Shown: positions 1-58,356 of the stretch, one piece after another
Layout: the number at the start of each line of letters is the position of its first letter
How positions within the stretch are numbered: the stretch's first letter is position 1
NCBI GenBank assembly: GCA_904063045.1
Contig: CAJFCJ010000099.1
Span: 1 to 58,356, forward strand
Length of the DNA: 58,356 nt
DNA from: Dimorphilus gyrociliatus
Taxonomy: Eukaryota; Animalia; Annelida
Direction: 5' to 3'
Notes under the pieces: model-generated
Told to the model about the DNA's origin: nothing
The model's database searches: none
What the model saw: the letters and a program-made list of their open reading frames with translations, nothing else
Made by a program: the position numbers and the translations under genes

Positions 1-1709
1 GAGATAGAGAATATTGCAGATAAACCGCCTTGCTTTGTTGAGACTCTAAGAATTGAATTAACTCTTTCTCTGGTTCATATTCATTTGTACCTATTTTACT
101 TTTGGTTCTTTTAACCCACAGTTCCTTTAGAGAATCTGTAAAGTTTCCCACTGCCAATTGGTCGGACTTGTTCTGCGCCTAACAATTTTATTACACTCCG
201 CATATATTCTGCAAGTTTTACTAAGGTGTCACCAGCACCTATATCCAGTTTCCCATAGCCGTGGATTCTGTTGACCATCTCCTCATATTTGTCTATTCTA
301 TTAAAGTGACGATCTAATCTTTCTAAAGCTGATTCAAAGCTTCCACTTGGGTGGGAAGCATATTCTTGTATTAGGGTCCTTACTGATTCGTCTAAACGTG
401 ACATCAAAGCTTCAAATTTGACATAACTATCGACATTTGGGAATTTCTCTGAGAATGTTGCTATCCGACATCTGAATACTGTATACTCTACAGGGTTTCC
501 TTTGAACTCTGTTATTCAACCAAACAATTCTTTAATTTCTTCCTCTGGGGATTTGTTTCTACCAAAATTCATGCAACAATTACTTAGATTTCCTTTCGCA
601 ATCAATTTAATTTTTCCTTCCAGCAAGTCTAGCCTTTCTTCCAAACCATAAAGATTTTTGTCCAACAACTCTGTGACTTGTTCCTTTATGTGGAATGAAT
701 TTTCTTTAAATAACCATTTATATCACTCCTCAAGACGCAATATTTTGCCTTTAAAAAAGTTTATTAATTGTTCCTCCAAATGCCCGCGAGCTAACTCATC
801 TTCCCATACCGCTTCCTCTATGATAGGCAAGATTATCTCCTTTGCCTTTGCTACGATTTCATATTCGTATTGATAACTCCTTTATTCGAGGGTCGATAAT
901 CTATTAACTATTTCCTCTGATTTATCCTTTGGAACTTTTTCTTTCCAGATCATTTCGGATTCCAGTTCCTTTAAGTAGATAAGATTTTCATTTCTGCTGG
1001 AGGATTGAATTCTTTGCTCTCTCAATAACGATTTTATAGATTCGGAGTCGCTATCTGAAAGGTCTAATTTGAAGTCATTTCTTTTTCTCCTGACTTCTGA
1101 ATTTGGTAACTCGGAATTTATCGAATTTGCATCTTCGTAGTCTGCTAAAGGAGGAAATTCCTCTACTAAAGATCTTTGCTCCGAAGTGTGAATTTCTTTT
1201 GATTTGAATTCTGTTTCTTTCATCCAAAATTCCGACTTAAAAGGTTTCTTTACCAACTTCACTGTTTGGAGCCAACCGTCATCTCTGTCCTCCTCTCTAG
1301 GAACATATCTTCCGTCTTTAATACTTTCTTCCATTTTCTCTAACCAATTTTCGAGTTTGCTGAGATCTGAGGAATGATATGTTCCTACCTTTTCTCTTGT
1401 CCAACTTAAAATGTCCTTAATGTACCAAATTTTTGCGATAACATTGGCTCTTGAATGACTCCTTTTTGAGTAAATTCTTAAGAGGGGGGCTTTTTGATGT
1501 AACAATCTTGAAACTAACGCGCCTTTTAATTGAGATGGCAATATAGAATCTTCAAAATCATCAGAGTTTATATTGCTCGCCATTTTAATTTTCAAAGTTT
1601 TTTCAATGGTCAAACGTTCTGTCTTCCAAACGGTTATAAATACCTTTGGTTCTTGATTATTGAAATATTCTTTTCTACTGGACAATTCCCAGCTATTCTT
1701 AACTCCCAA
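1..1709 (-). mobile_element. gag: BEL/Pao LTR-retrotransposon gag, degenerate (DUF1759-like region)
   Basis: ORFs 882-1709 and 111-407 lie in one frame, interrupted only by stops at 882, 723 and 516. Reading through gives EFKGNPVEYTVFRCRIATFSEKFPNVDSYVKFEALMSRLDESVRTLIQEY...SFESALERLDRHF, matching the Pao gag DUF1759 pattern (F.G.P.E...F......K...L...L...A...I.....Y..A...L..RF). A frameshift near 111 continues in another frame off the window edge. Confidence 0.7.
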
Positions 1710-2166
1710 CGGTTAAGATATTCTCAACTTTCGAATGTGAGGAACAATTTAAATTCTCCTTTCTGAAATGTCCCAAAAACGTAAAACTAATTCAAAATTT
1801 GTCTTATTGAGAACTTCGTCTTGTCTTTACTTTTGAATAAAGTAGGAAAAGGACTTTATTTTAATAATTACCGTGAAACATATATCTTAACGATATATAT
1901 TATGACGGTAAAGACAATTCAGCTACTGAACGTACACCAAGGGCCACCTGGCAGGATTCTTACAACGTTACGTTTAAAAGATACATCGGCCCTCTGCCGG
2001 CTATTACAAACGTTATTTATTGTAACTTATTCAACACAAGACAATTAACCTTTTTTTAAATGGAAATGAAAGGTTAAAATTAATTGAATGGCATTTTTTA
2101 ATGTTATTTTATTTTTCATTATATATTAAACTTTTAACAACAAGTGAAAAAATATTAGTAGAGATA

Positions 2167-5100
2167 ATGAAATTTGTATTATTTTATGAAATAATATTTT
2201 TTCTCATAGATTTTAAAAATATTGTTGCTTCATCAATGTTTTTACAAGTCGAAAGTGATAATCATGGTCGAGTTGAAGGAATTTTAAAAGTATTACATCC
2301 AGAAAAAAGAATACACATTGTAATAAAATACCAAAGATCTATTTTTCCTCTTGAAGCTACATTATGCAAAGCAAGTAATTATGATGATTTTTATGGTATT
2401 AGTAGACCATATTTCTTAAACTATACCGTTGATCATCATGCAATCATACAGATTTTTACACCATGTTGCAAATAGTAAGTTCATTCATAAATTTTTTTCT
2501 TTTTCTTTTAAAACATTTTCCTATTTTTTATAGTCTTTTTTTAAAGGGAAAAATATCATATGGCATTCATTTACAGTGTTTTAAGAGAAATGCAACATGT
2601 AAGTTTAAATTCAAATGTATTTTGGTGTTTAAAAAAGATTTTTATTCTCTGGGAAAAATAGTTGCCTTTGCAGTATTTGGTTCAAATGGATTTGAATATC
2701 AAATGTTATGGAAAGATAAAAATAGATTTTATACTATGAAACAAAGTATAAAATCATATTCATTTTGTTCATTATCAGAATTTATTTATCATGATAGTGT
2801 ACTTGTGAAAAAGAATAAAACATTTATTGCATTTTTTAATACTGGAACATTTAAAGTTGATATAGCGAAAGAATCTAGTTTTAACACATCTTTATACTCA
2901 ATTCTTTGTAAATACTTTGATCTTTATGGTATTAGAAAATGAAATAAAAATTTATAACTAAAAGTATAAAATAAATATTTTAGACTTGAGATTGATAACA
3001 CAAGATGAAAATCCTTCGTTATATCAATCTTTTGAACACATTTATAATGGATTCATCCTGCCTAGTTATTCATATTTTTTCTTTTCTAAGACATATGGTA
3101 TTTTTCCAACATTTTTTCAATTGGATAATTCCATCAATACTGATAGAGAAAAAATTAGTATAACTAATAAGTTGATTTGCCAATTACTGTCAAAATCAGC
3201 AACATCAGTCATTCATCAGCAGATTTTAGAACCCTTTACATTTACATCGGTAGATATTCATTACTTGTATTTTTAAAAGAAATTATTCATTTTACTGGTA
3301 TTATTCGTTTTATTATTCAGGTTCCTGTTATATATAATTGTAGTTATAGAGCAAGTCAATATAGGGATTGTTATGTACACTTTTCAAACCCAAAAGAACA
3401 AATCACTTATGCTAATCCAGTTTGTCTTGCAAAAACAAGTAAAAATTATTTAGTTTCAGTCCAATCCCCATTCAATCCTATATATTCAAGTTTTTCTTTC
3501 ACTTTAAAAGATTCACGTTATATACTCTATAATGATGAAAATAATTTCTTACTATATGGTAAAAAACATAACCTGACTGAATTTAATGGAATATTTCTAT
3601 ATTTAAGACTCATCATTTGGATCCATTTTAAAAGTTTAAAATACAATGAAATTCAAATAATTTGTAGAAATTTCGGTTTTAGTTATGGAACTTTAATAGA
3701 TTATGACTATGGAAAATATTCTAAAACTGTATCACAAAGCAGTGGCTTATACGCTGAGACTTTTTCTTGTGAGAATGACAATCTTCATGACTGCTACATC
3801 ATATATCCAGATAGAAGGTAGTGTAGATATGTATTTGGGATTATGGGGGAGGGGCAAAAAGAAATTTTAAGAAATCGATAAAAAACTTTCCAAAAAAATA
3901 TCAATGGTATTTTCTTCAAACTGTCAACATTTTCTCTAAAATTTCCCTAACATATTAAATATTCGATAAAAATTTTCTCAATATTCCCAACAGACTACCA
4001 TCAACAAATGTTCCATATTTCATTAAATGTTCAAAAGAACAAGGTTTAAAAAATTTTGAATGAACACTTTTCAAAAAATTGATATCTCTTTTTCTAGTGA
4101 TTGATTGCAAAAGAAAAGATGCATATAGTTTATATGATGTTTGTTATAGTGTTTTTGAAAATGTTAACACTTTAACAATTGATGAAATTGGTCAAAACTG
4201 CAAAAAAGATAATTTGACATTGACTGATATTCCATCATCAAATTTTTTGTTTGCCTATATGTTTTTGCTTGTTGAAGTAGAATTTATATTTAATTTTAAG
4301 TTTCCAAATAGTTGGTATATTTTATCTCTTCCTTTTTCAAACACTTATTCAAAATCTATAAAATTAGGAGTTGTACAAAAAAATATGACACATTCAAAAT
4401 CTGAAGACTTTCCTTTGCAAATTAAACAAATTGAAGTGTCTGCAAGTAATAATCCTATTTTATACAAATCAAAAAATTATATAGGATATAATAAGGTAAA
4501 ACAGAAAAGGGATTAATTTGAAAATGTCCTCAAGATTATTTATTCAAAAAAGGTTAAAAGGAGTAATGTAACAATTGATTTGAGTTAAGGGTAGTTAAAA
4601 ACGTTAATGAAAACTCTGTATTTTGGGGATATTTTCCCTCACATCCTAATCTTACTTTATATACGAAAAATTATAAAAACAAATTATTATGTCTTTTAGA
4701 AATGTCAAAATAAAAAAACTTTATTGTCAACCTACCTGGAACGAGGGTATTTTGAAAGTTTTACATTCATATCAGAGCCCTATCTTGGATGTAGTATATA
4801 CCAGCTTACAGTTGGAAATATTTTGCCTTATCTATCAGGGAAGTTGGTTGAATGTGACGTTTGGACTAAACTTTATATTTGTCATCAACAACCCAGTAGT
4901 TACATCTTTTTTATTCAATCAGCCTGCATATTATTACTCTATTAAAATAGGAGTTAAACATTTAAATGACATAATGAAAAATTTAGTGATAGATGAGATG
5001 AAAAATTGTCCTAAAAACACATTCTTTTGTCAAAGCGAAAAAAATTGTATATCAAACATCTATGTATGTGATGGAAAATTTGACTGTCTTTTAAAGGAAG

Positions 5101-8100
5101 ATGAATTAAATTGTGCTGAAAGTGAATTTATGGAATTTCATTGTCTGACTTCTTTAGAAAAAATCAATTATAAGCTGGTTTGTAATTTTGTTGAAAATTG
5201 TCGAGATGGTTCTGATGAAAATTTTTGTCAAACACCAAATTGTCCTCAAAATTACAAGTAACGTCATTTGAGAAATATCTTCATAATGAATAAAACATTT
5301 CCCCTTGTGACAGAAAATGTTCGAATGGACAATGTATACTTAACAGTCATTTGGGAGATGACGAAAAAAATTGTTTTGATGATAGTGATGAAAATCCAGA
5401 ATACATTAAAAATCAGTTTACTAACAGTAGTCTCGTAGTATTTTAATGTTTTGAGTCAAACTATTTTCTTTCTTTTTTTCCTTAGTTACATTTCAAACTT
5501 GCAAAAAGAAAATCATTCAAAACACATCTCTATGTGACTTTAGAAAAGACTGTCAGAATGCTTGGGATGAAGAAATTTTCTCTTGCTATGAAAAAATCCA
5601 GCATTTATCATCTGTTATATGTCATCCCGAAAAATTTGAGCACCGATGTAAAATAAAGTACAGCTCCACAGGATATTTACAAACAAGACCACATTTCCCT
5701 TACGACGAAATTGATTCTTGTCACGTTTCAAAATGCGATATTGGAGAATATTTGTGTCATTTTGAAACATTTTGTATTTCTATTCAACAATTTTGCGATG
5801 GTATCAATCATTGTTTCCATGGAGATGATGAGCTCTTCTGCGGTAAGAAAAAATCATGAAAAAAATAAAATGAATATTTTTCAGGAATACAAACAAAGAA
5901 TTCGACATTTGACAGATAATTTTAATCCAATTGGCGTTTTTATGTGCAAAAATGAAAAGCTGTACTTAATACCAGAGAAAGTTTGTAATGGAATTGTAGA
6001 CTGTGCTCATGGTAGTGATGAACTTTTGTGTTACAACACATCCAAGAAACTTTACAGTCATAATTATTGTATACAAAAGTATTCCTATCATTTAATTTGC
6101 AATAATTCAAAATTCGAAAATGGAATTGAAAAATTTGAAATTTATTCAAAACATTTGAAAGCTTTAACAATAATTGGAACATTTCAATTCACAATTCAGA
6201 ACTCAGAATTTTATAAATTAAGTCTAATTCACATTCAAAATTGTTTGATTGAAAATTTTCCCATTCACTATTTTCCAAATATTGTAATTGTCATTTTAAA
6301 GAATACTAGTCTTTTGGAATTACAAACAAGAGACACTAATGAGAGTTTCAGTCTGGCTTCATTAGTGCAGTATATTGATATTTCATATAATCCGATAAGA
6401 AATCTAACAAAGTTTTTAACAAATTTCAATGGAAGTGTTCTAAGATATTTAGATATTTCGCAAACAAAAATTACAAACCTGAACTCTGAAAATATTCAAA
6501 AATTAAGTAATTTAAGAATTTTTAAATTGGCAAATTGTCGGATAAAAGTTGTTACAATGAAATCGTTTGAATATTTGAAAGAATTGAGAGAATTGCATAT
6601 GAATTCTACAAATTTTCCTTTGAAAAGATCCAATTATATTTCCAGAAGTATACAAAAAGTTCAAAAAGTATTCTCAAACAATTTTAATTTTTGCTGTTTG
6701 GTTTGGAAATATATATCACAATTTGTAATTTGTCAACCGTTTACATCGCAATTTCAAATTTGTTCCACCTTGTTGGCAACTAATGTGATAAGAATTTTAT
6801 TCTGGATTTATGGTACTGGCGGATTTTTGGGAAATATTTTAGCCTTATTTATGTTATTAGTGCATCAAAAAACTTTTGTATCCTATCAAACAACTCTAAT
6901 ATTCGGTGATTTTTTTACGAGTTTATACCTTTTAAATATTGCAATTGTTGATTTATATTATAAAAATCAATACCTTGATGAAGATTACAATTGGAGATAT
7001 GGAATATATTGTAATGGATTAGGTAGTCTGATGTCATTTGCCGTTTTATTATCTTCAAATAGTGTCTCATTATTGACACTTGAAAAATACTTTGCAATAA
7101 CCTCAATCAGAAAAGATACAATTTTAGTCATAAAAAGGAAGGCTTGGTTTATGGGATTAAATGTGGTGACATCCCTGCTATTAGCAACAATTCCAGCTGT
7201 CATATATGATGTAACATAAATTGAGAAATAGTTGACTTTCTTTGTTTTAGAAAGTATATAAATTTTCTTTGTAGAATTTCTTTTCAAAAACGCCAATTTG
7301 TTTTAATATTCATATTAGAAAGGAATTAACGGAAGGATGGTTTTTTTCGTTTTTTTATTTTGGTGTTATACTTCTGTTGAATAATATAATTATTTTTGTT
7401 TCATATGTTTTGATTTTTTTGACTGTAAGAAAGTCAAAAGTAGAAATGAAAAAAATGATTAAATCAGAAAAAAATCAATCAATGTTATCAAAATCAATAA
7501 TTATTATAATCTCTACAAATTTTTTATGTTGGATGCCATTTTGTCTACTTGGAGTATTGGCAATATTTGTTGATTTAAATATCAAAAATAATATATATTA
7601 TTTAATATTTATTATATTTTTACCATTAAATTCTGTTGTTCATTCGGCAGTTTTTATCTATAGTTTTGTTTTTGAATATAGAAATCTTTCAAAGGCAAAA
7701 TTTCAGAAGAAAATGTTTGTTTTGTTTTTAAAAGGACTAATATTTATAACTGTAGTTTTTTTTCAATTTTCCTCACAAATAGGAAATTGTTAGAAGAGGA
7801 GTATTTGTGTAAAGTAAAATCCGATGGTAAAAGGAGTTTTTTTGTTGAATTGTTTATTTTATGACTTACAATTTTTTAAATAGTTGCATCTTTCATCAAT
7901 GACTCAGTGGAAAATAACGTTTTTTCGAAAATGGATGTGATGTGTTTTAGAAGAATTGACTATTCTAATGAAATCTATGACGTTGGCACGGTTTTAGAAC
8001 TATGTAAAAGTGTTATTTCATCAATGGAGTTTCTGGTAGAGAAATCATTCAGTTTGCAAGGACCATTAGATATTGATCAGATATTTTTTAATGTAAGTTT

Positions 8101-8293
8101 TCTCTTCATAAAAGAAAATTGCTTTCTCTTTTCTCTTTTTAATAGTTTTGTTTTTCTTTTCTAGATAAAATCAAAAAAATTTTTCCTTGTAATGGAAAAA
8201 GTTAATTTTTTTAGCATAGAAAATCATCAAGAGAATATTCATAAATATGGAATGCTTTTGAAAAGAATATTGCAAGAAAGAACAGAAATATAA
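2167..8293 (+). CDS. GRL101-like / LGR-type GPCR, multi-exon: signal peptide, SRCR-like, CTL-like, several LDLa, LRR, 7TM, C-terminal kinase-like remnant (paralog A)
   Basis: LDLa motifs (CDGKFDCLLKEDELNC, CNFVENCRDGSDENFC, CDGINHCFHGDDELFC, CNGIVDCAHGSDELLC), LRRs (LRYLDISQTKI, LRIFKLANCRI), hinge NFNFCC, TM1 GGFLGN, TLEKY (DRY equivalent), CWMP, LPLNS. ORF fragments join in frame across short GT-AG introns (e.g. about 5841-5882 and 7212-7274). Last exons 7783-7826, 7884-8092, 8165-8293. The 5' exon boundaries are approximate. Confidence 0.88.
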
Positions 8294-9047
8294 AAAACTT
8301 GTTTTATTCATCTCTTGTCTGTTCTCTCGTTGTATTGTAATTGTATGAATTTTGGGTTTATTACACCTCAATTAGCATTTTCTGAATGTACTTAAACAAA
8401 TGACATCCTACACAAATAGTTTCAACAGATGAAATATTAAAAACAACGAAGCTCAAAAGTATCGTACATAAATGTTTCTTGTTCCTTTTGACATTGGGCT
8501 GTGTCAAATATGGTGTAAGATTAATAACATCACAAAGTAATTTTTTTGTTATGATCTATTCAATTTACTACAAGTTATTTTTTATGATGCTGCCAGTTTT
8601 TTTAATTTGTTGTGAGTAGTATTGAATATTAATTAGAGCCAATCTTTTTATAATATATAATTATATTAATTAGAGCAAATCTTTTGATGTCATAATTTTA
8701 ATTGGACACTTGTTCCAAGTTTGGTAAAATAGATTGAATAAAATTATCTCTGCTAAAGGCTCCTTTTACTTGTTATTATATTAGTTGAAAATTTTTTAAA
8801 TGCTTTTCTTAGCAGATTCTAATGCACTATGCCCAGGGTTCATTCTCGTCTGGGGGCATTTTGTCCAAGTGTCGTTTTGTTCAGGATTCCTGAAAATTTT
8901 CTCTAAAAATACATAATGTCACTTTTTACTGAGAAGATAACAGAGAAGTCTGTTCAGCCCATAACAAAAGCTCAGCCAAACATTGATATAGACACTGGAA
9001 ACTAAATTCTAACCTCAACCTAAGACTTGTACAAGCCTGTCTTAGTA

Positions 9048-9243
9048 GGATGCGACAGAAAACGACCACAAATTGGTGTTTTTACCCTAACCCTAACCCA
9101 GCCCTAACCTTTTCCATTACCCCTAACCCTTAAAGGAGACCCTCCTAAGTACAGATCAGTTGCTGTTTTCTTCTGCCTAACCATTTCTCAATCCAAATTT
9201 TTGTCTTGAAATTTCTCATTTGTGGACGTTTTCTGTCGGCCCC
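9048..9243. mobile_element. Mutator-type MITE (~196 bp) with telomere-like CCCTAA motifs
   Basis: 9-bp TSD gtcttagta (9039-9047 and 9244-9252); TIR gacagaaaacgaccacaaat / atttgtggacgttttctgtc; internal ccctaaccctaacccagccc. Confidence 0.85.
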
Positions 9244-9433
9244 GTCTTAGTAAACTTCTACTAACTAACCAGTACTCTGCTAATCTGTCAAAGATCTACT
9301 AAGCTCTAGCACGTAACCATCAAGGAAAAAATCCTGCCATTGTAATTTACTGTAATGACAGAATGTATCGATATCAAGGGCTCGGGCTATTTTCAACCTT
9401 GGTTATTTTATTCTACATACATAAAAAATTAAC

Positions 9434-12245
9434 GGGAACAACAGAAGTCGCCCAGGGCAGAAGTCGCCCAGGACAGAAGTCGCCCAGAAATTGATAGAAG
9501 TCGCCCAGAGCTGTGACAGAAGTCGCCCAGAACTGTGATAGAAGTCGCCCAGGACTATGACAGAAGTCGCCTAGAACTGTAGAAGACATAATGTGTTTGT
9601 TCTTTGTTTCTATTGATTTCTGACAATTGAAATATATAATAAGTATTAATAAATATAGAATGCATCATTTAATAATAACTAAATAGTGAATGAATTAAAT
9701 AATAAAATACTGGCATTCTGTTGAAGGTTTCACATAAATATCATTTATTTGCTTAAACTTGTGCACAAACTTGAGGTTCTATTTGGATCAGTACAGCAGA
9801 AAATTCCCACAATCACAATACAAAGTACAGTATTGAGTTTTAAACTACAAATCTTATGCATTTCATTTAATTTATTAAATTTGTTTCTACATTCAAAGCA
9901 GAATTTTGCCATGTTCATCAATTTCTTTCAAATACCTCTTATGTCAAAGATCATGACAATAAAAAAATTGTAGATATGATATTAATGGTACCCACCACAT
10001 GATGCTAGAAGTAGTAGAGTAGATGTTGCCTCTAGGGTAGATGGTACCGAACTACCAGAATCAAGCCCTTTTATAGGCAAAAGATAAGATATTACATAAC
10101 CAAACATGTTGACAACAACACTACAAAGTACAGTAATGAGTTTTAAACTACAAATCTTATGCATTTCATTTCATTTCTGAGTAGAGTTGACAACATTTTT
10201 CCAAAACTTGTGATGAAGTCATCTGATGAGCTTCAAATTTCTCCCAAATTTTAAATATTTCATTCTGCATATTTTTATATTGTCTTCTTTGATATCTTAA
10301 TATCTTTCTCTCTGATAGCATTCTTTGATATGCTGGGATAAGATCTGCCTCTCATTTTAATTCATCTACTACCAAATAGAATGAAGAATTTGCTCTTAAA
10401 TTGCCATTTAGCCGATTATGGAACCCCTCCACATCATTATTAGTTCTAATAGCATTTTTATAAATTGACCATTGCTTTGGTGACCAAATTCTATCCATCA
10501 TCCAATTCCTTTCAAAGTACTTTATTAGATCACCTAGTTTTTTTACTGATTGAAGGTAATCCTTAATTCTTCCAAATTCTATTGGAATTATGTGAAATGG
10601 AAGAAATGGTAATGCCATAAGCTGCCTCATTTCAAACCACTGTCCTCTTTTTTTTTTAAAGTCTGATGAATATCCAAGTTCCTATTAAAACAAAAAATGT
10701 AGAGTAAATCATCTTATATAAAAATAGCCTCATTTTCACCTGAATTTTTCTGTAAACAGCTTGATTCCAATGGAATAAACAGCCTGTTAGTGTAACACTT
10801 TCCCAATTGTCTAATGCAGCTTTCCATACTGCTCTTTCATAGTCCAGAACAATTTTCTTTGGTGTTTTGTATTCCAAAAGTTCATTTAGTGTCTGTTAAT
10901 AAAATGTTATTTACTTTGAAAAAATTGTATTTTTATAAATACCCTTACCCTAAACAAAATATTGTATGCTTTTTTCTTCTTTGATGTCATAAAAGCAAAG
11001 AGTAGAGGAACTTGTTTTAAGGTGGATGAATGTGTGATTTAGAACCTAAGTGAAAATTGCTACCTCTTTGAATTATACTGGCAGGGCATCTGATTTTCTT
11101 GTTCCTGACACTACATATCCAAATAGTACTACTTTTGTACTGTCCTTTTATAGTAAAAGAATTATTATTGTGTACAAGCAACTTTTTTTCTCTTTGACTT
11201 CCATTTTCAAATACTTTGAAATGACCATCTGCCTCATCAATCTCCTCTGGTAAACTTTCAAAGGAATCCTCAACATCTTCAACAGTTGGTATTCTCTCAT
11301 CATCCAAAGTTGCCTCCATAGTTGATGCAGCACAGTTGATTTCATCTGTGTTCATGTCTTTTAAAGGTAGCTCATTTGCTTCAATAGCATCTGCTGAGAA
11401 ATGAGAAACAACTTGTTCATGATCAACATCCATAGAAGTAACCGTAATGTTTGCTAATGTCTTATCTTTCTCTACAGCATTTTTTATTGGCTCTTTAATA
11501 TTTCCCTCAATAGTAGATTCTTTAGTTGCATCTTTGATTGTACAACTATTATCACACCTTCTCAAAACAATTTTCAAACTTCTGATTTGAATAGATGAGC
11601 AAATGGAGCATAATCCATCTAACAAAATTAAACATAAACATTAAGATTTAAATATGAAAAATCTAACCTGATAAGCATGTCCAATGAAGTTTGTGAGAAC
11701 AATGAGAACATGTTCCTTGTTTTAGTTTATTAATTTTTTTTCTACATTCAAAGCAGAATTTTGCCATGTTGATAAATTTCTTTCAAATACCTGTTATGTC
11801 AAAGATCATGAGAATTAAAAAAAAATTGTAAGATATATACATGATTTTAAAGAGACTAATATTTTTATCAAAACAATTGTTACTTTTGAAGGATTACAAT
11901 GCAGAAAATCACTTAATTCGAATAGCTAACAATTCAATTTTCACAACAAATCAAGTGGTAAAACATTACTCTACAAAAAAAACTGGTAAAACAATTTCTT
12001 TCATTATCACTCAGAGATTACAAATAATAAATACAAACTACTTCATAAATTATTTTCATATATTTTGCATTTTATTAAGCATACTGTAAACTTCTAGTAC
12101 ACTTCTGGGCGACTTCTGTCATAGTCCTGGGTGACTTCTATCACACTTCTGGGCGACTTCTGTCACAGCTCTGGGTGACTTCTATCAATGTCTGGGCGAC
12201 TTCTGTCCTGGGCGACTTCTGCCCTGGGCGACTTCTGTCGTATTC
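9434..12245 (-). mobile_element. Mutator/Phantom-type DNA transposon (E1), internally deleted FLYWCH-MULE transposase
   Basis: Perfect 9-bp TSD aaaattaac (9425-9433, 12246-12254). TIRs of ~140 bp built from tandem cagaagtcgccc units (9434-~9580 and ~12095-12245). FLYWCH-like WICSVRNKKIRCPA...H.H, DYE, GCLFHWNQA and RTNNDVEGFHNRL motifs. The first catalytic DGTF segment is missing. Confidence 0.92.
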
Positions 12246-12799
12246 AAAATTAACGTGCATTAGCTGTGCATTTGTCCATGTTTTCTTTGACCGTTCACTC
12301 AAACTAGAAATGAGTAAAATCTACATCTTTTCATTAGACCATTTATTAAGGAACTGAGCAGCACATAATTAAAGGCAATAAAATTCATTGCCATGTATTA
12401 TTGATGTATAAATATACATTATTTAATGTAGCATGAAACTGTATTGGTAAGGAGGGTGTAAACTATACCCATTTTTTGACTTTAAAATATAGCAGTAAGT
12501 ATGAATGGTTGTATTTATTATCTATGAGAATTGCTACTAATTTAAAGTATTTACGCTATGGATGAGTACTAGAAAGCGAATGAAAATATAAGTTGAAGAA
12601 TACTAACATAACGTTTTTTAATAATAAATATAATATAAAGGCACGTGAGTCTAAACTTGGCATGTCGCCAAGTCTAGTAATTGTGATTATCGACTACACT
12701 GGCAGAGGGAAGAGGAAGATAATTGCCTGATTATATCTCTAACATCTCTTTATATCTTATTATTTCCTGAATGAATCTTGTATCCTAGTTTAAATGTAT

Positions 12800-14100
12800 G
12801 TGATGCTTGTTGATCTAGGTAAAGCATTAGATCATCGACACATAAAGGAGTCTTGTATTGGTCCTTCAACGTTTATTTTCTTGTGGAGGCTTTAGAGTTC
12901 TGTGTAGCACCTCGCATTAAATAATTAAAGTTCCATAGATATTATAGCTGGATCGTATTCGCCATCTTTAATTCGTATTGTAGATATTTTTATGAAATCA
13001 CCTCCCTAGGGTCATTTAAATGCCATCTTTACTAGAGAGTATGGTTTTATCAGTTTTTCTATGGGCTTAAAAGCCTGAACAGTTTTGGATAGATAGCGTT
13101 GTGCTTGGTCTTTGAGCTGGTTCTCATCTGGTATGCGGCAATTGTTTATGAATCTCAGGATCTAGGACATCGTACAATGCATCAGATAGTCTGCTAAGTT
13201 GGCTTTCTGATTTGACATAGCACCATTCCCCAATTCTTTTAGTGGCTAGTAGTGACTTGACTGCAAAGCAAACTGTTTTAGACAATTTTATGTCCCTGTT
13301 TCAAGGTAGTATGCGATAATTTTGCTATCTACGAACACCTTGATAGGTGACTGGAAGAAGATAAATTTTTAAGGTCTTATAAGGTTTGCTAAGGAAAGAA
13401 GAGGCGGACAGAGGAAGAGAGGAGGTATCCTTGATTATCTTTTATAGCATATTCTGCTGCTTTGTAAGCTATATCTGATGTGTCAGGGTATATGCAAATA
13501 GTGTTGGGTGGGGCACTTGCCTTGAGATGAAATAGGTGCCAGCAGTTTTGAAAATACTAAATATAATGCAAGATTCATCAACTTTTTCATCCCACGATAG
13601 ACAATGAAATAGAGAAATCAAGATTTTAATCTGGAGACTGTTTGGTTCAATAAATTCAAGTAATTCGAAGATGCGAACTAGAAAGGATGTGACAAAATGC
13701 AAGATTTTCAAATTATTCTTCATTGTTCCCCACTAAAATAAGGTTGTGTACATAGAAGGAGGATAATGTCATTTCTGAGTCTGTTGTAGAAGGGACATAG
13801 GATCCGTTTCGAATACTTTTTGTAATATGTGTTATCTTTTTAAGTAATTCTTGTACAAGCACATTGAAATCAGAAGAGTGATTTAAAATAACACATCTGA
13901 CTTCCTGTTGGATATATAGCGGTAGTTTAAGAACGAATTGATTGAGTTTATGGTTTTGCGGATGGCCGTTATTTTCTTGTCGGTTTAGGGATATAAGTAA
14001 TGTCTTGATATCAATCCAAACAGAGATATTATCGGCTTGAAGGTGGTAAGGACTTTTTTCTATCGATGTTATCCTGGGTGTTGAAAGGTGTCGTGGAAAA
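12800..14100 (-). pseudogene. pol: BEL/Pao pol relic (RNase H / Peptidase_A17 region to start of integrase)
   Basis: Manual minus-strand translation with stops and frameshifts gives ICIYPDTSDIAYKAAEYAI...LLSSSVRLFFP (cf. FSDASxxAYGAxxY...LLxSKSRVAP), VFVDSKIIAYYL (cf. WTDSxIVLxWI), EWCYVKSES-NLADYL (cf. WRHVPSxDNPAD) and ILRFINNCR. Confidence 0.72.
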
Positions 14101-14199
14101 ATTTTAGGTCTTTCATTGAGTTTTGAAAGCTATTCTTATCTGGGCTTTTGTTATTCAAATTTTTGTTATCTCATAATTTCCATCAGAAAATTTATCAGC

Positions 14200-15600
14200 A
14201 TCCCTTGAACTTTCATGTGAAAAATTAAATGATTGCAAAAGCTGGATGTCAAACTTCGAATTTTAGACAATATCAAATTTAATATTAATTTAACCTCTTT
14301 ATTTCCAAATTGATCATTATTTTCATCACTAACAGTTGAAGGTTCAGTATCAGGTTATTCCATTTCAATACATTATTTTGTCCATGTTTGTTTATAATAA
14401 GCTGATTGCTGTTTTGTATTTCAACATTTTCTGATTATTTAACTAACTGAGCCTGTTTTTATGTTAGGGTTACAATATTTTAATTTTAAGCTCTTAATGT
14501 GGCTTAAGCAATATAAATTCAATACTTTTTGGCGAGTAAAGCCCTTCTATACTTGCTAGATGAAGCTATTATAATGCATAAATAATATAGTTGGTATCAA
14601 CTTTTCATCCTTTTGCCGATTGGTATCTTTAAATATTGGTCCATCAAAACAGCTGACTACATAGCAATCATATTTGAGTGAATCAGAAAACAAATCGCAA
14701 TTACTATTTTCTATAGTTGTACAACGATCTGGACGAAAATCATTTACATAGATAAAATATTCACAACTACTCTCAGATCTGCATTTATTAAAGACAACCA
14801 TAAAGGTCTTATGTAGCAAATTCACTAGTGAAACCACAATTTGACAAAAAATAACTTATTGATTTGAATGCAACTCAATCATATGAGGCAGTTTCACCTA
14901 AAAAGTTAACCTGAGCCCTACAAACTTCAGAACTTAAAATACAAGCAGTAGTTTGAAAATTATAGGTGAAACATCTACAATTTGACAATGATAAACATTT
15001 CATAGAACATTGTTCTAAACTTACAGAAATATCAACTTTTAAATAAGTTGTAAATTGTGCTTTTCTTAAAATTTTTACAAAACCAGGTATAAATGTGTTG
15101 TCATAGTGGCATTGGTTATTTGAAAAGCAACACCCAATATATTATACAATATTCCTGAATAGTAGAATCTGATCTACATTTTCTGTTGGAGAGAGTAGAA
15201 CATCTAGGAGACACATCAAGATTGTCATATTGTCCATCTTTTGGGCCATAGTATTCAAAGGAATCATTCAGTTCAACTAGATCAGGTCGTTCGTGATGAT
15301 TAACTGAATTTAGGAAACATTGACTTTCTGTAATTTTGTAGTCGATTGATCTATTTAATGTCTGAACATAGCAGGTATTTTTAATAGTAGTCCAGTATGT
15401 AAAAATATATATTTCGTATACTTTTTCTTTCATCTCTTGCATTGCATTTTATTGTTGAGCGATAATTAGTACTAGGCTTAAGTTTTTCTCTGACAATAAT
15501 TTTTCCACTCAGCCTCTTTCTTTAACTCAATAACAAAAATGTAAAAAGACCTTTTTGCCGGAAGTTTATTATTCATTCTTTGATGCCATCACAATCAATA
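14200..15600 (-). CDS. Unknown multi-exon, Cys-rich, probably single-pass membrane protein (possibly frameshifted)
   Basis: ORFs 15116-15442 and 14556-14837 are flanked by splice-like sites. Includes a cadherin-like strand pattern SGKIIVREKLKPSTNYRSTIKCNARD and a Cys-rich segment. A hydrophobic LIPTILF/LCIIIASSSKYRRALL stretch needs a 1-nt shift near 14580. Confidence 0.3.
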
Positions 15601-15756
15601 TTTTCATTATTTTTAAGATGTGAATGTCAAAACATAATTAGTTTAATGAGATACTAGATTAATGTAAAGTTTCTTAAAAATCTCTTTAGGCCAAAATTTT
15701 ATTGTTGATCAACATTCAGGTTGAATGAATAAGCTGTGTACCAAAGCAATTTTATG

Positions 15757-15780
15757 TATATATATATATATATATATATA
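15757..15780. repeat. (TA)n microsatellite
   Basis: About 12 TA units, seen directly. Confidence 0.95.
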
Positions 15781-16266
15781 AACTCTATTTAAATATTTAG
15801 CACATTGTTTGCTCTATATAAAAATTAACATTTAACAAAACCATAAAACCGTGATTAAAACCACATAATCTCAATAAAAATTGCATATTTGCCCTAAATA
15901 CATTATAGCATTCTTTAATTTGTATTTTTTAAAAAGTCCCACTCAATGTATACAAGATACAGTGTCAAACATCTACATGATGAAATTGGGTCAAATGATA
16001 GAGTTATCAATGGATTGAAGCAGCTGAGAAACACTCAAAAAGGTATTGTATAAAAGGTAAGCATATTAATATAATCAGTGTTGAGAGCAAGACAAAATTT
16101 CCCTTGAAGGTAAAGTTTTCAGCTGGATTTAGAACATTTTTTACGATTTCAGTAAATTGACCTATGTTAAGGGTATAAATAAAATATGAGAAATAAGTCT
16201 GTTGATTAGGGTTAAGGAGGTTTTGTCTAGCATTCAAAAAATGTTTATGTGTTAATCCGTCAATAA

Positions 16267-16443
16267 TTTAACTTCGAAATAGAAGAAAAAAACGAAATGG
16301 ATGAACAACTACTGTTTAAGAAACATTCAAGAAATGGAATATTTTTTGAGAAACTTTTCAACTTATCAACAACTCTAAAAAATTTGAATTTACAAGATAT
16401 GTATTTAGACGAGAATCAATGTAAAATAATTGAAAAAAATCTA
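16267..16443 (+). pseudogene. RNI-like LRR gene fragment, truncated by the adjacent MULE
   Basis: NGIFFEKLFNLSTTLKNLNLQDMYLDENQCKIIEKNL resembles the repeat unit of the LRR gene at 51.2-52.8 kb (e.g. YLSLSKDTLEIIKISRLYLNQEQMRYF). Confidence 0.5.
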
Positions 16444-17652
16444 TCTGGAAAATGTGCCAAGTAAATCAAGCTTTGTGGCAAAAATCAGGATTCTATTGTT
16501 GTTTTCATAAATGTCATCTTTTAAGAAATCATCAGGAATGAAATTCTTATTTAAATCAAAGTCCACTTCTTTTGGTTCATTAGGCCTAAGTTTTTGTCTT
16601 GTAAAATTTGCAACTCTTTTCAAGTAGTCAATATTTGGCAGAGTCAGTTTGTTCTTGGTGTTTCAACAGAACTGTTTCTGCTAATCTTCTTCCACTTGAA
16701 TGTGTGTCAGTTAGGCACATATCCCTTAAATCTTTCCTGATTGATATATTGGATGATAAACTTTGATTGGCTCCATGAATGTGTTTTTTGCTTCCCTTTA
16801 TAAATGAATTTCCTTGTTGGCGAATTCTTGCAGGACATCTCTGCTTTTTAGTTCTTTTACTGCACACCCAAATGCTACTTTTAGAAGTTTTTGCCTTGAG
16901 TGTGAATGAAAATCCATTGTGTATCAGAATGTCCTTTCCCAGTTGACTTCCACCACTAATTATTTTAAAATCATTATCCATAACTTCTTGGAAAGTGTCA
17001 ACAGCATTGACTGATATTTCATCATTATTTGTATTTGAATCTCTAAGATCATCACCTTTTCTGTTATCTGTTGTCTCTTCATCAATCTTTTCATCTTCAT
17101 TCTCATCCATTGCAACTCTTTCTTTCATTCCTTGATCTTCTAGTCTTGTCATTTGAAGAAGACACTGTCTTTTTTCACAATCCAGACAAACTGACAGCCT
17201 GGAATCTGAAAGGAAATAATTGTATATTTACAATTGAACAGATGAATTACAAAATTCTTACTGATGATACACTTTTCATGAAGAAGCTCATTACATAGCA
17301 AACAGAATTTTCTCTTCTGTCTTCCATAAACTGTAAGTTTGCAATTTTTGCACTTGATTGCCATATTTCAAAATGTGCAGATTTGAAATGTTTAATTTAT
17401 TATTTGAAAAGCAGCAGAAAACTTTGAAACAAATATTTATAATACTATTTCAAGATTCTCTTATCAAGTAATCAACAAACAAATTCAAAATGGCTGACCT
17501 GAAAAAAACTGGTACTTGTATATCACATATTTGTTAAAACAAATAAATCAGTTATTTCATTTTTTGATCTTCTCATGTTGACAGTTAAAATTTCATCCAG
17601 GTACGGTTTCACCCAGGTACGGTTTCACCCGGGTACGGTTTCACCCCTATTC
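16444..17652 (-). mobile_element. Mutator/Phantom-type element (E2), 5' half only: TIR, PHD, FLYWCH
   Basis: Terminal tandem ggtacggtttcaccc units ending ...cccctattc (17600-17652). ATG at 17364 gives MAIKCKNC...CLLCNELLHEKC, then an intron, then VCLDC. FLYWCH WVCSKRTKKQRCPA. Frameshift near 16628; breaks off before the DDE core. Confidence 0.85.
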
Positions 17653-19170
17653 AGTCTTCTTCATTCTTTACATTCTTTAAAACCTAGTTTTTCAATTTGG
17701 TGTAAAAGTATTTTTCACAATGTTAGTTTCACAAGGCATACATTATAATCTTTATAAGCCATCCCCCAAAATGACATTAAGATACTCTTCTTGCAGGCAT
17801 ACCTGTATAGGTATTTTATCTCTGGATATATCATTCAATTATCAAACAAAGTTATCATTGGTCACTTTGGAAAAACTAGGAAAATTGCTTAAAGTTCTAG
17901 TTAGAAATAAAAAAAGACAAAAGAACACTTACTAAAATTATAACGACTATATACTACTTGATTGAGCGACTGTTTAAAAATACAAATTTACAAGGTAATC
18001 ATCAGATGTAATTCTCTGAGTAATAAACCACGATCAAAGCTTTTTTCCGGTATGAGACATCCTATTTGCGCAAATTGTTTTTTGAAAAGCAACAAGACTG
18101 GGCTATTGAAAATTTTAAAAGACTAATTTTCTAATAATCTCTATTAAAAATTCAATATTTAACTTTCGAGATAATGTTAAAGTTAAAAAAAATGCTTTTA
18201 AAGTTTTTAAAATAATCTTTATACTTGTAATTTCATATGTTATTTATTGTTTAGCACTTTCAATTATTAGAATTTTAGCCATTTTTATTGATATTCAAAT
18301 TTCAAATGATCTTTATGCTGGTATTGTTGCTGTCCCCTTTCCATTAACTTCATTGTTAAATATTTCTGTTTTATATTCATTAAACAATCTTTTAGAAATT
18401 TTAAAATTGAAAAATATGAAGAAAAAATTTCTGAACTATATTATTGGAAAAAGGGGTGAAGGTCTGTTAACTTACTAAAAATTGATCATTTTTATAAAGA
18501 TTTATCAATATGTTCTGAGTCAGATAATCAATGAAATCAAATTCATTAGTTCCGATACAGATCTGTGCTGTAGGATAGATGCAACTATTTTATCATGTAT
18601 CGCATAGACATTTATTTTTTCACTTGTTCTTTAATTTTCCTAATCCAATGTTTCCTAATCCAATCCTACTCATGAATATCTTTTAAATAATCCACTTCTT
18701 TCTTCAAAAATCTCTCCTTGCAAATCTCTTTTATCACTCTCTTTTCTGATTGTGGTAATTTGAAAGTCTATCCTACTTTTCACTTTTGCTAAAAAATATA
18801 TAGATATTGATTTCCTTCCATTAAGCCTAATGGAATAATATTTGTCAATATTTTACATTGTTTCTGGTTTTATTACAAGTTTAAGAATTTCTTGCTGTAA
18901 CAACATTTAACAAAACATCTTCAGAAGTAAGAAAAAAGAACACATTAGAATGTTCTTGGCAAAGAAATAATAATGCTTAGTTTATTTGTTTATACGAGTT
19001 GACATGGCAATCATAATGGCATAATAAAGTCTTTGTAAAGATTATCTTTATTATCCTTTTGATCTTTGTTAATGTTTTTTGCATTTTCTAGTTTTATTTA
19101 TATTTTTAATTTTCTCTCTCTCTCTTTCACTTCATTTTGAATTTTAAATAGAATTTATTAGAAATCAATT

Positions 19171-20224
19171 ATGGATAAGAAAGATTATTTCAACTGGACT
19201 ATTCATCATCCAATTTCAAATCCGCTAAGGTCATTTGTTATTGGAATTCCAGTGGTTTTAACATTTTTTTCAACACTTTTGGCTTTGATATTCTTACCAA
19301 AAATAAATCAAATATCAAAGATAACAAAAATTCTATTGTTAAATATAACAATAACAGATTTTATATTTAACTTTCTTTCCATACCGACATCATTGATCAC
19401 ATCAATAATTGGTGTATTTCCATATGGATTTATTTATTGTCAAATTATTGGTGTGACATTCATAACAACTGCTCTGATATCATTATGGTCAATAGCAATC
19501 GTATCAGTTGATCGTTACATTGCTGTAGGATATCCGGATAAGTGAGTAGTAGAATATAAGAAAATGAGTCCTTATGACATTTCTTTGTTTTATATATCTA
19601 TATTTTTCTAGATATAAAACTATTGTAACTGATAGAAGAATCAAAATTGTAATTGCTGCTTCTTGGTTATTTCTATATAGTTTTGGTAGTTTACCCTTCA
19701 TAAGAGTTTTTAAATTTGAATATTATACTTTCCAGGAAAGAGAATTAATATGTTCACTAGAAATAACATTAAATCTACATACATTTGTTGATACTTTTGT
19801 TGGACCATTGTCAGCATCAGCAATAATATTATTCTCAACATTTAAAATTGTTCTTTTTTTAAAAAAACAAAATTCAATTACAGATTCGAAACAATTAAAA
19901 ATTACAACATCAAAAAGAAATTTAAGGATATTCAAAGTTTTAATATTAACATTTGCAACTTTCTATTTATTATGGTTTCCTTTTATTATTTCAATAATTG
20001 GAAGAATGTTTAGTAGTCATTTTCAAAAACGTTCTACTCTTCTCAGTTTTTACTCCTTTTGGTTGATATCATTCAATGGTTTTGTTAATACTTTAATTTA
20101 TGTCTTTATATTTCCTAGTTTGAAGGTGAAATTTTTAAAACTATTAAATATTTGTAGTTTTAAACTGTTCTTTAATAATTCCGTGAACAATTTGGATACT
20201 GAAATTGGATTGTCGAAAGAATGA
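19171..20224 (+). CDS. Orphan class A (rhodopsin-like) GPCR, 2 exons (intron 19542-19611)
   Basis: Seven hydrophobic segments; LLLNITITD (TM2), YCQ, VDRYIAV, LLWFPF, FVNTLIY. The gtgagt...ttctag intron joins PDK to YKT in frame. Confidence 0.9.
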
Positions 20225-20559
20225 ATATGAAATTTCAAAAAAAACAATAGCATCTACTCTAATTTGAGGAAAATCATGTTTGGTTTATATGACATTAAAA
20301 CATTTATTTAACAACTGGCTAAAAGTTTAAAAAGTCAAAGTTGGCTATTTTTAACTTTTGGATCACTTCCAACTTGTCACATTTAATGCTTATAATGATT
20401 TTTACAAAAATTAGCTTTGTAGTATGTGTAATCCAGACTGGAAAGAATGTCTTGATGAATATCGCAATTTGTATAAAATGTGTCAGTATCATGGAAAGAC
20501 AGTTCAGTTTTTTTTCAGATAGGAGTTTTTTACAATCCTCAATTTGGAATATCTCCTTA

Positions 20560-21560
20560 TTTCAATTCATCTACTAATAAGTAAAAAGAGCCTTTGGCCT
20601 TATAGATCAACCTTCAACACGAAGCTTAAACTTCACTATCAGTTCTGATATTATAACCAAACAAAACCATTGTTATTTCTTATGTTTCAAACTATTTCAA
20701 GAAAATGTTCTTTATCTATATATGCCACTGCAAAATAACACTTAGCTTAAAGATACCATTTTATGAAATCAAATAATTTTTTAACAAATGATTTATACAA
20801 CATCCGGTAAAGAAATCCCCAAAGCCGCTTTTTCAAAAGCTAAAATCGTTTGTCTCTGATCATCTTCCTTCTTAAGTTTACAAATAATATGAACAAGTTG
20901 ATTATAAATATTACTTTTATGTAAAATATATTCAATATTCCCAGAATTCCAAAGGAACACAATGAAAACATCATAAACTGATATCTTGACACATGTGTAA
21001 AGAAATTAATTTTCAACTAAATTATCAATTAAAGTGAGGAATACTTATTATTAATAATTATTAATTAAAGTTCATTTATTCAAACAGAGAATAAATTTGT
21101 GCAAAATGATTGTTAAAACTGATCAACTTAATTTTACAAGTCCTAATAAAAAATTTGTTTTCCTTTATGTTTCTATTTCCTCTCCACACATCACTCAAAT
21201 TGTGGTAAGATTTAACTATTATTTACATAATTTTTGGTGATTAATATGAAGGTTGCTAATGAATCAAATAATTTAGGAATAATTTATGAAATATTATAGG
21301 CTAAAAAAATACTTTGATCAATGGTTTAAGCTTTGCCACAAATATTTCTCAAGTTTTTTGTTCTATGCTTGTCTAACATTATAATATAAAGGCAAATTGT
21401 TACATAATGCTAATGTGACGAAACATTTGCTCTTGTCTACATGTTTGATTATGAAACATCTAATCTTTTGCTTACGAAAAGGTATTTTTAGTAGCTGGGA
21501 ACTATCTACCCCAGAGGTGGCATCTACTCTTACAATTCTACCACATAGTAAGATATCATG
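20560..21560 (-). pseudogene. Highly decayed MULE-like transposase relic
   Basis: Scattered minus-strand motifs in MULE order: RIVRVDATSGV (~21520), ILAFEKAA (~20830), AKCYFAV (~20735), IRTDSEV*ASC*RLIYKAKG (~20620; cf. RTNNxVEGWHxRL). Confidence 0.35.
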
Positions 21561-22586
21561 TATATAATATGAAGTAAATATATTTAGTGTTCACCAACTA
21601 CTGCAATACTGCAACATAACAAATAAATTTTCAGAGGAATTACTGAGAGAAGCAACTATTGTAGAATATATTAGTATAAAGGTAATGGACATTATTTTTT
21701 TATATAGGCCTAGCTTTACTGGAGCAAGTAGTGTTTACACTTGTATAAAATATACCTTTAAATGTAACTTAAAGCAATAAAGAAACTATTTAAAGCTGCT
21801 AATTTAAAGAGATGTAAAACTGTAAAGAAGTTATTTCCTCTTAGAATTACAACTAAATGTCATTCTAGTTTAGCAAACAACAAATGTGTGTAAAAAAATA
21901 TGAAATGTTTAAAAGGGTTTTAAAAACATTTCCTATTACTCCACTACATTAGAAACACCTATATTATATTTTAATAGTCTGTTAGATTGAGTTTTTTATC
22001 AAATGAAAAGTTAAACTGGAAACAGTATCAAACTGTGAGATAATTTAAAAATCTCGTTCTTTTTTGTAGCAGTCGCTTAACAATTTTGCCCAAAGAATTT
22101 CTTCGTTTTTCTTTACCAGTTGTAATTTTTTAAATTTTACCTTTTTAAGAAAAAAAATATCCAACACTTACTTTAAAGAATAAAAATAAGCACCAATTTT
22201 TTAATAGCAAAAACAAGTAAGTTTAAACAACCAGTTAATGGTTAAAGAACTGAACTGATAAGGTGGGGAAATGAATTGCCTTTTATACATTTGCCAAAGC
22301 TTGGGTTCAATTACGTCAAAGGCTTACAAAGTTGAAATCTGACTGTCTCATAATTCTCTAGTAACAAATAAAATATAATCTTCAGATTGGGCTCATGTAA
22401 GCCACACATGCAACTGCAAACTAATCAATGTGTCTTCAGCATATGGTATTAAATAAGGTGTAACAACTTTGACATGCATCTTTTCCATGTTCTTTGTTCC
22501 TTTGTTAATTCCCAAGTAGCCGCCATTTGTTATGATCAAAGAGTCTATTTCGTTCAAAATAGAGTTCTTTCTAAAGATCCCCTAAA

Positions 22587-23715
22587 GAATATGATAGAAG
22601 TCGCCCAGAACAGAACTCGCCCAGAAATAGGCAGAACTCGCCCACCACCTATGGCAGAAGTCACCCAGAACTAAGGCAGAAGTCGCCCAGAGGAGTGACA
22701 GAAGTCGCCCTAGCTATTTCAAATAATGAATTTTTTGATGAACTGTAGAGAGAAGAAAATTTAGTTATCATCTATGAAAAACTTTTGTCTGAAAAGAAGA
22801 TTATCAATTATTAGAAAAAACAGTACAGTGTATACAAGGTTAGGTTACGGTTAGGGTTAAATCATGCATTTGGGAGCATTTTCTGTGGCATCCTGTATCA
22901 TGTACTTTTCAAGGGGCCAACAGAAAATGTCCACATAATATAAAAAAAAACAATTAAATAAGAATAGAGAAGATGAAATGATTTTAGAATAAAAAAGTAA
23001 ATGTTGTATAAATGAGTGAATATATCTCACTTAATTGATTAAATGCTAATGATCTGAGAAAATGAAAATCATGAAATTGCAAGTAAAAAAGTTTAGTTAA
23101 GAACATATTTTTTCAAATGGCTTGAACATTTTTTATATTTTTAATGATGTGGAATTAATACTGCTGTACTTTGTTGTATTGTAATTGTAGGAATTTCTGG
23201 CTCCAACAGTTTCTTGCTCTAAGATAGCTCCAACTGCAAAATCAGATGCATCAGTGGTTAGGTAGAAAGGTTTGTAATAATCAGGTAGCTGTAGGATTGG
23301 AGGTGTTATCATAGCTCTCTTGAGGGTATCAAAGGCTTCTTCAGCTTCTTTAGTCCAGTTCAGTTTGCTATTTTTACCATGTTCCTTTATCAAATTTCAT
23401 AGGGGAAAGAAAAGGTTTTTTTTTTATTTTTTCACCTTTTTTTCACTGTTATACTTTTGTGGACATTTTCTGTCTGAACCACTTTTCAACTATATTAAAT
23501 ATTTACTGTTGTTACTGTACTCTTTCAATTCTAAACTGTCTGCTTCAAGAAAAAAAGTATATTCTTTATTAAGCTTTGTCTAAGTATACTATATAGTTAA
23601 ATAACTATGCAGGGGCGAGTTCTGTCTCTGTCCTGGGCGACTTCAATCAAAGTTCCGGGCGACTTCTGTCATAGGTAGTGGGCGACTTCTGCCCTGGGCG
23701 ACTTCTGTTGATCCC
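22587..23715. mobile_element. Non-autonomous derivative of the E1 MULE family carrying foreign fragments (E3)
   Basis: Same cagaagtcgccc tandem TIRs as E1 (22587-~22710, ~23610-23715). Direct repeat gatcccctaaa at 22576-22586 and 23710-23720. Interior holds a MULE C-terminal remnant, two MITE ends and a gypsy fragment. Confidence 0.85.
23195..23393 (-). pseudogene. pol: Ty3/gypsy RT-RNase H connection fragment
   Basis: LNWTKEAEEAFDTLKRAMITPPILQLPDYYKPFYLTTDASDFAVGAILEQ is the canonical gypsy RT-RNase H linker motif. Confidence 0.9.
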
Positions 23716-24036
23716 CTAAAAGCTAACTGTGTGAAATAAAAGTCTCTCTAAAGTTCCACCATTAGGATTCCTTTATGTCTAAAGTCTAAATATTGATATA
23801 TCATTATACTAAGTGAACATTTTTCAAACTTTTCAATTCTCTTTTCTTCAAGTTCTGCCATTGTTGAGATTTTATGCATTTCTTCAATACATAATTCACA
23901 AAAATTCTTGACTTTATGAGTTTGACGGTAGAGTTGAAATAGTCCTATTACTCGTTACCATGGCAATAAAAGGATTAATCATTTTCTACTATATTTCCTA
24001 ATTAGTTTTCTAAACTGAGTGAAACAAAATTTGTTT

Positions 24037-27000
24037 TTATAATTTTCTGTTTATTAAGATCTTTTTAACAAATTTTCCAAATTTTAATATATCAATTTCT
24101 TCATTTTCTTTAGTTTTTGCCCTGAATTTCTCATAAAAAACAAAATATTGCAAATTTTTTTCCTGTTTCAGTTAAATATTAAATAAATATTATCACAAAA
24201 AAAATCTATACCTTATTTAAATCATAATATATGCAATCTTTAAAATCTTCACATACCAGTGAGAGGTTTTTCTTATGAACAGTAAAAATAGCTTTACATA
24301 AATGTTGACAACATTTGATATATTCAGAATTTTTATATAGTAAATTATTTGAATAATGCAGTTTTTTTAAAAAATCTTTATGCTTAATATTTAAAAAATA
24401 ATTCTCCAAATCTTCATTCATAAAGTTTAGCACTGCAAAAAAAATTGTTTTGGTTTTTTAAATTTGAAAAATGTTCATTTAAAATAAAAAATACATTCAT
24501 TGAAAATGAGATTTTTTGCAGAATTAATAAGACATAATCTATTAATAAAAAACTGGTTTATAGAATAATGTTAGTAGAATCTAGCATTATGCAATATTCA
24601 AATGTACTGTCTAGACTAGATGCCTGTTGGACTGGGAATATTCTGTTAAAGAAATTATAAATTTCTTTAAGTTTTTAACAAAACCCTGTGCTGATATTAT
24701 AATGTCTTTTCATATTTTATTCCCCAGCTGTTTTTTAACCAACACACACCTATAACAGAATCTCATAGAATTCTAGATTCTATCAGTATTTTGTCTAGAA
24801 AATAACTTCAGCATTTTTAAAAGCAAATTAATTTAAATATTTTAACTGTTTTTGCTTCCTTAATTGCTTTCTTAATCGAAGAATGTGAATAAATTCATTA
24901 GTCGAAAAAATGAAAGGATTTAAAAGAGAATTTAATGGAATTAAACAAACAACTATGGCAACATAAATATCATTTTTGAAATGAATCTTAAAAATTTCAG
25001 ACAAAATAGCTTTTTTATGAAAAAAAATTGAAAGTATCAAGAATGCATAAATGTTTTATTTTTAATTCTTACATAATGTTGATACAGGAAACCAACAAAG
25101 CAAGTTTGAAATTGTAATTAGATAAATACTCTTTGAAATAGTTTTTCTATTTTTTTTAGTTGTTGCATGCATTTTAAATGTCAGTGATTTTTTAATTATT
25201 AATATTAATTTAATATATAAAATTGAAATAATAAGACTAAGAATAAAGAGCATAATACCAAAAATATAGAATGAGTAAAGCCATCCAACTGATTTATCAG
25301 ATCTAATTGGTATGTTAAAACAAATTGTAGATTTCTTATAATAAGTCTGAAAACAGAAATTTTTTAATTTGAAATTTTTTGAAAACTTAAATTGGATTCT
25401 CTTACATCGAAAAGTATCAATGGTATTGATGAGAGAATTAAACATATAAAAAGTATTGTAAAGAAAATAATATAATTAAATTTTATAATAATTGGTGTTT
25501 TTAAAGGTGTGCATATAGATTCGTATCTTTCAATTGTTATTAATAATAAAATACATGTTGAAAATAATAGTGAAAATGTTAAAATTGTTCCTAAAAATGA
25601 ACAAAAAACACTTTGCCTCCAAGATTTTTCTATAAATATATATTGATTGCCAGAAAAGTAAAAATCAACTATTGCAACAGTTAAAACATAAAGTGATGTT
25701 AAAAAATCACCAAAATTTAAACATAACCTAAACAATTTTCCAGCAATTTTTCTCTTTAATATAATTGTAAATGATAAGAAATTTCCTAACATTCCTGAAA
25801 TTCCAATTATCCAAAATGTTAATTTTAAAAAATAAGTTGGAATTATATTATGACAAGTAAGAAAAACTGGTGGATTTGGTTTACAAAATATTTCTTGTCC
25901 AAAAATTTTCCAAGCAAGACAACATAATTGAAAATTATCATTTTCTATATAATTCAAATTTATCATATTGTATATGATATGTTGTAAATAATCTGCTGGA
26001 AATATTGTTTCTGCTGCAATGAGATACTCAACGTTTTTTAATGGAGTTAAAGAATTTTTCTCAATAGATAATAGTATACATTTAGTGAATTTAAAAAATT
26101 TTAAATGTTTAAAAGATTTAAATGTGTCCTTTTTTAAAATTCCAACTTTCGTTAATGAAAAATCGAATTTCATAAGATATTTAGTGTGCAATTGATTTAG
26201 AAAATCTAAATTACTGAATGGATTATTTGAAATATTAAAAATTTGAAGTATTTGAAATTTTGAATATATCAAGAAGTTAAAGTTTGTTATATTATTATTT
26301 GAAATATCCATATAAATAATATTTGGCATAATTAATCTTTTTATAGATTTCAATAAGAAATTTTTATGAATAGAAAGAATATGGAGATTAAAATTTTCAT
26401 TGATATTTTCAAATTTAAAATTTCCTTCCAATACAGCTTTTTTTAAATATTGATCAATTTCAAAATGTGATGTTAAATCGATAAATTTACAATTAATCTC
26501 ATAAAGACCATTGTAAGTGCATATACTTTTATTATATTGCATTGTAGGTATTGAACAAGATATTTCATCACTGCCTTTTTCACAATCAACGTTTCCATTG
26601 CAAAGTTGATAATCGCTTAGAAATATTTTCTCATTTCTACATTTAAAATATCCTTTGGCAACAAAGTTTTCTGTTTTTTTTAGGAATCCTTCCTAATAAG
26701 AAACATTTTTTATAAAAATAAAATTTTTCCTTTTTACCACAATGAATTTCATCATCTCCATAAATACATTGGGATAAACCATCACAAATGAGATAGAGTG
26801 GAATACAATAACCTTCCAAATAGCACTTATATTCTCCTATTGAACATTTCATGTCTTCACAATGATACAACTCAGAAAATGGAAATTGAATTCTAGTGAG
26901 AAAATTATTCATAGAATCATATGTAATTTTACATAATTTAGGAATTGATTCCTTAAAAATTTTTATAGATTTGCTAGGATCACAAAAAAATTCATCACTT

Positions 27001-30000
27001 TTATCATGACAGTCAACAAAATAATCACATTCTTTTTCAATTGTTAAACAGAATTCATCACAATCTCTTTGGGTTTTTTTATTGCAATCTTATTGTTTTT
27101 TAATTGTAGAAATATTTATATTTTTATTAATTTGTCAAAAATTGAAAAAATATCTCACAATTGATGTATTTCTCATCAATTGCTTTAGGATGTGAGCATA
27201 ATTCATCACTGTAGTCTATGCAATTTCTTTCATTATCACATACTTGACTTTCATTTATACATTGATTATTATGACATTCTCTAATATAACAATTTTCAAT
27301 AAAAAAAAATAAATTTGTTTTGGAAAATCTAAAATTGGTGTGAATATTTTTAAGAATAAAAAAAATTAACCTTGAGTTTTTATTGCACTGTTGAAAAGCT
27401 TTTAATTAGCAAAAATTGTATTGACAAACACTTTTCTTGTTATAAAGAATTTTTCTACTTACAACAAAATTTTTCATCAGATTTATCTTGACAATCGGGA
27501 AAATAATCGCAAACTAATAGAAAACTAATAATTTCCTTAGAGTCTGAACATTGAAATGTCGGTATTGTTGCATTATCACAATTAATTTCGTCTTCACCAG
27601 ATTGACAATCATAATTTCCATCGCAAATATAAATAGAATTAATACAATAACCATCTTGTTTACATTCAAAATCTCTTTTTAAACAATTGATAGGTTTTTG
27701 TGGAAAATTTAAAGAATATTGATTTATCAATAGAATTTCACTTTCTAAAGTTAATATGAGATTTTTCAAAATATATATGAAAAAAAAACTAACCTAAAAA
27801 CTGTTGACACACGAAGACATTAACTTTTTTATTACATGAAATAGTTGAAATATAAGAATGTGTTGTCCTGAAAAAGTGTATATGTCAAAAAAGTGTTTTT
27901 TTTATTGAATATTTAAAGTTTTTTAAATTTACCATAAATTTTTCATTTCTATCATGACACAGTCATCAACAACTTTGTTTGGTTTTACTATAAAAAATTG
28001 CTCTTTATCAACAAAAAACACATTAATTCTTTTCCTTTTTTCTTGTTTGTCAATATTAGTCAAATGTTCTGCAAATGGTAAAAATTCACTACTTATATTA
28101 CTCATTGTAACAGAGATATTTCTATTTTTGTAGGTTCTTCTTTTAAATTCTAAAAAGAGAAATATTTAGAATTTTGAAATTTCTTGAAAATTTTTTCAAA
28201 ATTTTACTTGTAAAAATATAGGTATTTTCTTGGTTTTCATTTTGAATATCATTATTATTGATAATTTTTGTAAAATATGTTAAATATTGAATAATGTATT
28301 GTTTTTGAAATGATAAAAATGTTAATGATATCATATTATGTGATGTACAAATATTTTGTTGATATTTTATCCTTTTATGTTGTTTAGTAATGAAAATTTT
28401 ATAGCATAAACTCTCAATACTAATCATATTTTTACCAACACATTCAATTTTGTTTGCTGTTTTAAAACAGTTTATAGTTAATTTTCCAATTCTTCTAGAA
28501 ATATCTCTTTTTAAAAATTTAAAATATAACATTTATGTAAAGTAAAAATATTTTATTTTTTCAGGAAAAGGATAGGTTTATAAATCAATTTTGGATAAAC
28601 CTATCCAAATCACTAGTTTTTTTGTACAAACTTTTCAACAATTTGACAATTGTCTATATTTGTTTCATTTTCAGAACACTTCAAATGGGATATAAATATA
28701 TAATAGATGACATAGTCTTTACTTGAATGAAAAAAATCCATTCTTTGTGTAATAAATAATTTACCAGTTGAAAAACCAAAATATTTACATAGTAAATGTA
28801 TGTCAATTGATTGAAACACAGAAATGAAGTAGTTAATGTTAAGTAAAGAGACTTCAATATTTCCAATATATGATGTATAATTATGCTTTTGACCATACAA
28901 TGGTTTATCAATCGAATTTTTTAAATAAAATATTTTTCCTATTGAAATTTTTTGTTTTGTTGTTTTAAAATAAAATATTTATAACAAAAACCTGGTAAAC
29001 TATTTTGTTCTCTGCAATTAAGTTTATAAATTAGAAAACTTCCATCTTTAACTACAATTCTTTTATTAATGAATTTAAAATAACATTTCCAAGTCATATC
29101 ATTGATATTTGGTGAACATCCTTTCAAAATGGCTCCTAATCTCTACAAAATTACAAATTGAATTTAGACAAAATCTTTTGATTTTAAAAAAGGAATATTT
29201 TTTCAAACCGTATTTCTCACTTTAGTTGATTTAAAACCAACGATTGGTCCAGTATATTTGCCCAATGCAAGTTTACAATAGAATGAATTTCCATAGGCAA
29301 ATGAGAGACTTTTATCAAAGATTAATCCCCTGAATCCAATATGTCTCGAGTAGATAACCATTGAATATCCACCCATTGAATACTTTAAGTCATACGATAA
29401 TAGGGTGTCATAATTTATTACTTTTATCTCTGCAATATTAAATGACCATAACTTTTATTCAAAATTAAAATAAATTAAAGAATAATTTTATCTATGACCT
29501 TGAACTTCAAAGTATGAACAATATATAACTTTGGTCAAATTTTTCAATGTTAATGATAAGTATTTGAATGAATTATTTGTATTATTGAATTTTAAAAATT
29601 CAAATTTATCTTCAATTTTCAATTGGAAATCAAGAATTAATATATTGTTTTTACATAGTAATTTTCTGTCCTTTTCAAAAGCAGATATTCGAAAATGTAA
29701 TTGATTTTTCTTTAAAATTAAAGAATAAGTTGATTTAGAATTTTTCATTGCTAAAACGACTAAAATATGGAGGAGAAAGACATATAGGAAATATACGATA
29801 TATTATTTTTTTAGTTCATACAAGTTGAATTTCTTTTGAAACATTTTAAAATTGTTGAAATAATTGAGGGATGTCTAACTTTCTGGCTAAAAAAGGAAAG
29901 AAACATATAGATATTGTTATATTAGGTGCAACTAAATCTTTTTTTATTTATAGTTGCACTGTAATATATTAATAACAATAATAAAAATTTTCATTATTTA

Positions 30001-30333
30001 CAAAGTACAACAACTGGACTGTACATTCAATTTCATTGCTTTTTCACTTAAATTTGTCTCTATATATTCAATATGTGAAAATGAATAAGAAGATTTATTT
30101 TTTGATAATTCATTGCAAAATTCTTTTTTCAACATTTTAAATGTAATTGTTAAATAATTATTATAAAATAATCTTTTTCCTATAACACCATCTTGTAAAC
30201 CATAAATTGAATATTTTGAAAAAAATTCATTTTCTTCTACGAATTCAAAAATTAAATTTTTAAATTTTTTTGTTGAACAACCTATTCGTTGAAATGCAAA
30301 ATTTAGAAAAATAAGAATAATTATTAAATCCAT
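24037..30333 (-). CDS. GRL101-like / LGR-type GPCR, multi-exon, same architecture as paralog A (paralog B)
   Basis: Signal peptide MDLIIILIFLNFAFQRIGC; SRCR-like LLCKYFGFSTG...LKCSENETNIDNC; LDLa motifs CDGNYDCQSGEDEINC, CDYFPDCQDKSDEKFC, CDGLSQCIYGDDEIHC; LRRs; FQLCC hinge; GMLGN; TIERY; CWFP; IPLNSLLNPFIF. Tail exons 24642-24608, 24432-24212, 24162-24037. Confidence 0.88.
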
Positions 30334-30637
30334 AATTGTCTGTTGGATTAAGAAAATTTTTTAAATATATTTTTTTAAAGAAATGTTTCAAATTATATTT
30401 TTAATAGGATTTTAAATTACATTAGTTGCTTTCAAAGTTATATTTTTTAATTGGGATTGTGCATTATGGATAATATATCTGTTTATTAAGATTACATGCA
30501 TTAAATGGAAACATATGAGAAATAGTAAATAGACTATTTAAGGTTTGCTTTGTGTGTCTGAAATTTAGGACAAGACTGCTCTTCTTAAGATTTAAAAGAA
30601 GTCACATAAAGTTTGATTAATCAACTTCTTTGAATCC

Positions 30638-30844
30638 GGGACCGATCGAAAACGGCCATAAATGAAATATTTAAAAGTTAGATTTCAGCCTGGGAAATGG
30701 TTAGGAGGAATAAGATAACTGTTGATATGTTCTTAGGAGGGTCCCATCTAAGGGTTAGGGGTATTAAAAAAGGTTAGGCAAAAACAAGGGCTGGGTTAGG
30801 GTTAGGGTAAAACCATAGATTTATGGCCGTTTTCTACCACATCC
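30638..30844. mobile_element. Mutator-type MITE, telomere-like/G4 family
   Basis: 9-bp TSD tttgaatcc (30629-30637, 30845-30853); TIR gaaaacggccataaat / atttatggccgttttc; contains gggctgggttagggttaggg. Confidence 0.88.
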
Positions 30845-31092
30845 TTTGAATCCTACTCCTCTAAGTTGAATTACTGAAGCAAAGGAACTATTTAGTTTAG
30901 CAAAAAATGTTGAATATATGTTAGGAGTTATTACACTTTTTTTTTACAGTTCATACATTTTGACTTTTCATTAAAGATACAAAACTAGGTCAACATTAAT
31001 ACTTATTCACTACTATTTATTTATGAACAAATCATAATCAATTTCGCTATCTAATCAAAAAATCTTTTTTGATGAATGAAAGAGCTCATTTT

Positions 31093-32310
31093 TTATGAAA
31101 CAATAGGCGACATCAACAGTTTGGCATTCAACATGACAGCTGCTAATGCATCTCTATCTTCTGCTGATAATGCTTGATACTTTTCTTTAATTACTTGCCA
31201 AGTAGTGACTTGAAATGATTTTGTAACCGATTTGAAAGGTATTCCATCTATTGATCCTTCATAGATTGCCTCATTTTTCCAAAATGCTTTTTCATTAAAT
31301 AGACGCTGACCACTTTCATAGAATTTCGAATAAGCCTTTTCATTTTGATCCATAAGAGGCAGATATACACGTGAAATTTCTTCTAATAGTGGTGCCAAAT
31401 CATTGAAGTATTGTGGCTCTACACTTTCCTGATGATAAGTAAAATCAAGATTGGCTAAATGCTGCAACCATTCATAAGTATGAGGAGCGTCTTTTGCAAT
31501 CCAGTTGGCAGCTGATACATCTGATAAATTCATACCCAGTTGCCCATAAATACTAGAATCGGCTAATGTATAACATTCCCCAAAGAGAAATGGTCGACTA
31601 GTAAATATCTTTTCTAATATTTTCAATATTCGGCCAAAACTTTTTTCGAGAAGTTCATGAGTTGGTGGAAAGTCTTCATGAGATGGTGGCTGTAGCTTAG
31701 CGCCTTCAATTTGAAATCCTTCAGGTGCAACACTAAAAAGGTAAGGTAAGCGTCTTGTTTGTCGACTGCTAAAATATGAATCAACTACAAATCCAAAAGG
31801 TCCAATTACGCTTTTTAATTCCCGTCCTAAGCGTTCACCAGCATTATTATCTAAACAAGCTACTTTCCAACGATTATGATGAACGATATATAAGCCCCAA
31901 TCATCAAAGAACTCTTCAATTAAATGCTGAATAAAATCTAATTTAGCATTCTTACCCTTGGCTGGAAAAAGTGTTTTAGACAAAAACAACCCTGAAAAAT
32001 TCTCTAGCCAATCAGCAATAGCCGTCGAATCATATAAAGCTTCGCCATTAGGACCGAATACAAAAGGTACTAATGGAAATTCGTCTTTTTCTCCCATTTT
32101 TGGCCAAGTGAGTGAAACTTTTCCATAAACCAGAGCCATTTTTTTTATCTGAATTTTTATGTTTTCAAAAAATGATCCCTGAGAATAATAGAATTGATGA
32201 GGTATCTCCAAAAAACTGAAGTAGTTCAAAACTTTTAAAGTAAATGGAGAAAGTTCCGATCCCAAAATAATCCATTGTTTGTGGGAAGACTTCGACGGCA
32301 ATTTATACAT
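31093..32310 (-). CDS. Glutathione S-transferase-fold protein, 405 aa, intronless
   Basis: N-terminal GSELSPFTLKV, DSTAIADWLE (GST N-domain signature), LIEEFFDDWG, and the C-domain PFLFGECYTLADSSIYGQL motif. One uninterrupted ORF. Confidence 0.8.
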   Translation of the reverse strand: MYKLPSKSSHKQWIILGSELSPFTLKVLNYFSFLEIPHQFYYSQGSFFENIKIQIKKMALVYGKVSLTWPKMGEKDEFPLVPFVFGPNGEALYDSTAIADWLENFSGLFLSKTLFPAKGKNAKLDFIQHLIEEFFDDWGLYIVHHNRWKVACLDNNAGERLGRELKSVIGPFGFVVDSYFSSRQTRRLPYLFSVAPEGFQIEGAKLQPPSHEDFPPTHELLEKSFGRILKILEKIFTSRPFLFGECYTLADSSIYGQLGMNLSDVSAANWIAKDAPHTYEWLQHLANLDFTYHQESVEPQYFNDLAPLLEEISRVYLPLMDQNEKAYSKFYESGQRLFNEKAFWKNEAIYEGSIDGIPFKSVTKSFQVTTWQVIKEKYQALSAEDRDALAAVMLNAKLLMSPIVS

Positions 32311-33564
32311 TCTTCGTTGTGAACAATTTTTTTACGAATTCAAAAAAAATACACTGTTACACTGTACATTAAACAGAGTTGTCCTACGATAGATAAACAA
32401 TATTGAATTATTATGGACTAGGTACTGATACTACAATACTGTTGATAAGTAGTATTGCTCTGATTTTGAGTGGTTCCGTGCTCCAACTGCATAGCAATCA
32501 TTCTACTTTTGTAAAAAGATAATTGATAAATTGTTCTTAATTCTAATAGGAAGGCAAAGAGAAGATAGTCTAAATGTTATTTGGAAAAACTGGTTCTCTT
32601 TTTGGAGTACTGATTCTATTAAAATAATACTACAGCAACAACAACAAATGGAGTCTAGCTAAGAAAATTTACCCGTCATCATCACTAAAAATTTTTGTTG
32701 TTAAATTTTTATTAAATAATTATATAATATTTAATGTTCAGAAATTAGGTGGATATGTCGACCGTATAGCATTCTTTTTGAGAATATCACAATCAAAATG
32801 TTTCCTATCACTATCTTAAAGTATTCAGTATATGCTATTGAACTATATCCATGAAAAGTCACCAATTGCCATTATATCTTGCTAAAATAGAGAGAGTTAT
32901 AGGAATACAGAAAATCATTAATTGTTTATATTGACAATTGCATTGTCATAGATCAACTGTTGCCAATTCTTATTCCTCATAATATACATTTAGAAATGTT
33001 ACACTTGAAATTAAAACAAGTCCTCTAAATGGGAAAAATACAACAATGGATGCCACTAGTGTTGGTTTAATAAAGTTGAGCATATATGACAAGAATAAGC
33101 CATCTTTTGAATAATAAAATTAAACGTAAAAATATTAAAAAAAAACCTTTTGGTGAAAATGATAAAAGCTTTGGCAAATAGGCCAAACTTACAAATCATA
33201 TACTTAAACCAATTTTTTGAAAACAGGTAAGAATGAGGAGAAAATTGGTGAGTATCTGATAAAAGTATGAGATTTTAGGGAGAAAATATGGAGTTTATAA
33301 AAGAGCTGCTTCAGGGTTTGTACTTTTATCTTGAAACATGTCCAAGCTGTTGGAATATTGTTCAATGATAAAATGCCCCAAATCCAGTGATCTCTTCCAC
33401 TTTTTCCATTTATTGAGTCTGTACACTTTTAGACTATGTCTAATGAATTGATAATGTATGCCTGTATTAGATTATGAGCGGGGTTTATCAATATTTAAAA
33501 GGAATTGTTATAAAACTGGGGTGATCTTTGAATGAGTCAGAAATTCCAAAAAGTACAATTTTTT

Positions 33565-33830
33565 TTAAAAATCGGTTTCAGTATTATATGTAGTATATTG
33601 ATTATTTGTTACAAGTTTGACTATTACAACAATACCACCAACAAATATTCCCATAATGTATGAAACAATGGCAAGGGATTTTGCCGAAGCAGCTCTTCTT
33701 TTTTCTTCCTGATAATTTCCTTCTCTTTTTTGCACTTTTGCTTGCAATACTTAAAAGTAATGCAAAATATTCCAATAATCAAACAACAAGAAAGAGCAGT
33801 TATACTTAAAGTCTTAAAAAAAAAGAATGA
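33565..33830 (-). CDS. CD225/dispanin (IFITM/PRRT-like) family gene, apparently frameshifted
   Basis: TLSITALSCCLIIGIF (CC motif) and GNYQEEKRRAASAKSLAIVSYIMGIFVGGIVVIV lie in different frames; they are joined only by shifts around 33735-33765. Confidence 0.55.
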
Positions 33831-33932
33831 CAAAAGAAAGCTCATTTTTATGTGTAGAAAACAGTATTAAAGGTTAACGACAGACTGCTAATGACAGGTT
33901 GGAGTATTGACAAAATATATACTCCACTCAAC

Positions 33933-36621
33933 TATTGTTGAAAACGCCCACTGTGCCTGTTGAAAACGCCCACTGTCCTTGTTGAAAACATCCAGTGGTG
34001 TTTAAAGACTGTATATAACTAATATTTTTGGTTTTTGATTAAAGAACCTTAATTATAAATATAGTTATAAATTTTTTTTCTAAAGATTACTTATTTTATT
34101 AAACCAGAGATTGTAAAAATGATTGCTAAAACTCATAAATTAAATTCTTTCTATTTATAAAAAAAATTTTTCTTTACCAGTTGTTATTTTTTTTAAGATA
34201 ATCTTTTGCCATCAATAATTCTACTTCCTCTCCAAATATCACTCAGATACAGGTAAGGTCTAATTATTGTTTTTAGATATTTTTTGATTAATATGGGAGT
34301 TATTAACATAAATAATGAATGAATAGTTTAAGATACATCCTAACTTGAAATTGAATAAAAAAATTAATTATTTTAAGAAAATTGGATAACTTTCAAAATC
34401 ATTCCCTGGAAGAAGCATGGTGTCATGTAATATTTGTAAAAAATTTATCCAAAGAAATAACACTGGTTTCAAATGCAATCTTTGTCACCATAATTACCAC
34501 AATAAATGTGTTAATGGTTAGTTTCAGTAATTTTATTTTTTAAATGTTTATAATTTATTAAACAGGGTCTGACAAATGTCTTTGCTCAGTCTGTTTAAGA
34601 ATTTCAAAATGCCATTTAAAAATAGTGTTGTATAAAATATGTGATCAACAATATGCTGATAAAGCTGTGCAAAATGTCAATGATAGCAATAGTCCAAATG
34701 ATTATCAAATACCATTTCATTATGATTTATATGACAATCAGGATATGGACACTGATAATCCTTCAATTGATATTACAAATTCAAGTGTTGGTAGTGATCC
34801 TAATTTTGAAGTCAGTGATGTTGAAGAAAGTTCATTTGAAAAAGAACCATCCAGTATTAAATTTTTTGATTCATCTAAGTTTGAAATTATTAAAAATGGT
34901 AGTCAGAAAGGAAAGGATTTACTAGTGCATGATGGCTTTTCTTTTAACATAAAATTTAAAACAAAGAAGAGAACTGTATGGATTTGCAGCAGAAGAAATA
35001 AAAATCAAAGATGTCCTGCAAGTGTCAATCAAAATGGAGCTTCTTTTACTTTGGGTAAAAGAGCACACATACATTTGGGAAATAAGGATAATGAGAAGAA
35101 GTGATTTAAAAGCCAAAAGTAAAGAAAATCTAATACTAAGTGGAAGAAGAATTGCAGAAGAGGTTTTGATAAATCACACAGATGCAGAACATTTATCAAA
35201 AGTAACATCCTGTGTAAAAGTTGTGAATTATCATAAGAGAAAAAATCATCCAAGAGAACCAGATGGTATTAATTTTTTTCTAAACCATACCTTTTTACCT
35301 GACAGATTTCTAAGGAAAGATATAAATGAAAATGACTTTTGAATTATAATATTTGCAACTAATAAGCAAATTGAACTTCTTTCCTCAACTAAAACATGGT
35401 TTCTTGATGGTACTTTTAAACATGTTCATAATCCTTTTATACAAATATTCTCTATTCATGGATTTCTGAAAAAAAATGATGCATTGAAACAAGTACCACT
35501 ATTAACTGTGTTCATGTCTTCAAAAAAGAAAAAAGCATATGAACAATTGTTTCAAGTAAGATCAAAATTTTTCTGTTTGTCTTTCTAAAATAATTCTTTA
35601 ATTAAATTACTCTTTGCAAATTTTTTAGACAGTTTGTGAATTAACAAATAATCATCAGCCAAAAAGATTTGTAATTGATTTTGAAAAGGCAATTTGGAAA
35701 GCAATTTTGTCTGTTTGGGAAAATGCAGAAATAAGTGGATGTTTATTTCATTGGTCTCAGGCTGTATTTAGAAAAATCAAGGTAATGATTTTAAATTGAA
35801 CTTTAAATTTTTAAATGTTGAAAAAACAATAGGAGCTTGGCTATAGTAGAGACTACAAAAATAAAAAAGGAGAGTGGTATGCAATGAGAATGATGTTAGC
35901 CCTTCCCTTTCTTCCTGGTAATATCATTCAGCATCAATTTAAAAAGATTAAAAGAAATTTAACTGAGGTTGACAAATTACATGATCTTGTTAAATACATG
36001 GAGGAAACATGGATATATAATAGTCTCTGGTCTCCAAATAATTGGTCAGTATTTAAGAGAGCTATTCTAACAAATAATGACTTGGAAGGCTTCCACAACA
36101 AATTTAATAAAAATTTACAAGAAAATTCTTCATTTTATTGCACTGTAGATGAATTAAAGAGAGAAAGTGATCTAATTGATGTTTATCAAAAGCTACTGTC
36201 AGAAAGAAAGATTTGTAGGATACAAAAACAAATCTATGCCAACATGCAGAAGAAAATTGATGAATTTTGGGATGAATTTGAAAATGTCGATATTTGTGCT
36301 GGTGAGCTTTTGGAAAAATGTTCAGGAATTTATCATGTATAAATCTGTCTGCTGTGAATGCTTCTACTCTAAATAATTCTATTACAATTCTTTAATACAC
36401 ATGTAACAAGAATAATTTTTTTTGCTGTCTCTATGATTTCAATTTAAAGTGTTATCACTTTAAATGTAATTATGCAACTTTTGTAGTTTTGATGTAAGTT
36501 AAGCACAGTGGATGTTTTCAACAAGGATGGTAGGCGTTTTCAACAGGCACAGTGGGCGTTTTCAACAGTGGGCGTTTTCAACAGTGGGCGTTTTCAACAA
36601 TGGGCATTTTCAACAATATCC
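33933..36621 (+). mobile_element. Mutator/Phantom-type element (E4), near full length, 4-exon PHD-FLYWCH-MULE transposase (34417-36342), defective
   Basis: TIRs of tandem gttgaaaacgcccact units at both ends. Motifs: PHD, FLYWCH, WFLDGTF, IDFE, GCLFHWSQA, TNNDLEGFHNK. Introns 34517-34565, ~35555-35628, ~35782-35832. Frameshift near 35095 and TGA at 35340. No TSD found. Confidence 0.92.
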
Positions 36622-37167
36622 GTCAAATCTTTTCTGATTTCTAAGATTTATCAGATTATCTTTTAATGTCTTATAAAAATATATGATTTATTCAAGTTTA
36701 GAGAAGTTGAGTGGAGTATATATTTTACCATTATTCTATTATTTTTTTTACCAAAATATTCCATAAACTGGATAACCTCAATCAGATATAAATTTAGTCT
36801 CATACTACTAAAAACACTGCCTATACCAAAAATTACTATTTTTCCCAAAGTCCAACCATCCATCATTTATTGAACAACTTGAAAGTTTTACAGAAAGATG
36901 GAAGAATATTCAGAAAGTTTATCATTCCAATTATAATACACTTCTTTGAAAGAATGTTGTTGGAATTAAAAATGACTTTATCATCACTACATTAAGAAAG
37001 CAAATATTTCGATAAATAGAATAAAAAATTTTTACATTTTTTTTTTAAATTTAACAATTGTGCTGATAAAATAAAAAGTAGTCCATTATGTCAAATAGGA
37101 TAACATCACTTCCATAAAAATAGCACAGAATACATCGCTATCTTTTATGTTCATACTGATATCTATA

Positions 37168-37374
37168 GCCAACAGAAAACGTCCCCAAGTGAGATATTTG
37201 AAAGCAGCATTTCGGATTGAAAGATAGTTAGGAGTAAAGTAGCTATTCATTTATGGTTAGGGGGAGGGGTGTCCTATCCAAGGGTTAGGGGTAATCAAAA
37301 ATATCAAGGAAAGACAAGGGCTAGGATAGGATTAGGGTAAAGTCATGTATTTGAGGACGTTTTCTGTCGCATCC
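37168..37374. mobile_element. Older copy of the telomere-like MITE family
   Basis: TIR acagaaaacgtcc / ggacgttttctgtcgcatcc; degenerate ggttaggg motifs; no TSD recognisable. Confidence 0.7.
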
Positions 37375-37901
37375 TTTTCTCGGCATGTTTTAGAGCCTTT
37401 TTAAAATTTAAAATCATCCAAAAAATTCAAAATTAAGTAGTCATCATAGAAAGTAGAGCATTTTCTGGATAGACAAAAAAAATTTATTTTTTGGTTTTAT
37501 ATGTGGAAATTCCATTTTTAAAATATATCTTGCTAAATCATCATAATAGATTAACCATATTATAAATGAGAGAGATATATCAGCATTGTATTCAAAAATA
37601 TACATGTGTTCGAAAAATGCTATTTTTAGAAAGCTATTAGTCACATTTGTTTCTAAAAAAGAGCTTAAACAGTAAAAGCTGATATCAGAGCTTAAGATGT
37701 ACTGTTTTAAAAAAATATACACTTTTTCATTTATTTTCACTGTTGCATTTTCCTTTTTGACCTTTGCTGTAAAACATTTATAACAAACACTCCAAAGTAA
37801 AAATTGAATAGTTTTAGCCTAGCAGGTAATTTTAACAATACAATTAGAAAAATCTGATAAAAAATATTAAAAACTACTAAAAAAGTACTTTAAATTTTTT
37901 A

Positions 37902-37924
37902 ATATATATATATATATATATATA
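37902..37924. repeat. (TA)n microsatellite just upstream of the protease ATG
   Basis: Seen directly. Confidence 0.95.
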
Positions 37925-37960
37925 CATTTGATAGATATAAACAAAATTTTCACTTTAATC

Positions 37961-39939
37961 ATGAAAATTTCACTTGTTCTGTGCTTTGTTGGGTCTATTA
38001 CAGCTCTTGGTAAGTACAGAAATTAGAATAATTATGAAAAAAGGAGGATAAAACTATTCTTTTTAACTTTATAAAAATAGGCTACTTTTCAGGACAAAAA
38101 GTTGTAGAAATTCAAAATTTTGAAAGGGTTTATCAACATTCAGAAAATAATCTTTACGATATTTATGTTGATATTCCTCTTAAAGATAATACAGTTAGGT
38201 TACAACTCAGAAGAAATACAAACATTAATCCCAATATGAAAATAGAGTTTGAAAATCAGGAAGTGGCTAAAGGTTATCTTGATGAAGTATATCCATATCA
38301 AGATACAGCTATTGGGGCTGCCGTCATGGTGTCCGAAAGTGTTATTAATGGTAAATTGAAACGAGAAATTGAAGGAAAATTTGAACATGATGGCCTTCAA
38401 GTATTTATTTCTCCCAAAGTTGATGGAAATGACAATGAACATATTATTACTTCACCTTCTAAAAAATTGATGAAATTTGAAATCTTTAACCACGACCCGA
38501 TTGAAGAAAAAATGAAAAGAGCTTTAGAAAAACCCTATTATCATGTTGAAACAGCAAATATTATTGACTATACAATCTGGAACTACTTTCTTCAGATAAC
38601 ACGAAACAATGGCGAGGATGAAGCTGTTAAAGCTTTGAGGTACGAGTTTATTCATTTGTTGAATGCACTTGACCTTGTCTACAGAAGGATCAATGATCCA
38701 AGATATATGATATCTGTATCTGTCAAGAAATTCATGATTTTTAGGCAGAAAGCGAATTGCCCATTTACTGATGGACCTGCCCCATTAAGTTATCCTAGTA
38801 ATAATGACAGAGAAGCAATTGATGCAAGTGTATCATTGATGGAGATTTCTAAGTGGATGGACAACAAAAACAATACTCATGGAGCTGATTTTATGGATTG
38901 GGATCATACTTTTGTTTGGACAAGAAAAGACCTCTGTGTTTCTGATGGTTGTTCTGTGGTTGGATTGGCGCCTATGTCAGGAGTCTGCACAAGGAGAGGA
39001 ATCTCAATCAATGAATATATCAACATGAGATCTTGGTCTACTGCTGCTCATGAGCTAGGACACAGTCTTGGATCAAATCATGATGGATCAGGATCTAGTA
39101 TGGCGTGTCTATCCAGTGAAGAATATATGATGAACCCTGGAGGAGAAAGATTTCATCTTTCCAAAGTTAATAACTATTATGAATTTAGTCAATGTTCAAT
39201 CGATGCTATATATAATACTATAATTGGAAACACTCGAAAAGGATTTCCAAGAGTATGTTTGATGAACAAGGAATGTAGTCAGGATGCATTCAATCGGGAT
39301 GAAATAGCTAGTGATGTTAGATACCCAGGGCTCAAATATTCCCTAACTGAACAGTGTATATTAAGATATGGTAATGGAGCAGCTGCTGGAACCTGGGGAT
39401 GTTCAAAATATAGGACTGATGATTGTCTTAAGCTTGTCTGTCAGAAGGGTACTCATTGCCATTTTTCAACTCCAGGAGCTGCAGATGGAAGTCCTTGTGG
39501 AAATGGAAAGCAATGTTTTAAGCATAGATGTATTCATACTTCACAGTTTAATTTATACAAAAATATAAAGCATAAATATATCTGTAAGGGAGGAAGAGCT
39601 TTGATAAGAACTATTCCACCTAATTGTACAAATAGTCAAATAAATTTTCTTGTTTTGCATTCAAAGGGAGTAAAAAACATCAGAAAATGTCAACTTTTCA
39701 TTCCATCATTTCCGAGATATTGTTTTGGAAGTTTGAAACACAAATGCTGTAGAGAATGCCATAAATTAGGTTTGACAGATATTAACAATCAAGTGATCAA
39801 ATCAAATTCTATTTGCACTCCAAATCCATGCAAAAACAATGGTGTATGTTGTCATTATGGCAGTTTTTCTTATGTCTGTGAATGTCTAGTGGGATTTAGT
39901 GGAAGAAATTGTGATAAGACTAGAATTGATGGAAATTGA
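37961..39939 (+). CDS. ADAMTS-like M12B zinc metalloprotease (signal exon 37961-38009, exon 2 38093-39939)
   Basis: MKISLVLCFVGSITAL signal exon spliced in frame; KMKR furin-like site; VVGLAPMSGVC; HELGHSLGSNHD zinc motif; YMM Met-turn; ADAM Cys-rich AADGSPCGNGKQCFKHRC; PLAC-like KCCRECH; terminal EGF CTPNPCKNNGVC...CECLVGFSGRNC. Confidence 0.93.
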
Positions 39940-40377
39940 AGTACCGAATACTTCCTGTATAAAAAAAAGCATTTGAGCAATTATTGGGAGATAAATTAAA
40001 TTACAAATGGCTTGTAAGGGTTATTTTAGACAAAGAGATATATGAGAAACTATGTACAAAGTATTCTCTTCAGATATATGTGTAACTGGTCAATTAATAG
40101 ATAAAAATTCTTTTTTTATTACAAGGTATATACAAGAACATAAATTTAAAAAGAAAAATTATGGGTGACATAAAATGGGAAATATCAAATAAGAATTAAA
40201 AAGCTAAAACTTTTTTTAAAGAAATGAAGAATGTTAAATCACAAGTAAATAGACATTGAAGAGACAGCACAAAAGTTAATTGAACAAACTAATGTTGAAA
40301 AATTAGCTGAATAAAAAGTTGAATTTAAGAAATTAGAAAATTGAAAAACTTATAGCTGTATTAGAAATGAAGTTACA

Positions 40378-41170
40378 AGATCACTACCTTGATTTTTCTA
40401 AATACAGCCTGAGACCAATGAAATAAACATCTACTTATTTCTGCATTTTCCCAAACAGACAAAATTGCTTTCCATTTTGCCTTTTCAAAATCAATTACAA
40501 ATCTTTTTGGCTGATGATTATTTGTTAATTCACAAATTGTCTGAAAAATTTACAAAGAGTAATTAATTAAAGAATCACTTTAGATAAGACATATGATTTG
40601 ATTGTACTTGAAACAGTAGTTCATATGCTTTTTTCTTTTTTGAAGACATAAACACAGTTAATAGTGGTTCTTGTTTCAATGCATCATTTTTTTCAGAAAT
40701 TCATGGATGGAGAATATTTGTATAAAAGGATTTTGAGCATGTTTAAAAGTACCATCAAGAAACCATGTTTTAGTTGAGGAAAGAAGTTCAAGTTGCTTAT
40801 TAGTTGCAAATATTATAATTCAAAAGTCATTTTCATTTATATCCTTCCTTAGAAATCTGTCAGGTAAAAAAGGGTATGGTTTAGAAAAAAATTAATATCA
40901 TCTGGTTCTCTTGGACAATTTTTCTCTTGTGATAATTCACAACTTTTACACAGGATGTTACTTTTGGTAAATGTTCTGCATTGGTATGGTTTATCAAAAC
41001 CTCTTCTGCAATTCAATTTTTATAATTTCAAATTTAGAGGAATCAAAAAATTTAACACTAGATGGTTCTTTTTCAAATGAGCTTTCTTCATCATCATTAA
41101 CTTCAAAATTAGAATCATTAACTATAACTGATGATGGTTTTACATTGTTAACTATCTTATCAATCTTCAA
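40378..41170 (-). mobile_element. Deleted fragment of the E4 MULE family (E5)
   Basis: High nucleotide similarity to 34780-35780 (EESSFEKEPSS.KFFDSSKFEII, WFLDGTF, CLFHWSQAVFRK). The FLYWCH segment is deleted and no TIRs are present. Confidence 0.85.
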
Positions 41171-41399
41171 TGTAAATAGTTTTGTTGAAGTATTACTAAA
41201 ACTCATAATGAAAGATGAACAATCAGCAAGGTGTCCAGTGTACTCACCTTTCACTTAGAACATAGAAGCCATAAAATTATTGCAAAGTTGTTGACATAGA
41301 GGATATAAAACATCATTTTGACTTTGAATTGAGCAAATATTTTCTTCAAATTCTAAAACAGATGAAAAGAAAATATTAAGAAAAAAGTTTCTAAAAAGA

Positions 41400-42188
41400 A
41401 GAATGACGTTTTGTATAAACTTTAAAGTAGTTCAATCCAATGTAACTATACGAATAAATATCTTGTATTGAAATATTAAGTGATGACTGAATAGTTGGTT
41501 TATAGTTGTAGCAATGATGGTAAACTGAGTTTGTTAATTGTTCATCCAATGCTGAACTCCATACTAATTCAATTGTCCTTACATAAGTGTTGTCATCGTA
41601 TCTAAAACAATAATTAGATATTTATGTATCATAGATTGAGTTGAAATAAAGCGTTTACACATCCTAATTTGCAAGAATGTCAGGAATAGACACAATTATT
41701 GTCTAAATTTTGTAGTACCTGTTGGAATAGCAGTAAAAGAAGGGTTGAGAAAGAAAAGGGAAAACAACATTTATATATTGGCCAATGTAAGTTGGTTGTC
41801 CTGACAGATCACAAACTGGTGTCCAATATGTGTTAAATACTCTATTTGAGGCCTTAGTGCATTCCTGATCATTTTTTGAACTAGAACTTAGACAAGTTGC
41901 TCCAAGTTCACTATCTGCCACATTAATCAATTCATTTTCTTCAATGTCACTGGTATCTGCCAACAAAAACATTAAAAGTTCTCATGTAAATTGTCTCTTG
42001 AACAAAATATGCATTGAAGTCTCTACCATTGCTGAATGAATAGACAAAAATTGTGGTAAAACTAGTATGTAGAGCTTGGTGTGTTGAAAAATTGAAATTA
42101 ATTTTAATGAAAGAATTGTTCGAAATGAAAATTACGGTGATAAATACATAAATTAGTTTTTTATTATAAAACATAGTCATTCGACAAG
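41400..42188 (-). CDS. Partial multi-exon gene with F5/8 type C (galactose-binding-like) domain; 5' end lost in the gap
   Basis: ECTKASNRVFNTYWTPVC...GQYINVVF followed, after an intron, by TYVRTIELVW...SIQDIYSYSYIGLNYFKVY. This order fits a discoidin-like beta-sandwich. Confidence 0.45.
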
Positions 42189-42198
42189 NNNNNNNNNN
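42189..42198. other. Assembly gap (10 N)
   Basis: Seen directly. Confidence 1.
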
Positions 42199-43951
42199 TA
42201 AAGGAAATACAGCTTTACTTAAACAAATTTGTACTTAAACAAATTTATGGAACCTGGATTGATTGATATTTGTGAAGGACTTTGGCAATCAAGACATGCT
42301 TTAGAGAAACTTACTATTGATGATGATCAATTGAGCAACAAAGCTATTTATAGAAATTGTTGATAAATTGTTCCAAAATGAGATATAATTGGAAACAGGA
42401 TTCTGTACTTGAGTGTTAGAGATTAGCACAATCAGTACAGATTATAACCGTAACAATTGCACTCACACTTCTAAACTTGTTAGGCTAAAGGTTGGTGTAG
42501 CTGTTTAGAAATTGCTATCTAAAGGTCTTATGTGTTAGGTTACAGGGAGTCCCTTTTTAGTTGATTATTGATTATTATATGATCCTTGGAGCTTGCTTTT
42601 TAATTGTTGATAAAATATTTTGCATACTAGCCTTTAAACACATCAATATTGTCAATTGAAATATTAACATTTGAAGGTTTAGTTGTTATTCACACATGAA
42701 TATATTAGTATAATGTGATTTTCTTTGCTGAATATGAAAATAATATAAGAAATTCAAAAATTCAAATAAAACAGAATGTAAATTTAATTTTAAGTTGGAA
42801 AGTATATTCAGTTTGTTTCTAGTTTTGCAAAAGATATTTTTTGACAAAATGAAAAAGAGAAGCAGAATTCTCACATTTCAAGAGTCCCAATTGATTTTGA
42901 AAAGCAGTCAAAGAAAAAATACACCAAAATTGACATTTAAAACAATTTCCAATAGAAAATATTTTTGGAATTTCCTACCTACTCCACCTACTGTGGTTTC
43001 ATCACCCTCTCTATAGTTTTTGATCTGGGACTCATCACGGTCTACTATAATGTTAAAACAAAATGAGAGGCTTGAGAATCTTATTGTAAGGGATCTCTTC
43101 AGATTTAATTGGGAGATAAAGATTCTTGTGTTAGTTAAAGATGTCATTAGTTGTAACTAAACCAACAAGTGCCAAATATTATGAAAATTTTAAAGAGACA
43201 ATGGAGATAATAATTGCAAATATGGAAAAGGTTGTTATGGCTAATGAATGTATTGGAAACTGTGCAAATATAACTTGGTAGTATTGAAGAGGAGATATGT
43301 TAACATAATGGACTGATCTAACCCTACAATACATGTGATAGCAACAGGGTCGAGACAAAACATCCCCTGAAGGTAAATTTTAGGGCTAGGTTTGGTGGGG
43401 TTATAGGTTGTGAAAAATTCAATTTTATGAATTTCAGTTTATGTCAAGGTCAAACTGTTGGTTAGGGATAAAAAAGCAGAAATTACTTTACCCACTATTG
43501 ATCTGGATCAATACTGCTTATCTCTATCAGTATACTATTAGTGCAGTGCAATACTGGTTCAATACTACTTATCTATTGTAGAATATAGCTGACATATGTA
43601 TGTGTATGTCATATCTACCTTTAGTACAGGATTTTAGAAGATCCAACATTTAGTAGGGCCAAACCTTAACTGGTCACGAAAGGTTAACCTTGAAGATGAC
43701 TAACTAGGATATGGTTTGACCAAATGTCATTGCATTTTCTTTTGTAAGTTTTAAGAGTTATAAATTTTAGATAGCAGCAAGAATTTAAGCATTTAAAATG
43801 TCACAAAAAAGTGTACAATTTAGAAATTAGACCTAAATCATGATAAACACTCTTTATAAACTTGACCTTTATAAACATAACCATTTACAACATAATATAT
43901 GGTTATATCTTATGGTTTTAGATTTTCTATAGAACGTCAGCAATTTAAAGA

Positions 43952-45286
43952 ATGGCTGTTAATGGCTACTTTATAAGTGACAAAGAGCTGGAATGCTCTA
44001 TTTGTTTGGCATTATGGATAGAGAATGATCCAAGAATACTGCCTTGTCAACATACTTTTTGTTTAATTGTTTGAATAATTTGCCCAGTGAACCATGGAAA
44101 ATAACTTGTCCAGAATGTAGAGGAGAGCATTTTCTAGATAAAAATCATGTTGGCAGTTTGCCAAAAAATCGAATGCAATATGCATTACAAAAACATTTAG
44201 CGTTGCCACTTGTTGATGAAGATTACACTTTAACCAAACAACAATTGGAATGGGAACAAAAATTCTACAAACAGCAACAGCAACAGCAAAAGCTACAATA
44301 TCAAACATTGGAAAAACTCCAACAAGAACAAGAACAAGAATTGAGGCAACTACAAATATCTCTAAAACAACATCAAGCTGAACAAAAATTGCAGCTGAAC
44401 CAATTGAAAGAATTGAAGCAACAACTACAACAACAAACCAAAAAAAACGAACTACTAGAACAACAAAAGGAGCAACTGGAACTGGAACTGGAAAAACAGA
44501 AACGACAACAGGAAAAAAAACTTTCTTCTGAGAATATTGTTCAACCTCTGCCAAAAAATATCAATTTGAAGGTAGAACATCTTTCAATAACAAAAATGAA
44601 TTGCTCAGAGCCATATCAACAACCAACTATTCCTAAGCAGAGTGATAAATTGTCTTCAAATGTTCAATTTAATCAATCAAATGCAAGAGAAGTTCCCCTT
44701 AGAAGAAGTGTTTCAGACATTATCAACTCTTTTGGAGGACAGAAAAAATGCAAAGAACCTTCTGCACTACATTCTGTGGCATTCTTCAGTTCACCTGATT
44801 CATCCAGAAGAGGGCTTCCAACTAAACCAAAGATGACTTCACCAACAGCTAGTAAGTTAAAGATTTTTACATTTAGAGATTCCCAAAGTGCAGCAGATAC
44901 TGATTTCTTTGGAAATTTTCTAGTTCCTATAGCAACATATATTTTATGAATTCTTATGTTCTTCTCCTAATTCTTCCTAATTGTAGATAAAAGGCAAATT
45001 ACTCAACCAATATGTCAGCATCCCAACTTACTGACCCAAATTCATCAAGTAAAACTGAAATTGAAGTCAACAATTGATTCTAAAATACAAACAGGTAGGA
45101 AAATACTGATTGTTATCTTTACTCTAATTAACAACATGTCTAATTTATTTAAGCAGAGTATGGTCAAAATAATTCGAATACAGCAATGTCTTCTGCTGAG
45201 AACATTGCCCAACCACTGTCAAAAAAACCTTCTCCTCCACCAAAGCCTTAATACTTAAACACATTAAACTGATTGATGAAAACTAA
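43952..45286 (+). CDS. RING-HC / Gln-rich coiled-coil protein, left-arm copy (homopolymer frameshifts near 44060 and 45248)
   Basis: Mirror of 48324-49661; ATG at 43952; one T fewer in cttttt-gtttaatt breaks the RING frame. Confidence 0.75.
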
Positions 45287-46065
45287 ATACAAAATGAGCC
45301 TTATAATAATCAATTTTTTTTGATTTTTTTGAAAATGATTCAATGGTTTATGACTCTATGAAGAGTTTGTTCAAATAAAAAAATTATTAAAACCGAGAGA
45401 TTTATTGCTAACAATAAAGATACAAATTTTATTGATTCTGATAAAAGAGTACTGGTGAAGAAGACAAATGAAATATCCTGTTATCAGTGGAATATCAATT
45501 ATATTTTTACTCTCAGTTCTAATATTCCATTTGCCTGTACACATACATTCGTCAGCTATATTCTACAATAGAGAAGTAGTATTGAACCAGTATTGTACTA
45601 TGCAGATAGCACTGATAAAGATAAGCAGTAGTGACCTATTTTCGCGTAGGGCAGTGCATACACATTATGCAGCAATAAAACCTATTAAATTATATAAAGA
45701 ATATTTGCTTTGCAACCTAGCATTAATATTACAATTTATTAATCCACACATTTATGATTTTGAACTAAAACTAGTTCAATTAATTATCAATTATGCTTAA
45801 ATTCTAAGTTTAGATTATATTGACTATTCAACAGTATTGTATACACAATACTGTTCTTCTTAACATGCATTAATCAGATATACTTCCTCCTTATATGCTG
45901 ATGCTAAATTTACTAACTCAATCAATTGAATATCATTATTAAGGTAGAATATAAAAACGGTCAAATATACAATCTACATGTTTTCTTGATTGTTGGACTT
46001 GTCCTACTAAAATTGTTACGTCTTATGCAACTCTCCAACCTGAGAAATTCAACTATTTTTAAAAG

Positions 46066-46260
46066 AGGAAAACAATAAAAACATGACCATATTTACAACT
46101 TTTCTTTGTCTTCAAATGTTACTTTTGTTTTTGTGAACATTGAAATTTGTCAACTATCAACCCTTAAAAGAGTATATAAACCCTACGAAATTAACAGTTG
46201 ATAGTTCAGTTTCTAACCGTCAGCTAGTTGTTTAAACTAGCTTGTTTAAAACTAGAAGCT
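46066..46260 (+). promoter_or_regulatory. Conserved ~200-bp block with TATA box (46173) and Inr-like TCAGTT (46206); mirrored at ~47348-47542
   Basis: About 85% similar by eye to 57030-57225, which lies upstream of the NLR gene; TATATAAA is followed ~30-35 bp later by TCAGTT in both copies. Confidence 0.45.
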
Positions 46261-48323
46261 CATTTACTCAATACATATTCTTTGGATGAAATACTGGTGT
46301 TTTGTTGATTAATTTCTATCGAAATTGCCTTTGTTAGACTATTTGTGGACATTTAAAACAAATGTTTAAACAAATGTTTAAAATAAAATGGTTTATTCGC
46401 AATAATAATACTTAAGCAAGTAACAATATGAGAATTCAATAGCAGAGTAGATAGTTCGTAATAGCAGGCTGCCAAATTACCAAACTGTCTTCCAATGTTG
46501 AGGAAGAGATGGATGGTTCCAGTGGAGGTTGTTTCCAGGTTATCTTCCCAGGTCCTTGGATCCAGATGGAAGCTGCATGCAGAATGAGAATAGTGAAGAT
46601 TTATATACTTTGAGGTTTGTCTCTGACATCCAATCATCACTTTACAGTTGCCTAAATGTGTAGTTCATATTTATGTTTAGTAACAGGATGTTACAAGGTT
46701 CAACATTTAGCGAAGGTTAATTGAATTATAACTTGGCCACACCCTAGGCAAGTTAATTAAATTATAACATTGGCCAAACACTGGTTTGATTAGTCAGCTT
46801 GAAGGCTCATCTTTAATTACCAATAAAGGTTTGGCCAAGTTATAATTTAATTAACTTGCCTAGGGTGTGGCCAAGTTATAATTCAATTAACCTTCCTAAA
46901 TGTTGAACCTTGTAACATCCTGTTACTAAACATAAATATGAACTACACATTTAGGCAACTGTAAAGTGATGATTGGATGTCAGAGACAAACCTCAAAGTA
47001 TATAAATCTTCACTATTCTCATTCTGCATGCAGCTTCCATCTGGATCCAAGGACCTGGGAAGATAACCTGGAAACAACCTCCACTGGAACCATCCATCTC
47101 TTCCTCAACATTGGAAGACAGTTTGGTAATTTGGCAGCCTGCTATTACGAACTATCTACTCTGCTATTGAATTCTCATATTGTTACTTGCTTAAGTATTA
47201 TTATTGCGAATAAACCATTTTATTTTAAACATTTGTTTAAACATTTGTTTAAATGTCCACAAATAGTCTAACAAAGGCAATTTCGATAGAAATTAATCAA
47301 CAAAACACCAGTATTTCATCCAAAGAATATGTATTGAGTAAAATGAGCTTCTAGTTTTAAACAAGCTAGTTTAAACAACTAGCTGACGGTTAGAAAACTG
47401 AACTATCAACTGTTAATTTCGTAGGGTTTATATACTCTTTTAAGGGTTGATAGTTGACAAATTTCAATGTTCACAAAAACAAAAGTAACATTTGAAGACA
47501 AAGAAAAGTTGTAAATATGGTCATGTTTTTATTGTTTTCCTCTTTTAAAAAATAGTTGAATTTCTCAGGTTGGAGAGTTGCATAAGACGTAACAATTTTA
47601 GTAGGACAAGTCCAACAATCAAGAAAACATGTAGATTGTATATTTGACCGTTTTTATATTCTACCTTAATAATGATATTCAATTGATTGAGTTAGTAAAT
47701 TTAGCATCAGCATATAAGGAGGAAGTATATCTGATTAATGCATGTTAAGAAGAACAGTATTGTGTATACAATACTGTTGAATAGTCAATATAATCTAAAC
47801 TTAGAATTTAAGCATAATTGATAATTAATTGAACTAGTTTTAGTTCAAAATCATAAATGTGTGGATTAATAAATTGTAATATTAATGCTAGGTTGCAAAT
47901 AGCAAATATTCTTTATATAATTTAATAGGTTTTATTGCTGCATAATGTGTATGCACTGCCCTACGCGAAAATAGGTCACTACTGCTTATCTTTATCAGTG
48001 CTATCTGCATAGTACAATACTGGTTCAATACTACTTCTCTATTGTAGAATATAGCTGACGAATGTATGTGTACAGGCAAATGGAATATTAGAACTGAGAG
48101 TAAAAATATAATTGATATTCCACTGATAACAGGATATTTCATTTGTCTTCTTCACCAGTACTCTTTTATCAGAATCAATAAAATTTGTATCTTTATTGTT
48201 AGCAATAAATCTCTCGGTTTTAATAATTTTTTTATTTGAACAAACTCTTCATAGAGTCATAAACCATTGAATCATTTTCAAAAAAATCAAAAAAAATTGA
48301 TTATTATAAGGCTCATTTTGTAT

Positions 48324-49661
48324 TTAGTTTTCATCAATCAGTTTAATGTGTTTAAGTATTAAAGGCTTTGGTGGAGGAGAAGGTTTTTTTGACAGTGGTT
48401 GGGCAATGTTCTCAGCAGAAGACATTGCTGTATTCGAATTATTTTGACCATACTCTGCTTAAATAAATTAGACATGTTGTTAATTAGAGTAAAGATAACA
48501 ATCAGTATTTTCCTACCTGTTTGTATTTTAGAATCAATTGTTGACTTCAATTTCAGTTTTACTTGATGAATTTGGGTCAGTAAGTTGGGATGCTGACATA
48601 TTGGTTGAGTAATTTGCCTTTTATCTACAATTAGGAAGAATTAGGAGAAGAACAATAAGAATTCATAAAATATATGTTGCTATAGGAACTAGAAAATTTC
48701 CAAAGAAATCAGTATCTGCTGCACTTTGGGAATCTCTAAATGTAAAAATCTTTAACTTACTAGCTGTTGGTGAAGTCATCTTTGGTTTAGTTGGAAGCCC
48801 TCTTCTGGATGAATCAGGTGAACTGAAGAATGCCACAGAATGTAGTGCAGAAGGTTCTTTGCATTTTTTCTGTCCTCCAAAAGAGTTGATAATGTCTGAA
48901 ACACTTCTTCTAAGGGGAACTTCTCTTGCATTTGATTGATTAAATTGAACATTTGAAGACAATTTATCACTCTGCTTAGGAATAGTTGGTTGTTGATATG
49001 GCTCTGAGCAATTCATTTTTGTTATTGAAAGATGTTCTACCTTCAAATTGATATTTTTTGGCAGAGGTTGAACAATATTCTCAGAAGAAAGTTTTTTTTC
49101 CTGTTGTCGTTTCTGTTTTTCCAGTTCCAGTTCCAGTTGCTCCTTTTGTTGTTCTAGTAGTTCGTTTTTTTGGTTTTGTTGTTGTAGTTGTTGCTTCAAT
49201 TCTTTCAATTGGTTCAGCTGCAATTTTTGTTCAGCTTGATGTTGTTTTAGAGATATTTGTAGTTGCCTCAATTCTTGTTCTTGTTCTTGTTGGAGTTTTT
49301 CCAATGTTTGATATTGTAGCTTTTGCTGTTGCTGTTGCTGTTTGTAGAATTTTTGTTCCCATTCCAATTGTTGTTTGGTTAAAGTGTAATCTTCATCAAC
49401 AAGTGGCAACGCTAAATGTTTTTGTAATGCATATTGCATTCGATTTTTTGGCAAACTGCCAACATGATTTTTATCTAGAAAATGCTCTCCTCTACATTCT
49501 GGACAAGTTATTTTCCATGGTTCACTGGGCAAATTATTCAAACAATTAAAACAAAAAGTATGTTGACAAGGCAGTATTCTTGGATCATTCTCTATCCATA
49601 ATGCCAAACAAATAGAGCATTCCAGCTCTTTGTCACTTATAAAGTAGCCATTAACAGCCAT
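48324..49661 (-). CDS. RING-HC (TRIM-like) E3 ligase candidate with Gln-rich coiled coil, probably 3 exons
   Basis: CSICLALWIENDPRILPCQHTFCFNCL...ITCPECR (C3HC4); poly-Q heptads. A gtaagt donor after PTA and two downstream AG-bounded exons extend the ORF to ...KKPSPPPKPLILKHIKLIDEN*. Confidence 0.85.
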
Positions 49662-51200
49662 TCTTTAAATTGCTGACGTTCTATAGAAAATCTAAAACCA
49701 TAAGATATAACCATATATTATGTTGTAAATGGTTATGTTTATAAAGGTCAAGTTTATAAAGAGTGTTTATCATGATTTAGGTCTAATTTCTAAATTGTAC
49801 ACTTTTTTGTGACATTTTAAATGCTTAAATTCTTGCTGCTATCTAAAATTTATAACTCTTAAAACTTACAAAAGAAAATGCAATGACATTTGGTCAAACA
49901 CATATCCTAGTTAGTCATCTTCAAGGTTAACCTTTCGTGACCAGTTAAGGTTTGGCCCTACTAAATGTTGGATCTTCTAAAATCCTGTACTAAAGGTAGA
50001 TATGACATACACATACATATGTCAGCTATATTCTACAATAGATAAGTAGTATTGAACCAGTATTGCACTGCACTAATAGTATACTGATAGAGATAAGCAG
50101 TATTGATCCAGATCAATAGTGGGTAAAGTAATTTCTGCTTTTTTATCCCTAACCAACAGTTTGACCTTGACATAAACTGAAATTCATAAAATTGAATTTT
50201 TCACAACCCTATAACCCCACCAAACCTAGCCCTAAAATTTACCTTCAGGGGATGTTTTGTCTCGACCCTGTTGCTATCACATGTATTGTAGGGTTAGATC
50301 AGTCCATTATGTTAACATATCTCCTCTTCAATACTACCAAGTTATATTTGCACAGTTTCCAATACATTCATTAGCCATAACAACCTTTTCCATATTTGCA
50401 ATTATTATCTCCATTGTCTCTTTAAAATTTTCATAATATTTGGCACTTGTTGGTTTAGTTACAACTAATGACATCTTTAACTAACACAAGAATCTTTATC
50501 TCCCAATTAAATCTGAAGAGATCCCTTACAATAAGATTCTCAAGCCTCTCATTTTGTTTTAACATTATAGTAGACCGTGATGAGTCCCAGATCAAAAACT
50601 ATAGAGAGGGTGATGAAACCACAGTAGGTGGAGTAGGTAGGAAATTCCAAAAATATTTTCTATTGGAAATTGTTTTAAATGTCAATTTTGGTGTATTTTT
50701 TCTTTGACTGCTTTTCAAAATCAATTGGGACTCTTGAAATGTGAGAATTCTGCTTCTCTTTTTCATTTTGTCAAAAAATATCTTTTGCAAAACTAGAAAC
50801 AAAACTGAATATACTTTCCAACTTAAAATTAAATTTACATTCTGTTTTATTTGAATTTTTGAATTTCTTATATTATTTTCATATTCAGCAAAGAAAATCA
50901 CATTATACTAATATATTCATGTGTGAATAACAACTAAACCTTCAAAATGTTAATATTTCAATTGACAATATTGATGTGTTTAAAGGCCTAGTATGCAAAA
51001 TATTTTATCAACAATTAAAAAGCAAGCTCCAAGGATCATATAATAATCAATAATCAACTAAAAAGGGACCTCCCTGTAACCTAACACATAAGACCTTTAG
51101 ATAGCAATTTCTAAACAGCTACACCAACCTTTAGCCTAACAAGTTTAGAAGTGTGAGTGCAATTGTTACGGTTATAAATCTGTACTGATTGTGCTAATCT

Positions 51201-53306
51201 CTAACACTCAAGTACAGAATCCTGTTTCCAATTATATCTCATTTTGGAACAATTTATCAACAAATTTCTATAAATAGCTTTGTTGCTCAATTGATCATCA
51301 TCAATAGTAAGTTTCTCTAAAGCATGTCTTGATTGCCAAAGTCCTTCACAAATATCAATCAATCCAGGTTCCATAAATTTGTTTAAGTAAAGCTGTATTT
51401 CCTTTATTTTACAGCAATTTTTCAACAAATTTCCAAAAGGTTTTCCATGTCTCTCTTTTAGGTCACAATGGAAAACAAAAATCTTACTTAAGGTATCTTT
51501 TGATTTAAGCAATCCATCACAAATATTTGAAAATCCATGTTCCATTCCAGGATTGGAAGATAAATTCACTTCAGTTAGCTTGGAACAAGCTTTTAATACA
51601 TTTGCAAGGGATATAATTTGTTCTTTATTTAAATCGCATGAATAAACAACAATCTTTTCTAAAGTATTTTTTGATTGTAAAAGGCCAGTGCAAATTTCAG
51701 AAGAAAAACTTTTTCCCATTGCTTGATTAAATGTCAAATTTATTTCCTTCATTTTTATACAATTTTTAATAGTTTTCCAAAATATTTAGCTTGTTGTTCA
51801 TTTAATTCACTATGTGAAAGATCAATCTTTTCTAAAGTATCTTTTGATTGAAGGAGTGCATCAAATAGTTTGAAAGCGAATTTATTTCGCAATCGCATAG
51901 AGCTCAAATTAATTTCCCTTATCTTGGAGCAGTTTTCTAACAATTTTATAAAATTTCCTATCATAGATGGAGATGGTTGATCCATCATTGCATGAATCAT
52001 TTCCAAAGTATCATTTGATTTGATAAGTCCTTCAATAATATCAGAAAATACATTATTTAAAAATCTCTGTTCAAGAACAAGTCTTTCTCTCAGATAATAT
52101 TCTGTATTCTCCTTTGCAACTGTCATAAAACTTATTTGCATTTTCTTTATGTTAGAGCAATTTTTTATCAACTTTCCATAAGCTCCAATTGCTTCTCTAT
52201 TAATACATAAGATCTCAATCACTTCCAGAGAAGTTTCCAAAACATTTGTATCCCTCCTCATTTTCAAACCTACAATCCATATCTATTTTCTCTAAGGTAT
52301 CTTTTGACTGAATAAGACCATTGAAAATATCTGAAACTTGTATTTTTATATGGAGGGATTGGTTAATAATTCTAAATTCTTTAATTTTAGAACAATTTCT
52401 TAACAAGTTTCCAAACCTTTTGCACAGTTTTTCATTTTCTAGGTGGTGAGGGTGAATATGAACTTTCTCCAAAGAATCTTTTGCTCTATGAAGACCATCA
52501 AAAATGTATGAAGTTAAATTTTGCTTAGATTGCCAAAAACAACAATCTAATTCAATTTCTTTTATTTTAGAGCAATCTTTGAACAAATTTCCAAAATATC
52601 TCATTTGTTCTTGATTTAGATAGAGTCTAGAAATTTTAATAATCTCTAAAGTATCTTTAGAAAGAGAGAGATATTTACAAATATCTTTAAATTGTTTTAG
52701 AATTTCCTTATTATCAGAAATATCTATAGATCTGATATTGTTATGGATTCTTATTGTATTGACATAATCCGTTATTGTTTGCCCATTCCTACTTTCTCTT
52801 GAAAAATCCAAGTTTACTAATTTTGGTTATGATAAAATTGGTCTGCTTTTCAATACTTTCTCAATTTCATCCAATTCTTTATTTATAGTCTTTCTATTAT
52901 CGTCCTCCCTTTTTAAGAAAAATTCCACTTGTTTCTTATCTGATGACTTTGTTTGACAATCTAAAAATTTCTTCCAACATTCTAAACAAATGTTTTCATT
53001 AGGTTCATCATCATAGCTAATAGAATCTTTCTCTTTCTCTACTTTAAAAAAACCATTTCTTGAATGATTTTGCAATTGAACCTTTAGATATTTGTTAAAA
53101 TCACAGGATTTCATTCTACTTTCACTTTCACACTGACGACAAATTACTCGACACATTTCCCTTTCCTCATCATTAGTAAATTTTGAACATGAAGAACATT
53201 TATTAACTGTGTAGAATAACATGAATGGGGGTTTATCCAACCATGAAATTAAACAGCAATGACATAAAAAGTCTTCTCCTTTCTCAATAAAGCTGGTGGC
53301 AGCCAT
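51201..53306 (-). pseudogene. RING-like zinc finger + RNI-type LRR gene, interrupted by 1 stop and 2 frameshifts
   Basis: N-terminal CHCCLISWLDKPPFML...KCSSC...ICRQC. An in-frame TAA at 52827 is followed by PKLVNLDFSR. Repeated GLxQSKDTLEKI...FGNLLKNCSKIKEI units. Frameshifts near 52230 and 51760. Confidence 0.8.
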
Positions 53307-53529
53307 TTTATATAAAAATTTGATAAGTTAATGGTCAAAGGTAATGTCTATAAATAACTATAAAAGATTAAAATATTGCTGAATTTTTTAATGGAATATT
53401 TTATTAAATCCTTTTACAGAATTCAATTATTTCTCACCATTCAAAAGTTATGACTCTGCCAATTTTAAAAGTATAGTTCTTAGATATAGGCCTATGAAAA
53501 TTCTATTATATGTATATGCCGCGATGCAC

Positions 53530-53736
53530 GGGACTGGTCGAAAACGGCCATAAATGAAATATTTGAAAGTTAGATTTCAGCCTGGGAAATGGTTAGGAGG
53601 AATAAGATAACTGTTGATATGTTCTTAGGAGGGTCCCATCTAAGGGTTAGGGGTATTCAAAAAGGTTAGGCAAAAACAAGGGCTGGGTTAGGGTTAGGGT
53701 AAAACCATAGATTTATGGCCATTTTCTACCACATCC
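53530..53736. mobile_element. Mutator-type MITE, near-identical to 30638-30844
   Basis: TSD gcgatgcac / gccatgcac (8 of 9); same TIRs and gggctgggttagggttaggg. Confidence 0.88.
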
Positions 53737-53999
53737 GCCATGCACATATGCTCATGAACATTAATTATAGAACTACATTAGTCTTACTTTAACCACCTAA
53801 GAACATTTATTTAGCAGGCAGCAAAAGAGTATGAAAAGGTCAAACTCAACAACTATTGTTGACTTTTGGACCAGTTCCAACTTCTCACATTCACTGGTTG
53901 AATTGAATGTTACCAAAATTGTTACATTTTACAAAACAAGGTGACGACCTAAATTTATTTGACCTACATAGATTTCATTATCACATTATATGTTATACT

Positions 54000-56565
54000 G
54001 ATACAATGTATATAGGCAGATATATAAACATACATTTATCTAAAAAATTAAAAGAATTAAAAATGAAAAGAAATAGAGAATATGAAATGTAGGTAAAATC
54101 TATGGAGCATATATATGAGATGTTTGTAGCAATAATTCATCTGCTAATATTTTTCCTAATTTGTATTCATCCCAATTGTCAAATATTTTTTTTTCTCTCT
54201 CCACATACCTTTTTCTCTGATATCTATATATTTGTTTATCAGACATCACCTTTTCATAGATAATCATCAAATCTCGCTCTTTTTTCAGTTCATCCACTAG
54301 TGTGTAGAATGAGCCTTTTGATTGCACTTGACTATCCATCCTGTTGTGCCAACCCTCCAGACTATTATTTGTTCTAATTCATAGACCAAACACTGACCAA
54401 TTTTCAGGTTTCCACATAGAATTACATATCCATGTATTTTCAAAATACAACAGTAGGTCAGAAAATTTCTGTTGTTCCAAAAGTTCAGACTTGAGTCTGC
54501 CAAATGTTGAAATGATGGCAGAAATGGTAATGCCATGATTTTCCTTAGATCTCTCCATTCTTCTCCTTTCTCCATATATTGTTTGGAATATCCAAGAGAC
54601 TGAGAATAACAAATTAATTATGAAATAAGATATTGATTTAAATATTAGATCTACCTGTATTTTCCTATAAATTGCTTGGGTGAAATGAAAAACACATCCA
54701 TGTATTGTCGTATTTGGAAACACTTTTGTTATTGTCTTCCATAGTGCCATCTCAAAGTCTAAAGTGACTTTTTCAGGCTCTGACATGTTAATCATTTTCT
54801 TAATAGTCTGCAGAAAATTATTTAAAAGTTAACAAACTGAAAATATAATTAGTTATTACACTTACTTTAAATGCTAATTTATAAGCTCTCTTGCATTTTG
54901 ATGTCATGAAAATGAAGGCAAGGGGCACATGTTTCATGTTCTCATTCTTTTTCACATAAGATTGGATTGTCAGTAATTGGTAAAATGGTTCTTTTACAAT
55001 TTTAAATATTCCATCAACAAACCAATGATCTGATTTACTCAACAATTCAAACTGATAGTCTGTGTCAAATATAAGAATCCTTTCATTGTTTTCACAGATA
55101 TCTTTCTTTAGAATGTTGTCTGGTATGAAATCCATATTTAATTCAAATTCATAATCTTTTGGTTCCATTGGCCTCTTCTTTTGCCTGGTTGAATTCGCCA
55201 TCCTTTTTAAATATTGCAGGTTTGGTAGAAAATCAGTATTTTCCTGGTTATTGAGAAGAACTGTTTCAGCCAGCTTTCTTCCACTTGTAGCAAAATCTTT
55301 TTGGCATAAGTTTTTCAGTTCCCTTTTTATTTCAACATCAACTTTTTGATACTTTTTTCCTTCATGATTATGCTGTTGACTTCCTTTAACAAAGGTACTG
55401 TCTTGTTGGCGAATTCTTGCTGGACATCTTTTTTTATTGGTTCTTACACTGCATACCCATATGCTACTTTTTGAATTTTTTGTTTTCAGAGTGAAGGAAA
55501 ACTCATTAATAATTAGTAAATCTTTGCCAAGCTGACTTCCCCCTTTTACTACATAAAATTCATCCATCCTTCCAGTCACATTACTCTCTTCTAGATCTTG
55601 ATCTTCATTTCTACAAATAAGGGCAGGCTGTTTAGTGTCTTGATTTTGACTTCTTTCATTAATGTGACTTTCTTCTGTATGTTGATGTTCATTTGCACTA
55701 TTAATGACACTCTCATCCATATCTCTGTGTTGATCAATCTGCATAATTTCCCTGTTAATAATATCATTATCATCATCTTTCAATCTTTTAACCTGCAGAA
55801 GAAACTGCTTCTTTTCACAGTCCAGACAAACTGATACCTTTGAATCTAGAAGACAAAAGTTAAGTAGTTACAAATTAAGATGTGCATTTAAATATCATAC
55901 TCAGTAAACATTTTTCATGGATTTTTTCATTCCATAGCACACAAAGTTTCCATTTCTGTCTCCCATATATAATAAGTTTGCAATTTTTACATTTCATTTT
56001 TAATCTGGATCTATTATACATAAAACATTAGTTTTGTGTAATAAAAATTTCATAAAGCAGTTAAGGGAAATCAATATTTAAAAATATTTAAACCTATTAC
56101 TTAATGCCATATAATAATACGCAAGATGATAGACAATTATTATTTCACTATTTACTCTAATAAACTTTTTTTCAAAGTTATGAAAAAGGGCTATTATCAT
56201 CAATAATAATTTGTTTACCTTTGTTTTATTTTGGATAGATTCCCAAAATAATATTTCACTGAGAATTCTGTAAAATCAATATCAGAAATAAATCAAAATG
56301 GCTGACTTAAGATGAGTACCAATATTAAAAACTGGTATTCTAAGTAACAGAATATTATGGAATTAATTTAATAATTTACACACATATATATATATATATA
56401 TATATACAGTATATATAATATTATTCAAAATAATACATTTGTTAATGTATGTTAATTATTTTAAAGTTGGTATGGTTTAACTTCTTAATGGGTACAGTTT
56501 AACCCCTTTATGGGTACGGTTTAACCCAGGTACGGTTTAAGCCGGGTATGGTTTCACCCCTATTC
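54000..56565 (-). mobile_element. Mutator/Phantom-type element (E6, E2 family): PHD-FLYWCH-MULE transposase 55997-54100, defective, one TIR only
   Basis: TIR units ggtacggtttaaccc...cccctattc at 56490-56565; MKCKNC...HEKC | VCLDC; FLYWCH; WFVDGIF; LDFE; GCVFHFTQA; RTNNSLEGWHNR. Frameshift near 54520, stop at 54379. Confidence 0.9.
56384..56406. repeat. (TA)n microsatellite inside E6
   Basis: Seen directly. Confidence 0.9.
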
Positions 56566-57029
56566 ACATATTGTGTAACATTCTGTTCACAATCAATAAA
56601 TCAGTAAATGAAGCCTAGTCACTTTTGTTTTGTTAAGTGTTTGGCAATGTGGCAGCTTGCAGTAAACATTATCTACTCTGTTATTTAACTTTATGTAGTA
56701 CTGCTTTTTCCAGTAATAAATGTTATATTCACATTGCTTAGGAGAGATTGTTCAAGCTGAGAGTGTTTCCAGAAGATCTTCTCAGATAATTGGATAATCA
56801 GTTTGCAGTTGGAATAACCATTTTTATGTTTGTATAGTGTTTCACTTTATTTGGACAGTTTAATAATTTTTGATAAAATGTAATGAATTATACAATTTTT
56901 TAATTGGGTGCTTGAGCATCATCTCAAGGATTTACTCTTATCTCTAGCTTATGAAACAATAGCCCGAAAAATGTAATGAGGCAGTATAGAGATTAAGTTA
57001 CAGAAATTTTTAAGTATTTATTATTTACA

Positions 57030-57225
57030 CGAAGAAAACAATAAAAACCTGACCATATTTACAACTTTTCTTTGTCATTAAAATGTTACTTTTGTTTTTG
57101 TGAGTATTGAAATTTGTGAACTATTAACCCTTTAAAAGTGTATATAAACCATACGAAATTAACAGTTGATAGTTCAGTTTTTTAACCATCAGATGGTTGT
57201 TTAAACTAGCTTGTTTAGAACTAGA
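57030..57225 (+). promoter_or_regulatory. Putative core promoter of the NLR gene (TATA 57141, TCAGTT 57174)
   Basis: TATATAAA plus Inr-like motif ~300 bp upstream of the ATG at 57488; the block is shared with 46066-46260. Confidence 0.45.
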
Positions 57226-57487
57226 TGAGGGGATTGGTTTGATCAGATCTGAAGCTGTTATTACAACTGTCTTCTTAGATGTGGAAATTCAACTTAACCC
57301 TTAAGAGTCCATAGCTCATTTCAATCCTACATATAGTAGAAGGCTGCTTAACCCTAAGTCTGGACATTTCAGATGTACCATTAAAGAAACATTATTTACA
57401 TAAGCTTATTATTAATATATAACTATTGGTAATATATTTTTGTACTTTAAAGCTGACGCCATTTTCCTGAAAGATTCCCATTCAAAA

Positions 57488-58356
57488 ATGGAATTATTGG
57501 AAAAAACAGGAAATAAATTACTACTTCAGCATCACAAGAAAACGTTTCTGGATCTACTAAGGAGTAGAGGATTTATAAATCGTCTTAAATCAAAAAATGT
57601 TATACCTAAAAATGAAGATGATCCCAACATTATGTTTGACTCTAGTATTTCATATTCAGCGCCTGAAAATATAATAACAATTTTGTATTCAATGGAGACC
57701 GAAAGTTTTACAACATTAGGAGAAACCATTTCAAATTCTTTTGACAGTCTTAAAAAACTTGTTCAAGAAAATCATTCACAAAAATATTCAACACTTTCAA
57801 AATTTCCCCATCATAATGGAGAAACAACATTGGATAAATTCTATAACATTGTAACACCAATTGAAATTGTTTATAATAAGCCTATTTCAAAAAAAGATAC
57901 TCAATTAACACACGTGATTGAATTTCTGAATGAATTAACAAATTCTCAAAGGATATTGATGTATGGCAAGGCATTTACTGGAAAAACATACTTGTCTTAT
58001 AAACTATTGAAAGATTGGGCTGATGGAAAAATTTGTCAAGATTGGTTATTTCTTTCTATTCAACTAGAAAATATTTCAGAAGAAGGTTTTATGGACGCAG
58101 TTTACCAACAAAATTTGCCAAGTCAAAATCAAATTTATAGGGATCTTCTGAAATATTATTTAAATGATGAATGCAAAGATAAAAAGAAGAAAATTCTACT
58201 GTTTATGGATGGAGCTGATAAATTTGAAATAAAGAAATCACATTTTCATAAAATCATACACGGAGCAAAAAGTTCACTAGCAATAGTTGTTTTGATCAGA
58301 AATTCAAAATTGGAAGAATTAAAAAACATATATGATATTATATTGGAAATAAAAGG
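57488..58356 (+). CDS. NLR-type protein: CARD/death-fold-like N-terminus + NACHT NTPase (5' partial, runs off the window)
   Basis: Open frame from ATG 57488 to the window end (absent from the ORF track because it has no stop). RILMYGKAFTGKTYLSYKLLKDWADG is the Walker A plus NACHT WA.G motif; KILLFMDGADKF is Walker B. N-terminal LLQHHKKTFLDLL...FINRLKSKNVI resembles CARD helices. Confidence 0.85.
   Translation, partial: MELLEKTGNKLLLQHHKKTFLDLLRSRGFINRLKSKNVIPKNEDDPNIMFDSSISYSAPENIITILYSMETESFTTLGETISNSFDSLKKLVQENHSQKYSTLSKFPHHNGETTLDKFYNIVTPIEIVYNKPISKKDTQLTHVIEFLNELTNSQRILMYGKAFTGKTYLSYKLLKDWADGKICQDWLFLSIQLENISEEGFMDAVYQQNLPSQNQIYRDLLKYYLNDECKDKKKKILLFMDGADKFEIKKSHFHKIIHGAKSSLAIVVLIRNSKLEELKNIYDIILEIK

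What the first reader, a model, noticed from the sequence alone, without database searches (positions are those of the whole stretch)
7715..8293. LGR/GRL101-type GPCR appears to continue into a degenerate tyrosine-kinase-like C-lobe (GPCR-pseudokinase fusion), paralog A
Seen: the ORF track ends this receptor at 7793 by reading into an intron. A GT donor at 7715 and three AG/GT-bounded exons (7783-7826, 7884-8092, 8165-8293; phases 2, 1, 0) instead extend the frame by ~125 aa: KLLEEEYLCKVKSD-VASFINDSVEN...VLELCKSVISSMEFLVEKSFSLQGPLDIDQIFFN-IKSKKFFLV...ENIHKYGMLLKRIL*. Established: tyrosine kinases have an alphaE/catalytic-loop pattern like LLxFAxQIASGMEYLxSKKFVHRDLAARNILV, and subdomain IX reads DVWSYGxLLWEI. 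Inference: SSMEFLVEKSF and NIHKYGMLL match these two segments, while HRD is replaced by LQG and no Gly loop, VAIK or DFG is visible. That implies a catalytically dead half-kinase tail on a class A 7TM receptor, an architecture not typical of vertebrate LGR/RXFP or the described Lymnaea GRL101. It could be a scaffold or nucleotide-independent signalling module. Intron retention would give a short-tailed isoform.
Basis: partly seen in the sequence, partly recalled or inferred. Interest (0 to 1): 0.88.

Follow-up and report, generated by a model that had tools for sequence, protein, structure and literature searches.

The report
Hormone-type receptor with dead half-kinase tail
Three small, previously unread exons give this LDLa/LRR-type G-protein-coupled receptor a conserved 125-residue cytoplasmic tail that is a catalytically dead, truncated remnant of a protein kinase. 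The same tail occurs on related receptors from molluscs to amphioxus, and I found no paper that describes it.

Summary
Exons 7783-7826, 7884-8092 and 8165-8293 are open and in frame, have GT/AG borders, and are separated by 57-72 nt introns like the gene's other intron.

The tail is real coding sequence. Paralog B in this window and at least five paralogs on outside contigs carry a homologous tail with the same 44-nt exon and the same phases (2, 1, 0). One paralog has lost an intron and keeps the frame.

The kinase reading also holds, through a chain of profile and structure evidence:
- Profiles of the tail hit only protein kinases in the PDB, at helix alphaE.
- The tail profile matches the C-terminal tails of annotated GRL101-like receptors from mollusc, nemertean, mite, hemichordates and amphioxus (hhalign E 1.5e-8).
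- Those tails hit Pfam Pkinase (amphioxus 1.1e-11, above the cut-off) and PDB kinases and pseudokinases.
- An AlphaFold model superposes on kinase beta4-to-alphaF (Z up to 10.4).

No Gly loop, VAIK, HRD Asp, DFG, activation segment or alphaG-I is present, so the domain cannot catalyse. "Tyrosine" kinase specifically is not supported. No RNA junction reads were obtained.

The scan reported the same architecture before on another piece of this genome (s1-080282, s1-080294). My tests were made independently and agree.

The parts
5711..7210 (+). Large exon of receptor A: LDLa, leucine-rich repeats, TM1-TM4. The start shown is the ORF start; the true acceptor was not determined. DRY is degenerate (EKY).
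   Evidence: ORF. Pfam LRR_8 1.8e-8 and Ldl_recept_a 7e-4. 31.7% identical to paralog B. The donor GT at 7211 matches B's exon end. An X1 contig stops matching exactly at 7210.
7275..7714 (+). Exon with TM5-TM7 and helix 8. It ends in phase 2 at a GT donor (7715). NPxxY is degenerate (HSAVF).
   Evidence: Pfam 7tm_1 3.9e-8. Acceptor at 7274/7275. The donor lies 30 codons after the TM7 Pro, as in B, L001 and L011.
7715..7782 (+). Intron of 68 nt. If it were retained, the frame would run on to a stop at 7791-7793, giving the short-tailed product that the ORF track shows.
7783..7826 (+). Tail exon 2, 44 nt (phase 2 in, phase 1 out), a linker of about 14 residues.
   Evidence: The same 44-nt exon with the same phases occurs in B (24495-24538), L001 and L007. 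In L011 it is fused in frame to the next exon.
7884..8092 (+). Tail exon 3: beta4/beta5 remnant, helix alphaE, degenerate catalytic loop (LQG in place of HRD, one extra residue), beta7.
   Evidence: Aligned with 6 paralogs (A5). PDB profile hits are all kinases at alphaE. hhalign against annotated tails gives E 4e-6. Protein language-model features point to kinase clusters. An exact X1 contig covers 7909-8071.
8165..8293 (+). Last coding exon: beta8, a very short stand-in for the activation segment, helix alphaF (NIHKYGMLLKRIL), stop codon at 8291-8293.
   Evidence: Aligned with 5 paralogs; I, G and L are invariant (A6). hhalign against annotated tails gives E 4e-4 at the DIxxFGxLV motif. The AlphaFold helix 107-125 has pLDDT up to 92.
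24037..24538 (-). Homologous three-exon tail of paralog B: 24495-24538, 24212-24432, and 24040-24162 plus stop 24037-24039. The donor of its TM7 exon is at 24846.

Best explanation
Positions 7715-8293 hold the last three coding exons of receptor gene A, an LDLa/LRR/7TM receptor of the GRL101-like LGR kind. Splicing at 7714/7783, 7826/7884 and 8092/8165 adds a cytoplasmic domain of about 125 residues.

That domain is a strongly diverged, truncated protein-kinase-like domain. It has a beta4/beta5 remnant, helix alphaE, a catalytic loop without the catalytic Asp or Asn, the beta7-beta8 hairpin, almost no activation segment, and helix alphaF. The protein then ends. It descends from a fuller pseudokinase domain that an old subfamily of these receptors carries in molluscs, a nemertean, a mite, hemichordates and amphioxus.

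What is shown and what is inferred:
- Shown: the exons, their conservation, and the kinase ancestry.
- Inferred: with no N-lobe, VAIK Lys, HRD Asp or DFG, the domain cannot bind nucleotide in the usual way or transfer phosphate.
- Inferred: because it has been kept under selection in many paralogs and phyla, it most likely acts as a folded docking or regulatory module on the receptor's C-terminus. Possible roles are partner recruitment, receptor pairing or trafficking, as in other pseudokinases.
For: Gene model:
- The frame is open and the borders are canonical.
- Intron position and phase are conserved in 4-5 paralogs, and one paralog has lost an intron and keeps the frame.
- An X1 contig lies inside exon 3.

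The tail is coding and conserved:
- A versus B gives z 9.7.
- Tails were found downstream of paralogs in L001, L006, L007, L009 and L011.

Kinase ancestry:
- PDB hmmsearch with exon-3 profiles returns almost only kinases, aligned at alphaE before HRD: BTK at E 0.023, then CLK, CaMKII, DYRK, GCN2 and RAF at 0.04-0.4.
- A profile of annotated tails from other phyla ranks all six spliced tails above 3000 shuffles (A at E 0.0034). hhalign of the six tails against that alignment gives probability 95.5%, E 1.5e-8.
- Those annotated tails hit Pfam Pkinase at 1.1e-11 (45 bits, cut-off 31.7) and PK_Tyr_Ser-Thr at 2.4e-6.
- They also give 272 PDB hits at E<=0.01. The 60 listed are all named kinases or kinase-fold proteins, led by JAK, the pseudokinase VRK3, TYK2 and BRAF.
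- The AlphaFold2 model of tail A has pTM 0.64 and pLDDT 70-92 for residues 31-127.
- The 50 Foldseek matches shown (of at least 500) are all kinase domains, probability 0.95-1.0.
- VIA-align Z reaches 10.4, covering model residues 2-126 against, for example, ABL1 294-438.
- Protein language-model features of exon 3 of A, and more weakly of B, point to kinase clusters.
Against: - Pfam finds no kinase in tail A itself, even at E<=10.
- The direct PDB E-values of the window family's profiles are only 0.02-0.4, and exon 4 alone finds nothing. The case therefore rests on a chain through homologues.
- The AlphaFold alignment contained those kinase-like homologues, so the model is not independent of them.
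- Foldseek E-values are 0.01-0.09, none at or below 0.001.
- No read crosses a tail junction, and the kind of run X1 is uncertain.
- Receptor A also has degenerate DRY and NPxxY motifs, so it may be a fast-evolving, partly decayed copy.
- The proposed scaffold function is inference only.
Confidence: 0.82

Rival explanations
1. The exons are real and conserved, but the domain is an unrelated small alpha/beta module. Its likeness to kinase alphaE and alphaF would then be convergent or a product of composition.
For: There is no direct Pfam hit for tail A. Direct PDB E-values are 0.02-0.4. Exon 4 alone finds nothing. Identity to the annotated tails is only 9-17%.
Against: - Across the three exon-3 profiles, all listed PDB hits but three are kinases, from several kinase groups, in one register.
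- Three landmarks (alphaE-LH, the h-x-I-h-h-N strand, DIxxFG) come in kinase order.
- hhalign to tails that pass Pfam's kinase cut-off gives E 1.5e-8.
- The structural matches are all kinases.
Confidence: 0.08
2. Gene A now ends at the 7791-7793 stop. The downstream exons would be decaying relics of a former tail, or be used only in a minor isoform.
For: The donor at 7715 (GTTTGT) is weak. No junction reads were obtained. Receptor A has degenerate DRY and NPxxY motifs.
Against: All three exons keep open frames and good splice sites. The donor position is conserved to the codon in four paralogs. Tail A scores as a family member (E 0.0034 against 3000 decoys). An exact X1 contig lies in exon 3, at the same depth as the contigs in the receptor exons, and none lies in an intron.
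Confidence: 0.07
3. The tail is an active, unusual kinase or nucleotide-binding module.
For: Some pseudokinases bind ATP or catalyse by non-canonical means (general knowledge).
Against: There is no N-lobe, Gly-rich loop or VAIK. HRD is LQG. There is no DFG or activation segment, and the protein ends 8 residues after alphaF.
Confidence: 0.02

Closest known systems
GRL101-like / type C LGR receptors (Lymnaea GRL101, RXFP1/2 relatives)
   Same: It has LDLa modules, leucine-rich repeats and a rhodopsin-type 7TM. The best database relatives are proteins that their sources name 'GRL101-like' or 'RXFP1'.
   Different: It carries a folded kinase-derived tail. Several other GRL101-like proteins in the same hit list (P0084, P0117, P0120) end in plain low-complexity tails. 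Papers that discuss GRL101 do not mention such a domain. Receptor A also lacks the canonical DRY and NPxxY residues.
C-terminal tails of annotated giant GRL101-like proteins: Branchiostoma XP_078576616/XP_035670292, Ptychodera XP_070539486 and XP_070573185, Saccoglossus XP_006813017, Glandiceps XP_077983118, Haliotis XP_071080748, Mytilus CAC5369999, Lineus XP_064641999, Dinothrombium RWS13828
   Same: The tail sits at the same place after TM7 and has the same landmarks (alphaE ending in LH, no HRD Asp, DIxxFGxLV, protein ends soon after). hhalign gives E 1.5e-8. The amphioxus protein's recorded Pfam families include CUB, SRCR, C-type lectin, LDLa and LRR as well as 7tm_1 and kinase.
   Different: The amphioxus tail still has recognisable alphaC, beta4, beta5 and a DFS in place of DFG (Pkinase profile positions 37-150). 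The window's tail is shorter and more diverged, and it shares a one-residue insertion in the former catalytic loop with the Mytilus protein.
GPCR-kinase fusions (oomycete/amoebozoan GPCR 'bigrams', choanoflagellate GPCR-TKL/K, choanoflagellate and sponge GPCR-TK)
   Same: A 7TM receptor is followed on the same chain by a protein-kinase-type domain (PMC12716839, PMC6033456).
   Different: Those fusions have complete, presumably active kinase domains and other 7TM families. PMC12716839 reports none in metazoans other than sponges. Here the receptor is a bilaterian LGR, and the kinase part is dead and truncated.
Pseudokinase domains (JAK JH2, VRK3, STRADalpha, KSR, RNase L)
   Same: The catalytic residues are lost and the core fold is kept. 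These are among the best sequence or structure matches of the tail family. HRD becomes HGN in JAK JH2 and VRK3, much like LNG/LQG/HxQ in the tails.
   Different: Those domains are full bilobal structures, and many still bind nucleotide. This one lacks the N-lobe and alphaG-I.

Membership tests
Eukaryotic protein kinase (ePK) superfamily, by descent | Significant profile similarity to Pkinase / PK_Tyr_Ser-Thr | tested here: inconclusive
   Direct test: no Pfam hit for tail A at E<=10; family profiles against the PDB give E 0.02-0.4, kinases only. Through homologues: tail family against annotated tails gives E 1.5e-8, and those tails against Pkinase give 1.1e-11, above the cut-off.
Eukaryotic protein kinase (ePK) superfamily, by descent | Core fold: alphaE, catalytic-loop turn, beta7-beta8, alphaF packed together | tested here: met
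   The AlphaFold2 model has pTM 0.64. The Foldseek matches shown are all kinases, probability 0.95-1.0. VIA-align Z is 8-10.4 over about 100-112 residues. Caveat: the alignment fed to AlphaFold held kinase-like homologues.
Active protein kinase | N-lobe with Gly-rich loop and VAIK lysine | tested here: not met
   Only about 45 residues precede alphaE, with no GxGxxG and no VAIK-like strand.
Active protein kinase | HRD catalytic Asp and catalytic-loop Asn | tested here: not met
   The aligned positions read S-L-Q-G-(P)-L-D-I-D-Q in A. Paralogs have LNG, LVC or FRQ.
Active protein kinase | DFG motif, activation segment with APE, helices alphaG-alphaI | tested here: not met
   About 12 residues lie between beta8 and alphaF, against roughly 34 in PKA (the PKA figure is from my own knowledge). 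The protein ends 8 residues after alphaF.
GRL101-like / type C LGR | LDLa module(s) plus leucine-rich repeats N-terminal to a rhodopsin-type 7TM | tested here: met
   LRR_8 at 34.4 bits (cut-off 27). 7tm_1 at 33.5 bits (cut-off 30.5). Ldl_recept_a at 20.1 bits, below its cut-off of 24.1. The nearest named relatives are GRL101-like proteins.
GRL101-like / type C LGR | Class A activation microswitches (D/ERY, NPxxY) | tested here: not met
   A has EKY and HSAVF. Paralog B has ERY and NPFIF.
GPCR-kinase fusion proteins | 7TM and kinase-type domain on one polypeptide | tested here: inconclusive
   The exon structure and annotated homologues put both on one chain. No transcript of this gene spanning both was seen. 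The kinase part is only a remnant.

The most novel reading that the evidence does not exclude
The tail is the relic of an ancestral animal receptor in which an LGR-type hormone receptor was fused to a working protein kinase, coupling ligand binding directly to phosphorylation. After the loss of catalysis, the conserved alphaE-alphaF core was kept as a G-protein-independent signalling or pairing module. If so, this large orphan receptor subfamily, including copies such as A that have lost the DRY and NPxxY switches, would signal mainly through its pseudokinase tail.
Probability: 0.15. Interest if true: 0.85.

Novelty: new variant of a known kind. Interest (0 to 1): 0.68.

Why it matters
GPCR-kinase fusions are known from oomycetes, amoebae, choanoflagellates and sponges. 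The most recent survey I could read states that none was found in other animals (PMC12716839). Here an LGR/GRL101-type receptor subfamily spread across bilaterian phyla carries a kinase-derived domain, nearly complete in amphioxus and cut down to a half-domain in this genome.

This gives an orphan receptor family a second, testable signalling handle. It is also a natural series of pseudokinase reduction, showing how little of the kinase core can persist as a stable module. Finally, it corrects the gene models: ORF-based or short-tailed predictions miss the domain.

Tried and rejected
- **Pfam on tail A:** nothing relevant; the best hits were CARDS_D3 at 0.018 and an L-A virus coat protein at 0.037, taken as noise.
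- **Exon-4 profiles against the PDB:** no hits.
- **MAFFT of the full tail with exon pieces as separate rows:** exon 3 was misaligned onto exon 4 (A7 and A8). I discarded these and used full-length annotated tails instead (A10).
- **The search for homologous proteins with the amphioxus tail:** nothing, or only the query itself, because of the length window and the need for shared words. I therefore found no version with an intact kinase.
- **The window's own protein is not in the protein libraries.** The best hits to its large exon are exon-sized ORF fragments of 33-37% identity from Logan contigs.
- **L004:** the paralog's downstream region looks decayed and was left out.
- **L012 and the P0004 place:** neither reaches the tail, as one contig is too short and the other returned no DNA.
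- **Reads:** three of the four runs laid are DNA (one of them bisulfite-type) and say nothing about splicing.
- **My first guess that FINDSVENNVF is helix alphaD:** dropped. Alignment with homologues and the model place that stretch nearer beta4/beta5, and it is poorly predicted (pLDDT below 50 for residues 1-30).
Full report
**1. What is in the sequence**

The window is AT-rich (29% G+C). It carries a receptor gene on the + strand, here called gene A.
- A long ORF (5711-7219) encodes an LDLa module, leucine-rich repeats and TM1-4 (Pfam LRR_8 1.8e-8, Ldl_recept_a 7e-4).
- A second ORF (7377-7793) encodes TM5-7 (7tm_1 3.9e-8).
- The two are joined by a 64-nt intron, 7211-7274. The donor GT follows the codon for D, as in paralog B, and the acceptor sits at 7274/7275.

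- GT at 7715; exon 7783-7826; GT at 7827; exon 7884-8092; GT at 8093; exon 8165-8293.
- Phases are 2, 1 and 0, and the introns are 68, 57 and 72 nt.
- The joined frame stays open for 127 codons to the stop at 8291-8293.
- If the first of these introns stays in, the frame ends at 7791-7793. That is the short product the ORF list shows.

**2. The tail is real coding sequence**

A second receptor gene, paralog B, lies on the minus strand (about 26836-24037). It is 31.7% identical to A in the large exon.
- Downstream of its TM7 exon I found the same layout: a 44-nt exon (24495-24538), an exon at 24212-24432 and a last exon at 24040-24162, with phases 2, 1, 0.
- The two spliced tails align with a local score of 98, against 35.7 +/- 6.4 for 2000 composition-preserving shuffles (z 9.7).

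A search of 1.84 billion representative proteins with A's large exon found no copy of the window's own protein. It did find many exon-sized ORFs of 30-37% identity from assembled public runs. I fetched the contigs around nine of the ten best hits. Homologous tails lie downstream of the receptor exons in L001 (also L002/L003), L007 (also L008), L009, L011 and, cut by the contig end, L006.
- In L001 and L007 the small exon is again 44 nt, with the same phases.
- In L011 the intron between tail exons 2 and 3 is absent and the frame runs straight through. This shows, without RNA, that these two exons are read together in that frame.
- A phase-2 GT donor lies exactly 30 codons after the Pro of the TM7 P[LI]NS motif in A, B, L001 and L011.

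Chance ORFs in AT-rich DNA would not give intron positions conserved to the codon, together with protein-level conservation, among copies only about 30% identical.

**3. Transcript evidence is thin**

Only one run (X1, kind uncertain) could be RNA. The others are DNA, one of them with C>T conversion.

X1 is low-depth (3-6). It gives four exact contigs on the stretch laid (5600-8500): 6284-6453, 6646-6871, 6938-7210 and 7909-8071.
- All four lie inside predicted exons. The last lies inside tail exon 3, at a depth like the receptor exons.
- The third stops matching exactly at exon end 7210 and runs on for 15 letters unlike the genome, whereas the DNA run X2 is continuous there. This looks like a spliced transcript.
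- The tool did not print those 15 letters, and no contig crosses a tail junction.

Transcription of tail exon 3 is therefore likely. The junctions are not shown.

**4. Is it kinase-derived?**

*Direct tests on tail A are weak.* Pfam finds nothing. Several independent leads nevertheless point the same way.
- Protein language-model features of exon 3 of A retrieve kinase clusters: 65 of 100 hits, scores 0.90-0.91. For exon 3 of B, which is 20% identical to A, every named hit is a kinase family, though at low scores.
- A profile of exon 3 from A and B finds BTK's alphaE helix as best PDB hit (E 0.26). With four sequences the E-value is 0.023, and Nek7, CLK1 and GCN2 appear. With seven sequences the 60 hits listed (of 86) are all kinases (CLK1/3/4, CaMKII, DYRK3, GCN2, BTK, RAF1; E 0.04-0.4). 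The alignments shown, and the chain positions of the other hits, place them on alphaE, just before HRD.
- Exon 4 alone finds nothing.

*The decisive link came from annotated full-length relatives in the hit list.* Nine GRL101-like proteins carry a C-terminal stretch that matches the tail profile: Mytilus, Haliotis, Lineus, Dinothrombium, Saccoglossus, two from Ptychodera, Glandiceps, and Branchiostoma.

On these tails Pfam reports:

| Protein | Pfam family | E-value | Bits (cut-off) |
|---|---|---|---|
| Amphioxus (P0125) | Pkinase, profile positions 37-150 | 1.1e-11 | 45.1 (31.7) |
| Ptychodera (P0113) | PK_Tyr_Ser-Thr | 2.4e-6 | 27.5 (23.1) |
| Glandiceps (P0139) | PK_Tyr_Ser-Thr | 9.6e-5 | 22.2 (23.1) |
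| Ptychodera (P0134), Saccoglossus (P0149) | PK_Tyr_Ser-Thr | about 4e-4 | about 20 (23.1) |

- A profile of the nine tails gives 272 PDB hits at E<=0.01. The 60 listed are all named kinases or kinase-fold proteins. They are led by a JAK (both its pseudokinase and kinase domains), the pseudokinase VRK3 (1.2e-6), TYK2 and BRAF; KSR, STRADalpha and RNase L also appear.
- The amphioxus tail alone matches PHKG2 and Rad53 from the alphaC region to DFG (E 8e-4).

*The window's family is tied to these tails.*
- hhalign of exon 3 against the nine tails gives E 4e-6. Exon 4 gives E 4e-4, further along the template in the right order.
- The whole spliced tails of six paralogs against the nine give probability 95.5%, E 1.5e-8 over 75 columns, from alphaE to alphaF.
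- The nine-tail HMM ranks all six spliced tails above 3000 shuffled decoys (A at E 0.0034).
- A and the Mytilus protein share a one-residue insertion in the former catalytic loop and an FIND motif upstream.

*Structure.* I predicted tail A with AlphaFold2 from alignment A10.
- The model has pTM 0.64 and pLDDT 70-92 for residues 31-127. It has a long helix (49-68), short strands (82-85, 90-94) and a final helix (107-125). The first 30 residues are poorly predicted.
- The 50 Foldseek PDB matches shown (of at least 500) are all kinase domains: probability 0.95-1.0, E 0.01-0.09, TM 0.45-0.54 by query length.
- VIA-align gives Z up to 10.4 (WNK1), 9.5-9.7 for the RNase L pseudokinase, and about 8 for ABL. 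Model residues 2-126 align to, for example, ABL1 294-438, that is from about beta4 to the end of alphaF.
- The AlphaFold alignment contained the kinase-like homologues, so this agrees with the sequence evidence but is not independent of it.

**5. What the domain lacks**
- There is no room for an N-lobe, and no Gly-rich loop or VAIK.
- The HRD position reads LQG in A (LNG, LVC or FRQ in paralogs; LNG in amphioxus; HxQ, HNS or HGF in hemichordates).
- The catalytic-loop Asn is replaced, and there is no DFG (amphioxus has DFS).
- The stretch between beta8 and alphaF is about 12 residues instead of the usual 30-35.
- Every tail ends 10-20 residues after alphaF, so alphaG-I are missing.
- The alphaF Asp or Asn and the following Gly are the best-kept positions. 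This fits a preserved structural core rather than a preserved active site.

The domain is therefore a dead, truncated pseudokinase. 'Tyrosine' kinase is not supported: the best-preserved homologue scores higher on Pkinase and resembles CaMK-type kinases.

**6. How it probably works**

Shown: a conserved folded module on the cytoplasmic end of an LGR-type receptor.

Inferred: it cannot catalyse. Being kept across phyla and across many diverged paralogs, it most likely serves as a docking, pairing or regulatory surface, as other pseudokinases do.

Receptor A has also lost the canonical class A switches (EKY for DRY, HSAVF for NPxxY), whereas B keeps ERY and NPFIF. At least copy A may therefore depend on something other than classical G-protein activation. 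Alternatively, it may simply be a fast-evolving copy.

**7. Comparison with what is known**
- Papers on GRL101 that I could search do not mention a kinase-like tail.
- At database level, the amphioxus protein's precomputed Pfam list already holds PF00069 and PF07714 next to 7tm_1, LDLa, LRR, SRCR, C-type lectin and CUB. The raw signal exists but seems undescribed.
- Other GRL101-like proteins in the hit list have plain tails. The tail therefore marks a subfamily.

**8. Earlier scan notes**

The scan noted the same architecture on another piece of this genome (s1-080282, s1-080294), and its follow-up agents reached the same reading. I saw those notes only after my own tests. They add a claim of presence in corals, spiders and echinoderms, which I did not test. 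Note s1-080949, on paralog B, is confirmed here.

**9. Verdict**

The remaining gaps are RNA junction evidence for this gene and any functional data.

Noticed in passing
window 5711-7210 and 7623-7660: Receptor A has lost the canonical class A switch residues: EKY in place of DRY, and HSAVF in place of NPxxY. Paralog B keeps ERY and NPFIF.
   Followed up: partly
L011:2622-2870: In this paralog the intron between tail exons 2 and 3 is missing and the frame is kept. This is an intron presence/absence difference within the family.
   Followed up: yes
window 18119-18475 (+): A lone ORF resembling TM6-TM7 of these receptors (25% identical to A's TM5-7), with no neighbouring receptor exons found. 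It is probably a gene relic.
   Followed up: no
window 19162-19542 and 19568-20221 (+): An ordinary two-exon rhodopsin-type GPCR (DRY, NTLIY) without LRR ectodomain or kinase-like tail, lying between the two LGR-type genes.
   Followed up: no
window 22031-22129 (-): A short ORF ending in SLGKIVKRLLQKRTRF matches the last tail exon weakly (E 1.5e-4 in a small set). No exon-3 partner was found, so it may be a stray relic of a third tail.
   Followed up: partly
window 10352-11625 (-), 23136-23396 (-): Transposon remains lie around the receptor genes: MULE-type transposase ORFs, and a retroelement RT/RNase H-like ORF just downstream of paralog B.
   Followed up: no
window 5600-8500 (runs X1-X5): Run X4 shows systematic C>T differences, so it is a bisulfite-type library. 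Run X1 (2017) is labelled as another organism than X2 and X4, yet is letter-identical over 832 bases, so it may be the same species under two names. From memory only and unverified, the pattern (2020 genome study with a second species, 2024 methylome, 60-70 nt introns) would fit a dinophilid annelid.
   Followed up: no
L001-L011 (Logan contigs): The organism or organisms behind these contigs hold many diverged paralogs (30-37% identity) of this receptor. The family is strongly expanded in this lineage, although the tails stay recognisable.
   Followed up: partly
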